From assembly GCA_017477435.1 (NCBI GenBank), contig JAFUVV010000016.1, forward strand, positions 15,421 through 79,420: a DNA stretch of 64,000 nt, given 5' to 3'. Made by a program: the position numbers and the translations under genes. The DNA comes from Prevotella sp. (GTDB lineage Bacteria; Bacteroidota; Bacteroidia; Bacteroidales; Bacteroidaceae). Of this stretch, positions 1-64,000 are shown piece after piece. The notes under the pieces were generated by a model. That model did not search any database. It was not told where the DNA came from and saw nothing but the letters and a program-made list of their open reading frames with translations. Position 1 is the first letter of the stretch. Each line of letters begins with the position of its first letter.

Positions 1-1417
1 GATAAATGCCAATGCCCCATTGCACATTGCAAGGCAGTTTGTCGAGATCATCGACTGGAAGATAAGCCTGTTGCACAGAAGAGGTGACACCCATGAGTGT
101 GAGATGACCGCCAGCACTACTACCCATGATGCCGATATTATCTGGATCGAGGCCATAATCAGCCGCTTTGCTTTTGACTATTCTGATGGCTCGTTGCAAG
201 TCTTGCCAAGCAGAGATGTGCTTCTTTAACCCTGTCTCAGGAGCTGGTCGAGGGGTACGGTAGCGCATTGTCACTACTGCCATACCGAGGCTGTTCAGGT
301 ATCTGCGAGCTGGAGCCACTTCGAAACCGTCAGGACTGTTTCCCATGTAGCTGCCACCAGAATAGATGATTTGAATGGCTTTCGTCTTGAGGTTGGCGGG
401 GATGTGCCATTCGATGTAGGGAGTGCCTTGATTCTCTTGCACATAAGGCATCTTGCCATCGGGCCAAATGTTCTCCTTGACATATTTGTCGCGGTCATTA
501 TCATTTGGGAAGCGTTTCATGAGATCTTCTTCTGGAGCAAGAGGACCGAGCAGACCAAGTTGCTGAAGGAACTCAACGCCGCGCTCCAAGCCAAAGGCTC
601 CGTGTCCTTTGCCAGGATAGAGATGTAGTTCGGCAGGTATGTTCCTTTTGCGAAGCTGACGGAATACCATCGTTGAAGCATTTGGAGAGTAAGGGTCGTT
701 GCCACCATGATGCAGACTCATAGGGCAAGTCTTCTCGTCGAAATGGAAGATAGTATCGAGTTTGACATCAGGGCCATAACCGAGTCGCACATTGGGAGTG
801 CCACCTTCACTGTCTGAGAGGGCATAGGCAGGGGCATTTACAATGGCGAAGTTCACGTGACAAGGCACCTCATCGAGCGCGTCTATTGGAGAGTAAGCAG
901 GCGTCATTGAACTTGTTGCCAGCAGTAGTGCCAGATGTGAACCTGCCGACATACTGATGGTGCCTATCTTCTCAGGGTCGAAGCCGCGCTTCTTTGCCTC
1001 ACTACGAACCATGCGAACAGCTCTCTGACCATCTTCCCAAGCAGTCTTGTAGATGGGCAGACCTTCGGGTCGAGGAGTGCGATAGACGAAGTTGACGCAT
1101 TGGAAACCGAGTTCAGTGAATCGGTTTGTCCAAAGAGTGATGAGGCTATTGTCGCAGGTGTTGTTGTAGCCGCCTCCAGAAATGAGAATCATACATCCGC
1201 CATTGGGTGTAGCCGGCTTCTCCATCCACTCAAGGAAAGGCATGCGAGCCTTGTCGGGGTTGAAGTCTTTCAGGCTTGTCTCGGCAGTCATTGCCGCAAC
1301 CTGTTGAGGCTGTGTGTCGGGCATCTTACCTTTAGGCCAAAGCGCAATGTGCTTGCCAGCCTGCACATTAAGAAATGTGGAAAATAAGAGAATTAGAAAA
1401 TAAGAAAACCTCTTCAT
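1..1417 (-). CDS. Secreted tandem alpha/beta-hydrolase (two BD-FAE/esterase-like domains); runs off the left edge, absent from the ORF track
   Basis: Manual translation from ATG at 1417: MKRFSYFLILLFSTFLNVQA signal; domain 1 ISGGGY...GTISMSAGSHLA...LYPGKGHG; domain 2 YSGGSY...IGIMGSSAGGHL; frame open to the window edge. Confidence 0.85.
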   Translation of the reverse strand, partial: MKRFSYFLILLFSTFLNVQAGKHIALWPKGKMPDTQPQQVAAMTAETSLKDFNPDKARMPFLEWMEKPATPNGGCMILISGGGYNNTCDNSLITLWTNRFTELGFQCVNFVYRTPRPEGLPIYKTAWEDGQRAVRMVRSEAKKRGFDPEKIGTISMSAGSHLALLLATSSMTPAYSPIDALDEVPCHVNFAIVNAPAYALSDSEGGTPNVRLGYGPDVKLDTIFHFDEKTCPMSLHHGGNDPYSPNASTMVFRQLRKRNIPAELHLYPGKGHGAFGLERGVEFLQQLGLLGPLAPEEDLMKRFPNDNDRDKYVKENIWPDGKMPYVQENQGTPYIEWHIPANLKTKAIQIIYSGGSYMGNSPDGFEVAPARRYLNSLGMAVVTMRYRTPRPAPETGLKKHISAWQDLQRAIRIVKSKAADYGLDPDNIGIMGSSAGGHLTLMGVTSSVQQAYLPVDDLDKLPCNVQWGIGIY

Positions 1418-1533
1418 GTTTTTATGTTTTGAAATTATTGATTCTGAAATTAGTTCATTCGTGCGATATTATTTCCGATGATTTCGAACTTGATATTATC
1501 CACCGCGTCAATATATTGTTTTTTCTGTTTTTA

Positions 1534-4431
1534 TCAGTGTGAGATTGCCGATTCTGGGATAGGTGCAAACTCCGCTGCCGACGGTGCTTTCCATGCCCAT
1601 TCAAGGTTCTGACCTTCGTAATCTTCGAGGTAAAGCAGACGGAACTGATGCATACCTTTCAGCAGTGCGATGTATCCGGTGGCGGTGTAGTTGGAGTGCG
1701 ATCCGTCACCATTGACTGCCAGTTTGCCGTCGAGCAGCAGGACGGCACCGTCGTCGCTTGTGACAGCAAACTCCCACAGGCCGTCCTCTGGTATGTCGAG
1801 ATATCCATCAAAGATAAATCCGAAATGATCCTCGTCGGTTGCTCCTGCGATAGATGGTGCAGGCAATACCCCACTCTTTACGATTGGCGAGCGTGCCACG
1901 TCGCGAGTCCATGTGAACATGCCACGATGATATGTAAAGCGACATCCTGGTTGGGTGTTTGTCACATTGACCGCCTGCTGATATATGATTGGGAAAGCGT
2001 GGATGCTCATCAACGGACTCGGTTCGCCATCCTTAACGAACGCCTTTGCTTTCACCTGACAGTCTTTGTCAATGGTGAAAGGAGCGGTGTAGAGTGTTGA
2101 TTCTTCAGTAGGTTCGCTGCCGTCGAGGGTATAATATATCTTTGCCTCGGGAGTGCGCGAATCGAGTTCAACATTGAATGTATTTTCGAAAAATCGCGGA
2201 TTTCCTTTCAGACGAGGTGTTGACGCCATCAGTCCTTGAGTGAGCGAATAAGGCACTTTTCTATCGTCTAAAGCCTTACTTGGTTTGCGTGATAAAACAA
2301 ATGAGAGTTCACCCCCTTGCATCAGTTTGTCGTAGGTAATATACTGTGCGTCAACGGTTTCGCCATTAAATGTAACCTCCTTTATATATGCATAGTTTGG
2401 TTTGTCGGCAGTTATTACAAGTGTCTTTCCGTTGGGCAGTGAGATGGTAGTCTTCTTGAAGAGCGGAGCAGCAAAGACAAACTCTCCCGTTCCGGGGCAT
2501 GCCGGATACAATCCGATGGCGGCAAGCACATACCATGCCGACATCTGACCGCAGTCTTCGTTACCACAGATTCCGGCACGGTCTGGGGTGTAGAGTTCTT
2601 TTAATACTTGTCTGACGCGGCGTTGAGTGCTTTCGGGATGGTTCATAAAAGAGTATAGCCATGCAAAGGTGTGACTTGGTTCGTTGCCATGTGCATACTG
2701 CCCGATGAACCCAGAGATGTTGCCGTCATTGGTTATCGTGGGATTAAGATAATCAAAAGAGAAAAGAGAATCGAGAGCAGTTATTGTGGCCTCTTTCCCA
2801 CCCATCAGTTGAGCGAATCCATTCATATCATGAGGGACGAAGAAGCGATACTGCCAAGCCGTTGCTTCGGTATAGTCGCGCGACGAACCTGTAGGATCGA
2901 AAGGCTCACGCCAGTTGCCTTCAGAATCCCTGCCGCGGAAGAAGCCTGTGGTTGGATCGAATATGTTCTTGTAGCGCTTGGCGCGGAGATCATATTCTGC
3001 GGCAATATCATCGTGCCCCAGCGACTCCGCCATACGTGCAATACACCAGTCGTCATAGGCAAATTCAAGTGTTTTCGATATCGACTGTGGACTCAAGTCG
3101 CAGGGTATGTATCCATAGGTGTTGTACCATTCAGAGGCAGGGTCTTGGTTCGATGACGACACCATTGCCTTAAGTGCATGCTCTCCGTCGAAATCACGTA
3201 TACCACGAAGCCATGCATCGGCAATGACAGCAACGCCGTGGTAGCCTATCATACAGTCGGTATCGGCACCGCCAAGTGGCCAAAGCGGCAGTTTCCCATC
3301 GCAGTCGTACATGTCTAACAAACTGAAAACGATGTCGTTGTCTATTTCTGGGTTGATGATTGTCTGCAGAGGATGCCAGCTGCGGAAGGTATCCCAGAGC
3401 GATAGCGTTGAGTAGTATCGACGACCTGATGGCACTGTCTTCACCTCCTGGCGATGATTACGGTAGCGGCCGTCGACATCGCTGAGGAGATGGGGCACGA
3501 TGAGCGAGTGATAGAGTGCGGTGTAGAAGAGTGAACGGTCGGTTTCGCTGCCACCTTCGATGCGTATTTTTCCAAGTTCTTCAGTCCATTTATTGCTGAC
3601 AGACTGGTGGATGCTGTCGAAGTTGCAAACGGGCACTTCGGCAGTGAGGTTGTTGCGTGCTCCCTTTTCATCTACTGGAGAGAGACCTACACACACCGTC
3701 AATTCTTTCATGTCGGAGGGGAATGTGAGGAGGTAGCGGTCGTGGCCGTCGTGGATACATTCGGTATATGGTGTTGAGAACTCGGCCGAGAAATACATCC
3801 ATCGGTCTTTGGCCCATCCAACGACGTGCCGCCCTCCTTCTATACAGGTGTTTGTTGGTGTGGAGAAACGAATTTGGTCGGCTTTTTTATCGCAGAGAAC
3901 ATATGCCATGTCGACGAGCAGGTGGCGCTCCCCTACCCCGCTGAATGTGTAGCGATGGCAACCAGTCCTTTGTGTAGCAGTGAGTTCGGCCTTGATACCC
4001 AGTGTAGGAATATCAACGCTATAGTAGCCGGGATAGGCTTCCTCGTCGGATTGTTTGAAAGGAAGAGGTGATACTTCGAAGCCGTTGTCACCTTTTGTCA
4101 CGTCTCCGACGACAGGTGTGAAGATGAAGTCGCCCATGTCGCCTTCTCCGGTACCGCTGAGATGTGTGTGTGAGAATCCGATGATGGTAGAGTCTTCTGC
4201 ATGATATCCCGACACACCGTCCCATCCTCCGCTTCTTGTGTCGGGACTTAGCTGCACCATACCGAACGGTGATGCTGCTCCGGGATAGGTGTGACCATGA
4301 AGTCCTGTGCCTACAAACGGGTCGGCAAGGCGTAGAGGGTCGTTTGTCGATGTGCATGAAAAGGCAAGCATCAGCCCAAACAGGACTAAAGCTTTCAGTG
4401 TTAGATGTTTGTTTTTCATTTTGATAAACAT
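1534..4431 (-). CDS. GH92 alpha-mannosidase lipoprotein with C-terminal chitobiase/FN3-like and PA14 domains
   Basis: GHTYPGA..PFGMVQLSPDT, SLWDTFR, YTEATAWQY, YAHGNEPSH, GNEDCGQMSAWY; IYYTLDGSEP; SDDGAVL (PA14); lipobox LAFSC. Confidence 0.93.
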   Translation of the reverse strand: MFIKMKNKHLTLKALVLFGLMLAFSCTSTNDPLRLADPFVGTGLHGHTYPGAASPFGMVQLSPDTRSGGWDGVSGYHAEDSTIIGFSHTHLSGTGEGDMGDFIFTPVVGDVTKGDNGFEVSPLPFKQSDEEAYPGYYSVDIPTLGIKAELTATQRTGCHRYTFSGVGERHLLVDMAYVLCDKKADQIRFSTPTNTCIEGGRHVVGWAKDRWMYFSAEFSTPYTECIHDGHDRYLLTFPSDMKELTVCVGLSPVDEKGARNNLTAEVPVCNFDSIHQSVSNKWTEELGKIRIEGGSETDRSLFYTALYHSLIVPHLLSDVDGRYRNHRQEVKTVPSGRRYYSTLSLWDTFRSWHPLQTIINPEIDNDIVFSLLDMYDCDGKLPLWPLGGADTDCMIGYHGVAVIADAWLRGIRDFDGEHALKAMVSSSNQDPASEWYNTYGYIPCDLSPQSISKTLEFAYDDWCIARMAESLGHDDIAAEYDLRAKRYKNIFDPTTGFFRGRDSEGNWREPFDPTGSSRDYTEATAWQYRFFVPHDMNGFAQLMGGKEATITALDSLFSFDYLNPTITNDGNISGFIGQYAHGNEPSHTFAWLYSFMNHPESTQRRVRQVLKELYTPDRAGICGNEDCGQMSAWYVLAAIGLYPACPGTGEFVFAAPLFKKTTISLPNGKTLVITADKPNYAYIKEVTFNGETVDAQYITYDKLMQGGELSFVLSRKPSKALDDRKVPYSLTQGLMASTPRLKGNPRFFENTFNVELDSRTPEAKIYYTLDGSEPTEESTLYTAPFTIDKDCQVKAKAFVKDGEPSPLMSIHAFPIIYQQAVNVTNTQPGCRFTYHRGMFTWTRDVARSPIVKSGVLPAPSIAGATDEDHFGFIFDGYLDIPEDGLWEFAVTSDDGAVLLLDGKLAVNGDGSHSNYTATGYIALLKGMHQFRLLYLEDYEGQNLEWAWKAPSAAEFAPIPESAISH

Positions 4432-4468
4432 AGGTTTAAGTAAAGGGTAGGAAAATATTAATATGAAT

Positions 4469-5380
4469 TTAAAAAATGCGTGTTGGAAACTTGTCTAACG
4501 CGATGTACTCAAACGAATAACTATCGGGAAAGACTTTTATAAGGTTCATCCCGTGGAATCCTCCAAGAGGAAGGCCGACAGCGCCGCATGTGACGACATC
4601 GATATCTTCGGATTTTGATACAAACTGATTATGTTTGTGTCCACAGAAGACAGCGTTCACACCATATCTGCGGAATGTTTCCATATATTTTGTGCGCATC
4701 GGTTCGCGAATAGTGAAATAATCTTCTTTTTCTCTGTATTCGTTAATGAAAAACGGGATATGAGCAAAGATGAACTTAAAACGACATTTTCTCGCCGCCT
4801 CAAGCTGTTCTATAAGCCAGTCGTATTGTACCCGCTCATGTTCATTACTACCCCGTTCCGGCCAGAAATACATACTATTGAGACCGATAAAGGCACAATT
4901 CTCATGATGGAAGCAAAAGCTCGACTGGCCGAGATGTTGATGGTAGTAATCAATATCTTCTTTTTCAAGCGATTGAATATCATGGTTTCCAGGAACATGA
5001 TATACTTTTATGTTTTTATTTATCTTTGAGATATATTCTTTGTAAAGAAACATTTCCGGGTCGTATCGCTTGTGATGCCAGAAGTCGCCTGTGCCAATGA
5101 CAAAAGGAGGTGCAAGACGGTTTATTATTTCCACCGAGCGACCCATAAGCGTTTCCTCAGCTTTAGTGTCGAAGAGTTTATTGTCTTTCATTGCTGCGGT
5201 GAAACCAAACTGTGGGTCGCTGAATTGAATGAAAAAGAAAGGTTTACGGTTTGTTTTCCGCTTATCATTTATTGATTCTGTGCTGTGGGAAATAACATTT
5301 GCAACCATCTCTGGCGCAACCATTATACCAGCCATGCCAAGCAAGCCACTTTTAATAAACAGCCTTCTGTTTTTGTCCAT
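4469..5380 (-). CDS. Tat-exported calcineurin-like metallophosphoesterase (CPPED1-like)
   Basis: Start MDKNRRLFIK (twin-Arg) at 5380; motifs SDPQFG, TGD, PGNHD, AHIP, GHKH. Confidence 0.88.
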   Translation of the reverse strand: MDKNRRLFIKSGLLGMAGIMVAPEMVANVISHSTESINDKRKTNRKPFFFIQFSDPQFGFTAAMKDNKLFDTKAEETLMGRSVEIINRLAPPFVIGTGDFWHHKRYDPEMFLYKEYISKINKNIKVYHVPGNHDIQSLEKEDIDYYHQHLGQSSFCFHHENCAFIGLNSMYFWPERGSNEHERVQYDWLIEQLEAARKCRFKFIFAHIPFFINEYREKEDYFTIREPMRTKYMETFRRYGVNAVFCGHKHNQFVSKSEDIDVVTCGAVGLPLGGFHGMNLIKVFPDSYSFEYIALDKFPTRIF

Positions 5381-5438
5381 AGAAAAATATGATTTTTTGT
5401 CTAAAAGCCTCTGTTTTACATCACCAAAGAAAGCTGCC

Positions 5439-8201
5439 TTAATGGGCTTCCAGCCAGTTGCTCCCCCACCCTGCATCGGCTATGAGTGGCACTCGGAGCT
5501 GGTAGGCGTTTTCCATCTCTTCGATGACAATGCGTTCCACCTTTTCTTTTTCTTCGGGAAGGACGCTGAAATTAAGTTCGTCGTGCACTTGGAGAATCAT
5601 CTTCGAACGTATGCCTTCGGCCTTGAATCGGTTGTAAATTCTTACCATTGCTACTTTTATGATATCGGCTGCCGACCCTTGGATAGGCGCATTGATGGCG
5701 TTTCGCTCTGCAAATCCACGCACGGTGTTGTTTCCTGAGTTGATGTCAGGCAGGTATCGGCGGCGATGGAACAGCGTCTCGGCATAGCCTTTTTCGCGCA
5801 CCTTCTGCTTGCTTGCCTCCATGTATTCCTGCACCTGTGGGAATGTCTCGAAGAATCCGTCGATGAGTTGTTTTGCTTCTGCCCGGCTGATGTCGAGTCG
5901 CTCGGCAAGCCCGAAGACGGTGATGCCATATATGATTCCGAAGTTGGCGCGCTTTGATTTCGTTCGCTCGTCGCGCGACACTTCGTCTATACCTTTTTTA
6001 TATATAGTGGCGGCGGTGGCTGCATGCAGGTCTTTGCCGTCCTGGAAGACTTTTATCATGTGTTCGTCGCCAGAGAGATGGGCCATCACTCGGAGCTCTA
6101 TCTGGCTGTAGTCGGCGGAGAAGAACAGGCTGCCTTCCTCCGGAATGAAACATTTGCGTATCTCTTTTCCGTCTTCGCCACGCACAGGGATGTTTTGCAG
6201 GTTGGGGTCGCTCGAAGAGAGACGGCCAGTGGCTGTAATGGTCTGATTGAAAGAGGTATGGATATGTCCTGTGCGGGGATTGATGAGTTTTGGGAGTGCG
6301 TCTACATAAGTACCGAGAAGTTTCTTCAGACCACGATAGAGGAGGATTTTTTCTACGATCTCATGTTTACTTTTTAGTTGCAAGAGCACCTCTTCCGAAG
6401 TGACATATTGTCCGGTTTTTGTCTTCTTCGGTTTTTCTACAATTTTCATTTTGTCGAAGAGAATCTCTCCTACTTGCTTCGGTGATGATATGTTGAATGT
6501 CTCTCCGGCAAGTTCATAGATGCGTTTTTCTATCTCGTTTATCCTCGAGGTGAAGATGTCCGATGTCTCCTCGAGGGCTTTGGTGTCGATTCTTACGCCG
6601 TTCATTTCCATTTCGGCGAGCACCCTGACGAGTGGCATCTCTATTTCGTAGAACAGTCTGTCGAGCTCTCTTTCATGGAGTTTCGGCTCGAGTACGTTCT
6701 TCAGACGAAGTGTAATATCGGCATCTTCGGCAGCATATTCGTAAACATCCGACGGGGCGAGGTCTCTCATCGAACGCTGTCCCTTTCCCTTCGGGCCAAT
6801 GAGTTCGTCGATGTGGATGGTCTTATATCCGAGCAGCGACTCGGCCATGTCGTCCATGTTGTGGCGTAGTTCTGGCTGGAGGAGGTAGTGGGCGATCATG
6901 GTGTCCCACAGTTCGCCGGCGAGTTCGACCCCATAGTTGCGGAGAACCTCAAGGTCGTATTTTATGTTCTGACCAACTTTCAATATTTCCGGATTTTCAT
7001 AGAGTGGTTTGAAGATATTCACAAACCTGATGGCATCGTCTCTGTTTTCGGGTATCGCCACATAATAGGCTTCCTTTTCCTTCACGGCGAAGCTTAGTCC
7101 CACCAATTCTGCCTCAATAGGGTCGGTTGATGTGGTTTCGGTGTCTAAACTTAAAATTTTAAAAGTAAACAGTTTGTTACATAGCTCTCGCGCATCTTCT
7201 TCTTTTTCAATGAGATGATAGTCGATGCTTGTCGTGCGAACCGTCTCAAAACTCGAATATTTCTGACCGAGCTGGTCGTCGGGTGTAAATTCGGCGAATA
7301 AATCGAGGGGTTGATTCGGTTGTGGTTTGGGTTTGTTTTGAATATTTAACACTTTCCGGGCAAGAGAATGAAACTCCAGTTCCTCGAAAAGTTTTGTGAG
7401 CTGTTGCTCGTCGGGGGCGGTGAGTTTGAGTTTTTCGAGGTCGAGCTCCATAGGGACGTCCTTACGGATGGTGGCAAGAAACTTCGACATCTTTATATCG
7501 TCGACAGCGGCTTCTATCTTTTCGCGAAGTTTTCCTTTCACTTCGTCGGTATGACTGAGAAGGTTGTCTATATTCCCGAATTGCTTTATCAGTTTGCTCG
7601 CCGTCTTTTCTCCTACGCCGGGGCAGCCAGGGAAGTTATCCGACGAGTCGCCCATGAGTGCGAGCAGGTCGATGACCTGGAGTGGGGTAGTGATGTCGTA
7701 TTTCTGACATACTTCCTCCACGCCCATCTTCTCATAGCCACCGCCGTGACGTGGACGGAATATGTAGACATTGTCGGTCACGAGCTGGCCGTAGTCCTTG
7801 TCGGGGGTCAGCATGTAGGTGTCGTTGCCCTCGGCACCGGCCTTCGTGGCGAGCGTTCCAATCACGTCGTCGGCTTCGAACCCGTCGCATTGAAGCACGG
7901 GGATGTTCCACGCCTGAAGTATCTCTTTGATGATCGGCACCGCCTTGCGGATGTCTTCGGGGGTCTCTTCGCGCTGGGCCTTATACTCGGGAAACGCCTC
8001 GTGGCGAAAGGTGAGACCATGATCGAAGGCAACGCCCAGGTGAGTGGGCTCTTCCTTGCTGATGATCTCGTGGAGAGTGTTCACAAAACCGAGAATGGCC
8101 GACGTGTTAAGCCCTTTGGAGTTTATGCGGGGGTTGTTGATGAAGGCATAATAGGAGCGATAGATTATCGCATACGCATCAAAAAAGAAGATTTTATTCA
8201 T
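5439..8201 (-). CDS. polA: DNA polymerase I
   Basis: 5'-3' exonuclease (EADDVIGTLA, LMGDSSDN), 3'-5' exonuclease (LDTETT), polymerase motifs ADYSQIELR, NFGIIYG, QVHDEL. Confidence 0.99.
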   Translation of the reverse strand: MNKIFFFDAYAIIYRSYYAFINNPRINSKGLNTSAILGFVNTLHEIISKEEPTHLGVAFDHGLTFRHEAFPEYKAQREETPEDIRKAVPIIKEILQAWNIPVLQCDGFEADDVIGTLATKAGAEGNDTYMLTPDKDYGQLVTDNVYIFRPRHGGGYEKMGVEEVCQKYDITTPLQVIDLLALMGDSSDNFPGCPGVGEKTASKLIKQFGNIDNLLSHTDEVKGKLREKIEAAVDDIKMSKFLATIRKDVPMELDLEKLKLTAPDEQQLTKLFEELEFHSLARKVLNIQNKPKPQPNQPLDLFAEFTPDDQLGQKYSSFETVRTTSIDYHLIEKEEDARELCNKLFTFKILSLDTETTSTDPIEAELVGLSFAVKEKEAYYVAIPENRDDAIRFVNIFKPLYENPEILKVGQNIKYDLEVLRNYGVELAGELWDTMIAHYLLQPELRHNMDDMAESLLGYKTIHIDELIGPKGKGQRSMRDLAPSDVYEYAAEDADITLRLKNVLEPKLHERELDRLFYEIEMPLVRVLAEMEMNGVRIDTKALEETSDIFTSRINEIEKRIYELAGETFNISSPKQVGEILFDKMKIVEKPKKTKTGQYVTSEEVLLQLKSKHEIVEKILLYRGLKKLLGTYVDALPKLINPRTGHIHTSFNQTITATGRLSSSDPNLQNIPVRGEDGKEIRKCFIPEEGSLFFSADYSQIELRVMAHLSGDEHMIKVFQDGKDLHAATAATIYKKGIDEVSRDERTKSKRANFGIIYGITVFGLAERLDISRAEAKQLIDGFFETFPQVQEYMEASKQKVREKGYAETLFHRRRYLPDINSGNNTVRGFAERNAINAPIQGSAADIIKVAMVRIYNRFKAEGIRSKMILQVHDELNFSVLPEEKEKVERIVIEEMENAYQLRVPLIADAGWGSNWLEAH

Positions 8202-8288
8202 AATAATTTTTTATTTGGTGTAAAATTACAAAATTTTTGGAAGTAATCCCGATAAAATGACTAATTTTGTAACAAAAATAAGGTTAGG

Positions 8289-9266
8289 ATGGATTATCTC
8301 TCACTCATAAAAGCCCCAATTCAGACAGAATTGTCCGATTTCATCGAGCTTTTTAATGTTTCTCTCTCTACTGGCGACGGTCTTCTCGCTCAGGCTCTCG
8401 AGCACATTAAATCGAGGTCGGGGAAACGCATGCGTCCTATTCTTATTCTTCTCATTGCAAAAAATTTCGGTCGGGTCAATGATGCTACGCTCAATGCTGC
8501 CGTGGGATTGGAACTTCTTCACACTGCATCGCTCGTTCACGACGATGTTGTCGACGAGAGCAACGAGCGTCGCGGACAGGCATCGGTTAATGCTACCTAC
8601 GACAATAAGGTTGCTGTACTCGTAGGCGACTATATTCTCTCGACTGCACTGCTTCGGGTTGCATTCACTCACTCCGAAACCATCGTGCAGCATCTCGCAG
8701 AACTGGGACGCACACTGAGTAACGGAGAAATACTTCAACTCTCTAATATTCAGCGAAATACAATCTCCGAGCAAACCTATTATGAGGTGATAAACCAGAA
8801 AACTGCAGCTCTCTTCGAGGCCTGTGCAGGCATAGGAGCGTTGTCGGTGAATGCTGATGAGGAAAGGGTAGGGGCTGCAAAGAAATTCGGCCATAACCTG
8901 GGGATGATATTCCAGATAAGAGATGACATATTCGATTATTTCACCGACGATGCCATCGGAAAACCGACAGGCAACGACATGCGCGAGGGAAAGCTTACAC
9001 TTCCTGCTATCTATGCACTTTCTTCTACTGGCGACATGACCATGCTAGAGATTGCTCTGAAGGTGAAAAACAATACTGCTTCTCCCGATGAAATCGGCAA
9101 TTTAGTGGAGTTTACCAAAGCAAATGGTGGAATAGAATATGCAGAGAAGAAGATGCTCGAGCTGCGCGATGAGGCTCTTGCATTCGTTGAGAATTATTCA
9201 AAAGACGATTCCATACGCAAAGCTCTCGTTTCATACATCGATTTTGTCATACAGAGAAACGTCTGA
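8289..9266 (+). CDS. ispB: Polyprenyl (octaprenyl) diphosphate synthase
   Basis: GKRMRP, LVHDDVVDESNERRG, FQIRDDIFD; divergent from polA as in Bacteroidales. Confidence 0.93.
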   Translation: MDYLSLIKAPIQTELSDFIELFNVSLSTGDGLLAQALEHIKSRSGKRMRPILILLIAKNFGRVNDATLNAAVGLELLHTASLVHDDVVDESNERRGQASVNATYDNKVAVLVGDYILSTALLRVAFTHSETIVQHLAELGRTLSNGEILQLSNIQRNTISEQTYYEVINQKTAALFEACAGIGALSVNADEERVGAAKKFGHNLGMIFQIRDDIFDYFTDDAIGKPTGNDMREGKLTLPAIYALSSTGDMTMLEIALKVKNNTASPDEIGNLVEFTKANGGIEYAEKKMLELRDEALAFVENYSKDDSIRKALVSYIDFVIQRNV

Positions 9267-9290
9267 AATCCCTTTTTTCTTCCATTTCAT

Positions 9291-9427
9291 CGGCAGTATC
9301 AAGCTTTGATACTGCCAGTATCTGGGCTTGATACTGCTGGTATCTGGCTTTGATACTGTCGCTATCTGGGCTTGATACTGAATCTATATGCGTTAGATAG
9401 TTTTACTATCTGTGCTTGATAGTAGCA
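9291..9427. repeat. Array of six 22-bp palindromic units, TATC variant (consensus CAGTATC-N7-GATACTG)
   Basis: Units begin at 9296, 9318, 9340, 9362, 9384, 9406, e.g. GTATCTGGGCTTGATACTGCTG. Confidence 0.92.
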
Positions 9428-9549
9428 ACACCTTTATCCGTTGTTTACGTTGGTTGAACGTGGTGGATATGCAGAAAGGAGGTTTAGATGGAACTGAAAT
9501 TCTGGCTTTTGGGTGGTATTGCCCCCTATGAGTTGAGACAATAAAAGAA

Positions 9550-9664
9550 AAAGCCTGAAGAAAACATCTTTTGCTTTCATGGCTATTTGTCAGATTAGCA
9601 ATGCGTTATGACATTTGTATTGCTCTCTGCAAATATTTTAAGCTGGTTGTTTTCTTCAGGCTTT
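9550..9664 (-). terminator. Long imperfect hairpin downstream of deoC (terminator or structured RNA)
   Basis: Perfect 17-bp IR AAAGCCTGAAGAAAACA / TGTTTTCTTCAGGCTTT with inner pairings; U-rich tail on the minus strand. Confidence 0.6.
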
Positions 9665-9704
9665 CGTCTGCAGATGATAGTATCTGCAGGGTAGGGGATT
9701 TGTG

Positions 9705-10646
9705 TTAGAAGAATTTTGTCTCTTCGCCTACGATCTCGCTCAGCAGGAGATTTGCCAGTCTACTGGTACCGAGGCGTAACCACTTGTTTGTCAGCCATTT
9801 TTCGCCGAGCACTTCCTTCACGATAGTGTAATAGGTAATGGCATCCATCACGCTGTTGATTCCTCCGGCAGGCTTGAAGCCAATCTGAATACCGGTTTCG
9901 TTGTAGTATTCCTTAATGGCCTGGCACATCACGTAGGCTGCTTCGGGCGTGGCTGATATCTTCTCTTTTCCCGTTGAAGTCTTGATATAATCAGCTCCGG
10001 CATACATCGATAAAATCGATGCTTTTTTAATATTTTCGGCTGTTTTCAGGCATCCCGTTTCGAGTATTACTTTCATTGGTACCTCTCCGCAGACGTTCTT
10101 CAGTTCGGTTATGTCGTCGGCCACTCCTTCGTAGTCGCCGCTGAGGAACTTGCCCACCGGCATCACGATGTCGATCTCCGTTGCGCCGTCTTTTATTGCC
10201 AGGGCGGTCTCTGCTATCTTCACCTCCATAAGCGCTTGCGACGAAGGGAAACTTCCACTCACGCATGTGACGTTAACATCCTCTACCTCAAGCGTTTGGC
10301 TTACGATTTTGGCAAAGCATGGATACACGCAGATGCATGCCACATTCTTCAGGTCGGGATATGTGTCGGCAAACTGATTCACGCGCTCCGTGAATGCCAG
10401 GACCGACTCGTCGCTGTCGGTGGTCTTAAGGGTGGTGAGCTCGATGCTGCCCATAAGGAATTTCTTCACTTCGAGGGTGTCGTTCTCGTGTACTTTCTCA
10501 CTGATGATTTTCTTCACTGCAGCAGCTACCTGTTCGTCGCTGATGTTGAGGTCATACTTTGCGAAGGCCTGGTCGATGTTGCTTTGTCCGGTAGGGGAGG
10601 TGATGATTTTCAGCTTCCCGGCGGCGGTGTTTTCTACTTTTTCCAT
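9705..10646 (-). CDS. deoC: Deoxyribose-phosphate aldolase
   Basis: GATEIDIV, MKVILET, DYIKTSTGK, GFKPAGG, RLGTS. Confidence 0.97.
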   Translation of the reverse strand: MEKVENTAAGKLKIITSPTGQSNIDQAFAKYDLNISDEQVAAAVKKIISEKVHENDTLEVKKFLMGSIELTTLKTTDSDESVLAFTERVNQFADTYPDLKNVACICVYPCFAKIVSQTLEVEDVNVTCVSGSFPSSQALMEVKIAETALAIKDGATEIDIVMPVGKFLSGDYEGVADDITELKNVCGEVPMKVILETGCLKTAENIKKASILSMYAGADYIKTSTGKEKISATPEAAYVMCQAIKEYYNETGIQIGFKPAGGINSVMDAITYYTIVKEVLGEKWLTNKWLRLGTSRLANLLLSEIVGEETKFF

Positions 10647-10664
10647 AGTTCTGTTTTTATTTGT

Positions 10665-10991
10665 TTATGCTTTTAATTTCTCGTTTGCAATATGTCGTAG
10701 TGAGTCGCGGTTTGTCTTCTTTTCTATAGATTTCTTCAGTTCTTCCGTCAGGTCGACCCCTGTTTGGTTTGCCAGGCAAATCAGTACCCAGAGCACGTCG
10801 GCCATCTCTTCGCCGAGATTATCTTTTTCTCCCGCTTTGAAGCTCTGATCTCCGTATTTCCGGGCAATTATGCGTGCCAGCTCGCCAACCTCTTCTGTGA
10901 GGCAGGCCATATTGGTTAGCTCAGAGAAATACCTCACTCCAAACTTCTTAATCCATTGGTCTACAAGAGTTTGTGCTTCTTTTATAGTCAT
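10665..10991 (-). CDS. MazG-like nucleotide pyrophosphohydrolase
   Basis: LTEEVGELAR...GEEMADVLWVL; conserved position between dtd and deoC. Confidence 0.92.
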   Translation of the reverse strand: MTIKEAQTLVDQWIKKFGVRYFSELTNMACLTEEVGELARIIARKYGDQSFKAGEKDNLGEEMADVLWVLICLANQTGVDLTEELKKSIEKKTNRDSLRHIANEKLKA

Positions 10992-10996
10992 TGTTC

Positions 10997-11281
10997 CTAT
11001 TTGTCGTCAACTATTGTTATGGGTTCTTTTCCTGGGATTTTTATTGTCTGTCCAGTGAAGAAAATGCAACCTACGACGACGCATAAAGCGATTGCTATTA
11101 TGTCGACGACTTGCCGTGGACGACGTTTGTTCTTCATTTGGAAGATCCAGTTGGGTAGCATCAATAGCAGTCCGAACCAGAAGAGTAGGTCGGACGTGTG
11201 CTTGTTGTAGCCAAGAAAGGCTAATGCACTGAATGTCATTAAGAAACCGATACCATTTAGTGCCCAGAGTACTTTTGTCAT
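10997..11281 (-). CDS. Small hypothetical membrane protein (about 3 TM segments)
   Basis: Hydrophobic segments; tightly packed between dtd and the mazG-like gene. Confidence 0.7.
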   Translation of the reverse strand: MTKVLWALNGIGFLMTFSALAFLGYNKHTSDLLFWFGLLLMLPNWIFQMKNKRRPRQVVDIIAIALCVVVGCIFFTGQTIKIPGKEPITIVDDK

Positions 11282-11282
11282 T

Positions 11283-11735
11283 TTATTCTTTGTTTTTAGT
11301 ATCCATGCATATTGTCACGGGACCGTCGTTCAACAGTTCTACCTGCATGTTTGCACCAAATTCCCCAGTCTTAACTTCTTTTCCGATAGCTTCTGTCATC
11401 TGTTGGCAGAATTGTTCATAGAGAGGAATCGAAATATCGTGGTTAGCTGCACGAAACCACGATGGGCGATTGCCTTTCTTGTAAGAAGCGAATAGAGTGA
11501 ATTGACTGATAACCAATATGTTACCATCCGTTTCTTTGATGTCTTTGTTCATTACGCCGTTCTCATCATCGAAGATTCTTAGCTGTGAAATCTTCTTTAC
11601 CAGCCATGTGACATCGTCGGTGCCGTCGTCTTGGCAGATGCCCAAAAGAACGAGCAGACCGTTCTCTATTTCCGACCTTACACTTCCACCAATGCTTACA
11701 CTGGCATGCTTAACTCGTTGAATTACAGCTCTCAT
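11283..11735 (-). CDS. dtd: D-aminoacyl-tRNA deacylase
   Basis: MRAVIQRV, SQFTL, NDGPVT. Confidence 0.97.
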   Translation of the reverse strand: MRAVIQRVKHASVSIGGSVRSEIENGLLVLLGICQDDGTDDVTWLVKKISQLRIFDDENGVMNKDIKETDGNILVISQFTLFASYKKGNRPSWFRAANHDISIPLYEQFCQQMTEAIGKEVKTGEFGANMQVELLNDGPVTICMDTKNKE

Positions 11736-11760
11736 GTTGCAAAATTACGAATATATCTTA

Positions 11761-13602
11761 TTAAATCTGCTCTTTTTCTGTGTAAAAATCTTTAATTATC
11801 TTTGCTTTCGATGGTCCGATAATCTCAGTAAGTGTTTCTGTATCAGCCTCTTTAATTCTTTTTACACTCTTCAGTCTTTTCAGTAGAAGATCCTTTGTCT
11901 TCGGACCGATGCCCGGAATGGAGTCAAGTTCAGAATGAAGCATGCTCTTGTTACGTTTCTGACGATGGAATGTGATCGCAAATCTGTGTACTTCATCCTG
12001 TAGATGGGTAAGCACGTGAAAAAGCTCTGTATCTGTCTTGATACCAACGACTTGTGGTGGATTTCCAAAAAGGAGTTCGTTGGTGCGGTGGCGGTCGTCT
12101 TTAGCGAGTCCGGCGATAGGAATGTTGAGATGAAGTTCGTCTTCCACCACCTCGCGCACAACCGACATCTGGCCTTTTCCGCCATCGGTTATTATCAGGT
12201 CGGGTAGGGGAGTTTGCTCTTCTATCATGCGGCTATATCTGCGCCTGACAACCTCTTGCATCGATGCATAGTCGTCGGGGCCAACAACGGTCTTGATGTT
12301 ATATTTCCTATAATCTTTTCTTGACGGTTTCATCGCCTTAAACACCACGCACGCTGCAACAGCGTTAGTGCCGGAGATATTCGAATTGTCGAAGCATTCT
12401 ATCTGGTATGGCATTTTTTCGAGTTTCAGCTTGTCTTGAAGTTCTTTCATCAGCCGTGTTTGCTTCTGCTCGGGGTTTAGTTTCTCCGATTGTTTTAGTC
12501 TGTCGAACTTATACTGTTTTCCGTTCATTTCCGACAGGTCGAGCAGGTGTTTCTTGTCACCCCGCTGTGGTACGAAGAACGAAGCGTCGTTCAGCGTCCA
12601 GTCTATTTCGAAGGGGACGACAATCTCCTTGGCAGTTGACCCAAATCGGTTTCGTATCTCAATGATCGCGTTTAGAAGAAGTTCTTGTTCGGTTTCATCG
12701 AGTTTTCTCTTATATTCAAATGTAAAGCTCTGATTGATGGCTCCGTTCTTCACATGGATATAGTTGATGAACGCGGTGCGGTTGTGCTCGTCTTCTGTAA
12801 TGGTGAATACGTCGATGTTAGAGATTGTGTGTGATACGACTTCACTCTTTGCCCTGAATCCATCGAGCATAAGGTATTGTTGCTTGAGTTCCTCAGCTTC
12901 TTCAAATTCAAGCTTTTTAGCCTTTTCTAGCATTCTGTTGTAGATGAGGGTGCTCAGTTCTCTTGTGTTTCCTTTCAGGATTTCCCTTGCTTTTGCAATG
13001 TTCTCCTGATAGTTTTCGTAAGATTGTTTGTCGATGCAAGGTCCATAGCAATTCTTCAGATGGTATTTTAGACACGCTTTGAATTTTCCCTCTCTAATAC
13101 CCTCTTTTGTAAGATTTAGCCGGCAGGACCGTGGTTTGTATAGCTTGTAGATTATTTCCAGGAGCTGGTACATCGTGGTTATATGGCTGTATGGTCCATA
13201 ATAAGTGCCGAACTTTTTGTTGATTGTTCTTGTTTTGAATATGCGAGGAAACAGTTCGTTTGTGATACAAATGCTTGGGTATGTCTTGCCGTCTTTCAGC
13301 AGCACATTGTACTTAGGGTTGTACTTCTTTATTAAGTTGTTTTCGAGTAGTAGAGCGTCTTCTTCGCTATTAACGACTGTGTAGCTGATGTCGTGTATCT
13401 TTGAGACCAGAACTTTTGTTTTATATCTGTCGACCTCTGTGTGGAAATACGACGACACCCTCTTCTTTAAGTTTTTGGCTTTACCTACATATATTATTGT
13501 ATGTTTATCGTCATAATACTGGTAGCTGCCAGGTTTTTCCGGCATATTTGCGACGATAAGTTTTAGTTTTTCGAGTCTTTTGGCGTTCTCTTCTTTTGTC
13601 AT
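11761..13602 (-). CDS. uvrC: Excinuclease ABC subunit C
   Basis: GIY-YIG IIYVGKAKNLKKRVSSYF; IECFDNSN, DGGKGQ, DEVHRFA; HhH IPGIGPK. Confidence 0.98.
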   Translation of the reverse strand: MTKEENAKRLEKLKLIVANMPEKPGSYQYYDDKHTIIYVGKAKNLKKRVSSYFHTEVDRYKTKVLVSKIHDISYTVVNSEEDALLLENNLIKKYNPKYNVLLKDGKTYPSICITNELFPRIFKTRTINKKFGTYYGPYSHITTMYQLLEIIYKLYKPRSCRLNLTKEGIREGKFKACLKYHLKNCYGPCIDKQSYENYQENIAKAREILKGNTRELSTLIYNRMLEKAKKLEFEEAEELKQQYLMLDGFRAKSEVVSHTISNIDVFTITEDEHNRTAFINYIHVKNGAINQSFTFEYKRKLDETEQELLLNAIIEIRNRFGSTAKEIVVPFEIDWTLNDASFFVPQRGDKKHLLDLSEMNGKQYKFDRLKQSEKLNPEQKQTRLMKELQDKLKLEKMPYQIECFDNSNISGTNAVAACVVFKAMKPSRKDYRKYNIKTVVGPDDYASMQEVVRRRYSRMIEEQTPLPDLIITDGGKGQMSVVREVVEDELHLNIPIAGLAKDDRHRTNELLFGNPPQVVGIKTDTELFHVLTHLQDEVHRFAITFHRQKRNKSMLHSELDSIPGIGPKTKDLLLKRLKSVKRIKEADTETLTEIIGPSKAKIIKDFYTEKEQI

Positions 13603-13625
13603 GACGGCGTTATGTAGGTCTGTAT

Positions 13626-13641
13626 TGTTCCACGTGAAACA
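13626..13641. promoter_or_regulatory. parS centromere site
   Basis: TGTTCCACGTGAAACA matches the parS consensus TGTTNCACGTGAAACA; intergenic. Confidence 0.9.
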
Positions 13642-13644
13642 TTT

Positions 13645-13685
13645 ATGGGCAATCCAAGAGGTTTCCCCTTTTCAGATTGCCCATA
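13645..13685. terminator. Hairpin between apt and uvrC, adjacent to parS
   Basis: TATGGGCAATC ... GATTGCCCATA inverted repeat. Confidence 0.5.
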
Positions 13686-13694
13686 GTATGTCGA

Positions 13695-14225
13695 TTAAAT
13701 CTGTATTAATGAAGTTACTTCAACATCGTCGTCGAATACGTCTCTACCGTTCAGGTTTTCGTTTACAAGTTCGATAATGAAGTTGCAATATATTTTTTTC
13801 GGATTGAATTTCTTCACCAGGTTGCATGCTGCCTTCATTGTTCCTCCTGTTGCGAGTAGGTCGTCGTGTAGTAGAACGACATCGTTTTCATCGATGGCAT
13901 CCTTATGAATTTCGATGGTGTCGATGCCATATTCCTTTGCATAACTTTCTTGTATTGTCTCGCATGGCAGTTTTCCGGGTTTTCTGCAGAGGACGATACC
14001 TGCGCCTAGTCTGAGTGCGAGAGCCGACGACATGACGAATCCGCGGCTTTCGATACCTACTATTTTCGTAATTCCCTTGTCTTTGTAGAGATCGAACATC
14101 TCGTCGTTAATCAACTTGACACATTCTGCACTTTTAAACAGAGTAGTCACATCTCTGAAGTTTACGCCTTTGATTGGCCAGTCGGGTATGCACCTCAGGT
14201 TTTTTAAAAGAATCTCGTTGTTCAT
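13695..14225 (-). CDS. apt: Adenine phosphoribosyltransferase
   Basis: Start MNNEILL at 14225; GIESRGF, RKPGKLP, LHDDLLATGGT. Confidence 0.97.
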   Translation of the reverse strand: MNNEILLKNLRCIPDWPIKGVNFRDVTTLFKSAECVKLINDEMFDLYKDKGITKIVGIESRGFVMSSALALRLGAGIVLCRKPGKLPCETIQESYAKEYGIDTIEIHKDAIDENDVVLLHDDLLATGGTMKAACNLVKKFNPKKIYCNFIIELVNENLNGRDVFDDDVEVTSLIQI

Positions 14226-14256
14226 TTTGTTTATATTTGTTTTTAGATTATTTTTT

Positions 14257-14272
14257 TGTTCCACGTGAAACA
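14257..14272. promoter_or_regulatory. parS centromere site (second, identical copy)
   Basis: TGTTCCACGTGAAACA in the mnmG-apt gap. Confidence 0.9.
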
Positions 14273-14293
14273 TTTTACTCGTATCTCCTTGTT

Positions 14294-16165
14294 TTATCTT
14301 CCCATTAGTACGAGCAGAACGTTTATGTCGCTTGGTGAGACTCCTGGTATTCGGCTTGCCTGTGCGAGGGTTTCGGGGTTTATCTTGATGAGTTTCTGTC
14401 GTCCCTCTGTAGAGATTTCGTGGAGTGAGGCGTAGTCGAAGTGTCCTTTTATTTTGATGTTTTCGAGTCGTTGCATTTTCTCAGCCACCTCTTTCTCGCG
14501 TTCTATGTAGCCCTTATACTTCATTCTTATCTCTGCTGCCTCTGTGATTTCGTCTTTGCGGTTGGCAGGAGATTCGATCACGCTTTTGAGTTTCGGCAGG
14601 CAGTCGGCAAGTGCGTCGATGGTTACGAATGGTCTTGCCACGAGGTCGGCAATTTTACATCCCGAGGAGAGTGGGGTAGAGCCGAGCTTTTCGAGCGTGG
14701 AATTGACGGTTGTGGGTTTCACTGGAGTCGTATTGCAGAAGTTGATAATCCGGTTGATGGCCTCTTTTTTCTCCAGCCACCAGTCGTATCTTCCTCGTGA
14801 AGCCAGTCCTAGGCGGTAGGCTTTCTCCGTGAGTCTTTCGTCGGCATTATCCTGTCGGAGGAGTATTCTGTACTCAGCTCTTGATGTGAACATTCTGTAC
14901 GGCTCGTCGACCCCTTTTGTTGTGAGGTCGTCGATGAGTACTCCGATATAGCTTTCGTCGCGTCCCATTACGAACGGCTCCCCTCCGGAGCATTTTATTG
15001 CAGCGTTTATGCCGGCGACGGTACCCTGTCCTCCAGCCTCCTCATAGCCTGTTGTGCCGTTCACCTGACCAGCGAAGAACAGTCCGTCTATCACTTTCGA
15101 TTCGAGCGAATGCTGCAGTTGTGTAGGGTCGAAGAAATCGTATTCTATGGCATATCCAGGTCTATACACCTTCACGTCGCGCAGTGCTGGTATGTGGCGT
15201 ATTGCCTCCAGCTGGCAGTCGATAGGCATACTCGACGAGAATCCGTTCAGATACATCTCGTTGGTGTCGGTGCCTTCCGGTTCGAGGAACAGTGGATGTC
15301 GGTCTTTATCGGGGAAGGTGACGAGCTTTGTTTCTATCGAGGGGCAATATCTCGGTCCGATGCTTTGTATCTGTCCGTTGTAGAGTGGAGAGTCGTCGAT
15401 GCGGTTTCTCAGTGTGTTGTGCACCTCTTCGTTTGTATAGCAGATCCAGCATGGCAATTGTGGTAGGTTCTTCCCTTCGCCCATATAGCTGAACTTATAG
15501 TTGTTACGGTCGCCGTCTTGACGTTCCATGTCCTCGAAATGCACACTTCTGCGGTCGATTCTAACAGGTGTTCCTGTCTTCATTCTGTATGACCTAATCC
15601 CTTGACGTTCAATGCTTTCCGTTAGTTTGTGCGCTGCGGGTTCTGCACATCGTCCACCTTCTACTTGTTTGCGTCCGACATGCATCATGCCATTAAGGAA
15701 TGTACCAGCGGTGATGATGACACATCGGGCTTTGATATCAACACCCCAGATGGTTTTCACACCAGTTATCTTGCCATTTTCCACACATATTTCCTCAACC
15801 TGATCTTGCCAGATGTCGAGGTTGTCTGTGTGGTCGAGCGTTTCTCTCCATGTTGTAATGAATTTCGCCCTGTCGCATTGTGCTCTCGGACTCCACACCG
15901 CAGGTCCCTTTCCCATGTTAAGCATGCGGAACTGTATTGTTGTTGCATCGGTGACGAGTCCCATTTGTCCGCCCAATGCATCAATCTCGCGTACAATCTG
16001 TCCTTTCGCTATTCCTCCCACAGCAGGGTTGCAACTCATCTGTGCGATTTTATTCATATCCATCGTCACGAGACAAGTCCTTGCCCCGAGGTTGGCTGCA
16101 GCAGTAGCTGCTTCACATCCAGCATGACCACCGCCAACTACCACGATGTCGTATTTCATTTCCAT
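14294..16165 (-). CDS. mnmG: tRNA uridine 5-carboxymethylaminomethyl modification enzyme MnmG/GidA
   Basis: Start MEMKYDIVVVGGGHAG at 16165; SCNPAVGG, GPRYCPSIE, FAGQVNGTTGYEEA, YRMFTSRAEYR. Confidence 0.98.
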   Translation of the reverse strand: MEMKYDIVVVGGGHAGCEAATAAANLGARTCLVTMDMNKIAQMSCNPAVGGIAKGQIVREIDALGGQMGLVTDATTIQFRMLNMGKGPAVWSPRAQCDRAKFITTWRETLDHTDNLDIWQDQVEEICVENGKITGVKTIWGVDIKARCVIITAGTFLNGMMHVGRKQVEGGRCAEPAAHKLTESIERQGIRSYRMKTGTPVRIDRRSVHFEDMERQDGDRNNYKFSYMGEGKNLPQLPCWICYTNEEVHNTLRNRIDDSPLYNGQIQSIGPRYCPSIETKLVTFPDKDRHPLFLEPEGTDTNEMYLNGFSSSMPIDCQLEAIRHIPALRDVKVYRPGYAIEYDFFDPTQLQHSLESKVIDGLFFAGQVNGTTGYEEAGGQGTVAGINAAIKCSGGEPFVMGRDESYIGVLIDDLTTKGVDEPYRMFTSRAEYRILLRQDNADERLTEKAYRLGLASRGRYDWWLEKKEAINRIINFCNTTPVKPTTVNSTLEKLGSTPLSSGCKIADLVARPFVTIDALADCLPKLKSVIESPANRKDEITEAAEIRMKYKGYIEREKEVAEKMQRLENIKIKGHFDYASLHEISTEGRQKLIKINPETLAQASRIPGVSPSDINVLLVLMGR

Positions 16166-16186
16166 AGTAGCTATATCTCCGACAAA

Positions 16187-16353
16187 GTTACATAAAATCG
16201 AGTGCAGTACAAAAAGAAATTGTTCTTTTTTAATGCCGAGATATGGTAACTTCTTCATTCATAAGGATGGAAATGTTACATAAAATCAAGTGCAGTACAA
16301 AAAGACGAGTTGTTGAGTAAAGCGAAAAAATTATTCTTTTTTATGCCGAGATA
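16187..16353. repeat. Duplicated upstream block between mnmG and the phosphatase gene
   Basis: GTTACATAAAATC(G/A)AGTGCAGTACAAAAAGA at 16187-16217 and 16275-16305, each followed by TTCTTTTTT(A)ATGCCGAGATA. Confidence 0.85.
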
Positions 16354-16441
16354 ATGTTAAAAAAGAGATTTGATTTTGTATTATAACGGAATATTGTTAA
16401 TTTTGCAGATAGAAAGCTGTTTAACACTAATCTTTTACATT

Positions 16442-17401
16442 ATGAAAAATTTTAAGCTATCATTTATTTTTCTCACCCTTGTATTTCTCGGGTCAAGTAT
16501 AACAGTCTGTCAAGCCAAGCGCCACCAACCCAAGGCAAAAGCCAAGCATGTAGTCCTTATCGGTATTGACGGTTGGGCCGCCAAAAGTATTGCAGATGCC
16601 GACATGCCATGCGTGAAAGGCACCCTCATGGCGAACGGTAGCTATACACTGAAAAAACGTTCTGTATTACCTTCAGCATCGGCTATCAACTGGGCATCGG
16701 TGTTTATGGGTGTTGGCACAGAAAGCCATGGCTACACAAAGTGGTTCTCGAAGGTGCCGGAGATTCCTTCATCGGTTACCAACGAACGCGGCATCTTCCC
16801 CACCATTTATTCTATTCTTAAAGAACAACGACCAGAAGCGCGTTCTGGACTGCTCTGCGACTGGGACGTCATCAAGCATCTTGTCGACTCTGCGTGTGTT
16901 GATGATGTGATGTTTATCCCCGGCGGTAGCTCTGGCGACGAGTATGTGGAGAAAAATGGAGGCACCAAGTTCGACTATACTATGGTCGCTGCCAATTATA
17001 TTAAGGAAAAGAAACCGACGTTTTTAACCGTCTATTTCTCAGGTCTCGATCACGCCGGACATACTTTTGGATGGTACACCGACGAATACTATGCCTTTGA
17101 GAAATTCGTCGATCAGTGCGTTCAACTCATTGTCGATGCAACTAAAGAAGCCGGCATTTACGACGACACTATTTTCGTTCTTACATCCGATCATGGCGGC
17201 ATAGATAAAGGACACGGGGGCATGACGCTCGACGAGATGCTTTCACCTTTTGTCGTCTGTGGAAAAGGCATCAAAGAAGGGTTTGTGATAACAGATGCCA
17301 TGATGCAATACGATGTACCTGCCACTGTAGCCTACATGCTCGGGGTTAACCCTCCGCAAGCCTGGGTTGGGCGTCCAATGACTTCCATCTTCAAGAAATA
17401 A
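16442..17401 (+). CDS. Secreted alkaline phosphatase-superfamily (NPP/phosphodiesterase) protein
   Basis: Start MKNFKLSF; HVVLIGIDG, PSASAINW, LDHAGH, LTSDHGG. Confidence 0.9.
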   Translation: MKNFKLSFIFLTLVFLGSSITVCQAKRHQPKAKAKHVVLIGIDGWAAKSIADADMPCVKGTLMANGSYTLKKRSVLPSASAINWASVFMGVGTESHGYTKWFSKVPEIPSSVTNERGIFPTIYSILKEQRPEARSGLLCDWDVIKHLVDSACVDDVMFIPGGSSGDEYVEKNGGTKFDYTMVAANYIKEKKPTFLTVYFSGLDHAGHTFGWYTDEYYAFEKFVDQCVQLIVDATKEAGIYDDTIFVLTSDHGGIDKGHGGMTLDEMLSPFVVCGKGIKEGFVITDAMMQYDVPATVAYMLGVNPPQAWVGRPMTSIFKK

Positions 17402-17411
17402 AGAAAAGCAA

Positions 17412-17507
17412 TGATATAGTTAGCGTCTGTAACATAGTAACTATATCACTACCTTTATAATACCTCTTCTCCTCAACACGTTTTATCCGTGTGGGAGAAG
17501 AGTTTTT
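17412..17507 (+). terminator. Two tandem hairpins after the phosphatase gene
   Basis: TGATATAGTTA/TAACTATATCA (17412-17448); CTCTTCTCC...GGAGAAGAG plus TTTTT (17464-17507). Confidence 0.65.
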
Positions 17508-17790
17508 CATTATTAAAAAGTCTTTTCTCAGATACTTAGAAGCAGAAGAAAGACAACTTGTTAATGAGCAAGAAACCAAAGAGTCGGCCCTTACCCAGTA
17601 GCTTATTAATCATCTCAAGTATATGGGCATAAATGTCCATAATAGAGAAGAGATGATTCAATATCTCAATGAACATGGGTACGGAAGTATTCAGGAAGCT
17701 GTTAAAAGGGTTATGTATAACTTTGATTTTTTAGTTCGATACTCCCCCCTTGCAAAACCCTTTGTGGATAAAGGCTTTCGCGATATGTGA
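17508..17790 (+). pseudogene. AT-rich gene remnant of unknown origin with one in-frame TAG
   Basis: Frame open from 17461 to 17790 apart from TAG at 17599-17601: ...YLEAEERQLVNEQETKESALTQ*LINHLKYMGINVHNREEMIQYLNEHGYGSIQEAVKR... Confidence 0.4.
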
Positions 17791-17874
17791 AAATTTTGCT
17801 AGCAAAATTTTCAATAAAGAGCCCCTTTAATGGCAATAAAGAGCCTTTTATGTCGAAATTTTGCTAGCAAAATT
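17788..17874. repeat. Two palindromes flanking two 22-bp CAATAAA-N7-TTTAATG units
   Basis: Perfect 26-bp TGAAAATTTTGCTAGCAAAATTTTCA (17788-17813) and 18-bp AATTTTGCTAGCAAAATT (17857-17874); units at 17812 and 17834. Confidence 0.85.
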
Positions 17875-18062
17875 ATTAATAGATGGTTTTGTTGTGCAGA
17901 AAGAAGTACGTATTTTGAAGTGGAAAGCAGGCAAGTCTTCGTTGGAGGCAAAGTGTGGGGAATGAAAATGTAGCATGGAAAATTCTTTTTATAGGTGTAA
18001 TTTTTGTATATTTGCAGAATGAAAGGATTTGGGCGAATGTGTTTTTCTTAAATATAAATACT

Positions 18063-19625
18063 ATGAGGAAACTGTGTGTCTTTTTGTTTTCGTGGTTGAT
18101 GCTCCTACAGGGCACCTCGGCAGACATGAAGGAAAAAGGAGTCGACGTGTGCATCTATGGCGCCACTTCTGCCGGTGTGATAGCTGCCTACACGGCAAAG
18201 ATTCAGGGTAAATCGGTTTTGCTGATAGAGCCTACAGCCCGTATCGGAGGCTTATCGGCAGGTGGTTTGGGAGATACAGATATTGGTAAAGTGGATATCA
18301 TCCAAGGTTTTTCGCTTGGTTTCTACCAGAGAGTGGGCAGGAAATACGGAAAGGATGAGCCAGCCTTCAAGTTTGAACCCAGTGTGGCGCTTGCGGTGTA
18401 TAACGATTTCCTGAGTGAGGCTGGCGTGGAACCACTGATGCCATATCGCTTGCGTTCGGTTAAGAAGAAGGGAAACGTGATAAACAGTATCGTCGTTGAG
18501 AAGTCTGCTGACACCAAGGAGCGTGTGCGTATTTCGGCAAAAGTGTTTATCGACTGCTCCTATGAGGGCGATCTGATGGCGAAGTCGGGCGTCAGTTATA
18601 CCGTAGGACGCGAATCGAATGCGCAGTATGGTGAGATTTATGATGGAGTGCAGATGCTCGACAAGCACCAGTTCCCCGATGGCATTGATCCCTATAAGGT
18701 AAAAGGCGATCCCAAGAGCGGTTTGCTTTATGGTATCCTGAAGAGGAATATGGGAAAACGTGGCGATGCTGACAAGTGCGTTCAGGCTTACAATTACCGC
18801 ATCACACTGACCAACGATCCTTCTAATATGTTGCCCATCACAAAGCCCGAGAACTACGACCCCACGCGCTATGAGCTTCTGCTTCGGTGGAAAGAGTTGG
18901 CTCCTTGGAATTCTATCCGCGACTGTTTCGGTTGGAACCTGATGCCCAACAATAAGACAGACATCAACAATCGCGGAGCCTTCTCTACCGACATGATAGG
19001 TGAGAATTGGGATTATCCCGAGGCAAGTTATAAAAAGAGAGACAAGATACGCAAGGCTCACCTCGATTACACCTTGGGCCTGCTCTATTTTGTAGGTCAC
19101 GACGAGCGTGTTCCCGACAGCATCCGTAACAGCATGTTGGAGTGGGGGCTTCCCAAAGATGAATATCAAGAAACCGCTCACTTCACCTCGCAGATGTACA
19201 TCCGCGAAGCCCGACGTATGATAGGGCGCTATGTGATGACTGAAAACAACTGTCTGGGGCGCACCGATGTTGACGACTATGTGGGGTGGGCTGCCTACAA
19301 CATGGACTCCCACAACTGCGGTCGCTACGTGGTGGATGGCATGGTAAAGAACGAGGGCGACGTGCAGATTGGTTGTCCCAAGCCCTACAATGTGAGTTAC
19401 CGATCGATAACCCCTGTCGAGGCTGAGGCGAGCAATCTTCTTGTTCCGGTATGCCTGAGTGCCAGTCACATAGCTTATGGAAGCATTCGCATGGAGCCAG
19501 TCTTCATGGTTTTGGGCGAGAGTGCGGCCATAGCAGCTTGTCTGGCTATCGACAACCATCAGAATTGTGTCCAAAAGGTAAGTTCGACAGACGTGATGCA
19601 AAAGTTCTATGCGCTGAAGCCATAA
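18063..19625 (+). CDS. Secreted FAD-dependent oxidoreductase (FAD_oxidored-like)
   Basis: Start MRKLCVFL; DVCIYGATSAGVIAA, FIDCSYEGDLMA, YIREARR, SASHIAYGSIRMEP. Confidence 0.9.
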   Translation: MRKLCVFLFSWLMLLQGTSADMKEKGVDVCIYGATSAGVIAAYTAKIQGKSVLLIEPTARIGGLSAGGLGDTDIGKVDIIQGFSLGFYQRVGRKYGKDEPAFKFEPSVALAVYNDFLSEAGVEPLMPYRLRSVKKKGNVINSIVVEKSADTKERVRISAKVFIDCSYEGDLMAKSGVSYTVGRESNAQYGEIYDGVQMLDKHQFPDGIDPYKVKGDPKSGLLYGILKRNMGKRGDADKCVQAYNYRITLTNDPSNMLPITKPENYDPTRYELLLRWKELAPWNSIRDCFGWNLMPNNKTDINNRGAFSTDMIGENWDYPEASYKKRDKIRKAHLDYTLGLLYFVGHDERVPDSIRNSMLEWGLPKDEYQETAHFTSQMYIREARRMIGRYVMTENNCLGRTDVDDYVGWAAYNMDSHNCGRYVVDGMVKNEGDVQIGCPKPYNVSYRSITPVEAEASNLLVPVCLSASHIAYGSIRMEPVFMVLGESAAIAACLAIDNHQNCVQKVSSTDVMQKFYALKP

Positions 19626-19871
19626 CCGTCGCTTTAGCGCTGCTTTATGCAAAAGACGCTTTATTTTTGCGTCAAATAAGGCGAAAACCTTTGCGGAATC
19701 ACAAAAAAGTATTATTTTTGCACACAAATGATAGGTGTCAATACCTAAATATAATTATTTTGGGCCGCTGCCGTGCTTTTGGAAAGTGAGTGGTGGCACA
19801 GAATTTTTGCGCTGAAAAAGAATACTACTATAGACTATAATTTAATTAAATAATTTAAAAATCAATCATTT

Positions 19872-20573
19872 ATGTGGTTAATCAATTCATCAATCGGTAG
19901 AAAAGTAGTAATGTCGGTCACCGGCGTTGCGCTTATTCTATTCCTGACATTCCACATGTGCATGAACGTTGTGGCTTTGTTCTCGGGCGAGGCATACAAC
20001 ACTATCTGCGCTTTGCTGGGTGCTAACTGGTATGCAGTAGTAGCTACACTGGGCTTGGCCTTCCTGGCTGTTGTCCACATTGTGTATGCCTTCCTGCTCA
20101 CCATGCAGAACCGCAAGGCCCGCGGTGTACAACGCTATGCAGTGACGGCAAAGCCGGCAAAGGTGGAATGGGCGTCTCAGAACATGCTCGTGCTGGGTAT
20201 CATCATCCTGCTCGGCTTGCTTCTCCATCTCTTTAACTTCTGGTACAACATGATGTTTGCCGAACTATTCCATATCGCAACTCCACTGGAGCCCACCGAT
20301 GGATTCGGACTCATCCAGCAGACATTCTCGTGCCCACTCTATGTTGTGCTCTATGTCATCTGGATCGTTGCCATCTGGTTCCACTTGAGTCACGGCTTCT
20401 GGAGCGCCATGCAGACACTTGGCATCAGCGGCAAGGTATGGTTCAACCGTTGGAAGTGCATCGGACTCATCTACGTAACCCTTCTCATGTTGGGCTTCCT
20501 CGCAGTGGTTCTCGCCTTCGCATTCGGTGTGGCACCAAGCCTATGTGGCGGTGCTGCCTGCTGCGCGGCTTGA
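19872..20573 (+). CDS. sdhC: Succinate dehydrogenase/fumarate reductase cytochrome b subunit
   Basis: SSIGRKVVMSVTG; TM helices with heme-ligand His; first gene of the operon. Confidence 0.95.
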   Translation: MWLINSSIGRKVVMSVTGVALILFLTFHMCMNVVALFSGEAYNTICALLGANWYAVVATLGLAFLAVVHIVYAFLLTMQNRKARGVQRYAVTAKPAKVEWASQNMLVLGIIILLGLLLHLFNFWYNMMFAELFHIATPLEPTDGFGLIQQTFSCPLYVVLYVIWIVAIWFHLSHGFWSAMQTLGISGKVWFNRWKCIGLIYVTLLMLGFLAVVLAFAFGVAPSLCGGAACCAA

Positions 20574-20617
20574 TTTTCGGTTATCAGTTTTCAATGATTA
20601 CTATTTGAGAAAAGATT

Positions 20618-22600
20618 ATGACAAAGCAATTAAATTCAAGAATACCAGAGGGACCAGTTGCTGAGAAATGGACCAACTACAAGGCTCACCAGCGCTTGGT
20701 AAACCCAAAGAACAAGCTTAAGCTCGACGTTATCGTTGTTGGTACCGGTCTTGCAGGTGCTTCTGCAGCCTCTACACTCGCCGAGATGGGCTTCAATGTG
20801 TTTAATTTCTGTATTCAGGACTCACCGCGCCGCGCTCACTCTATCGCAGCACAGGGAGGTATCAATGCTGCCAAGTGCTATCAAAACGACGGCGACTCTG
20901 TCTATCGTCTGTTCTACGACACAGTGAAAGGCGGCGACTATCGTGCCCGTGAGGCCAACGTCTACCGTCTGGCTGAGGTGTCGAACAATATCATTGACCA
21001 GTGTGTGGCACAGGGAGTGCCCTTCGCACGCGAGTATGGCGGCATGCTTGCCAACCGCTCCTTCGGCGGCGCACAGGTGTCGCGCACATTCTATGCAAAA
21101 GGTCAGACCGGCCAGCAGCTGCTCCTCGGCGCATACTCATCATTGATGTGCCAGGTGAATGCCGGCAAGGTGAAGCTCTATACACGCTACGAGATGGAAG
21201 ATGTGGTCATCGTTGATGGTCGCGCACGTGGTATCATTGCCAAGAATCTCGTAACGGGTAAGCTTGAGCGCTTCTCTGCAAATGCAGTGGTAATCGGCAC
21301 TGGTGGCTACGGAAACACATACTTCCTCTCCACCAACGCCATGGGATGTAACTGCACGGCAGCCGTACAGTGCTACCGCAAGGGTGCTATGTTTGCAAAC
21401 CCATCGTATGTGCAGATCCACCCAACATGTATTCCCGTCCACGGCGACAAGCAGTCGAAGCTTACCCTTATGTCGGAGTCGCTCCGCAACGACGGCCGCA
21501 TCTGGGTGCCTAAGAAGCTCGAGGACGCCAAGAAGCTGCAGCGTGGAGAGATAAAGGGCAGCGATATTCCCGAAGAAGACCGCGACTACTATCTCGAGCG
21601 CCGTTATCCTGCATTCGGTAACCTCGTGCCACGCGACGTTGCCAGCCGTGCAGCTAAGGAGCGTTGCGACAAGGGCTATGGCGTAAACAACACAGGTCTT
21701 GCCGTGTTCCTCGACTTCTCCGAGTCGATAGAGCGCCTTGGTATCGACCAGGTGCTGCAGCGCTATGGCAACCTCTTCGACATGTATGAAGAGATTACCG
21801 ACGTTAACCCTGGCGAACTGGCAAACGAGATCAATGGCGTGAAGTACTACAACCCGATGATGATCTTCCCTGCTGTTCACTACACAATGGGCGGCATCTG
21901 GGTAGACTACGAACTGCAGACCACCATCAAGGGCCTCTTCGCAATCGGCGAGTGCAACTTCTCCGACCACGGTGCAAACCGTCTTGGTGCTTCCGCCCTT
22001 ATGCAGGGACTGGCCGATGGATACTTCGTACTGCCTTACACAATACAGAACTACCTCGCCGACCAGGAAGTATGGCCGAAGGTGTCTGTTGATCGTCCCG
22101 AGTTCGACGAAGCTGAAAAGGGCGTGGAGAAAGAAATCGACCGACTGATGAACATCCACGGCAAGCGCTCTGTCGACTCCATCCACAAGGAGCTCGGCCA
22201 CATCATGTGGGAGCATGTCGGCATGGGTCGCACGGCAGAAGGACTGAAGGAAGGCCTCGAGCTCATCAAGAAACTCAAGAAGGAGTTCGACACCAACCTC
22301 TTCATTCCCGGCAAGAAAGAAGGACTCAACACCGAGCTCGACAAGGCTATCCACCTGCGCGACTTCATTCTCATGGGTCAGCTCGTGGCCTTCGACGCTC
22401 TCTCTCGCAACGAGTCGTGCGGCGGACACTTCCGTGAGGAATACCAGACCGAGGAAGGCGAAGCCAAGCGTGATGATGAAAACTACTTCTACGTGGGATG
22501 CTGGGAGTATCAGGGCGACGACACTATCGCCCCAGAGCTCGTAAAAGAACCACTGGAGTATGAGGCAATCAAAGTACAAACACGTAACTATAAGAATTAG
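20618..22600 (+). CDS. sdhA: Succinate dehydrogenase/fumarate reductase flavoprotein subunit
   Basis: [46 protein letters not shown]. Confidence 0.97.
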
Positions 22601-22606
22601 TAGAAT

Positions 22607-23362
22607 ATGGCTAAGACAATATCATTCACATTGAAATATTGGAAACAGAACGGTCCACGTGAGAAGGGTCACTTCGATACACGCGAGATGAAGGACATCC
22701 CCGACGACACCTCGTTCCTCGAGATGCTCGACATTCTCAACGAAGAACTCATCAACGAAGGCAAGGAGCCGTTCGTGTTCGATCATGATTGCCGCGAGGG
22801 AATCTGCGGTATGTGCTCACTCTATATCAACGGTCACCCCCACGGGCCTGCAACAGGTGCCACGACCTGCCAACTCTACATGCGCCGCTTCCACGACGGC
22901 GACGTCATCACAGTAGAGCCATGGCGTTCGGCTGCCTTCCCCGTGATAAAAGACTGTATGGTCGACCGCGGTGCTTTCGACAAGATTATCGCCGCTGGTG
23001 GCTACAACACCATCCGCACCGGACAGGCACAGGATGCCAACGCAATCCTCATTCCTAAGGAGAATGCCGACGAAGCCATGGACGCCGCCACCTGCATAGG
23101 CTGCGGCTGCTGCGTGGCTGCATGTAAGAACGGCTCTGCTATGCTGTTCGTATCGTCGAAGGTATCCCAGCTCGCACTGCTGCCTCAGGGTCGTCCCGAG
23201 GCTGCTAAGCGTGCAAAGGCAATGGTCATGAAGATGGAAGAGCTCGGCTTCGGCAACTGCACTAATACACGTGCCTGCGAAGCTGAATGCCCGAAGAACG
23301 AATCAATAGCCAACATCGCCCGCCTGAACCGCGAGTTCATAAAGGCAAAGCTGGCCGACTGA
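22607..23362 (+). CDS. sdhB: Succinate dehydrogenase/fumarate reductase Fe-S subunit
   Basis: [33 protein letters not shown]. Confidence 0.97.
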
Positions 23363-23373
23363 TAACTCATCCG

Positions 23374-23419
23374 GCAGCCGCCCTGCTATTTTTCCTATAG
23401 CGGGGTGGCTGTTTTGTTT
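23374..23419 (+). terminator. Rho-independent terminator of the sdh/frd operon
   Basis: GCAGCCGCCCTGCTAT ... ATAGCGGGGTGGCTGT followed by a T-rich tail. Confidence 0.8.
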
Positions 23420-23482
23420 ATTTTATTATGAAAAGCAGAAAAGTTCTGCTCAAAAGTATATAGGTTTTCTAAGAACGGATAA

Positions 23483-24520
23483 ATGAGAAAGCTTGTTTTT
23501 TCTTTAGTTGCTATATTCTTTTCCTTTCATAGCAACGCACAGACCACGACATTTGCAACAGAAACGACCGATTCGTTGATAAACGTGATTGCATACTTCT
23601 GCAAGAACGACAGTCTTGAATATGTAATGAACGAGGGCGAAGTGAATATTGAGGCTGGTGATACAACGATCTCCGACAGGACAGAACAGCGGTTCCGCAT
23701 CGTTGTGTTGGATTCCACAAGCAACGGGTATAAAATGGAACTTATCCCACTCAGCTATGAGTACGAAGAAAGCGGCGACAAGACAGAAGTTGCTATCAAC
23801 AAAATAGCAGCAGCGACATATAAAGATTTTCACACCATTTTCACTACTGACGAGTATGGCAGAATCGAGCACATAGAAAACTGGAAGGAAATACGCGACA
23901 TTTCCAATTCTGCTACAAAGAGGGTATGCGACAGTCTCTATGCGATGGAGCCCGACATGGAGACATATTTACCCCGAAAGCGTTTCGAAAGCTTAATGAA
24001 ATCCATGTTATCTACGGAAGACAAAATACTCAATTCCTACTCCGAGCTGACGATGCTTTTCTCGTGTCATGGTAAAGCTTTTCCTATAGGTAAGAAGGTT
24101 GCCGACGACACCAGCGAAAGTGGATATCCTCAGCACACGGAGGTTGTGGCAAGCTATGGAAGCTATGAAGAAGAATACGGCTTCGAAGACGACTTTTATG
24201 TGAGCTTTGCCGCAGAAGAGAGCATTCCGGCGAAAGATGCTGTAGACATCGTTTCTAATTTCGTAGGAATAATAATTGACAAAGATTTAGACGCAGAAGC
24301 AAAAGACAAGTTGGTCGATGAAGCCAAGTCCGACATGAAGAGAATCTCCGTTGAAGACAATTATTTCTTCTTCAACGGCTGGCCGTGCAAGGTACTGAAG
24401 AACGACACCACCGAATGGGAAGGTGTGAAAAAGATTAAATACTCAACCATCCAATGGGCAAAACGTTCGTGGGGTAACTTTGAGCAACCGTCGAACACCA
24501 GTCCCAACAAAGAGCTTTAA
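23483..24520 (+). CDS. Hypothetical secreted acidic protein
   Basis: 345-aa ORF with Sec signal ending HSNA-Q; no recognised motif. Confidence 0.8.
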   Translation: MRKLVFSLVAIFFSFHSNAQTTTFATETTDSLINVIAYFCKNDSLEYVMNEGEVNIEAGDTTISDRTEQRFRIVVLDSTSNGYKMELIPLSYEYEESGDKTEVAINKIAAATYKDFHTIFTTDEYGRIEHIENWKEIRDISNSATKRVCDSLYAMEPDMETYLPRKRFESLMKSMLSTEDKILNSYSELTMLFSCHGKAFPIGKKVADDTSESGYPQHTEVVASYGSYEEEYGFEDDFYVSFAAEESIPAKDAVDIVSNFVGIIIDKDLDAEAKDKLVDEAKSDMKRISVEDNYFFFNGWPCKVLKNDTTEWEGVKKIKYSTIQWAKRSWGNFEQPSNTSPNKEL

Positions 24521-24605
24521 GCAGAGAAGCATTTTTTACATTCACCCGCAGACGCATCCCGTCAGGCTGTAACCCCACGTTACAGTCAGCCGTAAGATGT
24601 CTTTT

Positions 24606-24705
24606 CTGCGACAGTACATGGTTCATGTACTTGGAGTACAAAGGCCATGTACTGCGAGTACAACGTTCTTGTACTTCGAGTACAAAGGCCATGTACTGTT
24701 GTCAG
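24606..24705. repeat. Array of four 22-bp palindromic units, GTAC variant (AGTACA-N7-TGTACT), with imperfect terminal IR
   Basis: Units at 24613, 24635, 24657, 24679; spacers TGGTTCA, AAGGCCA, ACGTTCT, AAGGCCA. Confidence 0.92.
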
Positions 24706-24802
24706 TGTTTGCGATTGAATCTCTGTGAAATCTTTGAAATCTGTGGTTAAAAAACTCTTTGTTTGAAATCTTTTTCGTAATTTCGCCGCAGATAGAGAAG
24801 AG

Positions 24803-25801
24803 ATGGAGAAGAGAAAGTTGTGGATTGATCAGATGCGGGGGCTCTGTATGATTGCCATTCTGTGGTTTCATACGGAGATGTACTTCGTTGGCAGCGAGGT
24901 GACTCCCTACGCTTTGTACGTGCAAGATGCGCTGGCAGGATTCTTCTTTCTTTCCGGTTATCTTTTCTGGCGCGACGAGCCGGAGAGTCTGAGGCATCGT
25001 CTCATCAGCATCTTCCGGTGGCTCGTGGTGCCTTATTTCTTTTTCACGACGCTGATAGCTATTCCTAAGGTATTTGTCTACGGCCGTTACGACGGTCTTC
25101 TTCCGATTGCCGGGAAGATTCTCTGCGGTCATGCTTCGTGGTTTGTTGCTGCGCTTATAGTGGCCGAGGTGTTGTTTGCCTTGTCGCAGCGCCTGTTTCG
25201 TGGCCGGTTGCTGCCGATGGGTCTGCTGGCTGTGGCGGCGATGGTAGCGGCGCATTTCGTGGGCAACGAATACGCTCCGACGCCGTTATATAACAAGACA
25301 AACTTCTGGTCGGTGAACGAGGCCCTGCTGGCTTTCTTCTTCCTCTTTGCCGGCTATGCGTACCACTGTTATGAAAAGGCCGTGGAACGACAGCCGTGGC
25401 GGTGGCTCGCCGTGGCGTTGCTGTTGATGCTCGTAGTGCTGAAAGCGTTGATTCTGCGTGGCGATGAAAAGATGATCTTCGGCACTATCTGCACGAGCTG
25501 TTATCCGCTTTTCATCCTCGACATGATAGTCTCCGTGCTTTTCATGGTGACGATAATGAAACGCCTCCCTCGCGTGGCGTTCCTCGAGTGGACGGGCAGC
25601 CACTCCCTCGTGTATTATTTCTTCTGCGGCGGAGTGCCCTTGGTCGTGTCGATGATGCTTGAGAGGGTAGGCTTTGCCTACAGCGGACTGCCGTCGCTCG
25701 CCGTAGCTTTCGTTCTTGTCTATCTCCTCGCCACCGCCGTGGCCTTCCTCTTCTATCGCTACACCACCATCGTCAGGCGTCCGGCGGGAGTCAGCGGCTG
25801 A
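24803..25801 (+). CDS. Acyltransferase-3 family membrane O-acyltransferase
   Basis: WIDQMRGLCMIAILWFH, FFFLSGYLF, WFVAAL, SLVYY; multiple TM helices. Confidence 0.88.
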   Translation: MEKRKLWIDQMRGLCMIAILWFHTEMYFVGSEVTPYALYVQDALAGFFFLSGYLFWRDEPESLRHRLISIFRWLVVPYFFFTTLIAIPKVFVYGRYDGLLPIAGKILCGHASWFVAALIVAEVLFALSQRLFRGRLLPMGLLAVAAMVAAHFVGNEYAPTPLYNKTNFWSVNEALLAFFFLFAGYAYHCYEKAVERQPWRWLAVALLLMLVVLKALILRGDEKMIFGTICTSCYPLFILDMIVSVLFMVTIMKRLPRVAFLEWTGSHSLVYYFFCGGVPLVVSMMLERVGFAYSGLPSLAVAFVLVYLLATAVAFLFYRYTTIVRRPAGVSG

Positions 25802-28481
25802 TGTCGACTACCACTTCGGGCGTGTTCCATGCCTTTACCCTCATTGTAAGAACTTTGTTTTCGGGCAACATCGTGTCCATTACGACTTCGCGTCTTTCGC
25901 CGGGAAGGAGGCAGAAGAAGTTGTCGGTGAAGAACGTAGGTCTGACGGGTCTGCCGTCGCACGTGAGCTGCAGTTGAGTGAAAAACGCAATGTTCCTGCC
26001 TGTGTTCCTTATCGTCAGACGTGCGTATTGTCGTCCTCCTTCTGTCCATGTCTTGCTCTTCACAGCCAGTTTGCTTTGCTTCAGCTTTGCCAGACTCTCA
26101 AATCCCGACGTTGCGGGGCCGGTGAGAGTCTTGCGACCCTCGTACTTGTCGTTCGACCGCCAGTAGAAGTTGTCCGACACCTTGTTTCCTTTGTCATCGG
26201 TCAGAGCGAGGTGTATGAAGTGCACCTGTGAGATGTTTTTCGGGAAGTCGATTGCAAAAACATCGTTCACCACGCCGTCTTCCGGTATATCCACTTTCAT
26301 TGTCTTGCTCCATACCTTTCTACTGTCGATGTCGTACACGTCGGCTGCGACGCTATACGCTTTATATTCCTTGTAGTGTTCGTTGTAAACGCTTACGGTG
26401 TTTTTCAAGTAGTCGAACTGCGCGTGCAGAGGCTGCAGGCTGTTCTGAGCGTAGTAGAGAGATGCTGTAGGCTCGAGGAAATAGTCGTAGAAGCGTCCGC
26501 ACACCTGCCACACCGGACAGTTGTGATACCAGAAGAGCAGTCCCGAGGCATAGCGGTCGCCGTAGTCATATTTGTTGTAGTTCCACGTTTCCCATATCGA
26601 CTTCATGTTCATCGCTCCGACACACTGTCCTTTCTGCGAGAACTCCTCTATCGATGCCGACGGGCCGTACATGTTTGTCAGCTGCGTGTACATTGTCGTC
26701 ATCAGATGGAATCCGCCTCCGTCGTGATAGTCCCACACCTCCTTATTCATCGGCCAGAGGTCTTCCTCGTCCATCATCTCTCTTAGCGATTCGGCGAGAG
26801 GTATAGTCGGCGCTCCGTATTCGGGGTTGAACCCGTCGATGCGACTGCCTCTGTCGGAGGCTGTGTTCTCGTAGTTCTGCATGGGGTTCACCTGTTTATA
26901 CGGGCTTCCGTCGTGTATACCGTCGCACTCCGACTGCATCTGATATCCTCTTGTGCCGTCGAGGCGCATTATCGTTTCGCGTGCTCCCTGCATCTCTGTG
27001 CTCTCGTTCGACGACACATAGTATGCCAGCGCCGGATGGTTGCGCAGTCGCTTCACCGTGGCTTCTACGTTGGCAAGGTATGTCGCCCTGTCGTTGGGGT
27101 GTTTTGTGTCGCCCGTCATCCAGAACTCCGTCCATACGAGCAGCCCCATCTCGTCGCAGAGCTGATAGAAATAGTCCGATTCGGCAATGCCGCCACCCCA
27201 GAGACGTATGAGGTTTATGCCCGTCTGACGGGTGTATCGTAGTTCGGCGTACATGCGCTCATCGTTGCTTCGCAGCATGGCCTCGGGTATCCAGTTGGTG
27301 CCGCGTATAAAAATTCTCTTGCCGTTGACGTAGAACTGTCTTGAATGGTCGGGAGTGTTCTGGTCGGATGTTATCTCTCTTATACCAAACCGAGTGTCGC
27401 TCTCATCGCTCACTACTCCGTCTACCATGGTCTCCATGTGTAGGTCGTACATTTCCTGCCTTCCTTTGTTTACGGGCCACCACAGACGCGGATTGTCAAT
27501 GACGAGCTGCCGATATTCGTCGGCTGTGAATACCACCTCCTGTGTCTCGCCGCGAAACAGTTTCACGTTCTTTTCAAACGTAATGCCAGTGCCTTTTATT
27601 TCTCCTTTCACCCGGCAGTCAAGCGTTCCCATTGTGGTGTTGCTCACTTCTACGCTCACCGTCGTCATTGCCTGGTCGTAGGCAGGGTGTCGCAATGCTG
27701 TCTTCACAAAAGGATGACGCATCACTGCCTTGCCGGTAGCATATATGCTTATGCTTTTCCAGATGCCAGTGTTTCTGTCGCGTATGCCGTCGCCGAAGGT
27801 GAAATCCCATCCCACGCTCATCAGCATCGTGGTGTTAAGTCCGATATTCCCGTCGCCGCCATTGTGATATTCACCGTTTGCCGCACCCCAGTCTTTATAG
27901 GCTATTGTTCCTGGTACGTCGACTGGCATCACTTTCACGGCCAGGGCATTCTCTCCGCCAATCTTGGCCACGTCGGTGATATCGATATATTCCTCTTTGA
28001 ACATTCCTTTCATCGATGCCATCAGTCTGCCGTTCACCCATATCTCTGCCCTGTAGTTTATGCCGTCAACCTGCATCCATACCCTCTTGCCTTTGTAGTC
28101 CTCGGGCACGTTGAACACCGTGCGCCACCAATAGGTGTAGAAGTCACGCCCTGTGATGGCAATGTCTGGAACGACACCATTGTTTATCTCGTTGTTCATC
28201 CCGTAGTATGGTTCTGGTACGACGTTGTTTGCCACGAGCGAGTTGAGCACCGTCCCAGGTACGATGGCGGGCATCCAGTCATCGGCATTATAGCCGACAG
28301 TCGATATCTCTTCGCCGCCTGTGTTCACGTCGCCGGCCTTTTTCATTGTCCACGTTTGTCGTCCGTTGTGGCCTGTCTGAGAATCGAGATAGATACGGTC
28401 GCTTCTCCGAGCGTCGTTCTGAGGCTGTGCCATTGTGCACAGAGAAAACAGTAATACCGAAAGAAAAGAAAATGTCTTCAT
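25791..28481 (-). CDS. GH2 glycoside hydrolase (beta-mannosidase/exo-glucosaminidase-like)
   Basis: PAIVPGTV, DGINYRAEIWVNG, PRLWWP, FGIR, IRLWGGG, LRNHPAL..SSNE, NPEYG. Confidence 0.9.
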   Translation of the reverse strand: MKTFSFLSVLLFSLCTMAQPQNDARRSDRIYLDSQTGHNGRQTWTMKKAGDVNTGGEEISTVGYNADDWMPAIVPGTVLNSLVANNVVPEPYYGMNNEINNGVVPDIAITGRDFYTYWWRTVFNVPEDYKGKRVWMQVDGINYRAEIWVNGRLMASMKGMFKEEYIDITDVAKIGGENALAVKVMPVDVPGTIAYKDWGAANGEYHNGGDGNIGLNTTMLMSVGWDFTFGDGIRDRNTGIWKSISIYATGKAVMRHPFVKTALRHPAYDQAMTTVSVEVSNTTMGTLDCRVKGEIKGTGITFEKNVKLFRGETQEVVFTADEYRQLVIDNPRLWWPVNKGRQEMYDLHMETMVDGVVSDESDTRFGIREITSDQNTPDHSRQFYVNGKRIFIRGTNWIPEAMLRSNDERMYAELRYTRQTGINLIRLWGGGIAESDYFYQLCDEMGLLVWTEFWMTGDTKHPNDRATYLANVEATVKRLRNHPALAYYVSSNESTEMQGARETIMRLDGTRGYQMQSECDGIHDGSPYKQVNPMQNYENTASDRGSRIDGFNPEYGAPTIPLAESLREMMDEEDLWPMNKEVWDYHDGGGFHLMTTMYTQLTNMYGPSASIEEFSQKGQCVGAMNMKSIWETWNYNKYDYGDRYASGLLFWYHNCPVWQVCGRFYDYFLEPTASLYYAQNSLQPLHAQFDYLKNTVSVYNEHYKEYKAYSVAADVYDIDSRKVWSKTMKVDIPEDGVVNDVFAIDFPKNISQVHFIHLALTDDKGNKVSDNFYWRSNDKYEGRKTLTGPATSGFESLAKLKQSKLAVKSKTWTEGGRQYARLTIRNTGRNIAFFTQLQLTCDGRPVRPTFFTDNFFCLLPGERREVVMDTMLPENKVLTMRVKAWNTPEVVVDISR

Positions 28482-28548
28482 TGAGCAGATGGAATAGGAG
28501 TGATGGATTGCTTGTGAATATTGTTTGTATTTGATTAAAAAATTCAGC

Positions 28549-29928
28549 TTACAGGAAGAATGCCCCTTCTTGTCGCAGGCGTTTTCTCAAGTAGTCTACG
28601 TCGATGGAGTGCACATTGCCGTGTGTTTGGTCGATAGCATGCTTCGCTGCCATGCCTGCCGCCTCGCCAGTTACAAGGCAGCAGGGCATTATGCGTGTAC
28701 TGCCATACACCTCGCCGTCGGCCGATATACAGCGTCCGGCCGTGAGCAGATTCTTCAGTCCGCGAGGCGTCAGACAGCGATACGGTATGCCATGCGATTC
28801 TCCCTTCTTATATCTCTCTGCAGGCTTCTTGCTGCCGTGGATGTCGATGTAGTAGCAGTTGCGCCCAATCTCATCGTCAAACTGTCGGCGTTCTCTCCAG
28901 TCGTCGCCGGTGAGGATATAGTCGCCGGTGATGCGTCGGCTGTCGCGTATGCCAAGCACTTCGGCCGTGCGACTGATGAATGCCTCCTGAAAGGTGTCGG
29001 GCCGATAGTCTTTCAGTGCCCTGAGATATTCGGCAGCTTTTTTCCTGCCCTCAATCATAGCATCCGACACCTGCCATGGGTCGGTAGTGTCGAGTTGTAT
29101 GTGTCCGGCGTTGAAGCTCAGTTGCCCGTGGCCAGTAATACGACAGTTGGCATACGCATCCACCAAGGGATATTTTCCCGACTCGGCTGCTTCGAACAGT
29201 GGGCTGCGCCTATCGCCGTTGGTGTCGATGTGAGTGCCTTTGAAAAAAGCCTTTTCGTCGACGCCTCCCATCGAGAAACACAGCGACGACAGTTGGTTGG
29301 TGCCTTTGTCGTCGTGTCCTCTGGAGTATTTTGCCCCTGCCCACATTGCCACGTCGCCATCGCCGGTGGCATCAATGAACACCTTTGCACGGAATGCCGT
29401 AAGTCCGTTTTTATTGGCCACTATTACAGCGTCGATAGTATCATCGGCCGACATCTCCACCTGGCATATACGTGAGAAGAACAGCACCTTTGCTCCCGAG
29501 CCGATTACCATCTGGTCGTAGACGGTCGTGAGATATTCAGGATTGATAGGCACCCAGTTCACATCTTTTTCCCTGACATACGGCACGGCTTTCTTCGATT
29601 CGTTGAGTATCTTTTCTGCCAGTCCGCGATAGATTATTCTTTCCCCATCGCTAAACGGCGACCACGTCGGTACCATGCCCGATGTTCCCAGTCCGCCGAG
29701 TCTGCCGTTCGACTCTACCAACAGAGTGCGTGCACCTTCGCGTGCTGCCGATATAGCGGCAGTGCATCCTGCTGGGCCGCCGCCGATAACGATGACATCC
29801 CAATCGCCCTCTGCGGACTTTATAATGTTCTTGTTTGTCTTCCATCTCTTGGCCATGCTGGGTAACGGCATCAATGCTCCAAGGGAGAGCATACCCATTT
29901 GTTTAATAAATTTTCTTCTCGATGGCAT
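28549..29928 (-). CDS. Tat-exported FAD-dependent oxidoreductase
   Basis: MPSRRKFIK twin-Arg; DVIVIGGGPAG, FIDATGDGD, GIRDSRR, IPYRCL, AGRCIS. Confidence 0.9.
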   Translation of the reverse strand: MPSRRKFIKQMGMLSLGALMPLPSMAKRWKTNKNIIKSAEGDWDVIVIGGGPAGCTAAISAAREGARTLLVESNGRLGGLGTSGMVPTWSPFSDGERIIYRGLAEKILNESKKAVPYVREKDVNWVPINPEYLTTVYDQMVIGSGAKVLFFSRICQVEMSADDTIDAVIVANKNGLTAFRAKVFIDATGDGDVAMWAGAKYSRGHDDKGTNQLSSLCFSMGGVDEKAFFKGTHIDTNGDRRSPLFEAAESGKYPLVDAYANCRITGHGQLSFNAGHIQLDTTDPWQVSDAMIEGRKKAAEYLRALKDYRPDTFQEAFISRTAEVLGIRDSRRITGDYILTGDDWRERRQFDDEIGRNCYYIDIHGSKKPAERYKKGESHGIPYRCLTPRGLKNLLTAGRCISADGEVYGSTRIMPCCLVTGEAAGMAAKHAIDQTHGNVHSIDVDYLRKRLRQEGAFFL

Positions 29929-29944
29929 AGTGTTTTTAATTCTT

Positions 29945-29986
29945 GGAGTGAGGAGTGAGGAGTGTGTAGTGAGGAGTGTGGAGTGA
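29945..29986. repeat. Six tandem heptamers (GGAGTGA/GGAGTGT)
   Basis: GGAGTGA GGAGTGA GGAGTGT GTAGTGA GGAGTGT GGAGTGA directly upstream of the oxidoreductase start. Confidence 0.85.
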
Positions 29987-30111
29987 GATATGCATATAAT
30001 ACGTCTACTTGTCTACTTATTAGGGTATAGAATTAACCGACGCATACAAATTTACATGAATTAGTTGACGTATACAAATTTTCTGCTCTTTATATATTAA
30101 GTTCTTTGGCG

Positions 30112-30156
30112 AAAAAAGTGCCTGCCGAAGGCTTTCACCCCAGCAGACACTTTTTT
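30112..30156 (-). terminator. Terminator after susD
   Basis: AAAAAAGTGCCTGC ... GCAGACACTTTTTT. Confidence 0.75.
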
Positions 30157-30169
30157 ACCATTCATATAC

Positions 30170-31642
30170 TTAATAACCTTCGTTCTGATCAGTCTCTTCT
30201 GTGAGAGCGTCGTTATACTGGAATTCAGTCACAGGAATAGGCCAGTAGAAGTGCATCGCCTGGACGTCCTTGTTCTTATATTCCTTGATGCGTTCTTCAG
30301 CTATTCCGACCCTACAGAGATAGAGCCAGCGCTTAGCCTCGTTCATACATTCGTAGCCCTGTTCGTCGACAACGAGGCGCAGGAATTTGTCGAACGATGT
30401 ATAGTCAGCCAGTTGGAAATCTACTGGCGATGCTGTATTCTGGTCGTATCCATAGGCACGGCGGTGTACCTTGTTCACATATTCTATAGCCTCCTGAGTG
30501 CCAGCATTTGTCTGTCGTGCCACAGCCTCGGCATAGTTGAGCAGCACGTCGGCATAGCGTATCACTGGCCAGTCGTTGCCTGCACCAACTTTATCCAATG
30601 CCTTCGGGTCGTAGTACTTGCAGAAGATGTACGTCTGGCAGCCGGCATTCAGACCAAAGTCGAGGGGCAGAATGTTGTACTCCTTGCGGAAATCGGCATC
30701 GTCCCAGTCTTGAATCATCTTATTGTTCTCCAGCGCATATATTCCATACCATCCCAGTCCGCCTGCGAGCATCGGTTGCCCATTGATCACAGCCTTGGGA
30801 TGAGCGCAGCACATCACGAACTGCCACCCCATGCCCGGTGTGGTGTTGTCGTTCTTCAGATAGAAAATCTCCTCTGGCGATACGTTGATATTGGCGCCAA
30901 ACACCTTTTCAAAGTCACGAGCCTTGGTCACCTTTGTCAGAGAGTATTTCCCACTATCGATCACAGCCTTTGCCGCTGCTGCAGCTTCGGGATATTGTTT
31001 ACGCTGCAGGTAGACATCGGCCAGCAGAGCGTATGCAGCATATCTGCAGGGTGCTCCCGAAAGGCGAGGTGTCTCAGGGGCATTCTCCGTGGCATATTTA
31101 AGGTCGTCGATGATATAGCTATAAATTTCGTCAACAGAACTCTTGCCCAAGTTATACTCGCTCATATTCTTCTCCGTGCGCAGTGGCACTTCTTTATAGA
31201 GTCTCACGAGATAATAGTAGGAAAAAGCCCGCAGGAATCTCAGTTCTCCAATGTAGCTTGCCTTTTGAGTGTCGTTCATCATCGAAGCCTCGGGAAGACG
31301 TTCGATAGCAATGTTACAGTCGCGAATGCTCTTGTATAGAGTCGACCAGATTGTTCCAGCACGAGTGACGTTGCTAGCTGTCTTCAGTCCGTAGTATTCG
31401 CTAATCTCTGTCCACGAGCCACGACCATAGGAATAGTCGGCAGAGGCTTCTTGCATGGTGCAGAATTCCATGTTATTGAATGCGTTTCTATACTTGTCGA
31501 GTGCAGCGAGCACAGCGGCATCGGCCTCTTTTGGTGTGTTGTAGAATGTTTCGGCAGCAACCGACTTCGGATTCTCGTCGAGCAAATCGGAGCACGACAC
31601 AAGAACCTGACATATTAAGAATATAAATATTATTTTTTTCAT
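30170..31642 (-). CDS. SusD/RagB lipoprotein
   Basis: Start MKKIIFIFLICQVLVSC (lipobox); GELRFLRAFSYYYLVRLY, IRYADVLLNYAEA, C-terminal QNEGY. Confidence 0.95.
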   Translation of the reverse strand: MKKIIFIFLICQVLVSCSDLLDENPKSVAAETFYNTPKEADAAVLAALDKYRNAFNNMEFCTMQEASADYSYGRGSWTEISEYYGLKTASNVTRAGTIWSTLYKSIRDCNIAIERLPEASMMNDTQKASYIGELRFLRAFSYYYLVRLYKEVPLRTEKNMSEYNLGKSSVDEIYSYIIDDLKYATENAPETPRLSGAPCRYAAYALLADVYLQRKQYPEAAAAAKAVIDSGKYSLTKVTKARDFEKVFGANINVSPEEIFYLKNDNTTPGMGWQFVMCCAHPKAVINGQPMLAGGLGWYGIYALENNKMIQDWDDADFRKEYNILPLDFGLNAGCQTYIFCKYYDPKALDKVGAGNDWPVIRYADVLLNYAEAVARQTNAGTQEAIEYVNKVHRRAYGYDQNTASPVDFQLADYTSFDKFLRLVVDEQGYECMNEAKRWLYLCRVGIAEERIKEYKNKDVQAMHFYWPIPVTEFQYNDALTEETDQNEGY

Positions 31643-31656
31643 AATCTTTCTTTTTT

Positions 31657-34600
31657 TTAGAATTCTAATTTTGCTCCTATTGTAAATGTTCTGACGCTTG
31701 GGTAGGTCAGATAGTCGTAACCTCTCTGAGTATCGTTGTTCCACGAGCTGATGTCTGGGTCTTGACCAGAATAACCTGTAATAGTAAATACATTCTGTGC
31801 GCTTACATACACTCTTGCTCTGTGCAGCCACTTGCTGACGCCCATTTTGTTTACAGGCAGGTTATATCCGAGCGAGATAGTCTTCAGTCGCAGGTAGGAT
31901 CCGTCTTCCACGAAGCGGTCGGAGACACGTATGCTTTGCTTGCTGGTCAGCTTCGGGTATTTTGCAGCTGCGTTTGCCTCGGCACTGCCCGTGGCACTCC
32001 AGTGGCTGTTGTATACGTCGACACTATAGTTCATGGGGGTTGCGTAGTCGAGATTCTGGAACTCTGTGATATTGAAGATTTCATTACCTTGACTGCCTTG
32101 GAAGAAGATGTTCAGGTCGAACCCTGCGTAGGAGAGTGATGTGGTCAGACCATATACGAAGTCGGGATTAGGATTGCCGGAGATGACTTTGTCGTCGTTG
32201 GTGTATGATCCGTTTTCGTCGCGGTCGAGATATGTGAGCATACCTTTCTCGTCATAACCTGTCTCTGTATAGGTGTAGAACACTCCGAGGGGCTCTCCTT
32301 CGCGGATGAGTGAGATGTTGTCTGAGCAATATGCCAGTCCTGGATTGCCGGTGTAGAGCTCCTGCCCGTTATAAAGTTTTTCAACTCTGTTGCGGTTGAG
32401 TGACAAGTTGGCTCCTGCTGTCCAGACGAGCTTGCCGGTGCGTATGATGTCGCCGTCTACTGCAATTTCAAATCCCTTATTGCTCATCTTTCCTATGTTG
32501 CGCAGAGTGGTGTCGTAGCCGGTAGATCCAGGCAGGCTCACCGAGTTGAGCAGGTCGCGGGTCATCTTGCTATAGTAGTCGGCTGTAATGCGCAGGCGGT
32601 TGTCGAAGAATCCAGCGTCGATACCTACGTTCCATTGCGATGTTGTCTCCCATTTGAGCGACGATGGAAGTTGTGTGCTTGCTGCGTAGTATGTCTGCAC
32701 TCCGCTTGTGCCGATGGGCGATTTTCCCTGTGAGAGCATGTTAAGCGTGGCGTATGGGTCGATGGCTGTAGAGCCTGTTTCTCCATAACCGACGCGGAGT
32801 TTCAGGTTGGATATTTGCTTAATGTCTCTCATGAACGGCTCGTCGGATATTCTCCATGCGAGGGCTGCCGAGGGGAAGTATCCCCATTTGTTTCCTGCCG
32901 AATAGCGTGACGAACCGTCGGCACGTATGCTGAACGTTGCAAGGTAGCGGCCTTTGTAAGCATAGTTTATACGTCCGAGCCACGACATGAGTGTCCATTT
33001 CTGGTAGCTCGTTGATGGTGTGCCGAACGAGGCGGCTGCACTTATCTGGTCGGTGCCTGGCGCATCGCTGAGGAAGTCGCTGCCAGATGCAGATACAGTT
33101 CTGCGCTGATACTCTTGGTATGTGAAACCGCCCATCAGGTTGAGATCATGGTCTTCGCCGAGGTCGAATGTGTAGTTGGCAATATTCTCGTTGATGATTG
33201 TGCGTAGTGTAGTTGATGTGACTGAAGCATAGTTTGATCCCCATTGATATTTAGATGTGCGATACGAATCGCTTCTGTAGTCGTTGTTCTCTATTCCGAG
33301 CGATGATTTGAGTGAAAATCCGCGGAAAGGTTTCCATGTCACTGCAGCAATGATGTTTGAGAGGTGGGCGCGTGTAGCGCTTGATGTCTCGTTGATGAGG
33401 ATCATCGGGTTCCACAAGTTGCTTGAGAGTATGGAGTAGGTCGTTCCCAGTGAGGTATAGCTTCCGTCGTCGTTGTAAGGGCGCAGAATTGCAGGTGTGA
33501 AATAAGCTGCGCTGAGCAGCGAGTTACCACGGTTGCCTCCTGAGAGGGCGCTATGCGATGTAGTTTTTGTGCTGGTGTATCCCATGTTGAGGTCTACGTG
33601 CAACCATTTGTTGATGTCGTGGTTGATGATACTGCGCAGGTTATACTTGTTGTATCCAGTGCCTTTTATGATACCATCGCGCAGCATTGCCGATCCGCTT
33701 ATCAACACCTTTGTCCGCTCATTGCCTGTGCTGACGGTGACGTTATGGTTTTGTATTGGAGCCGAAGAGAACACTGCCTCTTGCCAGTCGAACCCTTCGC
33801 CGAAGGCAGCCACCTGCTCGTCGGTGAAGAATGGCTTGCCGGCATCGTTGCTGGTTATTTCGTTGGCCACTGCGGCAAATTGTGTACCGTTGGTCATGTC
33901 CATCTTCTTCATAATGCTCTGCCATCCGTAGTAGCCGTCGTAGCTCACGTGGGTTCCCTGTTCTCCGCTTACGGTGGTGATGAGCACTACGCCGTTTGCT
34001 CCGCGCGATCCATAGATGGCGGTTGCCGAGGCATCTTTGAGAACTTCCACCGATTTGATGTCCATCGTATTGATGGATGACACGTTCATCGGCATTCCGT
34101 CGACGATGTAGAGTGGTTCGTTGGAACCCTTGATGGAGTTGTTACCGCGTATGCGGATAGCGAAATTACCTTGTGGGTCGCCAGTGTTGTTTATCAGTAC
34201 AACTCCGGGAACACGACCTTGCAGGGCTTGCAGTGCGTTTGGTACGGCTTGCTGCTGAAGGTCTTTGCCAGATACGGATGCAATGGCTCCAGTGAGGTCG
34301 CGCTTCTTCATTGTGCCATAGCCGATTACCACGAGTTCGTCGAGCGAGTTTTCAACGTCTTCGGTGAGTGTGATGTTGACATGCGACCTGCGGCCTACTG
34401 CAACCTCTTGGTTTTGGAATCCGATGTAGCTTACCACGAGTATGGGATTTGCATCGCTGACGGGTAGCTGGAACGAACCGTCGATGCCAGTCACCACACC
34501 TTGTGTGGCGCCCTTCTCCATAACACTTGCTCCCACCAGTGGCTCTCCGCTCTGATCGACTACAACACCGCTCACCTTCCTGTCGTCGGCAGGGGCGAGA

Positions 34601-34971
34601 GTGGTCTTCTGCGTAGGTTTTTCGACTTCTTTCAGGTAGATGTTCTTACCGGAGATGTAGTAGGTGGTGTTTGTCCCGGCAAGAATAAGGTTCAGTACAT
34701 CTTCTATCTTTCCGTTGTTTACTCTTACCGACACCTTTCGGTTGACGTCGAGCGAAGCAGGATAGAAGAATACATAGCCGCTCTTTTTCTCGATGGTGGA
34801 GAAGACATCCTTCAGTGTGCGCTTCTCTACGTTGAGCGACAGCTTCTTTTCGTGTATCTGAAACACGATTTCGTTTGGTCGTGCGTTGACGTTGGGGCAT
34901 GCCAGTACCAACAACATCAGCACAACAGTGACTTTAAGAATCTTACTGTTCTGTAAAAATGATTTTACCAT
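31657..34971 (-). CDS. SusC/RagA TonB-dependent transducer with N-terminal signalling (STN) domain
   Basis: STN extension; VVIGYGT, PLYIVDG, VLKDASATAIYGSRGANGVVLIT, VEDGSYLRLK; C-terminal F. Confidence 0.97.
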   Translation of the reverse strand: MVKSFLQNSKILKVTVVLMLLVLACPNVNARPNEIVFQIHEKKLSLNVEKRTLKDVFSTIEKKSGYVFFYPASLDVNRKVSVRVNNGKIEDVLNLILAGTNTTYYISGKNIYLKEVEKPTQKTTLAPADDRKVSGVVVDQSGEPLVGASVMEKGATQGVVTGIDGSFQLPVSDANPILVVSYIGFQNQEVAVGRRSHVNITLTEDVENSLDELVVIGYGTMKKRDLTGAIASVSGKDLQQQAVPNALQALQGRVPGVVLINNTGDPQGNFAIRIRGNNSIKGSNEPLYIVDGMPMNVSSINTMDIKSVEVLKDASATAIYGSRGANGVVLITTVSGEQGTHVSYDGYYGWQSIMKKMDMTNGTQFAAVANEITSNDAGKPFFTDEQVAAFGEGFDWQEAVFSSAPIQNHNVTVSTGNERTKVLISGSAMLRDGIIKGTGYNKYNLRSIINHDINKWLHVDLNMGYTSTKTTSHSALSGGNRGNSLLSAAYFTPAILRPYNDDGSYTSLGTTYSILSSNLWNPMILINETSSATRAHLSNIIAAVTWKPFRGFSLKSSLGIENNDYRSDSYRTSKYQWGSNYASVTSTTLRTIINENIANYTFDLGEDHDLNLMGGFTYQEYQRRTVSASGSDFLSDAPGTDQISAAASFGTPSTSYQKWTLMSWLGRINYAYKGRYLATFSIRADGSSRYSAGNKWGYFPSAALAWRISDEPFMRDIKQISNLKLRVGYGETGSTAIDPYATLNMLSQGKSPIGTSGVQTYYAASTQLPSSLKWETTSQWNVGIDAGFFDNRLRITADYYSKMTRDLLNSVSLPGSTGYDTTLRNIGKMSNKGFEIAVDGDIIRTGKLVWTAGANLSLNRNRVEKLYNGQELYTGNPGLAYCSDNISLIREGEPLGVFYTYTETGYDEKGMLTYLDRDENGSYTNDDKVISGNPNPDFVYGLTTSLSYAGFDLNIFFQGSQGNEIFNITEFQNLDYATPMNYSVDVYNSHWSATGSAEANAAAKYPKLTSKQSIRVSDRFVEDGSYLRLKTISLGYNLPVNKMGVSKWLHRARVYVSAQNVFTITGYSGQDPDISSWNNDTQRGYDYLTYPSVRTFTIGAKLEF

Positions 34972-35071
34972 ACTGATTATTTAGATTTAATAAAGATGTA
35001 TTATTTCAGTGTAGGCTTTAGGATTTTTACAGAGAACGAATTTGTGTTGGCTATATACTCACTATTGTGTG

Positions 35072-35950
35072 TTAAAATATTTTAATGTAATAACAATTAT
35101 TGCTATAATAGTAGTCTACGTACTGCATGTGGTTCAGTGCGTTGAGTGTTTCTTCGAAGTTGTTGTTCAGATACATCTTGCCAGTATAGTAGTTTGGCTT
35201 GTTGCTTTCTATCTGTATTTTCACGTCGTAGTATTCCGCCAGTTGTCGCAGGATGTTTTCGAGCGATTCGTTGTCGTAGGTGTATACTCCTTGCGTCCAG
35301 CTTATCATGCTGTGGGCATCAACGTTTCTCACCGTGAGCTCATTGCCGCTCATCTCGAGTTTCTGGTTTGGAACGAGCACAGTTTTGTTGCCGCTCTCTT
35401 TCTCGTTGACAGCCACCGACCCCGACACGAGGATAACATTGTTGTAGTGGCTTTCGCTTTTTGCTTTTACAGAGAATTTCGTACCGAGCACCTCCACCTG
35501 TGCGTCGTTGGTGTGGACAACGAAAGGATGTCTTGCGTCGTGGAACGCTTCAACGTATATTTCGCCTTCCACCTTTATCTCTCTCTTCTTGCCTTTAAAC
35601 TCGCTGGGGGCATAGAGTTTTGTATTGGCATTGAGCCACACTTTCGTGCCGTCGGAGAGTGTCAGCTGAGTGGTCTCCGCCTTGCCGGTGAAGTGGTTGT
35701 ATTTCATCGTTGTGCTGGCATCAGCCAATAGTTTCTGCTGGTCTTCGCTCTTGTTTTTTAAGAAAAAGGCAGTTCCTGCAATGCCTGCCACGAGCAGCAC
35801 TGCAGCGGCATATCGGAGCATCTTCTTCATGCCGATGCGCCGATGTCGCGATTCGTATTTATCTATGTCTTGCTCAATGCTCTTCCATAGCTGGTCGATG
35901 TCTTTTTCGCTGAGCAATTCTTTTCTAATCTCTTCCATATCTTGTTGCAA
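35072..35950 (-). CDS. FecR-family anti-sigma factor
   Basis: RYAAAVLL TM; LTLSDGTKVWLNANT, VEVLGTKFSV; start codon uncertain. Confidence 0.93.
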   Translation of the reverse strand: MQQDMEEIRKELLSEKDIDQLWKSIEQDIDKYESRHRRIGMKKMLRYAAAVLLVAGIAGTAFFLKNKSEDQQKLLADASTTMKYNHFTGKAETTQLTLSDGTKVWLNANTKLYAPSEFKGKKREIKVEGEIYVEAFHDARHPFVVHTNDAQVEVLGTKFSVKAKSESHYNNVILVSGSVAVNEKESGNKTVLVPNQKLEMSGNELTVRNVDAHSMISWTQGVYTYDNESLENILRQLAEYYDVKIQIESNKPNYYTGKMYLNNNFEETLNALNHMQYVDYYYSNNCYYIKIF

Positions 35951-35970
35951 ATGTATGGTCGCACATGTTT

Positions 35971-36567
35971 CTATAGTGTTTTGCGCATTTTTGTCAGTGC
36001 GCGCTGAATGATGTTCGATACCGATTGCGGCTTTATATCCAGCAGTGTGGCAATATCGCTCACCGACATGTTTTCTACAAATCTGTAGTATATCACCTTT
36101 TGTTGGTTCGACGTGAGCAGCGAGAGCTGTTCGTTTACGTCGGCCTCGTCATCGTCGTCGTCGTTGCCCGGGATTGATGTGTTGTCCCACGCGTCGTACA
36201 TTTTTTCAAAGGGGGTCATGTTGTCTGTATGCATCATCCGCGACTCTTTTCTGTATTTGTCGATGATAATGTTTCTCATTCTTATTGTGAGATACGCCGC
36301 CACATTTCTCACCCCGATGAGTCGTTGCCTATTGATGTAGAGGCTGAGAAACAGGTCGTGTATGAATCCCATTATCTCCTCCTTGTCGCCGGTAAAGCGC
36401 ATACCATAGTTGGCCAAGCGTCTGACGTGGCTACGGTATAGTTGTTCAAAAGCGTTGCGGTCGCCTTCTACAAACGAGCTCCACAACACCATATCCATTT
36501 CTGGATCTTGCATCATCTGAACATTCAGGTTCATGAGCTCTTCCCCATTTTGTTCATTAATAGACAC
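35971..36567 (-). CDS. ECF sigma-70 factor
   Basis: GDRNAFEQLY region 2; IATLLDIKPQSVSNIIQRAL region 4; upstream of fecR-susC; start may be 36534. Confidence 0.92.
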   Translation of the reverse strand: MSINEQNGEELMNLNVQMMQDPEMDMVLWSSFVEGDRNAFEQLYRSHVRRLANYGMRFTGDKEEIMGFIHDLFLSLYINRQRLIGVRNVAAYLTIRMRNIIIDKYRKESRMMHTDNMTPFEKMYDAWDNTSIPGNDDDDDEADVNEQLSLLTSNQQKVIYYRFVENMSVSDIATLLDIKPQSVSNIIQRALTKMRKTL

Positions 36568-36638
36568 TTATAGAACGAACTAGGCTGGGGTTTATACTCA
36601 TGCGATTTTGTTAAGAATTATTAAGAGTGGTTTTTGTG

Positions 36639-37172
36639 CTATAGTCTTATCTCGGTAAACATCTGTTTTATTATTCCCATGGCTTTTTTTATGGAATGCA
36701 GTCCGAAGTCGTCGGGGTTTAGTCGGTCGATGGGTATGAACAGGCATTCTGCTGCGTCGTCGTTGGCGTGTAGCGGGCTGAAGTCGTCGACGTGGCACAG
36801 GAAGAACACGTCCATCGTCGGGATGGGCAGCCCGCTGTATTCATAGTTGTTGGGCTGGGTGAAGAGATATTGCGTCGCTGTCACCTTCAGCCCCGTCTCC
36901 TCCATCACTTCGCGGCATACGCCCTCCTCCGACGTCTCCCGTGCGTCGGAGAATCCGCCCGGCATGTCGAGGGTGCCGCGGGCAGGATCGTTCTTCCGCC
37001 TCACAGCGAGCAGTTCGCGCCGGTCGTTGAGGATGATGGCTACGGTGGCAGCACTCGGGTTCATGTAGTACACGAAGCCGCAGTCGGAGCATTTCTTGCT
37101 CTTCACGTTGTTGATTTCGAAATGACAGCTGCCGCATACGGGGCAGAACTTGAACTTGTCTAATGGATGCAT
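36639..37172 (-). CDS. NUDIX hydrolase with N-terminal zinc ribbon
   Basis: Start MHPLDKF; CPVCG...CSDCG; Nudix box GGFSDARETSEEGVCREVMEETG. Confidence 0.92.
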   Translation of the reverse strand: MHPLDKFKFCPVCGSCHFEINNVKSKKCSDCGFVYYMNPSAATVAIILNDRRELLAVRRKNDPARGTLDMPGGFSDARETSEEGVCREVMEETGLKVTATQYLFTQPNNYEYSGLPIPTMDVFFLCHVDDFSPLHANDDAAECLFIPIDRLNPDDFGLHSIKKAMGIIKQMFTEIRL

Positions 37173-37302
37173 AATCGTTTGAACAGATTTTATCTGCTGC
37201 AAAATTACGTTAAAAAAACATGATAACCGCTGTCGGGAGAGCGATGTTGGAGATTTTTATGTTAATTTTGCAATTACTGGAAAAAACATAAAACAAGAAG
37301 AA

Positions 37303-38127
37303 ATGCGTTTCAAGAAGATTTTCTTTATTGCGGCCTTTTGTGTCGCGTCGCTGGCTGTTGCAGCCCAGCAGAGTTTCACGATGGATCTCTATTCCGGTCG
37401 TCCCACGGTGAAGGGCACCGACAAGAACGACACCGCACGTGTCTACGTCTACCTTCCCGATGCCTCCCGCAGCACCGGCCGCGCTGTCCTCATCCTTCCC
37501 GGAGGTGCCTATGAATGGCTGTCGATGGAGAACGAGGGGAGCGGCTTTGCCGAATATTTCAATAACCTTGGCATCGCAGCCGTGGTGCTGAAATATCGCA
37601 TGCCCCACGGCAAGCCCCTTGTGCCCATCAGCGATGCAGAGGAAGCGATGAGGCTCATCCGCCGCAGTGCGCAGCAGTGGCACATCAACCCCAGCGACGT
37701 GGGCGTGCTCGGCTCGTCGGCAGGAGGACACCTGGCTGCCACTCTCTCCACACTGGCAAAAGAAGATGCGCGGCCAAACTTCCAGATTCTCTTCTATCCG
37801 CTGCTCACCATGATGCCCGAGAATACCCACAAGGGCGCCCACGACAGCTTCCTCGGCAAGAAAGCCAAGAAGAAAGATGAGCGCCTCTACAGCCCTATGC
37901 TGCAGGTGAACCGCCACACACCACGCGCCCTAATCTTCTTCGGAGAGAAGGACGACCTCGTGCCAACGTGGAACGGCACCGACTACTATCTCGAACTCTA
38001 TCGCCACGATGTGCCGGCGTCGATATTCATCTATCCCGGCGTAGGCCACGGATTCGGATCGACAAAGAACGGAGCAGTCAACATGAGCAAGTTCGCCGAC
38101 ATGAGATCATGGCTGCAAAGCTTTTAG
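37303..38127 (+). CDS. Secreted alpha/beta-hydrolase (BD-FAE/acetylesterase-like)
   Basis: LPGGAY, LKYRMP, GSSAGGHLA, GVGHGFG. Confidence 0.9.
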   Translation: MRFKKIFFIAAFCVASLAVAAQQSFTMDLYSGRPTVKGTDKNDTARVYVYLPDASRSTGRAVLILPGGAYEWLSMENEGSGFAEYFNNLGIAAVVLKYRMPHGKPLVPISDAEEAMRLIRRSAQQWHINPSDVGVLGSSAGGHLAATLSTLAKEDARPNFQILFYPLLTMMPENTHKGAHDSFLGKKAKKKDERLYSPMLQVNRHTPRALIFFGEKDDLVPTWNGTDYYLELYRHDVPASIFIYPGVGHGFGSTKNGAVNMSKFADMRSWLQSF

Positions 38128-38169
38128 AAAGAGAGAATAAAAAAGAAGGAAAAAACACAGAAATATATT

Positions 38170-38988
38170 ATGATTAAGAAAATATTCCTCATCGTGTCGT
38201 TAGTTGTGCTCTCCTCTGCAGTAGGAATTGCACAGAACAAGAAAGTCGTCGACCTCTGGCCCCAAGGGGCACCAAACGACAACGAGAACCCCGCCGACAC
38301 CGCCCGCATGTATGTATTCTTCCCCCGCCACTCCGTCGGACGCGCTGTCGTCGTCTGTCCAGGCGGCGGCTACGGAGGCCTTGCCATGAACCACGAGGGC
38401 TACGACTGGGTGCCATACTTCAACAATATGGGCATCACCGTCGCCGTACTGAAATATCGCATGCCGCGAGGACACAAGGAAGTGCCCTCCACCGACGCAT
38501 GCGAGGCTATCCGTCTGTTGCGCGAGAAAGCCAAGGCGTGGCGTATAAACCCCGACGACATCGGCATCATGGGCTTCTCCGCCGGCGGACACCTCGCCTC
38601 AACCGTTGCCACGCAGGCTAAGGGCGACTCGAAACCAAACTTCCAGATACTCTTCTATCCCGTCATCACGATGGACCCGGCCTACACCCACATGGGCTCC
38701 CACGACAATCTCCTCGGCAAGAAGCCCGGTGCATGGCAGGAGGGAGCATACAGCGGCGAGCAGAACGTGAAAACCGACACGCCGCGGGCATTCATCGTCC
38801 TGTCGGATGACGACGACGTGGTACCCCCCGCAAACGGAGTGAACTACTACGCCGCGCTGTATAAGAAGAACGTGCCTGCCACGCTCTACGTCTATCCCAC
38901 CGGAGGCCACGGCTACGGGATGAGGAATACCTTTGCCTACCATCTCGAGATGCTCAACAACCTCACCACCTGGCTGCAGAGCTTCTGA
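38170..38988 (+). CDS. Secreted alpha/beta-hydrolase, tandem paralog of the preceding gene
   Basis: CPGGGY, GFSAGGHLA, PNFQILFYP, GGHGYG; both proteins end WLQSF. Confidence 0.9.
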   Translation: MIKKIFLIVSLVVLSSAVGIAQNKKVVDLWPQGAPNDNENPADTARMYVFFPRHSVGRAVVVCPGGGYGGLAMNHEGYDWVPYFNNMGITVAVLKYRMPRGHKEVPSTDACEAIRLLREKAKAWRINPDDIGIMGFSAGGHLASTVATQAKGDSKPNFQILFYPVITMDPAYTHMGSHDNLLGKKPGAWQEGAYSGEQNVKTDTPRAFIVLSDDDDVVPPANGVNYYAALYKKNVPATLYVYPTGGHGYGMRNTFAYHLEMLNNLTTWLQSF

Positions 38989-39050
38989 ACAGCCACATCT
39001 TTCAGGCTGGAATACAATATCGAGACACAGAATAAGACCCGTCGCTGCCA

Positions 39051-39187
39051 GTAACCGGGCTTGATGCCGGCGCTATCAAAGCCAGATAGCGACGCTATCT
39101 GTGCTTGATACCATCGCTATCCGGCTTTGATACCGTCACTATCCGGGCTTGATACTATCGCTATCTGGCTTTGATACTGCCGACAGT
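39051..39187. repeat. Array of six 22-bp palindromic units, TATC variant
   Basis: Units at 39051, 39073, 39095, 39117, 39139, 39161, e.g. CTATCTGGCTTTGATACTGCCG. Confidence 0.92.
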
Positions 39188-39211
39188 GCTTTGGCTGGAT
39201 AAAGACAAAAG

Positions 39212-39249
39212 AAAAGCCTTCCCTGTGCTCTTGGCGGGGAAGGCTTTTT
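39212..39249. terminator. Bidirectional terminator between convergent genes
   Basis: AAAAGCCTTCCC ... GGGAAGGCTTTT. Confidence 0.8.
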
Positions 39250-39250
39250 A

Positions 39251-40885
39251 TTAGAGGTTCATTTCTATCGCGTTCTTTTCGGGGTGTATGCGGTAGGCCC
39301 ACTTCCGTGTGTGCCTCATGTCCTCGAATATGCCCTTCTTCAGTGTCCTGCTATAGCCGAAATCCTTTTGTCGGGCGGTGATTTTCCGTCCTTCGATGCT
39401 CGTGAAGGGCAGTTCGGCCTGCGGCTGGACGTTTAGTTGCATGCACCATTTCAGCTTTTTGTCGCTGCATGTGGCGCGCAGCTGGTTTTCCTTGAGGGTG
39501 ATGATGATATCGGCGTTGCGCCCTTTCAGCGGCCATGCAATCCTCATTCCTCCTTTCATCTGAGTGATTTTAGGTTCGCCCCCGAGGAGTTCCGTCAGGC
39601 GTCCGTCGGCGGTCTGGGCATAGAAGCGCAGGCTGGCCATGTCGTCGGCCGTGCTCCACAGACAGCCGTCGACGAGGGGTAGCGTGAGGTAGAAGCATTT
39701 GTTTGATGTGCATACGCCGCGAAGATAGTCCGACTCGAGGCGCTGGTCGAAGACGTGGATGTCGCGTATGCCCATCCTGTCGCCCTCCCACATCACGTTG
39801 GCGCGATAGTATCGGCTGTTGAACCAGACCGTGCGGCCGCGGTTGGGGGTGTAGTCTTCCATTGCCGAGCATGCCGTGGGCGGCGTGACGGGATACTTTT
39901 TCTTGAACTTGCGGGCCGTCTCTATCAGTGTCTCAACCTGCAGCTTTCCTTCCCTTTGCAGCTGTGATATTTGCGGCAGCTGTACGTCGTAGCCCGCTTT
40001 AAAGACATCCCACGTGAAGGAGTTTTCCTGTCCGGCCTGGAAATAGGTGTATCCCAGAGCGGGGTCTTCGGTATGACAGCGCAGGTACCATCTCACCCAT
40101 TCCGGCTTCTGTGCGTTTTCGTAGGTGGGCTCAATAGTGCATATGCTCTGCACGGCGCCCCCTACTCCCGAGGTGTACTGATAGAGAGGGTCGCTGCCGA
40201 GCATGCGGAAGATGGGCACGTCGATCTGTCCTTCCCGCGTCTGTGCCGGCATGTATGCGTTCAGCCGCGACGGGTAGTAGGCCCCGTGCCAGTATCCTCC
40301 CCAGAGCGTATAGCCGTCGGTGCCGATCTGGTCGCGGCAGATGCAGCATGCCTCTATTCCATATTTGTCGCGCATGTAGGCGAGTGTATGTGCATCGAGG
40401 AACCACGAGCCTATGCTGTTAGGCAGTCGGCCGAACGTTTCCTTGAACTTCTGCATGTATACATCGACCAGCCGTTCGCGCTCTTCCTGCGTATATCCGA
40501 CTGAAAACCCCTTGTCGGCGTGCCAGTCCCATGGGAACCGTCCGCGCCATTTATATCCTGCTGCCTCGACGTGTGGCTGGGTTATCTCCCACCATCCGCC
40601 GACTTCGCAGCCATGGGCAATCTCTTCTTTCATCATGGCGAGGTATCGGCTGTCGATCAGTGCGTCGTATTGCAGGAGCCATGTGCCACGGAAGCCGTAT
40701 TTATGTATTGCATCGGCTTCGGCTTTCGTGGTCTCGTAGAGCACATCTTGCGTGATCTCTTCGTCGCGGGGCTCTATGTCACGAACGAAGTTTATGAAGT
40801 TCACTATGCGTGGGACGTCCTTTCCCCACATTGTGCCGGCGTTCAGTGTCAGGCCGACAACGATGGTCAGAAGATATTTTCTCAT
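39251..40885 (-). CDS. Secreted hypothetical protein, possibly a glycoside hydrolase/deacetylase-type barrel
   Basis: 544-aa Trp/Tyr-rich ORF with signal peptide; GTWLLQYDAL, ERLVD..F..TFG.LP.SIGSW resemble deacetylase-barrel segments (fold is inference). Confidence 0.7.
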   Translation of the reverse strand: MRKYLLTIVVGLTLNAGTMWGKDVPRIVNFINFVRDIEPRDEEITQDVLYETTKAEADAIHKYGFRGTWLLQYDALIDSRYLAMMKEEIAHGCEVGGWWEITQPHVEAAGYKWRGRFPWDWHADKGFSVGYTQEERERLVDVYMQKFKETFGRLPNSIGSWFLDAHTLAYMRDKYGIEACCICRDQIGTDGYTLWGGYWHGAYYPSRLNAYMPAQTREGQIDVPIFRMLGSDPLYQYTSGVGGAVQSICTIEPTYENAQKPEWVRWYLRCHTEDPALGYTYFQAGQENSFTWDVFKAGYDVQLPQISQLQREGKLQVETLIETARKFKKKYPVTPPTACSAMEDYTPNRGRTVWFNSRYYRANVMWEGDRMGIRDIHVFDQRLESDYLRGVCTSNKCFYLTLPLVDGCLWSTADDMASLRFYAQTADGRLTELLGGEPKITQMKGGMRIAWPLKGRNADIIITLKENQLRATCSDKKLKWCMQLNVQPQAELPFTSIEGRKITARQKDFGYSRTLKKGIFEDMRHTRKWAYRIHPEKNAIEMNL

Positions 40886-40939
40886 TTTTTGAAAAACATA
40901 GATTGAAGGTTATGGAATTCTGCTGTGGCGGCTTTCCTT

Positions 40940-42154
<1,215 letters not shown>

Positions 42155-42178
42155 TTAATATGTTATTATGTTAATTTG

Positions 42179-43159
42179 TCAGTCCTTCAGTCTGTCTCGG
42201 CATTGCTCGAGGATGTTGGTGAGGTCGTCGACAGTCTCTGCCCTCAGCATTGCTATGCGTGTCTGGCGGAAGTCGGGGATGCCTTTGAACACTGGCGACG
42301 CTGCGAGATGTCGTCGGGTGTGGAGGATGCCGCGATACTCGTCGATGCGCTCAACGTTTATCCGTAGCTGTTCCTCAAGGATGTCTATCTTCTCGGAGAT
42401 GGTCAGTTCGGGAGCATCGACATTATCGAGCAGGTCGCGTATCTCCTTGAACACCCACGGACGCCCGAACGATGCGCGTCCCACCATGATGGCGTCTACT
42501 CCGTATCGGTCGAATGCCTGACGGGCTTGCTCTGCGGTGGTGATGTCGCCGTTGCCGATGATGGGAATCGTTATCCGCGGATTGTTCTTCACCTCGCCAA
42601 TGAGAGTCCAGTCGGCAGATCCGGTGTACATCTGCGACCGTGTGCGTCCGTGGATGGTGAGGGCCTTTATTCCACAGTCCTGCAGTTGTTCTGCCAGCGT
42701 GGTTATGATGAGCTGTTCGGAGTTCCACCCCAGCCGTGTCTTCACGGTCACCGGCACGTTCACCGCCTTCACCACTTCTCGCGTGATGTCGAGCAACAGC
42801 GGAATGTTCTGCAACATCCCTGCTCCTGCTCCTTTCCCTGCAACTTTCTTCACGGGACATCCGAAGTTGAGGTCGATCACGTCGGGCCCGGCCTGCTCCA
42901 CTATCTTTGCTGCCTCGACCATCTGCGGCACGTCGCGGCCGTAGATCTGAATGCCCACAGGGCGCTCCTCGTCGCTGATGGTGAGCTTCTGCACGGTGCT
43001 CTTCACTGAGCGCACAAGTGCTTCTGCCGACACAAACTCGGTGTAGACCATCGATGCACCGAACCGCTTGCACAGCTTGCGGAAGCCGATGTCGGTCACA
43101 TCCTCCATGGGGGCGAGGAAAACGGGGCGATGGCCAAAGTCGATTGTTCCTATTTTCAT
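42179..43159 (-). CDS. dusB: tRNA-dihydrouridine synthase B
   Basis: Start MKIGTIDFG; LAPMEDVTD, IDLNFGCP, TIHGRT, IGNGDI. Confidence 0.95.
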   Translation of the reverse strand: MKIGTIDFGHRPVFLAPMEDVTDIGFRKLCKRFGASMVYTEFVSAEALVRSVKSTVQKLTISDEERPVGIQIYGRDVPQMVEAAKIVEQAGPDVIDLNFGCPVKKVAGKGAGAGMLQNIPLLLDITREVVKAVNVPVTVKTRLGWNSEQLIITTLAEQLQDCGIKALTIHGRTRSQMYTGSADWTLIGEVKNNPRITIPIIGNGDITTAEQARQAFDRYGVDAIMVGRASFGRPWVFKEIRDLLDNVDAPELTISEKIDILEEQLRINVERIDEYRGILHTRRHLAASPVFKGIPDFRQTRIAMLRAETVDDLTNILEQCRDRLKD

Positions 43160-43284
43160 CTCGATTGCGAAGTTACAATATTTATCCAAAAACTTCATAC
43201 ATTTTTATTTATTTTAAATATTTTCCCTCTCTTGTCTCGCTCTTTTTTAATAGCTTTGCAGGCTGAAACAAAAGAAAGAAGACA

Positions 43285-44544
43285 ATGAAAGAGACACCAG
43301 TATTACTTCTGACAGGTTATCTGGGCAGCGGCAAGACCACCCTGCTCAACCGTATACTCACGAATCGCCGCAACATCAAGTTTGCCGTCATAGTGAACGA
43401 CATCGGCGAGGTGAATATCGATGCGTCGCTCATCGAGAAGGGCGGCGTTGTCGGTCAGGGCGACGACAGCCTCGTGGCGCTTCAGAATGGCTGCATCTGC
43501 TGCACGCTGAAGATGGACCTCGTGGCTCAGTTGCGCGATATCATGAAGATGGATCGCTTCGATTACATCGCCATCGAGGCCAGCGGTATATGTGAGCCCG
43601 AGCCGATAGCGCAGACGATATGCTCTATGCCGCGTATGGGCAGCGAGTACACCCAGTATGGCATTCCGCGCCTCGACTGCGTGGTGACCGTGACGGATGC
43701 GCTCCGACTGCAGAGTGAGTTCGACTGCGGCGACAGCCTGACACGAAAGAATATCGACGAGGAGGACATCGAAAACCTCATCATACAGCAGATAGAGTTC
43801 TGCAACATCGTACTGCTCAATAAGGCTTCTGAGGTGGAACCCTCGGAGCTGGAGCGCATAAAGCACATCATCCGCACGCTGCAGCCGAAGGCCGAAATCC
43901 TTCCCTGCGACTATGCCGACATCGACCTCGACAAGCTCGTGGGCACGGGGATGTTCGACTTCGAGGAGGTCATGACTTCTGCCACATGGATAAAGGAGCT
44001 GGAGAAGCACGTTGACGAGGATGATGACGACGATGACGACGACCACGACCATCATCACCACGACGACCACGACGACGAGGAGCACGAGCATCATCACCAC
44101 GACGACGATGATGACGACGACCACCACCACGAGCATCATCACCACCACCATCATCATGGCGAGGGCGAAGCCGAGGAATATGGCATCGGGACGTTCGTCT
44201 ACTACCGCCGCCGGCCGTTCGACATCCACAAGTTCGACCGCTTCGTCTCCACTGAGTGGCCGCGCAACATCATCCGCGCCAAGGGAGTGTGCTACTTCTC
44301 CCACAATACCGACATGTCGTTCCTCTTCGAGCAGGCCGGAGTACAGAAGACGCTGCGCGAGGCAGGATTGTGGTACGCTACGATGAAGGAGGAAGAGCTC
44401 ATCGAACTGATGAAACGCGAGCCCGGGCTGCTACGCGACTGGGATGATACTTGGGGCGACCGCATGCAGAAGATTGTGTTCATCGGACAGAAGCTCGACA
44501 AGGATTTCATCCGACGAAAACTCGACGAGTGCCTGCTCGGATAG
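43285..44544 (+). CDS. CobW/COG0523 G3E GTPase metallochaperone with His/Asp-rich insert
   Basis: TGYLGSGKTT, NGCICC, IEASG, LLNK, IIRAKG. Confidence 0.93.
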   Translation: MKETPVLLLTGYLGSGKTTLLNRILTNRRNIKFAVIVNDIGEVNIDASLIEKGGVVGQGDDSLVALQNGCICCTLKMDLVAQLRDIMKMDRFDYIAIEASGICEPEPIAQTICSMPRMGSEYTQYGIPRLDCVVTVTDALRLQSEFDCGDSLTRKNIDEEDIENLIIQQIEFCNIVLLNKASEVEPSELERIKHIIRTLQPKAEILPCDYADIDLDKLVGTGMFDFEEVMTSATWIKELEKHVDEDDDDDDDDHDHHHHDDHDDEEHEHHHHDDDDDDDHHHEHHHHHHHHGEGEAEEYGIGTFVYYRRRPFDIHKFDRFVSTEWPRNIIRAKGVCYFSHNTDMSFLFEQAGVQKTLREAGLWYATMKEEELIELMKREPGLLRDWDDTWGDRMQKIVFIGQKLDKDFIRRKLDECLLG

Positions 44545-44626
44545 ACTTTCGACTGTCGATCACTTAGGTTTTTCTACCACAGATTTCACAGATTTCTCTG
44601 ATTATTCCTGATAGAGAATATAAAAC

Positions 44627-44677
44627 AAAAACGATTCCACAGATTTTTAGATATAAGAGTCTGTGGAGTCGTTTTTT
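44627..44677. terminator. Bidirectional terminator between cobW-like gene and dprA
   Basis: AAAAACGATTCCACAGATTT ... GAGTCTGTGGAGTCGTTTTT. Confidence 0.7.
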
Positions 44678-44739
44678 ATGTCTTAACGACAACTGGAAAA
44701 GAGGGTGTCGGGGCCTTCTGAGGATGGCTGTTGATAGTA

Positions 44740-44840
44740 CAGGCGGCAGTACATGGCTTTTGTACTCGCTGTACAAAGCCCATGTACTCCCAGTACAACG
44801 TTCATGTACTCGGAATACAAAGCCCATGTACTGCTGTCTG
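44740..44840. repeat. Array of four 22-bp palindromic units, GTAC variant, with 14-bp imperfect terminal IR
   Basis: Units at 44748, 44770, 44792, 44814; spacers TGGCTTT, AAGCCCA, ACGTTCA, AAGCCCA; ends CAGGCGGCAGTACA / TGTACTGCTGTCTG. Confidence 0.92.
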
Positions 44841-44867
44841 GCGATGCTGAAGGCAAAAAAAAGAGGT

Positions 44868-45998
44868 TCAGATGGTGAGCAAATGGTAGGTTCCTCCCGC
44901 CATTGGGCGCACCACTCCTTTCATCTCGAGCGAAAAGAGGATAGCGGCGAGTGAGGATATCGTGATGCCTGTCTGCACGGCGAGGATGTTTATCTGCTGG
45001 TCGTTGTTTTTCGTGAGTGCTTCGACGACGGTCTGTTCCTCGTCGGTGAGGTCGGGAAACATCTGTCGCTCTATTCCCTCCTTGCGTGCTTTCTGCTCCT
45101 TTGCTGCTGGCTGCCATCCCATGGTGTTGAGCAGGTCGAGGGCCGAGGTGATGAGTGTGGCTCCGTTGTTGCGGATGAGCTGGTTGCATCCCTCGCTGTA
45201 TTTGGCTCCGACGGCTCCCGGGAATGCCATGACATCGCGGTTGTAGCTGCCTGCTATGGCTGCGGTGATGAGTCCGCCGCCATGTGCGGCACTCTCCACA
45301 AGGATGGTGGCATCGGCGATACCGGCCACTATCCTGTTGCGACGGACGAAGTTCACCTTGTCGGCTTTTGTGCTCGTCGGGAACTCCGTGAGGAGTCCTC
45401 CTTGGCGGAGCATCTGCTCGGCTGTCGACCGATGGAGGGTGGGGTAGATGGTGTCGAGCCCGTGGGCAAGCACGCCGACGGTCTCCATACCCTGTTCGAG
45501 GGCGGTGCGGTGGGCGCAGATGTCGATGCCGTAGGCCAGTCCGCTGACGATTACCACGTCGGGTGCGAGCTGTCGCAGGTCGGCCACGAGACGGCGTGTG
45601 AGCTCCTGTCCGTAGGATGTCGCCTGCCGAGTTCCGACGATGTTGATCACCCGCGGTGCATTCAGGTCGGCCGTGCCGCGATAGTAGAGCACGAGCGGGG
45701 CGTCGTCGCAGTGGCGGAGGCGCTCAGGATAGTCGGGCGAGGAGAGAAGGAGCGGGGTGATATGGTGTCGCTCGTCGAACTCAAGTTCGGCTTCGGCGCG
45801 ACGGAGAGGTTCGTCGATATCCTTCAGCGAGGCCACGAGGCGGTCGGATGCCGTGGGCAGGATGTCGCGGATGTTGCTGCGGTGATTCACGATCTCTGTG
45901 GCCGAACCGACGGCGCGGTATAGCTGGAGGATATTGGCAAGGGAGAAATATCCTATTCGTGTCAGTGCGATGGCGTTGATTATTTCCTGTTGGTTCAT
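44868..45998 (-). CDS. dprA: DNA-processing protein DprA
   Basis: IVGTR, VSGLAYGID, FVRRNRIVAG, GGGLITA; C-terminal winged helix. Confidence 0.96.
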   Translation of the reverse strand: MNQQEIINAIALTRIGYFSLANILQLYRAVGSATEIVNHRSNIRDILPTASDRLVASLKDIDEPLRRAEAELEFDERHHITPLLLSSPDYPERLRHCDDAPLVLYYRGTADLNAPRVINIVGTRQATSYGQELTRRLVADLRQLAPDVVIVSGLAYGIDICAHRTALEQGMETVGVLAHGLDTIYPTLHRSTAEQMLRQGGLLTEFPTSTKADKVNFVRRNRIVAGIADATILVESAAHGGGLITAAIAGSYNRDVMAFPGAVGAKYSEGCNQLIRNNGATLITSALDLLNTMGWQPAAKEQKARKEGIERQMFPDLTDEEQTVVEALTKNNDQQINILAVQTGITISSLAAILFSLEMKGVVRPMAGGTYHLLTI

Positions 45999-46069
45999 TA
46001 TGGAATACGGGTGAAGGAATATGGGTGATGGGGTAGGGGTGACGGAATTGTGAAAAGGTGAGGGTTTTG

Positions 46070-46963
46070 TTATATCTTTCCCAGGCGGGAGTGGATGCCG
46101 TTGCTGTAGGCGCGGAAGATGTCGGCCACGTCGCTCCAGCTATATCCCCACCGGAGGATGGCCATCAGGATGGCACCCCAGAGATAGCCTTGCAGGTCGA
46201 TGAATGGACGGAGGTATCTCACGCCGGCGTTACTACCGTAGTGGTGATTGAAATAGGCAGAGTTGCGCACCTGATAGAGGTGCTTTTTCTTCTTCTTCTG
46301 GAATTTCGCTGTCCATGTGTCGTCGGAGAAGAACAGTTTTTTCTGTATTATGGCTTCGGGGATATACCTGACGCGCAATCCCGCCTGCACCGTGCGCAGA
46401 CTGTAGTCGGTGTCGTCGTAGAAGAGGAACAGGTCTTTGTTCGGAAGTCCTATTCTCTCCACCACCCTCCGGCTGATTAGCGGTCCTTCGAACACCATCC
46501 CTTCGATGTCGGTGGCTGTGGTGACGTCGGGTGTGAGGCGTCCACGGTGCATCGGGCGGAACGGGTTGGCGAGGTTTATCTGCCGGCATTCGTTCACAAA
46601 AACCTTGCCCTCCCTGATCCTCCTCGGGCAGAGGATGCCGATGTCGTCGGCGTCGGCATGCTTCAGTAGCTCGTTCAGACATGTCGGCTCGGGATAGACG
46701 TCGTCGTCCATGCACCATATCCAGTCGGCTCCGAGGTCGTAGGCCCGTTTCATTCCGACGTAGAACCCGCCCGAACCGCCAACGTTGTCCTGACTGATGA
46801 CGTCGAGTCCCGTCTGCTCCTGCAGCCACTCCGCAGTGCCGTCGGTAGAGCCGTTGTTGACGACGACGATAGCCGACAGCCGACCGATGGCCTTCAGGTG
46901 GGCAATGGTGACTTTGAGAAGCTCGAAGCGGTTGTAGGTGACGACGACAGAGATAATCTTCAT
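46070..46963 (-). CDS. GT2 glycosyltransferase
   Basis: VVVTYNR, VNNGSTDGT, NVGGSGGF, WCMDDD, FYDDTDYSLR. Confidence 0.92.
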   Translation of the reverse strand: MKIISVVVTYNRFELLKVTIAHLKAIGRLSAIVVVNNGSTDGTAEWLQEQTGLDVISQDNVGGSGGFYVGMKRAYDLGADWIWCMDDDVYPEPTCLNELLKHADADDIGILCPRRIREGKVFVNECRQINLANPFRPMHRGRLTPDVTTATDIEGMVFEGPLISRRVVERIGLPNKDLFLFYDDTDYSLRTVQAGLRVRYIPEAIIQKKLFFSDDTWTAKFQKKKKKHLYQVRNSAYFNHHYGSNAGVRYLRPFIDLQGYLWGAILMAILRWGYSWSDVADIFRAYSNGIHSRLGKI

Positions 46964-47005
46964 TCTTTTCCGGTATTATATTCTAAAAAAGCGAATAGCA
47001 CTGTG

Positions 47006-47413
47006 CTATTCCTTGTCGATGTAGCTTTTGAAAGCCGTGTCGAGCTCTTCGCTGACGGCCAGCTTTCCGTTTATGAGGCACACGATTTCCACCTCTGAGC
47101 GGAAACAGAGCTTTTCGTCGCTCTCTCTGAAGAGGTCGTGCGAGAACACATATCTGACGCCCTCCTTACGAAGAGCCATTCTTGAGATGGCAACGTCTTC
47201 GCTGCGCAGGGGAACCTTGTATTGAAGGTTCATCCTCGCCACCACGGCGTCGGTGTCTTTCGCGTGCAGCTCTGCGAAACTGAGCCCCAGATGGCGGAGG
47301 AAGAGATGGCGGGTGTGCTCGGTGTAGTGGAGATAGTTGGCATTGTTCACAATGCCCTGGATGTCGCATTCATAGTCGCGAACCTCTATCCTTGTCTCGA
47401 AAATGTATTCCAT
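47006..47413 (-). CDS. Acyl-CoA thioesterase (hotdog fold)
   Basis: VRDYECDIQGIVNNANYLHYTEHTR. Confidence 0.92.
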   Translation of the reverse strand: MEYIFETRIEVRDYECDIQGIVNNANYLHYTEHTRHLFLRHLGLSFAELHAKDTDAVVARMNLQYKVPLRSEDVAISRMALRKEGVRYVFSHDLFRESDEKLCFRSEVEIVCLINGKLAVSEELDTAFKSYIDKE

Positions 47414-47429
47414 AATATAAAGGTGTATA

Positions 47430-48728
47430 TTATGAATTGCTGCTCATGTATTCGTATCCGAAGCGGCAACGCAGGCATTCCTTGCGGTCGCAGTATTCTT
47501 TCTTCAGCTGTATGAGCGCCTGAGAGTCGGCAGCCGTCTTTGCCTCCAGGCCACACTCTTTCCACGTGGTCACGATGCTATTCTTCTCGGCAGCAAGTTC
47601 TTCGAGAAGCGAGAACGCCCTGTCGCAGAGATATTCTTTTGAGAAAGTTCGTCCGTAGGCAAATAGCATCGGCACCACGGTGTTGATGATGATGAGGTCT
47701 TTTGATGCAGTGGAGAGCACTTTGTAGCTTTTCCGGCATTCAGCTCCGAAGAGGAAGTGCGTCTGCCAGTATTCGGTCACCGAGGTGGCGAGGGCCCTGT
47801 GCAGCTCTTTCATGTTGCGGCATTCGAGAATCTGGCTCAGGTTGGCCGTGCCGCTGTTGTAGAGCTGCGCCAGCTGAGAGACGCGTATGTGGGGGAAGTT
47901 CTGCGGGCGGAGACGCATGAATCGCCACATCGAGGGGTCCATCGGGGTGAGGTTGAACTTCAGGGACAGATATTTATATTCGCTCAGCAGGCGGCGATAG
48001 TAGTCGTCGTCGATGGCTCTTTCGAGGTAGCGGCTGTTGATGGCTTCGGGCTTCAGCAGTCCTGCCTGACCCATGAAGAACGCTTCCACCTGGAAGATGT
48101 CGTCGCGGTGGTGGGCAACGAAGCCGATGTGCAGGTTCTGTGCCCATGCTTCGAAGGCGTCGCCGTTGATGCCGAAGCCGAAGTTGCGTGCCAGTGTCCT
48201 GAAGAAGGCTTCTTCCCACGAACCGTTCGACTGCTCCACGCGCTTCACGATGGCAGCGGTCTTCTGCTCAAGACGCTCGGTCTGGAGGGCGCTAAGCCAG
48301 CTGTTGACCTTTATCTTCGAGAGCGTCGGTATTATCTTGTAGCACGGCGGATAGCGGTCTTCGTTGATGAGACTCTCGTAGTTCTTCTTCACCGTCTCGG
48401 GCACAGGGAGCTGCAGTTGCGGAATCTTGCGCCCGTCGGATGTGGTGACGTCGTCGTCGGCCTCTTCAACCACGTGGAGTATCACGTTGTCGTAGGCTTT
48501 GTCGGAGTCGTGACCATGGCGAAACCAGTCCTTAGAATGGTCGTGGATCTCCACGTTGCCCACCCACATTTCGCCGCCGATCTTCACTTTGGCATTGAAG
48601 AAATCAGGGCCGGAGTTGCTGTTGTGGAGACCGGTGTCGACCACTTCAACCATCTGTCCGTCGGTCGTGGTGAGCTCTTTCAGGGGGAAGAGGCGATGCT
48701 TCCAAACGTAGTGGAGGAGTTTTTCCAT
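47430..48728 (-). CDS. DUF2851 family protein
   Basis: MEKLLHYVWKH, GPDFFNAK, WVGNVEIH, YDNVILHVV, RLRPQNFP, C-terminal C..K.CLRC.FG. Confidence 0.88.
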   Translation of the reverse strand: MEKLLHYVWKHRLFPLKELTTTDGQMVEVVDTGLHNSNSGPDFFNAKVKIGGEMWVGNVEIHDHSKDWFRHGHDSDKAYDNVILHVVEEADDDVTTSDGRKIPQLQLPVPETVKKNYESLINEDRYPPCYKIIPTLSKIKVNSWLSALQTERLEQKTAAIVKRVEQSNGSWEEAFFRTLARNFGFGINGDAFEAWAQNLHIGFVAHHRDDIFQVEAFFMGQAGLLKPEAINSRYLERAIDDDYYRRLLSEYKYLSLKFNLTPMDPSMWRFMRLRPQNFPHIRVSQLAQLYNSGTANLSQILECRNMKELHRALATSVTEYWQTHFLFGAECRKSYKVLSTASKDLIIINTVVPMLFAYGRTFSKEYLCDRAFSLLEELAAEKNSIVTTWKECGLEAKTAADSQALIQLKKEYCDRKECLRCRFGYEYMSSNS

Positions 48729-48774
48729 GTGGTGTGTGAGGTTTTGACAAAGATTTTCAGTGTTTTTTTTATCG

Positions 48775-48817
48775 AAAAACAGCAGGCGGCACGTACTGTC
48801 TCGTGCCGGTCTGCTGC
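48775..48817 (-). terminator. Terminator of the PCMD/dockerin operon
   Basis: CAGCAGGCGGCACG ... CGTGCCGGTCTGCTG with a U tail on the minus strand. Confidence 0.75.
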
Positions 48818-48837
48818 TTGTGTATAGAGTAGGAATG

Positions 48838-50496
48838 CTACTTCTTCATCTCGTTGATGATGGTCTGGATGTCGGCTGTCGAGATCTTGCCGTCGCCATT
48901 GAGGTCGTACTTCATGTTCTGGTCGGCCTGAGCCTTCTTCATCTCGTTGATTATAACCTGAATGTCGGCGGTAGATATCTTTCCGTCGCCGTTGAGATCG
49001 TAGTTGATGCCTGCGTGCTTCACGAACACGATCCATGAGCACATCTTCGAGAGGTCGGCAGCGTAGCATGAGATGAACGCTACTTGGTCGACTTCCGCCT
49101 GCAGAGCGGGGTCGTCGGACTCCACGTCGTCGGCATCCATCACCTCCACGCCCACGAACGGTTGCTTGGCGTTGGTCGTCACGACGAAGTCATCGGCCGT
49201 GACAGCCTTGGATGTCTCCACCAGTGCTGTCTTCAGTGTGGCGTATGCAGGGAGCTCTTCTTCGCCGGCGTATGGCGTGGCTACGATGTCTGTACCGCCG
49301 ACGGTGGCAGATGTGATGTCGGCATTGTAGATGAGTTCAACGTCGTCCACGTAAAGCTCGTCGCCCTCGTTGCCTGTTCCGGCGCCGTTGTTTGTCGACA
49401 TTGTCACCATGATTGCCTTTGTCTGGGCGTTGTTAGAGGTGTATGTGTCGTAGTTGAAAGGAATGGAGAGTCGCTGCCATGTGGCACCGTTAGAGGAGAT
49501 GGTGTTGTTCTCGGCACGGGCTGCGATGTTTGTATATGTCTTGTCGACAGGCTCCTGGTAGTAGGTTCCGTCGGTGATGGTTGCCGAGACGGTTGCGTAT
49601 GGATAACTGCTGTTCACACTTTGCTGTTTGAACTTCACCCATGTCACGATGCTGTCTGGCTGTGCGTTGAGCAGCGAGTAGAACGGGTGTCCGCTTGGAT
49701 CTTTATCCGTTTTGCTAAGGTCCATCTCTGCATGATTCTTAGTGCTTGTGGCATTCACATCGCCGGCATTCAAGCGTCCAGTGGTTATTGTTCCATTGGC
49801 TATAGCTACTACGCCAAAAATGGGAACTGTTATAGGTGTTGATTTCAACAGCAGCGATTTTGTTCCTGTTGAGCCTGGACGGGTTTCTGAAGAAAGATAC
49901 GGGGCTTTACCTGCCATTGATGCCAAATCGCCCGATGCGGTGTTGAATGAGTGCCAGTATTCCGGCTCAGCGTAGGTGCCATCTTCCTCAACGGCAGCAC
50001 CTTCCGAGTCTTTGAACGATTCAAACGTTCCGTTGAAGAGCTGATATCCATCGCCGAAGCGAACGTTGATGATTTGGTGCATAAACTCCAGGTTGATGTC
50101 GATGACAGCCTGCAGCTTGTCTCCCACAAGTGCTGCGCGTAGCGAAATGGGCACTTCGCCAATCATTGGTCCCAGCCAGAAGTCGACCGACGGGTCGTCG
50201 CCTTCCTCGATGGTGATGTTGACTTCCTCGTTGAAGATGAGTCCGCGGTCGGTCTGCAGTGGTTCGCAGTCGGGCAGACTGATAGTCCCGACGCCCATGA
50301 GAGAGCCTTCGTTGTCGAGAGTGAAGTTCTTAAGGCTCAGTGTGTATGCGCCGTCGGATTGTTCGTTAAGGCTGATGGTTGCATGCTGATAGACGCTCTT
50401 GCCGTTGACTGTTACGACGAGAGTGTCGGTGTAGTCGGTGGCCATCGCGGTCAGCGACATCATCGACAATGCGATGAATGTAAAGATTTTTCTCAT
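48838..50496 (-). CDS. Secreted calycin-like + PCMD-like + dockerin protein (paralog A)
   Basis: Signal ending AMA; YTLSLKNF...WLGPMIG calycin-like; NGTFE..W, QPDSI, WQRLSIPF, LYVDDVELIY; C-terminal duplicated YDLNGDGKISTADIQ. Confidence 0.8.
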   Translation of the reverse strand: MRKIFTFIALSMMSLTAMATDYTDTLVVTVNGKSVYQHATISLNEQSDGAYTLSLKNFTLDNEGSLMGVGTISLPDCEPLQTDRGLIFNEEVNITIEEGDDPSVDFWLGPMIGEVPISLRAALVGDKLQAVIDINLEFMHQIINVRFGDGYQLFNGTFESFKDSEGAAVEEDGTYAEPEYWHSFNTASGDLASMAGKAPYLSSETRPGSTGTKSLLLKSTPITVPIFGVVAIANGTITTGRLNAGDVNATSTKNHAEMDLSKTDKDPSGHPFYSLLNAQPDSIVTWVKFKQQSVNSSYPYATVSATITDGTYYQEPVDKTYTNIAARAENNTISSNGATWQRLSIPFNYDTYTSNNAQTKAIMVTMSTNNGAGTGNEGDELYVDDVELIYNADITSATVGGTDIVATPYAGEEELPAYATLKTALVETSKAVTADDFVVTTNAKQPFVGVEVMDADDVESDDPALQAEVDQVAFISCYAADLSKMCSWIVFVKHAGINYDLNGDGKISTADIQVIINEMKKAQADQNMKYDLNGDGKISTADIQTIINEMKK

Positions 50497-50556
50497 GATC
50501 GTTTTCTTGTAGAAGGATTTATGTTTATGATTTATTTTTCAGTGAAATACTCTTTT

Positions 50557-52224
50557 TTAGTTCTGCTTGCCGAGTATTACGTCGATGAGGCTTGTCACGT
50601 CGGAGATGTCGATCGTGCCGTTTCCGTCCATGTCGGCGGCTTTGTGGTCGTAGGTGTAAGGCTTCGTGCTGTCTTTACCCAGTATGATGTCGATCATTGC
50701 GGTGACGTCGGAGATATCTGTCTTCCCGTCGCTGTTGACGTCGCCTGCCATTCTTTCCTTGTTTATGAACACCATCCACGCGTTAGCCTTCGAGAGGTCG
50801 GCGGCATAGCAAACGATGGTTGCTATCTGGTCGGCATTCTTCGGAAGTGTGGGGTCGTTGAGGATGATGTCGTCGGCATCGACCACTTCTTTGTATACGA
50901 ACGGCTGCCGGGCATTGGTCTCCACGGTGAAGTCGCTGGCAGCCACGACATCCTTCACCTCCACCTGTGCTATCTTCAGCGAGGCGTATCCCGGGAGAGG
51001 GTTCTCACCAGCGTATGCCGCAGCCTCGATGTTTTCTCCGCTGAGCTTGACGGAGGTGATGTCGGCATTGTAGATAAGTTCCATGTCGTCCACGTAAAGC
51101 TCGTCCTTATTACTTCCTTGTCCGGGATCAGCATTCGTTGACATGGTAATCAAGATTGCCTTTTGCTCGGCGTTGTTTGATGCATAGGTTGCGTAATCGA
51201 AAGGAATACTAAGCCGTTGCCATGCTGCTCCATTAGTGGCAATCGTGTTGTTTTTTGCAACAGCGACTTTGTTTGTATAAACCTTGTCCTCTGGATCTTG
51301 ATAGTAAGTTCCGTCGGTGATTGTAGCTGTGACAGTTGCGTATGGGTGTTGGGCATTTGCTGTACCCTGCTTGAACTTTGCCCAAAGTGCGATGCTGTCT
51401 GGCTGGACATTTAGAAGAGTGTAGAAAGGATGCCCGCTTGGGTCTTTTGCACTGTTACTTATGTCTATTTGAGCGTGATTTGCGACATCTGTAGCCGACA
51501 TACTTCCGGCATTAAGACGCCCATTGGTGGCAGTCCCATTTGCAACTACTCCAAATATGCTTGTGGCGAGTAGGCGTAATGATTTTTTGCTTGTTGAATT
51601 CTGCCGTGTATCATCAGACATATAGCAATGGGAGCCAGCAAGAGAAGCCCAACTTCCCGAGGCGGTGTTGAACGAATGCCAGTATTCTGGTTCGATGGTG
51701 GCGGTTGTCTCGTCTACTTCTTTTCCTTTCGAGTCTTTGAATGTCTCGAAGGAGCCGTTGTATAGGTGTATGCCGTCGCCGAAGCGGAGGGAGTAGGTCT
51801 TTGGGGAGGCGCCGGTGGTGGTGAATACGATGACAGCCTGGAGCTTGTTGTCGGCGAGCGAGGCGCGGAGAGAGAAGTTGATATCTCCTAATGATGGTCC
51901 TGTCCATGTGATGCCTCTGATGTTGTCGCCATCAGCGATGGTCGTCGTGATGTTCTCGTCGAAGATCATCCCGCGGTCGGTCTGTTTTGCATAGCAGTCG
52001 TCGAAGGTGATAGTCCCGAGAGCATCGGTGCCGGCTATGAGGTTTTTTAGGGTCAGCGTGTATGTGCCACTCTCTTTCTCGCTGAGGGTGATGGTGGCAT
52101 TCTTGTAGATGGTCTGTCCGTTGACGGTCACTGCGAGGGTGTCGCTGTAGTCGGTGGCCATTGCGGATAGCGATATTGCTGTGAGCGCAATGAGCGAGAG
52201 GATTTTCTTAATGTCGTATGTCAT
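50557..52224 (-). CDS. Secreted calycin-like + PCMD-like + dockerin protein (paralog B)
   Basis: Collinear with paralog A; C-terminal GDVNSDGKTDISDVT...AADMDGNGTIDISDVT type-I dockerin. Confidence 0.8.
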   Translation of the reverse strand: MTYDIKKILSLIALTAISLSAMATDYSDTLAVTVNGQTIYKNATITLSEKESGTYTLTLKNLIAGTDALGTITFDDCYAKQTDRGMIFDENITTTIADGDNIRGITWTGPSLGDINFSLRASLADNKLQAVIVFTTTGASPKTYSLRFGDGIHLYNGSFETFKDSKGKEVDETTATIEPEYWHSFNTASGSWASLAGSHCYMSDDTRQNSTSKKSLRLLATSIFGVVANGTATNGRLNAGSMSATDVANHAQIDISNSAKDPSGHPFYTLLNVQPDSIALWAKFKQGTANAQHPYATVTATITDGTYYQDPEDKVYTNKVAVAKNNTIATNGAAWQRLSIPFDYATYASNNAEQKAILITMSTNADPGQGSNKDELYVDDMELIYNADITSVKLSGENIEAAAYAGENPLPGYASLKIAQVEVKDVVAASDFTVETNARQPFVYKEVVDADDIILNDPTLPKNADQIATIVCYAADLSKANAWMVFINKERMAGDVNSDGKTDISDVTAMIDIILGKDSTKPYTYDHKAADMDGNGTIDISDVTSLIDVILGKQN

Positions 52225-52976
52225 TTCAGTCTGTAGTTGATTCCTATTGTTGCGAAGATAGGGTATAGGGTTTGCTCTATTGTTTTGAAGTCGCTGTGGT
52301 GGATGCCTGTGAGTCCCCAGTTGAGTTCTGCGAATGCTCCCACGTGCGAGGCGAGTCGCCAGTCGATGGCGGCTTCTATGCCGAACTGCATGTGGCGCAT
52401 ATCGTCGGAGAAGTCGTATTCGCCTCTTGTGCCGTCTTCGTTGCCGAGTTCCACTTTCGGTCCTGTGGGGTTGTCTACGCGTAGGTATCCGTCGTAGGCA
52501 TATCCGTCGAAGCCGCGTGTGAGTAGCAGCGATGCATACGGACCCGCTTTCAGTTGAATTTTCTGGGAGATGTTGAGAGTTGCGAGCAGTGGTAGTGTGA
52601 CCATCATCTCGTCGACGTATGTTGTCACTCCTCCGGTGAACACACCTCCGAGGGTCTGGTCGCCGCGTGTGATTTCCATTTTATAGTTCTTCACGTCGGC
52701 GTCTATCTCCATTGCTTTGTTCTCCAGTCGCAGTCCTGTCTCCAGTCCCCATGCGGAGGACAGCGGTTTGGTGACGTCGATACCTATCTGCAGGTTTGGT
52801 ATGATTGCAAATTTGTTGAGTCCCCGTATTGTGGCTGGCAGTCCGACGGGTGCTGTGCCTCCGATGTTGTATCCGAAGCGTGCTTTCAGTCCGATGTTGC
52901 TCAGGAATCCTTCGGCGTGTGCTGCTGAGGATAGGAGGAGCATCGCGGTGAGTGTGATTATGGTCTTTTTCATCAT
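52221..52976 (-). CDS. Small outer-membrane beta-barrel (porin/PorT-like family)
   Basis: Signal ending AHA; GYNIGGTAP; alternating beta strands; C-terminal IGINYRLK; overlaps both neighbours. Confidence 0.85.
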   Translation of the reverse strand: MMKKTIITLTAMLLLSSAAHAEGFLSNIGLKARFGYNIGGTAPVGLPATIRGLNKFAIIPNLQIGIDVTKPLSSAWGLETGLRLENKAMEIDADVKNYKMEITRGDQTLGGVFTGGVTTYVDEMMVTLPLLATLNISQKIQLKAGPYASLLLTRGFDGYAYDGYLRVDNPTGPKVELGNEDGTRGEYDFSDDMRHMQFGIEAAIDWRLASHVGAFAELNWGLTGIHHSDFKTIEQTLYPIFATIGINYRLK

Positions 52977-54127
52977 TCTTCTTCCTCGCATATTAGTCTT
53001 ACTTTGTCCACTTTGAGGCAGCTTCCTATGGCGCCTTCGAATTTTGCTCCGTCGATGCTCGATGAGAAGACTACTGTGATGTTGTAGCCTCTGTTCTCGA
53101 GCAGTTCGGGGTCTATCTCGCTGCTATAGTTGAAGTCTATCTCAAACGGTGTCCACTCTGTGGCATTCTCTGGTATCCTGAGGTCGGCCAGTGCGACGAT
53201 GTGGCTGTTTGTCTTCACGTCGTCGCCGTGGAGCACCACCTCGCTGCCGTCGGTGTCGTGGTTGCGGTAGAGTACGGCGTAGATGTTGCCTTCGTCTTGT
53301 CTTCCTTCGACGGTATTGCCTTTGTCATCCTGGAATTTCTCTCCTCGGGTGTACTGATAGTATCCCGACAGCTTCACCGGTTTCTTGTCGAACGGTATTC
53401 CGAAGCACGTTGCCATGAGGGGTTGCCGCAGTGCGATGTTGAGGTCGAAGAGTCCGAGGAACATGTTACCTGCAGCCAGGCGCATGTTCGACATTCTTCC
53501 GAACGGCCCTGTGTCGCACGTCTCGAGCTTCAGCGCTGCCCCGTCGAGTCCTTCGGCGATGGGTGTCGTGGGATATTCTTCGGGCTTTGCCGATCCTTTG
53601 CTGAGGCGGTATCCCGGGTTGCCTGTTGCCCAGTCGTTGCCCAGAGTGCCGTCGCCGAGGATGTTGTGCCAAATGTAGAACTTCTTATAGTCGGGGTCGA
53701 GTTCGTAGTTCTCAAAGTCGATGCCGATCTCAGTCTCTGTGATGGTCGACACTCTGTTCACGCTCACCTGGTATGTTCGGCTCCACTGGCCGTCTTCCGA
53801 CGTCACTGTGTAGCTTACGGGCCCTTTTGAGAAGTCCTGCACAGAGCCGCTTGCCGGCGTGATGGTTGCACCTTCTGTGAGCCTGAAATGCGGTGCGATG
53901 GCCGAGAGGTCGGCATGGCGCCGCACGTTGAACGATATCTGCGATGCATCGTAGGCAACGTTGACTATCGTGTCGGTGAGGTTGAAGAACATTTCCTCGG
54001 GGTTGTCGGAGTGTATGTATGCCTGTTCTATGTCGCACTCGGCATTCAGCGGCTCGTCTTTGAAGCACGAATGGAGGGTGAGGAGAGAAAACAGGATGAC
54101 ACTTGCTGATTTCAATTTCATTTTCAT
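52973..54127 (-). CDS. PCMD (putative carbohydrate metabolism domain) lipoprotein
   Basis: Lipobox LHSC; EPLNAECDI; GATITPASG..DF..PV.YTVTSEDG Ig-like; WATGNPG, AAGNMFLG, VVFSSSIDG.FEGAIGS.LKVD. Confidence 0.88.
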   Translation of the reverse strand: MKMKLKSASVILFSLLTLHSCFKDEPLNAECDIEQAYIHSDNPEEMFFNLTDTIVNVAYDASQISFNVRRHADLSAIAPHFRLTEGATITPASGSVQDFSKGPVSYTVTSEDGQWSRTYQVSVNRVSTITETEIGIDFENYELDPDYKKFYIWHNILGDGTLGNDWATGNPGYRLSKGSAKPEEYPTTPIAEGLDGAALKLETCDTGPFGRMSNMRLAAGNMFLGLFDLNIALRQPLMATCFGIPFDKKPVKLSGYYQYTRGEKFQDDKGNTVEGRQDEGNIYAVLYRNHDTDGSEVVLHGDDVKTNSHIVALADLRIPENATEWTPFEIDFNYSSEIDPELLENRGYNITVVFSSSIDGAKFEGAIGSCLKVDKVRLICEEEE

Positions 54128-54144
54128 AAAAAACAATTTGGATG

Positions 54145-54152
54145 CAAAATTA
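54145..54152 (-). promoter_or_regulatory. Bacteroidetes sigma-A -7 element for the PCMD operon
   Basis: TAATTTTG on the minus strand (TAnnTTTG consensus). Confidence 0.55.
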
Positions 54153-54495
54153 CGTTAATGCGAGCGAAAAAAGTAAATATTTAACAATATTTAAGCGCAA
54201 ACAGAGCAAAAAATGTAAGATTTTGGAGAAAAAGTTTACAGGTTGCCGCAGGAGAGCCAAATTTTCGAAAAATCGGTATTGTAACAATTTTGTAACGCTG
54301 TTATAGATTATCGCCCGTTGGCGGTGTGCAATGCTTTTTCACCCCCTTTTATACCCTTTTTAGGGCACAAAATACCCCTTTCCAGTGGTGGAACTTACGA
54401 ATTGAAAGCACTCTTTACTGTCCCGTTTTTGGTGACAAGGGCGAATGATTCTTTCTCTGACGTTATAAATCGGACAATAAAACCGATAACGTGAC

Positions 54496-54605
54496 CAATA
54501 AAGTTGCTTGATACTCCCGGTAGATGGGCTCTTTGATGCCATTAAAGGGCCCACTTGATGGCATTAAAGAGGCCCTTTAATGGCATTAACCCATTGGGTT
54601 ATTGT
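54496..54605. repeat. Degenerate array of 22-bp units, CATTAAA-N7-TTTAATG variant
   Basis: CA(A/T)TAA in 22-bp register at 54496, 54540, 54562, 54584; best unit CATTAAA-GAGGCCC-TTTAATG. Confidence 0.75.
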
Positions 54606-54884
54606 CGCCAGATGGTTGACATAAAAAAGGTTAAAAATATATCTGGTTGAAATACAGCGTTTTACAGATGAAGTCAAAAAATTCGATTTTTTTCAAAAAA
54701 ATTCTCCCCAGCCGAAGATTTTCAGAATTTTCGGCAAAATAGAAAAAATCGGTAAAAATGCTTACAGATTGATTCTTTCCTCCAATGTGCAATGAGGGAA
54801 AGTATGAAAAAAATGAAGGATAAAAGGCGTTGAGGCATGATGGAAGCTATTCCACCGTCACGCTCATCACCTTTTCGCCCGCTT

Positions 54885-55874
54885 CTATCTTCCCTGCCTT
54901 GTGAGGGAAGTTGACGCGCACGTCTTGTCGCCAGTGGCTATGCGCAGCGAGCGCAGCAGGGTGTCGTCGACGCGGAATGCCGTGCCGTGGCGTATTCCCT
55001 CGGGAAACGACACCTGGTCGCTCACGTCGGTCCACGTCTTGCCGTTGTCCAGCGAGCGCACCGCACCGTAGCGACCTTCCATATACTTGTCGAAGTAGAC
55101 GTAGAGCGTGTCGCCCACGTAGAGCGGTGCAGGTCCCTCGGCCCAGTACTTGCCAGTGATGGGAGCAGAGACTTTAGTAGGAAATCCGCGCTTCATGCTG
55201 CGGGAGCGGGTGAGGCGAATGTTTTTCTGGGCAGGGTTCGACGTCTCGTTCTTCACCACCATGATGAGCTCACGCTTGCCCGGGATGCGCACGACGGCAG
55301 CGTCGATCACGTTGAAGTCGGGGTTGAAATACAGTCGGGTGGGGGTGAATGATTTAAAGTCCTTCGTGGTGGTGCAGTAGATGCGGTGGTTCCACTCGTC
55401 CTTCCCTTCGAGCGAGCCTACGGAGTGGTGTCGTCCCGGGATGCTTGTGGCCCAGAAGATATAGAAAGTGCGTGTGGGTTCGTCGTAGAAGAGTTCTGGT
55501 GCCCAGCAGTTGCTTGCCGTGGGCTCGTCGGCCATCACGGGAATGGCGCGCTGCTCGGTCCAGTGGATCAGGTCGCGCGATGAGGAATAGCCGATGATGC
55601 GGTCGTGCCAGCTGCTGGTCCACACCATGTGGAACGTGCCGTCGGGTCCCTGCACGATGCTCGGGTCGCGCATCAGGCGGTCGTCGCCAACCTCAGGCTT
55701 CAGCAGCGACTCGTTGCCGTTGAGAGCATGCCAGTGCAGGCCGTCGTAGCTGTAGGCCAGGTGCAGACCGTCTTTCTCGCCGCGGAAATAGGAAAACAAA
55801 TAGGCGTCGCGCCCATAGGAGAACATCGTGCACAGAGTGGCACACACCATCAGAAGTAGTTTTTTTGTTGTCAT
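54885..55874 (-). CDS. GH43 family glycoside hydrolase
   Basis: GLHLAYSYDG, MRDPSI, CWAPE, VIDA, AEGP. Confidence 0.9.
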   Translation of the reverse strand: MTTKKLLLMVCATLCTMFSYGRDAYLFSYFRGEKDGLHLAYSYDGLHWHALNGNESLLKPEVGDDRLMRDPSIVQGPDGTFHMVWTSSWHDRIIGYSSSRDLIHWTEQRAIPVMADEPTASNCWAPELFYDEPTRTFYIFWATSIPGRHHSVGSLEGKDEWNHRIYCTTTKDFKSFTPTRLYFNPDFNVIDAAVVRIPGKRELIMVVKNETSNPAQKNIRLTRSRSMKRGFPTKVSAPITGKYWAEGPAPLYVGDTLYVYFDKYMEGRYGAVRSLDNGKTWTDVSDQVSFPEGIRHGTAFRVDDTLLRSLRIATGDKTCASTSLTRQGR

Positions 55875-56017
55875 GTCAGAAAGGTTTTATCGCTGCAAAG
55901 ATAAAGAAAAACAGCCGTATATGCAGCAAAAAGAAGGCTGTTTTTCGAATTTTGGTTGAAAATAAACATTGTCTAAAAAATAATATTTATCTTTGCACTC
56001 TAAAATTGTTGTTATTT

Positions 56018-56773
56018 ATGAAAATAGCATTGATAGGATACGGCAAGATGGGGCGTATGATAGAAAAGATAGCCCTGAAGCGTGGCCATAAGATTGTGTG
56101 CAAGATAGACGTAGACAATCAGGAAGACTTCAACACGGAAGCCTTCGCCTCGGCCGACGTAGCGATAGAGTTCACCAATCCCACTGCTGCCTACGACAAC
56201 TACCTGAAGGCATGGAGCCGCGGGGTGAAGGTTGTGAGCGGGTCTACGGGATGGAAGACAGACCACGAGGAGGATGTGCGCCGCATGTGTCAGGAAGAAG
56301 GGAAGACACTCTTCTGGGCTTCCAATTTCTCTATCGGCGTGGCTATCTTCTCGGCAGTGAACCGCTATCTGGCAAAGATAATGAACGGTTTTGCGCAGTA
56401 CGACGTCAGCATGGAGGAGGTGCACCACGTACATAAGCTCGACCATCCGTCGGGCACAGCCATCACACTGGCCGAGGAGATCATTGAGCGCAACGACCGC
56501 TACAGCAACTGGGCAGTAGGAGAACTTCACGATGCCGACGGGGCTGTATACAACTTCGACCCGGTGGGCGATCATCCGCTTCTGATCACTTGTCGTCGCG
56601 AGGGCGAGGTGCCGGGAATTCATAGTATAAAATACGACAGCGACGCCGACAGCATTACAATTACCCACAACGCTCACTCGCGAGAGGGATTTGCACTCGG
56701 TGCAGTGCTCGCAGCAGAGTATACCGTCAACCACACGGGACTGCTCACCATCAGTGACATGTTCAAGTTCTGA
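56018..56773 (+). CDS. dapB: 4-hydroxy-tetrahydrodipicolinate reductase
   Basis: Start MKIALIGYGKMG; EEVHHVHKLDHPSGTA; SREGFALGA. Confidence 0.97.
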   Translation: MKIALIGYGKMGRMIEKIALKRGHKIVCKIDVDNQEDFNTEAFASADVAIEFTNPTAAYDNYLKAWSRGVKVVSGSTGWKTDHEEDVRRMCQEEGKTLFWASNFSIGVAIFSAVNRYLAKIMNGFAQYDVSMEEVHHVHKLDHPSGTAITLAEEIIERNDRYSNWAVGELHDADGAVYNFDPVGDHPLLITCRREGEVPGIHSIKYDSDADSITITHNAHSREGFALGAVLAAEYTVNHTGLLTISDMFKF

Positions 56774-56801
56774 ATATTCACCTATAAAACTCCAACACAA
56801 T

Positions 56802-58109
56802 ATGAAACGTACACTATTCGCCGCAATCATCGTCGCAATGTCGTCGATGCCTGCACGGGCACAGGACACTGACAAAGGTGCCGGTGCACCCCGCCGGGAA
56901 GAAATTCTCCCGATAGAGGTTGACTTCGAAGGCTTTGAATGGGCAAAGGTAACCAATGTCTACGACGGCATCTTCGCCATACAGAAGAGCGATAACAAGG
57001 GAATCATCTGGAATTTCTACAACGTCGAGACGGCGGCACCAGTGTCACGCAGAGGATGGCTCACGCAAGACAGCCCGCGCTTCGATGGTGGCGTCTGTGC
57101 CGTCTGCGATACCACACCCGTAAAGGGCAGTCCCGCCAACGACCCTAAATACCAGTGGTATATCCTCCACAAGTCGGGCGAAACTACTGCCCTCGACCCC
57201 GCCATCACTGCCGTCGGCAACTTCTGCGACGGGCTGGCAGTGGCCAAGGCCAATGGCAAGATGTTCTTCATCAACGACAAGGGACGGACCGTGGCGCCAG
57301 ACGTACAGCCCAGAAGTTTCGTTACCTATCCACTGAGAGACAACCGGCGGCTGTTCATGGGGGCATCCATGAAGTTCGGCTACCTCGATGGCGAAGGACG
57401 CATCGCCATTGAGCCGCAGTATAAAAATGCTCACAACTTCAGCAGCAATTATGCCGTCGTTTGCAACGCAAGCAGGAAAAATGTCATTATCGATCCCACA
57501 GGACGCGTCGTCAGAGAGATACCCTCGCAGTACGTGTCGGTCACCGGAACGACAGTGACCGATTTCGTCGATGGCGGAGCAGTGGCGCTCAACACTGAGA
57601 CCGGCCGCTACGATATCATCACCCCAACCCTCGAGGTGCGTGCCAGCTACGACAAAGCCACGGCTTTCTATAACACCATTATCAACGAAGACGCCAACGC
57701 CATCGTCATGAACAACGATTGGAAACACCCGCAGATCTGTTCTACCAATGGGCGTACTCTCGGCCACAATGTCTGCATCAGCTTCCGCGATATCAGCGGG
57801 AATGAAATATTCCTGCAGCCCGAGCCCGACGGCGAAGCCGACAACCCACTGGCTGCTGACCTTCTCGAACGCAGCTATTGGAACAATACTGGCCTGCGGC
57901 TGGCCAATGTCTATTTGGGAGAAACCAGAGGAGCGCTATTCAACAGCAAGGGAGAGGTGTGTTGGACGTTCGACAACGAATACTTTAAACCCGATGACTT
58001 CTCACCGGCAGGCTATGCCAAGGGAATCTTCTGGACTGCCGACAAGAGCGACCACTTTGTCTTCTTCGACACACAGGGAAACATCAAGCTCGAGGTTGTT
58101 GTGAAGTAG
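56802..58109 (+). CDS. Secreted WG-repeat protein
   Basis: Start MKRTLF; FCDGLAVAK..FFINDKG, FGYLDGEG.IAIEPQY..A.NFS. Confidence 0.8.
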   Translation: MKRTLFAAIIVAMSSMPARAQDTDKGAGAPRREEILPIEVDFEGFEWAKVTNVYDGIFAIQKSDNKGIIWNFYNVETAAPVSRRGWLTQDSPRFDGGVCAVCDTTPVKGSPANDPKYQWYILHKSGETTALDPAITAVGNFCDGLAVAKANGKMFFINDKGRTVAPDVQPRSFVTYPLRDNRRLFMGASMKFGYLDGEGRIAIEPQYKNAHNFSSNYAVVCNASRKNVIIDPTGRVVREIPSQYVSVTGTTVTDFVDGGAVALNTETGRYDIITPTLEVRASYDKATAFYNTIINEDANAIVMNNDWKHPQICSTNGRTLGHNVCISFRDISGNEIFLQPEPDGEADNPLAADLLERSYWNNTGLRLANVYLGETRGALFNSKGEVCWTFDNEYFKPDDFSPAGYAKGIFWTADKSDHFVFFDTQGNIKLEVVVK

Positions 58110-58168
58110 ATAGTTGATGGGCAGGTAAGTTGACAAGTAGATAAGTCGACAAGTTGACAAGTTAATTG
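58108..58168. repeat. Degenerate tandem octamers (GACAAGTT-like)
   Basis: GGTAAGTT GACAAGTA GATAAGTC GACAAGTT GACAAGTT. Confidence 0.7.
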
Positions 58169-58205
58169 ATTAGAATTAAATAGTTTAAGTTTTTCACAAA
58201 CCATT

Positions 58206-59663
58206 ATGACAAAAAACATATACAGAAAAGAAAAGAAAACATTAAACATGAAAGTGCAGTGGGCGAAGTTCATTGTCGTCCTCGCAATCTATCTGTTGTT
58301 CCTCTATTGGTTGAAGAGTTGGCTCGGACTCATCGTTGTTCCGTTTATCTTCGACGTGTATATCACCAAAAAGATACGCTGGCAGTGGTGGAAGGAAGCC
58401 GAGGGACCAGTGCGTTTCGTCATGTCGTGGGTCGATGCCATCGTCTTTGCTCTCGTGGCTGTCTACTTCATCAATCAGTTCTTCTTCCAGAACTACGTCA
58501 TCCCGTCAAGTTCGCTTGAGAAGTCGCTCCTTACTGGCGACTACCTCTTCGTGTCGAAGGTGAGCTACGGTCCTCGTATCCCGCAGACGCCTCTCACGAT
58601 GCCCCTTACCCAGCACACGCTGCCGCTGTTCAACTGCAAGTCGTACATCAGCTGGCCTCACTGGGACTATCGCCGCGTGAAGGGATTCGGCAATGTGAAG
58701 CTGAACGATATCGTCGTGTTCAACTATCCTGCCGGCGATACCATCTGTACGGAGCAGCCGTATCAGACGGAGTACTATAAAATGGTCTACGACTTCGGTC
58801 AGCAGATCTACGAGAAGAACTACCCGACGCCGGTGAACCCCGCCGATCTTAACCGTCAGCAGCAATACGACTACTACAAGATCGTCTATGCGATGGGTCG
58901 AAACTATATTGCCAACAATCCCCATGAGTATGGCGATATCAGTTCGCGTCCCACCGACCGTCGCGAGAACTACGTGAAGCGCTGCGTTGGACTGCCAGGC
59001 CAGACGCTCCAGGTGAAAGACCGCATCGTCTACCTCGACGGGAAACCAAATAAGGAACCCGACAACGTGCAGTACACTTATTATGTGAAACTGAAGCAGT
59101 ATATCCCCGACGACCTGATGCATGAGCTCGGCATCACGATGGAAGACCTCGCCAGCCTCAATTCCCGCGGCTACATGCCTCTCACGAAGCGTGCTGTCGA
59201 CGGACTGAAGGCACGTCCCGACATCGTGGAGAGCATCACGATAAACGAGAATGCCCCCGTCGGCGAGGTTTATCCGCGCAACGCCGTGACGGGATGGACA
59301 TGCGACAACTACGGACCCGTGTGGATACCAAAGAAAGGCGAGAGCATCGAACTGACGATGGACAACATCGCCGTCTATGAGCGTCCGATAAGGGTCTACG
59401 AAGGCAACGACCTCGAGGTGAAGAATGGTCAGATTTACATCAACGGACAGTTGGCAACCAAATACACCTTCAAGATGGACTACTACTGGATGATGGGCGA
59501 CAATCGCCACAACTCCGCCGACTCCCGCTATTGGGGATTTGTGCCCGAGGATCATGTGGTCGGAAAACCGATTTTCATCTGGTGGTCGCACGACAAGGAC
59601 CGTGCCGGAATAAAGGGAATACGCTGGAACCGACTGTTCAACATGGTAGACAACATAAAGTAG
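58206..59663 (+). CDS. lepB: Signal peptidase I
   Basis: IPSSSLEKSLLTGD (Ser), YVKRCVGLPG (Lys), GDNRHNSADSR; start may be 58248. Confidence 0.96.
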   Translation: MTKNIYRKEKKTLNMKVQWAKFIVVLAIYLLFLYWLKSWLGLIVVPFIFDVYITKKIRWQWWKEAEGPVRFVMSWVDAIVFALVAVYFINQFFFQNYVIPSSSLEKSLLTGDYLFVSKVSYGPRIPQTPLTMPLTQHTLPLFNCKSYISWPHWDYRRVKGFGNVKLNDIVVFNYPAGDTICTEQPYQTEYYKMVYDFGQQIYEKNYPTPVNPADLNRQQQYDYYKIVYAMGRNYIANNPHEYGDISSRPTDRRENYVKRCVGLPGQTLQVKDRIVYLDGKPNKEPDNVQYTYYVKLKQYIPDDLMHELGITMEDLASLNSRGYMPLTKRAVDGLKARPDIVESITINENAPVGEVYPRNAVTGWTCDNYGPVWIPKKGESIELTMDNIAVYERPIRVYEGNDLEVKNGQIYINGQLATKYTFKMDYYWMMGDNRHNSADSRYWGFVPEDHVVGKPIFIWWSHDKDRAGIKGIRWNRLFNMVDNIK

Positions 59664-59683
59664 TTTTTTCTTGCAAATAGTGT

Positions 59684-60097
59684 ATGCTCAATGCTCTGAA
59701 ATTCATAGTCTCGCTTGCTGTGGCAATAGTACTGATGCTCATTGTCAGAGCCTATGCATTCACTATCTGCACCACCACTTCCGACAATCTCATTCCCGGC
59801 CTTCGTCGCGGCGACAAGGTCTTCGTCAACCGGCTTCAGAAGAGTAGCGTCGGCCGTGGCGACCTTGTGGTCTTCGGCGACAGCGTGCTCAGCATATCCC
59901 GTGTGGCTGCCGTGGGTGGCGACACGATAGAGATAGGCGGCGAGAGCTTCATCGTCACCGACCATTGCAGCGACGGATGCGGCTGCGGGGCGTGCCGCAA
60001 CTATCTGCTTGCCTCCGATGCCGACTCGGTCATAGTCACCGGAAACGAGATAGTAGGGAAGGCATATCCCCTGAAGCTCAGGATGAAGAAGGAATAA
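59684..60097 (+). CDS. Degenerate S26 signal-peptidase-like protein, probably non-catalytic
   Basis: TM then TTSDNLIPGLRRGD, RGDLVVF, ISRVAAVGGD, EIVGKA. Confidence 0.8.
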   Translation: MLNALKFIVSLAVAIVLMLIVRAYAFTICTTTSDNLIPGLRRGDKVFVNRLQKSSVGRGDLVVFGDSVLSISRVAAVGGDTIEIGGESFIVTDHCSDGCGCGACRNYLLASDADSVIVTGNEIVGKAYPLKLRMKKE

Positions 60098-60125
60098 CGT
60101 CGGTCGTGAGATTATCATTTTGAGA

Positions 60126-60770
60126 ATGTCTGTCCAGCAAACCACAACATTCACTCTGCTCTCTACCACCTACTTCGGTCCTGTGCAGTGGTATCAGAAG
60201 CTCAATCGCGCTGTCACGGCGGTGATCGATGCCTCTGAGAACTTTCAGAAGCAGACCTACCGCAACCGTTGCATCGTTGCCTCGCCGTCGGGTCCTCTGG
60301 CGCTCACCGTGCCCGTGGAGCATGCCGGCTCGGCAACGTCGACGCCGGTGGGCGAGCTCCGCATCAGCGACCACGGCAACTGGCGGCACATCCACCAGAA
60401 AGCGCTCGAGTCGGCATATGGCGAGAGTCCATTCTACGACTACTACATCGACGATATTTCCCAATTCTATACACGGCGCTGGGAACGCCTTTTCGATTTC
60501 AACCTCGACATCATCCGTCTGATGTGCTCCCTGCTCGATATCGAGCCTGACATCCAAATCTCCACCGATTTCATCCGTCCCGACGAAGCCCTGTCGATGG
60601 GCTACGACGACCTGCGTAACACCATCACACCCAAGCACCCGAAGGCTGATCCCGACTTCTCGCCGGTGCCTTATTATCAGGTGTATCAGCAGCGCAACGG
60701 CTTCCTGCCAAACCTCAGCATCCTCGACCTGCTTTTCAATATGGGACCGGAAAGCATTTTCTTCCTCTGA
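60126..60770 (+). CDS. WbqC family protein
   Basis: STTYFGP, FQKQTYRNR, LESAYGESPF, YYQVY..GFLPNLSILDLLFNMGPE. Confidence 0.92.
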   Translation: MSVQQTTTFTLLSTTYFGPVQWYQKLNRAVTAVIDASENFQKQTYRNRCIVASPSGPLALTVPVEHAGSATSTPVGELRISDHGNWRHIHQKALESAYGESPFYDYYIDDISQFYTRRWERLFDFNLDIIRLMCSLLDIEPDIQISTDFIRPDEALSMGYDDLRNTITPKHPKADPDFSPVPYYQVYQQRNGFLPNLSILDLLFNMGPESIFFL

Positions 60771-60886
60771 AGCTCCATTATGTCATAAAAACAAACTTTT
60801 TTGTTGAAAAAAATGGGAAATCTTTTGTCATAAAAAAGAAAATGTGTAAAATTGCACTGGAAAATTCACTTTTAAACAAATAGACT

Positions 60887-61438
60887 ATGATTAAGAAACA
60901 TTTGAAAGTTGCAGCAATTCTTCTTTCTGCAACACTGCTGACAACCTCATGCGTAGGTTCTTTCGGATTGTTCAACAAGTTGGCTTCTTGGAACAAGGAA
61001 GCTACAGGTAGCAAGATCCTCAACGAGCTCATCTTCATCGTCATCGCGCCGGCTTATGCCGTTTGCTCTGTCGCCGATGTGTTTGTGCTCAACACCATCG
61101 AGTTCTGGACAGGCAGCAACCCCATGGCAAGCAATGTGGGCAAGACACAGCAAGTGAAGGGCCAGGATGGTCGCTACTATGCCGTGAAGACTCTCACCGA
61201 CGGTTATGAGATTACTGCTCCCGACGGCGACGTGCTCACATTTGTCTATGACAAGGCCAACGACTCATGGTCGAAGATCCAGAACGGCAAGACCACCGAG
61301 ATTCTTCGCTTCAACGAAGACGGCACTGTGAAGATGACTCTTCCCGCAGGCGAGACGATCGACGTTGCGCTCAACGATGCCGGCGTAAGCCAGGTGCGTG
61401 CAGCTGTTGCAACCGACAATTTCTGGGCAATGCGTTAA
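60887..61438 (+). CDS. DUF3332 family lipoprotein
   Basis: LTTSCVGSFGLFNKL..WN, ADVFVLNTIEFWTGSNP. Confidence 0.85.
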   Translation: MIKKHLKVAAILLSATLLTTSCVGSFGLFNKLASWNKEATGSKILNELIFIVIAPAYAVCSVADVFVLNTIEFWTGSNPMASNVGKTQQVKGQDGRYYAVKTLTDGYEITAPDGDVLTFVYDKANDSWSKIQNGKTTEILRFNEDGTVKMTLPAGETIDVALNDAGVSQVRAAVATDNFWAMR

Positions 61439-61462
61439 TCGCTTTTCAGCCCAACAACAGAC

Positions 61463-61500
61463 AGAGGGTCGGCGCTTCTCAATGCGCCGGCCCTCTTTGT
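61463..61500. terminator. Terminator between convergent genes
   Basis: AGAGGGTCGGCGC ... GCGCCGGCCCTCT plus TTG. Confidence 0.7.
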
Positions 61501-61536
61501 GTCTTATTCTGGAAGGGAAGCATACTTTTCCCGTCC

Positions 61537-62778
61537 TCACTTGAAAATCAGAGTGGTCAGTCTGTCGGGGTTGAACACGTCGCGGGCCACGCTCTGCAGG
61601 TCGTCGGCCGTGATGGCGTCGATGCGCTCAGCAAGCAGGGCGAAGTCCTTCTCACGCCCGAGGTGGAGATAGTCGTATGCAAAATCGAGCGTGGTGCTCT
61701 GGCGGTTGTCGCCAGCCACCTGCATCTGACCCTTCATCTGGCGCTTTGCTGCTTTCAGGCGAGTCTCGCTTACGGGCTCGTCCATCAGCCGGTCCATGTC
61801 TTTCCTGATGAGTCGCAGGCAGCGGTCTATGTCGTGATGGTCACACCCGAAGTAGGTGTACCATGCTCCGGCGTTGTCCCATGTCGACATCGAGCTCTCC
61901 ACGGAATACACCAGCCCGTGGCGTTCGCGGAGGTTGATGTTGAACAGTGCGTTCATTCCTGGTCCTCCCACCATGTTGTTCAGCAGGAAGAGTGGCAGCC
62001 GCCGGTCGTTGAACACGGTGTAGGTGCCTGTCGCCACTACGACGTGAGCCTGATGCGTGTCGCGTCGCTGCTCGATTGTCTCGCCTTGATGGGCTGTCGG
62101 TGTCAGCAGTTGCGCTGAGGCTGTCGGCTGTTCGGTTATTGGCGTGCTGCACGGATAGGCAGCCATCGCCTTTTCCATCTGTCTGACGATGAGCTGGAAG
62201 TTCACGTTGCCCGCGACGAAGAGTATCGTCTGCTCCGGGCGGTAGTTGCGTTGTGTGAATCGTCGTGCGTCGGTGCTTCCGAATCGTCTGACGCTCTCTG
62301 CTGTGCCGAGGATGTTGTGGCCCAGCGGGGCGTGCTCGAAGAGGATGTTGTCGATCTCGTCGTAGATCAGTTCGGCCGGTGAGTCGTTGTAGCTTTCTAT
62401 CTCGTCGCATATCACCTCCTTCTCGCGGTCGATTTCGCTGTCGGGATAGACGGAGTGGAACACGATGTCGGTGAGCAGGTCGATTGCTCTGAGGGCATGC
62501 TCGCGCGGCACGGCGGCGTGATAGACGGTGTCGGATTTGTTGGTGAACGCGTTCAGGTCGCCTCCGACGCTCTCCAGGCAGTTCAGTATGTGCCACGCCC
62601 GTCGTCGCGAGGTGCCTTTGAAGGTGGCGTGCTCGCAGAAGTGGGCAAGTCCTTCCTCGCCCTGCAGCTCGTCTCTGGCGCCGGCGGCGATACCGATACC
62701 GCAGTAGACCACGCCTCCGTCTTCCTGTCGATGGATTATCCGCATGCCGCATGGCAGCGTGTGAGTGTTGTATTTCAT
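61537..62778 (-). CDS. M16 family zinc peptidase
   Basis: GLAHFCEHATFKGT (HXXEH), LNAFT, LRERHGLVYSV. Confidence 0.93.
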   Translation of the reverse strand: MKYNTHTLPCGMRIIHRQEDGGVVYCGIGIAAGARDELQGEEGLAHFCEHATFKGTSRRRAWHILNCLESVGGDLNAFTNKSDTVYHAAVPREHALRAIDLLTDIVFHSVYPDSEIDREKEVICDEIESYNDSPAELIYDEIDNILFEHAPLGHNILGTAESVRRFGSTDARRFTQRNYRPEQTILFVAGNVNFQLIVRQMEKAMAAYPCSTPITEQPTASAQLLTPTAHQGETIEQRRDTHQAHVVVATGTYTVFNDRRLPLFLLNNMVGGPGMNALFNINLRERHGLVYSVESSMSTWDNAGAWYTYFGCDHHDIDRCLRLIRKDMDRLMDEPVSETRLKAAKRQMKGQMQVAGDNRQSTTLDFAYDYLHLGREKDFALLAERIDAITADDLQSVARDVFNPDRLTTLIFK

Positions 62779-62796
62779 ACTACATTTTTCTTCTTT

Positions 62797-63339
62797 CTAC
62801 CTCCCGATGAAATCGACGATTTTCATCATTTCTCCGACGTTTTCTGCTTTCTGGATATATCTGTGATAGTCGCCTCTCACGACGCCCCGTTGCTGCAGGT
62901 CGTCGAGCATGAGGAAGAGGCTGTTCCAGAATCCTTTCGCGTTGAGCACGACGATTGGTTTCTCGTGATAGCCTATAGTGTGGGAGGCCGCCATCGAGAA
63001 CAGTTCGTCGAGCGTGCCGATGCCTCCTGGCAGCACGATGGCCATGTCGCTCTGGGCGAGCATGAGCTCCTTGCGGTCGCTGAGGTTGTCGCATGGAATC
63101 ACCACGTCGACATAGTCCGACACGCGGCCGTTCTTCTCTATTATCCTCGGCACCACGCCGATCGTGCGTCCACCGGCGTTCTTCGCCGCGCGGGCGACGC
63201 ATTCCATCAGTCCCATGTTGCATCCGCCGAACACGATATCGTGCCTCCTCTCGGCAAGCCGGCGCCCAAGGTCGGCGGTGATAGTGAAGAAATCGGGGTC
63301 GATGTGCTCGTTGGCACTGCAGTAAACAGCTATCTTCAT
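62797..63339 (-). CDS. LOG family (TIGR00730) nucleotide phosphoribohydrolase
   Basis: Start MKIAVYC at 63339; RKELM, LPGGIGTLDE. Confidence 0.92.
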   Translation of the reverse strand: MKIAVYCSANEHIDPDFFTITADLGRRLAERRHDIVFGGCNMGLMECVARAAKNAGGRTIGVVPRIIEKNGRVSDYVDVVIPCDNLSDRKELMLAQSDMAIVLPGGIGTLDELFSMAASHTIGYHEKPIVVLNAKGFWNSLFLMLDDLQQRGVVRGDYHRYIQKAENVGEMMKIVDFIGR

Positions 63340-63430
63340 ACGTCTTTTCGGTTTGTGGCTGCGAAGATAAGTGTTTTCTCCGACATGAGCAAAAATACAT
63401 TCATTTTTCTCTTCCACGCTACTTCGCCGA

Positions 63431-63516
63431 CAGTACATGGGCCTTGTACTGCAAGTACATGGCCTTTGTACTGCGAGTACACGTGCTTTGTACTGCGAGT
63501 ACACGGGCTTTGTACT
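63431..63516. repeat. Array of four 22-bp palindromic units, GTAC variant
   Basis: Units at 63432, 63454, 63476, 63498; spacers TGGGCCT, TGGCCTT, CGTGCTT, CGGGCTT. Confidence 0.92.
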
Positions 63517-63597
63517 CCAAACAGTTAAAACCTATGCCGTTGCTTTGCGGTGTGCTCTTTTTTCATTACCTTTGCTGCCGATAAAAGATAATTAGCA

Positions 63598-64000
63598 TTG
63601 AAGACATTTGAAGAATTGGGCGTGACGTCAGAGATTCGCCGCGCCATTGAGGAGATGGGGTTCGTCAGTCCGATGCCCATCCAAGAGGAAGTCATACCCT
63701 ATCTGCTGGGCATCGGCAACGACGTGATTGCCCTCGCGCAGACGGGGACGGGCAAGACGGCAGCATTCGGTATTCCGCTGCTGCAGAAGATAGACGTCAG
63801 TAGCCGTCAGACGCAGGCAATAGTGATCAGTCCCACGCGGGAACTGTGTCTCCAGATAGCCGACGACCTGCGCGACTATTCGAAGTATATGACGGGGGTG
63901 AACATTGCCTGCGTGTATGGAGGAACGTCGATAGTCAACCAGATTCACGAGCTGCGCCATGGGGCACAGATCATCGTTGCCACCCCCGGGCGCCTGATCG
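63598..64000 (+). CDS. DEAD-box RNA helicase, 5' part, truncated by the window
   Basis: TTG start: MKTFEELG...GFVSPMPIQ (Q motif), AQTGTGKT, SPTRELC, ATPGRL. Confidence 0.93.
   Translation, partial: MKTFEELGVTSEIRRAIEEMGFVSPMPIQEEVIPYLLGIGNDVIALAQTGTGKTAAFGIPLLQKIDVSSRQTQAIVISPTRELCLQIADDLRDYSKYMTGVNIACVYGGTSIVNQIHELRHGAQIIVATPGRLI

Follow-up and report, generated by a model that had tools for sequence, protein, structure and literature searches.

Prevotella is a dominant genus of the rumen and gut. Plasmid-origin iterons comprise, for example, four to seven 22-bp direct repeats, and the proteins bound to them lie on one helix face. REP and BIME elements of Enterobacteria and Pseudomonas are palindromes linked to a REP-associated tyrosine transposase (RAYT), with a GTAG/CGTC tag at one foot (PMC3733652). 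BrickBuilt, a minisatellite-MITE of Porphyromonas gingivalis, is made of a 23-nt unit in 1 to 22.8 copies, has leader and tail segments of up to ~300 nt and IS5-like terminal repeats, and occurs in 19 copies per genome, with some target duplications reported (Klein et al. 2015, PMC4596501).

We analyzed a stretch of 64,000 nucleotides from a Prevotella sp. (positions 15421 to 79420 of contig C40 of the source genome, G000; hereafter the window), in which an earlier note had described seven intergenic arrays with an exact 22-bp period. The source assembly is a MAG of 2.32 Mb (2,320,315 bp) in 62 contigs, with 51% G+C and 78% completeness. For one of its genes, the closest named relatives were rumen Prevotellaceae and Prevotella MAGs. 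All seven arrays were found in their places, each built of 22-bp units.

Census and anatomy of the 22-bp arrays

Across the source genome, 22 bp was by far the top tandem-repeat period, with 306 TRF rows versus 54 for period 21 and 7 for period 23; the fixed period first noticed in the window therefore holds genome-wide. Merging these rows yielded 275 arrays totaling 24,970 bp, or ~1% of the sequence, and 166 of the 275 had the usual size of four units (~87 bp). Parsed in the phase that maximizes dyad symmetry, the genome contained 961 palindromic 22-bp units, while true single units were very rare (~3). An arm-independent search for three GGSYYT loops at fixed spacing returned 149 matches at 22 bp, compared to 0-1 at the other spacings from 19 to 25 bp and 3 for the reversed pattern; chance is excluded as an explanation of the 22-bp loop spacing. 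By the same loop pattern, the source genome was the densest among ~520 genomes scanned. Arrays were present in 244 of 1,413 intergenic gaps (17%) and in ~45% of the long gaps. Periods 7 and 14, the second and third commonest tandem classes with 179 and 101 TRF rows, may represent another dispersed family. Short arrays of G/A/T-rich heptamers or octamers (GGAGTGA; AAGTAGAT/AAGTTGAC) were observed in the window at 29945-29987 and 58104-58163 and in locus L002 at ~2105-2140.

Each unit consists of a 6-bp arm, a 7-nt loop of the form T-G-G-[GC]-[CT]-[TC]-T (GGSYYT type), the inverted arm, and a 3-nt junction. A 7-7-7-1 layout had been proposed for it; the 22-bp period and the 7-nt center of that proposal stand, but the 7-bp arm does not. 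Among 686 oriented units, the outermost pair (1/21) was complementary in 33%, no better than with shuffled partners. Thus, the arm is effectively 6 bp and the junction 3 nt (6-7-6-3 rather than 7-7-7-1). In the same units, pairs 3/19, 6/16, and 7/15 were Watson-Crick in 93-99%, versus 59-70% with shuffled partners, and the changes were compensatory (G-C/C-G, 536/94; C-G/T-A, 486/158; A-T/C-G, 518/159). These data bear out the earlier claim that arm changes are compensated across the dyad, the test inside this one genome comprising few independent events. By arm pair, the 961 units included 580 GTACA/TGTAC, 99 CTATC/GATAG, 37 GTATC/GATAC, and 40 mixed TATC forms, with CAAAA, TTAAA, CTTTA, and CATAA as minor arm families. 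Common to all arm families was the 7-nt center: TGGGCTT (or its complement, AAGCCCA), TGGCTTT, TGGGCCT, or TGGCCTT.

Four-unit GTACA arrays supplied 381 units, in which arm columns were 97-100% invariant, loop columns had two or three states, and the junction read [CG]-N-[CG]; the GTACA unit consensus is [CG]AGTACA...TGTACT[CG]. Each such unit contains GTAC twice. Over the whole genome, GTAC occurred at 0.84 of its trinucleotide expectation, and the corresponding values for GATC and CTAG were 0.43 and 0.11. Loop orientation was mostly uniform (FFFF in 57 arrays, FFF in 16, and FFFFF in 12), and one end unit was flipped in 19 arrays, about a fifth. The clean four-unit arrays (n = 127) begin with CAGTACA and finish with TGTACTG. 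Their left flank is YYGGCNG and their right flank its inverted counterpart, CNGCCRR, which makes a 13- to 14-bp inverted consensus per end; the flanking motif was strongest at -5 to -3 (GGC) and +3 to +5 (GCC), and flank conservation ended after 7 bp. The common form of the element is ~101 bp long and can be written YYGGCNG-CAGTACA ... TGTACTG-CNGCCRR around four head-to-tail 22-bp units. Elsewhere in the genome, the end motifs occurred as degenerate arrays or as chance matches in genes.

A single-stranded array, whether RNA or DNA, folds into four short hairpins or into two to one long ones. Folding z-scores ranged from -4.3 to -8.3 relative to shuffles, and both strands folded about equally. 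Hairpins often extend over two or four units, since every arm is complementary to the others and the GGSC centers pair. Compared as wholes, arrays had a nearest-copy identity of 0.900, versus 0.891 for a unit-shuffled null (standard deviation, 0.0015), a significant and small difference; 7 of 127 arrays had a partner at an identity of at least 95%. In a search for target-site duplication with k = 2-8, matches between flanking k-mers never exceeded a permuted-partner null, whatever the offset. The assembly (78% complete) contained neither a longer or autonomous element with array ends nor paired ends around a transposase gene.

TRF called period 22 at six of the seven window arrays, all of which are flanked by ordinary housekeeping genes. 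The six-unit array at 9291-9427 on the + strand (TRF call, 9294-9421) has GTATC/CTATC arms and loops of the TGGGCTT type on the + strand; it lies in a convergent gap between a polyprenyl synthetase gene, whose stop codon is 25 bp away, and a DeoC-type aldolase gene. The same gap holds a 16-bp inverted repeat, AAAGCCTGAAGAAAAC and its complement, at 9551-9566 and 9648-9664, ~80 bp apart. A four-unit GTACA array on the - strand (24606-24699; TRF call, 24613-24698) has loops that read AAGGCCA on the + strand, the sense strand for the two + genes that flank it, and its alternating loops give a 44-bp super-period. At 39051-39178 (+ strand; TRF call, 39093-39177), a six-unit array of the CTATC/GATAC family with degenerate first units occupies a convergent gap and is followed by a separate canonical terminator, a hairpin with a T run, at ~39210-39250. 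The four-unit GTACA element with inverted ends at 44740-44840 (- strand; units at 44747-44833; TRF call, 44747-44832) lies between cobW-like and dprA genes and, as a single strand, folds into one long hairpin over the whole element. Another four-unit GTACA array, at 63431-63517 on the + strand (TRF call, 63432-63520), lies in a divergent gap and has the loops TGGGCCT, TGGCCTT, CGTGCTT, and CGGGCTT.

The two remaining arrays, for which no strand was assigned, are of the CATTAAA type. One, at 17812-17855, comprises just two units of the AATAAAG/CTTTAAT family, which put it under the TRF score threshold, and sits between two AAAATTTTGCTAGCAAAATT palindromes (17790-17811 and 17856-17874). The other, at 54496-54600 (TRF call, 54533-54589), comprises ~2.6 units of the CATTAAAG-GGCCC-CTTTAATG family followed by a TTAACCCATTGGGTTA palindrome. 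These arrays had been described as one of three co-varying variants of a single family. The compensatory arms were confirmed, but the CATTAAA arrays proved to be a separate family of ~17 loci with a more palindromic center (GGGCCC) and mosaic surroundings that include AAAATTTTGCTAGCAAAATTTT and CAACCCAATGGGTTG palindromes. Pairs of AAAATTTTGCTAGCAAAATT(TT) palindromes bracket two-unit TTAAAG-GGCCC-type arrays at the window locus and on contigs C10, C15, and C55 of the source genome, and together with CAACCCAATGGGTTG palindromes they make up mosaic intergenic blocks.

Placement, spacing, and distribution

Of the 242 palindromic arrays, 5 lay deep inside a called ORF, and all five ORFs were short. 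With arrays masked, array-bearing gaps were divergent in 73 cases, convergent in 47, and co-directional in 65 + 49, and in each gap class arrays were found in about a quarter to a half of the gaps of at least 150 bp. The distance from a stop codon to the array was ~90-120 bp, and that from the array to a start codon was ~140-180 bp. Where both neighboring genes run in the same direction, the C-rich AAGCCCA loop was on the sense strand in 69 cases versus 31 (p = 2e-4), and array orientation showed no relation to GC skew in the source genome (p = 0.36). These data indicate that the orientation bias is tied to transcription and not to replication. A role as terminators was rejected: a canonical terminator coexists with the array at 39051, and a consensus scan placed no terminator inside an array. 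Sigma-70-like matches inside arrays arise from the repeat itself, and the sigma-70 consensus is not applicable to Bacteroidota promoters.

The arrays are over-dispersed along the source genome, with a spacing of ~6-7 kb that is more even than chance. Distances between array-bearing intergenic regions (n = 187) had a median of 6.4 kb, a CV of 0.605, and a fitted gamma shape of 3.5, and only 7% were below 3 kb. When arrays were reassigned to intergenic regions of matched native length, the CV was 0.865 ± 0.058 and 28% of distances fell below 3 kb; within-contig nulls with a minimum native length of 60-200 bp gave a CV of 0.78-0.83 and 22-27%. In each case, 0/2000 simulations reached the observed value. 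The gene calls behind these figures were our own crude ORF calls, used identically in the nulls, so that the absolute numbers are approximate. The exclusion crossed arm families: 12% of non-GTACA arrays had a GTACA array less than 3 kb away, versus 25% expected (p = 0.0075). A similar tendency was seen in G119, with a CV of ~0.56 calculated by hand from 14 gaps. To our knowledge, regular spacing has not been reported for any interspersed repeat of bacteria.

The GTACA-arm pattern had 488 matches per strand in the source genome versus 0-8 in 120 other species of the genus. The arm-independent loop pattern was patchy within the genus: it was found 149 times in the source genome, 119 in G084, 104 in G067, 43 in G125, 35 in G069, and 30 in G001, and ~0 times in most others, with controls at 0-3 in most genomes. 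Within the family, 10 of the 27 genera sampled had the pattern, and counts in the rest of the order were mostly near the control level. Densities in other genomes, determined on sampled stretches from all TRF rows of period 20-24, ranged from one per 5.6 kb in G119 (its main AAAGAAGCCTTCTTTG-type family being estimated at ~one per 9-12 kb) through one per 11 kb in G090 and one per 29 kb in G022, both counts possibly including rows outside the array family, to ~one per 50 kb in the single-contig genome G060 and ~one per 74 kb in G084, where the GTACAAAGGCCTTGTAC type is related to that of the source genome; G101 had very few. Arrays of other genomes have unlike arms, and what is common to all of them is the 22-bp period, the palindrome, and a center containing GGC/GCC. 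The 22-bp preference extends to G060. The division of the unit differs, being 6-7-6-3 in the source genome and 7-5-7-3 in G001; in G084 and G119, palindromic cores alternate with short variable linkers, as judged by eye.

The closest sampled congeners share only ~72% protein identity with the source genome in one housekeeping gene, and comparison of orthologous gaps, which the earlier note had called for, gave little common ground. Of 29 species compared, 27 have a syntenic gap between the polyprenyl synthetase (pps) and deoC genes; it holds a 21- to 23-bp array of unrelated sequence in 6-7 of the 27 and is empty, at 40-150 bp, in the others. Since three sampled species with an array in this gap have densities of one per 5.6-29 kb, independent colonization of a permissive gap suffices to explain the coincidence. 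At orthologous gene ends of G084 and the source genome, which have the GTACA type in common, an array was present on the same side in 2/6 cases versus a 15% background. Ninety gaps were syntenic with G084, G060, or G101, and none was filled in the other genome, which leaves this comparison without power. Conservation of array positions between species is thus not supported, no filled-versus-empty site pair was obtained across the compared genomes, and no duplication exceeded its null. A metagenome scan returned one near-identical contig (98.8% over 1.5 kb) with the same four-unit array as at 44740; the two copies differ at four places in ~110 bp, including a GG/CC flip within a junction. On this contig (L170:2185 onward, window ~44586), synteny is lost ~150 bp beyond the array, at a short CACAGATTT repeat, with a glutamate-synthase-like gene in place of the cobW-like gene.

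Candidate explanations

The reading we favor, tentatively and at slightly less than even probability, is that the arrays are a lineage-specific, non-coding, non-autonomous REP/MITE-like hairpin-array element whose copies are kept under constraint. A trans-acting factor would recognize the fold and the common GGSYYT loop rather than the arm sequence and would spread whole arrays into intergenic DNA without target duplication. Such recognition would account for several arm families with one loop and one geometry, both in the source genome and across the genus. Inserted copies would stay constrained, in that a single arm change would break pairing and the arms would be held at 97-100% invariance, while loop and junction could drift among a few states or flip. 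Copies that arise near an existing array, or with the G-rich loop on the sense strand of a transcript, would be lost or never form, which would produce both the 6-7 kb spacing and the 69:31 strand bias.

Spread and turnover are favored by the species-specific arms and copy number, the inverted-repeat ends, the rarity of single units, the whole-array copying signal, and the lack of shared positions between species. Constraint on every copy is favored by the near absence of arm decay, the few loop states, the strict unit length, the transcription-linked strand bias, and the neighbor exclusion across families, and the retention of all four units in the 98.8%-identical metagenome contig agrees with it. 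With evidence for both, a non-autonomous element with copies under selection is favored; REPs have held a likewise ambiguous status between spreading elements and constrained copies. Against this reading, arms that have almost never decayed are unusual for a purely selfish family of such size, the whole-array copying signal is small (0.900 versus 0.891), and neither a target-site duplication nor a longer autonomous relative with array ends was seen. We infer movement of the arrays from sequence, and no mobilizing gene for them was found in the analysis of the source genome. The earlier suggestion of a non-autonomous element spread in trans fits best with respect to ends, arms, copy number, and unshared positions, but its mover gene did not come to light. 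Even if the arrays only spread selfishly, they would be a new REP-like class with a mover to be found, and they are a practical strain-typing marker as well as a cause of assembly breaks.

The even spacing invites a different view, in which the arrays would be host docking sites on double-stranded DNA for a dimeric or filament-forming protein (nucleoid-associated, topoisomerase, or condensin type). We consider this possible but on the unlikely side, and the same holds for its corollary that four palindromes phased at two helical turns organize the chromosome into ~7 kb units. It is consistent with a 22-bp period kept by sequence-unrelated families in several species while the palindrome/linker split varies, with invariant arms around a semi-variable spacer of fixed length, with the over-dispersion (CV, 0.605 versus 0.78-0.87; 7% versus 22-28% below 3 kb; 0/2000 simulations), and with the exclusion across arm families in the source genome and the tendency in G119. 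However, several arm sequences occur per genome and others between species, so a docking protein would need to read shape or co-evolve quickly. A conserved essential role is unlikely, given that members of a single genus differ in density from one per 8 kb to almost zero. Conserved positions are not supported, and no candidate protein was found; the nucleoid-protein sites that had been suggested thus gain support from the spacing but not a binding partner. Near-neighbor exclusion across arm families fits a shared functional or structural constraint better than it fits sequence-specific transposition immunity, which counts against the favored reading. In a related proposal, which we regard as rather doubtful, the arrays would be chromosome spacing elements, used or mutually excluded by a structure-reading factor whatever the arm family. 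Its quantitative form, equally doubtful, would place any two arrays ~4 kb or more apart and most distances at 4-10 kb. If true, it would imply a role in nucleoid domains or topology, or a new short-range immunity from a 100-bp element; if the even, family-independent spacing reflects function, the arrays would offer a sequence handle on chromosome partitioning or supercoiling in Bacteroidales. The transcription-linked bias raises yet another possibility, that the arrays act in RNA as co-transcribed tandem hairpins that might stabilize or terminate a transcript or mark it for processing, a type of role also proposed for REPs. The AAGCCCA preference on the sense strand, independent of GC skew, the distances to stop and start codons, and the stable folding of single strands are all compatible with this. 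Nonetheless, we judge an RNA role quite unlikely: one array in three is oriented the other way, divergent gaps hold 73 arrays, the two strands hardly differ in how well they fold, and a canonical terminator stands next to an array at 39210-39250.

The mobility-based alternatives fare less well. Arm-spacer-arm geometry with an asymmetric center would suit core sites of a tyrosine recombinase (7-7-7), and inverted-repeat ends with the over-dispersed spacing expected from immunity would suit a MITE mobilized by a DDE transposase that shows target immunity. Both are very unlikely: the arms effectively span 6 bp, neither a target-site duplication nor a longer element with array ends was seen, the exclusion crosses arm families, and no association with a recombinase or transposase was observed. 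The analogy to lambda-type integrase sites drawn in the earlier note accordingly did not extend beyond geometry, given arms of 6 rather than 7 bp, 961 sites, and no recombinase link. That the arrays are REP/BIME elements moved by a RAYT is extremely unlikely, although the source genome has four Y1_Tnp matches and one of these genes, on contig C56, is followed by a GTATC array ~40 bp past its stop codon. In other genomes, 38 homologues of this gene have different hairpin repeats, of 42-220 bp, at their flanks and never palindromic 22-bp arrays. Homologues of the RAYT-like protein on contig C46 are absent from the five array-richest genomes of the sample, and no 22-bp array accompanies the Y1_Tnp loci of G084, G069, and G125. 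Furthermore, the arrays have neither the GTAG nor the CGTC tag, and their orientation is independent of GC skew. Co-occurrence with RAYT genes, which had been proposed as a check, therefore failed to appear, and the homologue flanks, the absence of C46 homologues, and the missing tags largely refute a RAYT as partner of the 22-bp arrays.

Y1_Tnp/RAYT-like genes of the genus have tandem hairpin repeats of their own, of 43-123 bp and often on both sides (L002:1150-1480; L012, L017, L052, L054, and others), with stems such as GTCC-GAAG-GGAC and CCCC-GAAG-GGGT. These repeats are a second, classical REP/RAYT-like system, distinct from the 22-bp arrays. A RAYT domain was also observed in frame within a 1058-aa MmeI-family type IIG restriction-modification protein, encoded on the - strand of contig C5 (L003:34-3210). 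At residues 473-586 the insert matches NCBIfam NF047646 (88.7 bits; cut-off, 80), and it divides the methyltransferase domain in two. ARASRPQ precedes the insert, ASRPQ is repeated just after it, and a similar ARAPRK follows.

Comparison with known repeat systems

Rfam returned 0 matches at the gathering score in the window, only chance-level miRNA matches (E of at least 0.2), and no description of a 22-bp hairpin-array family was found in the literature searched. The earlier note had called the arrays an uncharacterized non-coding system and had named a match to a described REP or MITE family as grounds for dropping that view; no such match was found, and the arrays have neither the RAYT link of REPs nor the architecture of BrickBuilt. 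CRISPR identity was rejected, as the array units abut and have no spacers between them.

The arrays share with plasmid iterons a series of four to seven direct repeats in 22-bp phase. However, iterons occupy one locus beside a rep gene, and the arrays comprise 275 chromosomal loci of palindromic units with no adjacent Rep-like gene. BrickBuilt resembles them in its occurrence in Bacteroidales and its limited host range, but the arrays differ in their 22-bp unit, in usually having four units, in having no leader or tail, and in their ~275 copies. In common with MITEs of the DDE-transposase type, the arrays of the source genome have terminal inverted repeats and a small size (~101 bp), yet neither a target-site duplication nor an autonomous partner accompanies them.

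The resemblance to REP/BIME elements is broader. Both are high-copy, extragenic, short imperfect palindromes that are clustered and species-specific and lack target duplication. The 19-nt palindrome within the 22-bp unit, in 961 units, corresponds to the imperfect extragenic palindrome of 20-40 nt that is used to define REPs by size and copy number. Both form stable transcript hairpins, and for REPs roles in DNA topology and mRNA stability have been proposed. Unlike in REPs, there is no GTAG or CGTC tag in the unit consensus or in the YYGGCNG/CNGCCRR flanks, and a RAYT link is lacking. The units follow one another strictly head to tail every 22 bp, in contrast to the alternating REPs and variable typed linkers of BIMEs, and the arrays further depart from REPs in the rarity of single units, their defined inverted ends, and their over-dispersed spacing in the genome. 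Altogether, the arrays of the source genome are a repeat family, described in no literature searched, that resembles the REP elements of E. coli without having their hallmarks.

Follow-up and report, generated by a model that had tools for sequence, protein, structure and literature searches.

Why two secreted proteins of a Gram-negative bacterium should end in dockerins, with no cohesin encoded beside them, is the question raised by a four-gene operon in a window of Prevotella sp. DNA (64,000 nucleotides, the whole stretch analysed). ORF calling places all four genes, here g1 to g4, on the minus strand (Table 1). Pfam detects neither a catalytic domain nor a cohesin or SusC/D in the operon or among its 10 flanking genes, in agreement with the original prediction, and the lack of an adjacent SusC/SusD pair in this range sets the locus apart from polysaccharide utilisation loci. 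The operon had been taken for a non-cellulosomal docking system. It is not a self-contained one; it probably represents a variant, specific to this lineage, of a cell-surface cassette conserved in Prevotellaceae, in which an older set of lipoprotein, barrel and type IX secretion system (T9SS) cargo appears to have had its cargo re-tagged within a genome-wide set of 28 dockerin ORFs.

Table 1. Features of the operon (positions in the window).
Feature	Position	Strand	Remarks
g1	52973-54127	-	384 aa counted from ATG
g2	52221-52991	-	256 aa
g3	50557-52224	-	555 aa
g4	48838-50496	-	552 aa
g3 class-B dockerin	50575-50748	-	two DxNxDGxxDISD loop-helix repeats
g4 class-A dockerin	48847-49002	-	two DLNGDGK[IV]STAD loop-helix repeats
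Bacteroidetes-type -7 promoter box TAATTTTG	54145-54152	-	18 nt upstream of g1 ATG; consensus match only
Hairpin terminator, G+C-rich, then T-run	48808-48787	-	30 nt 3' of g4 stop

The stop codon of g1 overlaps the start region of g2, an ATGA is common to the g2 stop and the g3 start, and g3 and g4 are spaced by 60 nt. Ortholog comparison suggests the ATG at 52976 or 52973 as the true start of g2. The -7 box was found in a search with the pattern TANNTTTG; a sigma-70 promoter scan, a model not relevant to Bacteroidota, stays at or below chance, and Rfam has no match in the operon or its upstream spacer. ORFs, pattern and hairpin searches thus confirm the predicted co-oriented operon with a single terminator and stop/start overlaps among its first three genes; the predicted PCMD-like domains in three products (g1, g3 and g4, all above the Pfam cut-off) and the two secreted non-lipoproteins with a terminal dockerin (g3 and g4) likewise hold.

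The lipoprotein g1 is a full-length member of the BT2081/PCMD family (PF13201; 3HBZ, 3S30, 4HET, 4JRL; PMC2954218), with a Pfam match of 253 bits (E 2.7e-75, cut-off 28 bits). It matches these four PDB structures with E-values between 1e-60 and 1e-65, is 45-50% identical across the PCMD domain and has the same Ig plus beta-jelly-roll layout. The published Bacteroides context of this family is SusC-type loci, whereas the Prevotella cassette is without SusC/D. A weak DUF5018-like Ig region precedes the PCMD domain of g1 (Pfam), and the N-terminal Ig-like domain is homologous (E 2e-10) to that of BT1761, a surface glycan-binding lipoprotein of Bacteroides utilisomes (8A9Y/8AA0). Both proteins carry a surface lipoprotein export signal; unlike BT1761, g1 has a different C-terminal domain and, instead of a SusC/D partner, a small barrel of ~250 aa. 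The lipobox of g1 is followed by C-F-K-D-E, which fits the experimentally defined surface-lipoprotein export consensus C-X-K-(D/E)2-X (PMC5080379). The neighbouring g2 is a predicted small outer-membrane beta-barrel, according to its OMP_b-brl_2 match (PF13568, 61.5 bits, E 1.4e-16, cut-off 27 bits). Its orthologs have a mean column identity of 66%, and the barrel family possesses long invariant non-membrane motifs; the barrel profile has no match among PDB sequences, and the protein atlas returns OMP_b-brl_2 clusters only. Translational coupling of g1 and g2 is probable, and their products probably form a complex.

As read from the sequence, g2, g3 and g4 start with signal peptidase I type signals without cysteine. 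The architecture of g3 comprises a Calycin-like barrel (Calycin_like, 49 bits, E 7e-13), PCMD (38 bits, 1.6e-9), an Ig-like domain and a class-B dockerin (Dockerin_1, 34.2 bits, 3e-8), with cut-offs of 30 bits for Calycin_like (PF13944), 28 for PCMD and 22.9 for Dockerin_1 (PF00404). Its paralog g4 (54% identity) has the same core (Calycin_like 69 bits, 7e-19; PCMD 36 bits, 1e-8) with a class-A dockerin instead (39.1 bits, 9e-10). Both calcium loops are complete in g3 and g4, and by their repeats the two C-termini are predicted type I dockerins (PF00404). The AF2 model of g4 (pLDDT 87) has the two loop-helix units expected of a dockerin at residues 497-552, with helices at 509-519 and 540-551, and the PDB dockerin 2Y3N is matched at E 1e-3. 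In superpositions of this model the PCMD domain fits 3HBZ (Z 18.2) and residues 16-150 fit 3RWX (Z 13.9, rmsd 2.8 A over 121 residues). The latter, BF2706, shares its fold (Calycin_like) with the N-terminal domain of g4, and as a structural-genomics entry offers no function to transfer; in its fold the calycin domain is similar to ligand-binding or membrane barrels of eight strands. The whole g3/g4 family profile matches only PCMD entries in PDB, and within the BT2081/PCMD family both proteins are distant non-lipoprotein paralogs fused to a calycin barrel. Neither has a T9SS CTD at its C-terminus or a CTD-like segment preceding the dockerin.

The lipoprotein gene lies directly upstream of the barrel gene in 18/18 loci fetched. 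The order lipoprotein, barrel, Calycin-PCMD-CTD is kept in all 8 close loci; the pair occurs in all 10 distant loci, four of which (L106, L109, L112, L113) have CTD-tailed Calycin and/or PCMD cargo directly downstream. The barrel gene occurs exactly once per genome in 73 of 150 family genomes from 21 genera, a count over related genomes that are not independent. Co-conservation of the operon genes, on which the original prediction depended, is therefore strong, and defines a widespread module of lipoprotein, barrel and Calycin/PCMD protein, which roughly half of the family genomes sampled contain and for which four crystal structures exist.

The third gene of the cassette usually encodes one Calycin/PCMD protein with a short putative T9SS CTD (7/7 readable orthologs). 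C-terminal motifs ..Y(D/N)LxG(Q/R)xV..G.YI....GK..K.. are found in all seven and in 33/45 aligned homologs. Standard HMMs miss the tails of close orthologs (PF18962 only E 0.05; TIGR04183 none, NCBIfam, E 1), so that the case for T9SS CTDs is built on motifs and profile-profile comparison: hhalign finds homology between them and the tails of the cohesin-anchor family described below (probability 98%, E 6e-14), which in turn match the Por_Secre_tail-positive CTDs of this genome (probability 82%, E 1e-5). One distant cassette member reaches 27.7 bits against Por_Secre_tail (PF18962, cut-off 27 bits), and one cohesin-anchor family member matches PF18962 at E 1.2e-4. The orthologs resemble type A CTD cargo of the Porphyromonas gingivalis gingipain kind in their Sec signal, passenger domains, Ig-like domain and a tail at the C-terminus bearing D and E motifs, although the tails are shorter than the Pfam/TIGRFAM CTD models and unrecognised by them; g3 and g4 differ from such cargo in lacking the CTD and ending in a helical dockerin. 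The comparison of orthologs that had been proposed as a check thus finds a T9SS-type tail precisely at the position of the g3/g4 dockerin. In a quick IQ-TREE run, class A and class B together make up a single clade, with SH-aLRT support of 100, that branches from within the CTD-bearing sequences; g3 sits in the class-B clade, and a third dockerin type has a separate origin. The topology shows at least two independent replacements of CTD by dockerin in the family.

Dockerins in rumen Bacteroidetes have repeatedly been reported without partner or role (PMC6487960, PMC6071333). The present genome, of a rumen-type Prevotella (78% complete), contains 28 dockerin-ending ORFs, with class-A dockerins in 21 copies of 75-91% identity and class-B tails in seven. 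Their other domains (BspA-LRR/DUF285, C10, M6, S8, GH76, GH2, GH115, Endonuclease_1) are typical of T9SS-type cargo, mostly adhesins and proteases besides 3 glycoside hydrolases; C10 proteases, BspA-type LRR proteins and nucleases are classes in common with T9SS type A. A T9SS is present, with SprA and a PorU-like C25 protein encoded as in systems of the gingipain type, and at least 25 ORFs end in a short CTD; no secretin was found in the genome. Class-A dockerins are absent from 40 sampled relatives; a contig-level genome search found them in the sister MAG RUG12886.

A cohesin encoded elsewhere in the genome had been one of two predicted options, and a candidate exists. The protein P0121 (G000:C7:6505-7818), located among four class-B dockerin genes, combines a divergent cohesin, a beta domain and a CTD. 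Alone it has no Pfam match, but its family profile matches cohesin structures (4UMS 2.9e-5, 5N5P 3.1e-5, 3UL4 5e-4), 8/40 family members match Pfam Cohesin (PF00963), and its AF2 model superposes on cohesins with TM 0.6-0.71, all of which identify it as a predicted cohesin beta-sandwich; its binding of dockerins is a prediction. The Pfam search of this genome, which returns no cohesin, reflected low sensitivity and not absence. In RUG12886 a class-A dockerin gene is directly followed by a 231-aa gene of signal, cohesin and CTD; in the present genome a contig end cuts the corresponding region. For the class-A dockerin of g4 this assembly yields no cohesin, and an assembly gap is a plausible, if indirect, reason. 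Cohesin proteins of G023, G143, G119 and G035 retrieve only shared tails and dockerins from the genome in tblastn. Among 150 family genomes, which as related genomes are not independent, 42 possess cohesin and dockerin, 4 only cohesin, 23 only dockerin and 81 neither. Two further candidates were discarded: a weak cohesin-HMM match beside the dockerin gene of contig C15 is an HtrA protease, and the N-domains of ORFs on C58 and C32, which have the same beta domain and CTD, are not cohesins (hhalign probability < 1%).

The explanation we favour, with somewhat better than an even chance of being right as a whole, is that cassette cargo was re-tagged with dockerins and is held by cohesin-CTD anchors. 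The core, made up of the PCMD lipoprotein exported to the surface and the small barrel of the outer membrane, would normally precede at least one secreted Calycin/PCMD protein exported by type IX secretion via its CTD. A cargo gene of this lineage would have swapped the CTD for a dockerin and been duplicated, one duplicate subsequently switching dockerin class. Surface attachment of g3 and g4 would no longer follow the T9SS sortase route; they would plug by calcium-dependent dockerins into monovalent cohesin-CTD anchors, themselves T9SS substrates, and ~26 further proteins with dockerin tags (adhesins, proteases, glycosidases and one nuclease) would be held likewise. We know of no PCMD or Calycin_like protein with a demonstrated function. 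PCMD is a beta-sandwich like those of CBMs, with a deep pocket, and calycin a soluble barrel of eight strands; the cassette is therefore likely to capture a glycan or small ligand at the cell surface, or to adhere to one. A glycan as PCMD ligand is a guess, the pocket being largely hydrophobic (PMC2954218). How the re-tagged proteins leave the cell may be accounted for by a more doubtful proposal, namely that g3/g4-type proteins ride cohesin-CTD carriers: they would fold and bind calcium in the periplasm, dock onto the carrier, cross the SprA translocon with it in a folded complex, and be retained on the surface once the carrier is attached. If so, the dockerin works as a second-order, transferable address for T9SS, with the two classes directing near-identical paralogs to two different carriers.

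Rather unlikely, in our estimate, is that the dockerin itself is the outer-membrane export or sorting signal, read by T9SS or another machine, with no part for cohesins in the export of g3 and g4. The dockerin does occupy the place of the CTD at the extreme C-terminus of 28/28 ORFs, followed by 2-10 residues, and the repeated replacement, the 23 dockerin-positive genomes with undetected cohesin and the missing class-A cohesin of this assembly could be read in this way. A dockerin is, however, a helical EF-hand pair and a CTD a beta-sandwich, most of those 23 genomes have a single dockerin, 20 of the 22 genomes with at least 4 dockerins have cohesins, and cohesin-CTD genes adjoin dockerin genes in G000, G344, G265, G270 and RUG12886. 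Still less probable is the other predicted option, that g1/g2 are the receptor of the g3/g4 dockerins and no cohesin is involved. Tight gene linkage, probable translational coupling and the non-membrane motifs of the barrel would suit such a receptor; but in 18 other loci the pair accompanies CTD-tailed or no adjacent cargo, so that lipoprotein and barrel did not evolve with the dockerin, both dockerin classes also tag 26 unrelated proteins from other loci of this genome, and Pfam finds no cohesin-like domain in g1 or g2.

We give little credence to the reading that the EF-hand pairs are calcium-binding stabilisers or binders of something other than protein, with g3 and g4 as released, vesicle-borne or periplasmic binding proteins and the cassette as a device that captures and takes up a small hydrophobic ligand, the barrel being the channel. 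The deep, mainly hydrophobic PCMD pocket (PMC2954218), the likeness of the calycin domain to ligand-binding or membrane barrels, the enrichment of the Bacteroides homolog BT_3745 in outer-membrane vesicles and the lack of an enzyme or TonB-dependent transporter nearby speak for it. Against it stand the full dockerin calcium loop of both repeats, with matches above the Pfam cut-off, the co-occurrence of cohesin and dockerin across genomes, and the 21 near-identical class-A copies on unrelated proteins, which point to one shared protein partner. Its ligand part is compatible with the favoured explanation. That the dockerin genes are an artefact, from Firmicutes contamination or mis-binned MAG contigs, has a negligible probability: outside Prevotella the class-A dockerin has its closest relatives among dockerins of Firmicutes (40-59% identity), yet the dockerins here form in-frame fusions with PCMD and Calycin_like, domains of Bacteroidota type, the contig is syntenic with other Prevotella genomes, many of them have the same architecture, and estimated contamination is 0.15%.

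The literature searched contains no paper linking T9SS-anchored cohesins to rumen Bacteroidetes dockerins and no description of a cohesin-dockerin display system in Gram-negative bacteria; the PCMD cassette and its clean tail swap are new. The same cassette is T9SS-tailed in many species and dockerin-tailed here, a natural experiment, and the tandem paralogs g3 and g4 differ mainly by dockerin class, with candidate cohesin-CTD receptors named. Three questions thereby become directly testable: by which route a CTD-less protein gets across the outer membrane of Bacteroidota, whether the binding of cohesin-dockerin pairs known from Firmicutes also holds for Gram-negative ones, and which specificity code separates the two dockerin classes.

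With one single-cohesin protein found in the genome, where a multi-cohesin scaffoldin would be expected, and cargo of mostly adhesins and proteases, the system is not a cellulosome in the strict sense. Comparable single-cohesin anchors are the monovalent anchoring scaffoldins of Firmicutes (Ruminococcus flavefaciens ScaE; R. albus, R. bromii, PMC6118326). As in those systems, many unrelated secreted proteins share one species-specific, internally duplicated C-terminal dockerin, and a few small proteins combine a single cohesin with a surface-anchoring module. In contrast to Firmicutes, the envelope is Gram-negative and the cargo has an outer membrane to cross, the anchor module is a T9SS CTD in place of a sortase or SLH module, and the cohesins of this genome are too divergent for Pfam. 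Cargo beyond cellulases occurs in Firmicutes cellulosomes and amylosomes as well as in Prevotella, where it comprises mainly adhesins, proteases and, here, PCMD/calycin binding proteins.

Four ORFs (g1 to g4), all running in the same direction on the minus strand, constitute the operon, which the original prediction had described correctly: its ORFs, Pfam domains, junctions, promoter-like box and hairpin were all recovered, and every Pfam assignment lies over the curated cut-off (see table). The g1 stop overlaps the start region of g2, an ATGA is common to the g2/g3 junction, and 60 nt separate g3 from g4. A Bacteroidetes -7 box (TAATTTTG, pattern match) is located 18 nt upstream of g1 and a hairpin with a T-run downstream of g4. 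The Pfam search found no SusC/D or enzyme in the operon, and the neighbouring genes (GH43, DUF2851, thioesterase, GT2, DprA) are unrelated. The products of g2, g3 and g4 possess ordinary signal peptides; in g1 a lipobox precedes the residues C-F-K-D-E, a sequence that fits C-X-K-(D/E)2-X, the experimentally defined surface-lipoprotein export signal of Bacteroidota (PMC5080379). Upstream of g1 lies an A+T-rich spacer of 750 bp (~42% G+C) without an Rfam match. It contains a 28-nt inverted repeat, 82% complementary, which is also a 22-nt tandem direct repeat.

Coordinates of the operon, its upstream spacer and dockerin- or cohesin-related features elsewhere in the genome (plain numbers, window; G000, genome of the window; C, contig)
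Feature	Position	Strand	Content
g1	52973-54127	minus	weak DUF5018-like Ig region, then PCMD (E 2.7e-75)
g2	52221-52991	minus	OMP_b-brl_2
g3	50557-52224	minus	Calycin_like + PCMD + Dockerin_1
g4	48838-50496	minus	Calycin_like + PCMD + Dockerin_1
g1 upstream spacer	54137-54884
Repeat in spacer	54533-54589
Class-B dockerin cluster round P0121 (L034)	G000:C7:689-19819		four genes: 1426-aa, 445-aa, Endonuclease_1, S8 subtilase
P0121	G000:C7:6505-7818		437-aa ORF
Lone dockerin ORF	G000:C27:50740-50916		58 aa, class-A dockerin only
LRR ORF	G000:C53:10048-10728		class-A dockerin with in-frame TAA between both repeats

The lipoprotein g1 is a full-length relative of the structural-genomics entries 3S30, 3HBZ, 4HET and 4JRL (E 1e-60 to 1e-65). 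The PCMD domain of BT2081 is a beta-jelly-roll with a deep, conserved, largely hydrophobic/aromatic pocket of ~1160 cubic angstroms, read as a carbohydrate site, with activity not demonstrated in that paper (PMC2954218). BT_3745, a lipoprotein homolog from Bacteroides, is enriched in outer-membrane vesicles (PMC3952158). In the AlphaFold2 model of g4 (45 homologs as input, mean pLDDT 87), residues 16-150 match BF2706/3RWX (Z 13.9) as well as 8-stranded barrels, and residues 148-392 match 3HBZ (Z 18.2) and many CBMs (Z 10-12); an Ig-like sandwich (394-494) and two loop-helix units (497-552) follow.

The cassette of lipoprotein, barrel and cargo is old and conserved. Of the 150 family genomes sampled, 13 encode full-length g4 homologs, and the order PCMD lipoprotein, barrel, single Calycin-PCMD gene occurs in all eight g4-homolog loci fetched (at least five genera). 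A barrel profile search detected exactly one barrel copy in 73/150 genomes, spread over 21 of 35 genera. In ten more distant loci the PCMD lipoprotein always lies directly upstream of the barrel; four carry T9SS-tailed Calycin_like and/or PCMD proteins of varied domain order downstream, and the other six have no cargo gene adjoining the pair. The lipoprotein-barrel pair, kept in all 18 loci while the cargo varies, is therefore the invariant core, to which variable Calycin/PCMD cargo is often added as a third part; the co-conservation on which the original prediction depended is thus present. In one distant locus (L111:4654-5991, G004) the gene directly after the pair encodes a 445-aa PagL (lipid A deacylase)-domain protein. 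The calycin domain is duplicated in some orthologs (P0015, P0057; L070:8417-10072), either N-terminally or before the CTD, the C-terminal domain of type IX secretion system (T9SS) cargo, and one g3/g4 ortholog has a long GNGDDDNK repeat linker ahead of its (masked) C-terminus.

In this cargo the T9SS tail has been replaced by two dockerin classes, A (the g4 tail) and B (the g3 tail). Dockerins are found on close g4 homologs, and the wider family (annotated Prevotella or Hallella) shares the core and has another C-terminus. The original prediction had asked whether orthologs carry a T9SS CTD in place of the dockerin: all seven readable orthologs, and 33/45 aligned homologs, end in a CTD-type motif, ..Y(D/N)LxG(Q/R)xV....G.YI....GK..K... 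These short tails are not detected by PF18962 (E 0.05) or by the NCBIfam library, expected to include TIGR04183 (E 1). Profile comparison by hhalign links them to the cohesin-anchor family tails (probability 98%, E 6e-14), and links these anchor tails, across the D and E motifs, to Por_Secre_tail-positive CTDs of the window's genome (probability 82%, E 1e-5); one cassette member exceeds the Pfam Por_Secre_tail cut-off. In a maximum-likelihood tree of the core only (last 60 residues cut off; quick search, SH-aLRT support), class A (five proteins) and class B (six) group in a single clade with support 100, nested among CTD-bearers, in which both classes are sister groups. The third dockerin type, that of P0044, arose separately and stands beside a protein with a CTD. 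The simplest history would be replacement of the CTD by a dockerin, then tandem duplication, then class change in one copy; at least one further independent replacement took place elsewhere in the g3/g4 family. The metagenome homolog P0016 (76% identity to g4 across 54% of g4) is a chimera in which Peptidase_C11 (clostripain) is joined to the C-terminal portion of a PCMD domain like that of g4, the Ig domain and a class-A dockerin, evidence of recent domain shuffling with the tail carried along.

The assembly holding the window (2.32 Mb, 62 contigs, 78% complete, 0.15% contaminated) possesses a genome-wide dockerin set of 28 ORFs above the Dockerin_1 cut-off, all with the dockerin at the extreme C-terminus; class A accounts for 21, whose dockerins share 75-91% identity with that of g4, and class B for seven. 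At least eight carry BspA-type LRR/DUF285, others peptidase domains (C10, two M6, S8) and the remainder GH76-CBM6, GH2, GH115, Endonuclease_1 and Big_2. BspA-type LRR proteins, such peptidases, glycosidases and nucleases are usual T9SS cargo classes in Bacteroidales. Of the secretion machinery, SprA and a PorU-like C25 protein are present in the genome and a secretin was not detected; at least 25 ORFs end in a short Prevotella-type CTD, with 5-6 more bearing Pfam-type CTDs. The lone dockerin ORF of C27 and the interrupted LRR ORF of C53 appear to be remnants or pseudogenes belonging to the set.

The Pfam Cohesin search of the genome gave no match. P0121, amid the class-B cluster, comprises a signal peptide, two beta domains (the first N-terminal) and a tail of CTD type. 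Its 40-homolog profile matches the cohesin structures 4UMS (2.9e-5), 5N5P (3.1e-5) and 3UL4 (5e-4), eight of the 40 homologs match Pfam Cohesin, and its AF2 model (pLDDT 87) matches many cohesins (TM 0.6-0.71), which together identify the N-terminal domain as a cohesin. P0121 is the only match of the cohesin HMM among all six-frame ORFs of the assembly; a divergent candidate for a cohesin encoded elsewhere, one option of the original prediction, thus exists. A search of 40 sampled relatives gave no class-A dockerin, and at least 17 were detected in the MAG "uncultured Prevotellaceae RUG12886", which is syntenic with the window (locus L118). There, a class-A dockerin gene is directly followed by a 231-aa signal + cohesin + CTD protein (cohesin HMM E 5e-14). 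In the present assembly the same neighbourhood is broken by a contig end, C58 beginning inside the flanking GAPDH-like gene, so that an assembly gap is the simplest explanation for the lack of a class-A cohesin.

Divergent cohesin-CTD proteins co-occur with dockerin genes and adjoin them. Dockerins are present in 65/150 family and 75/200 same-genus genomes, expanded in some to dozens of copies, and cohesins (Prevotella-specific profile, alignment A4) in 46/150 family genomes. Both occur in 42 family genomes, cohesin only in 4, dockerin only in 23 (mostly with a single dockerin) and neither in 81; among the 22 genomes having four or more dockerins, 20 possess cohesins, the counts being descriptive, not a statistical test, as the genomes are related to each other. 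In G344, G265 and G270, 390-415-aa cohesin-beta domain-CTD proteins adjoin dockerin or cohesin+dockerin adaptor genes.

The g3 and g4 products would be displayed on cohesin-CTD anchors, g1 and g2 would form a complex acting together with the secreted proteins, and the module would bind a glycan or small ligand. The Sec-exported, CTD-less dockerin proteins may cross the outer membrane by co-export with a cohesin-CTD carrier; the main rival explanation is direct recognition of the dockerin for outer-membrane export. Anchoring by the operon's own barrel or lipoprotein as dockerin receptor, the other option of the original prediction, found no support: this pair accompanies CTD-tailed cargo in other loci, and 26 unrelated proteins carry the same two classes of dockerin. 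Rumen Bacteroidetes dockerins are on record without partners (PMC6487960, PMC6071333), and no description of T9SS-anchored cohesins was found in the literature searched.

A minimal adaptor of 217 aa, with signal, cohesin and class-B-like dockerin only, is encoded at L103:2298-2951 (G270:C67) and adjoins a 388-aa protein with cohesin and CTD. Outside Prevotellaceae, the class-A dockerin is closest to Firmicutes dockerins (L132-L164) from Lachnospiraceae, Ruminococcus and Selenomonadaceae (40-59% identity), which fits the lateral transfer of dockerins proposed earlier (PMC6487960).
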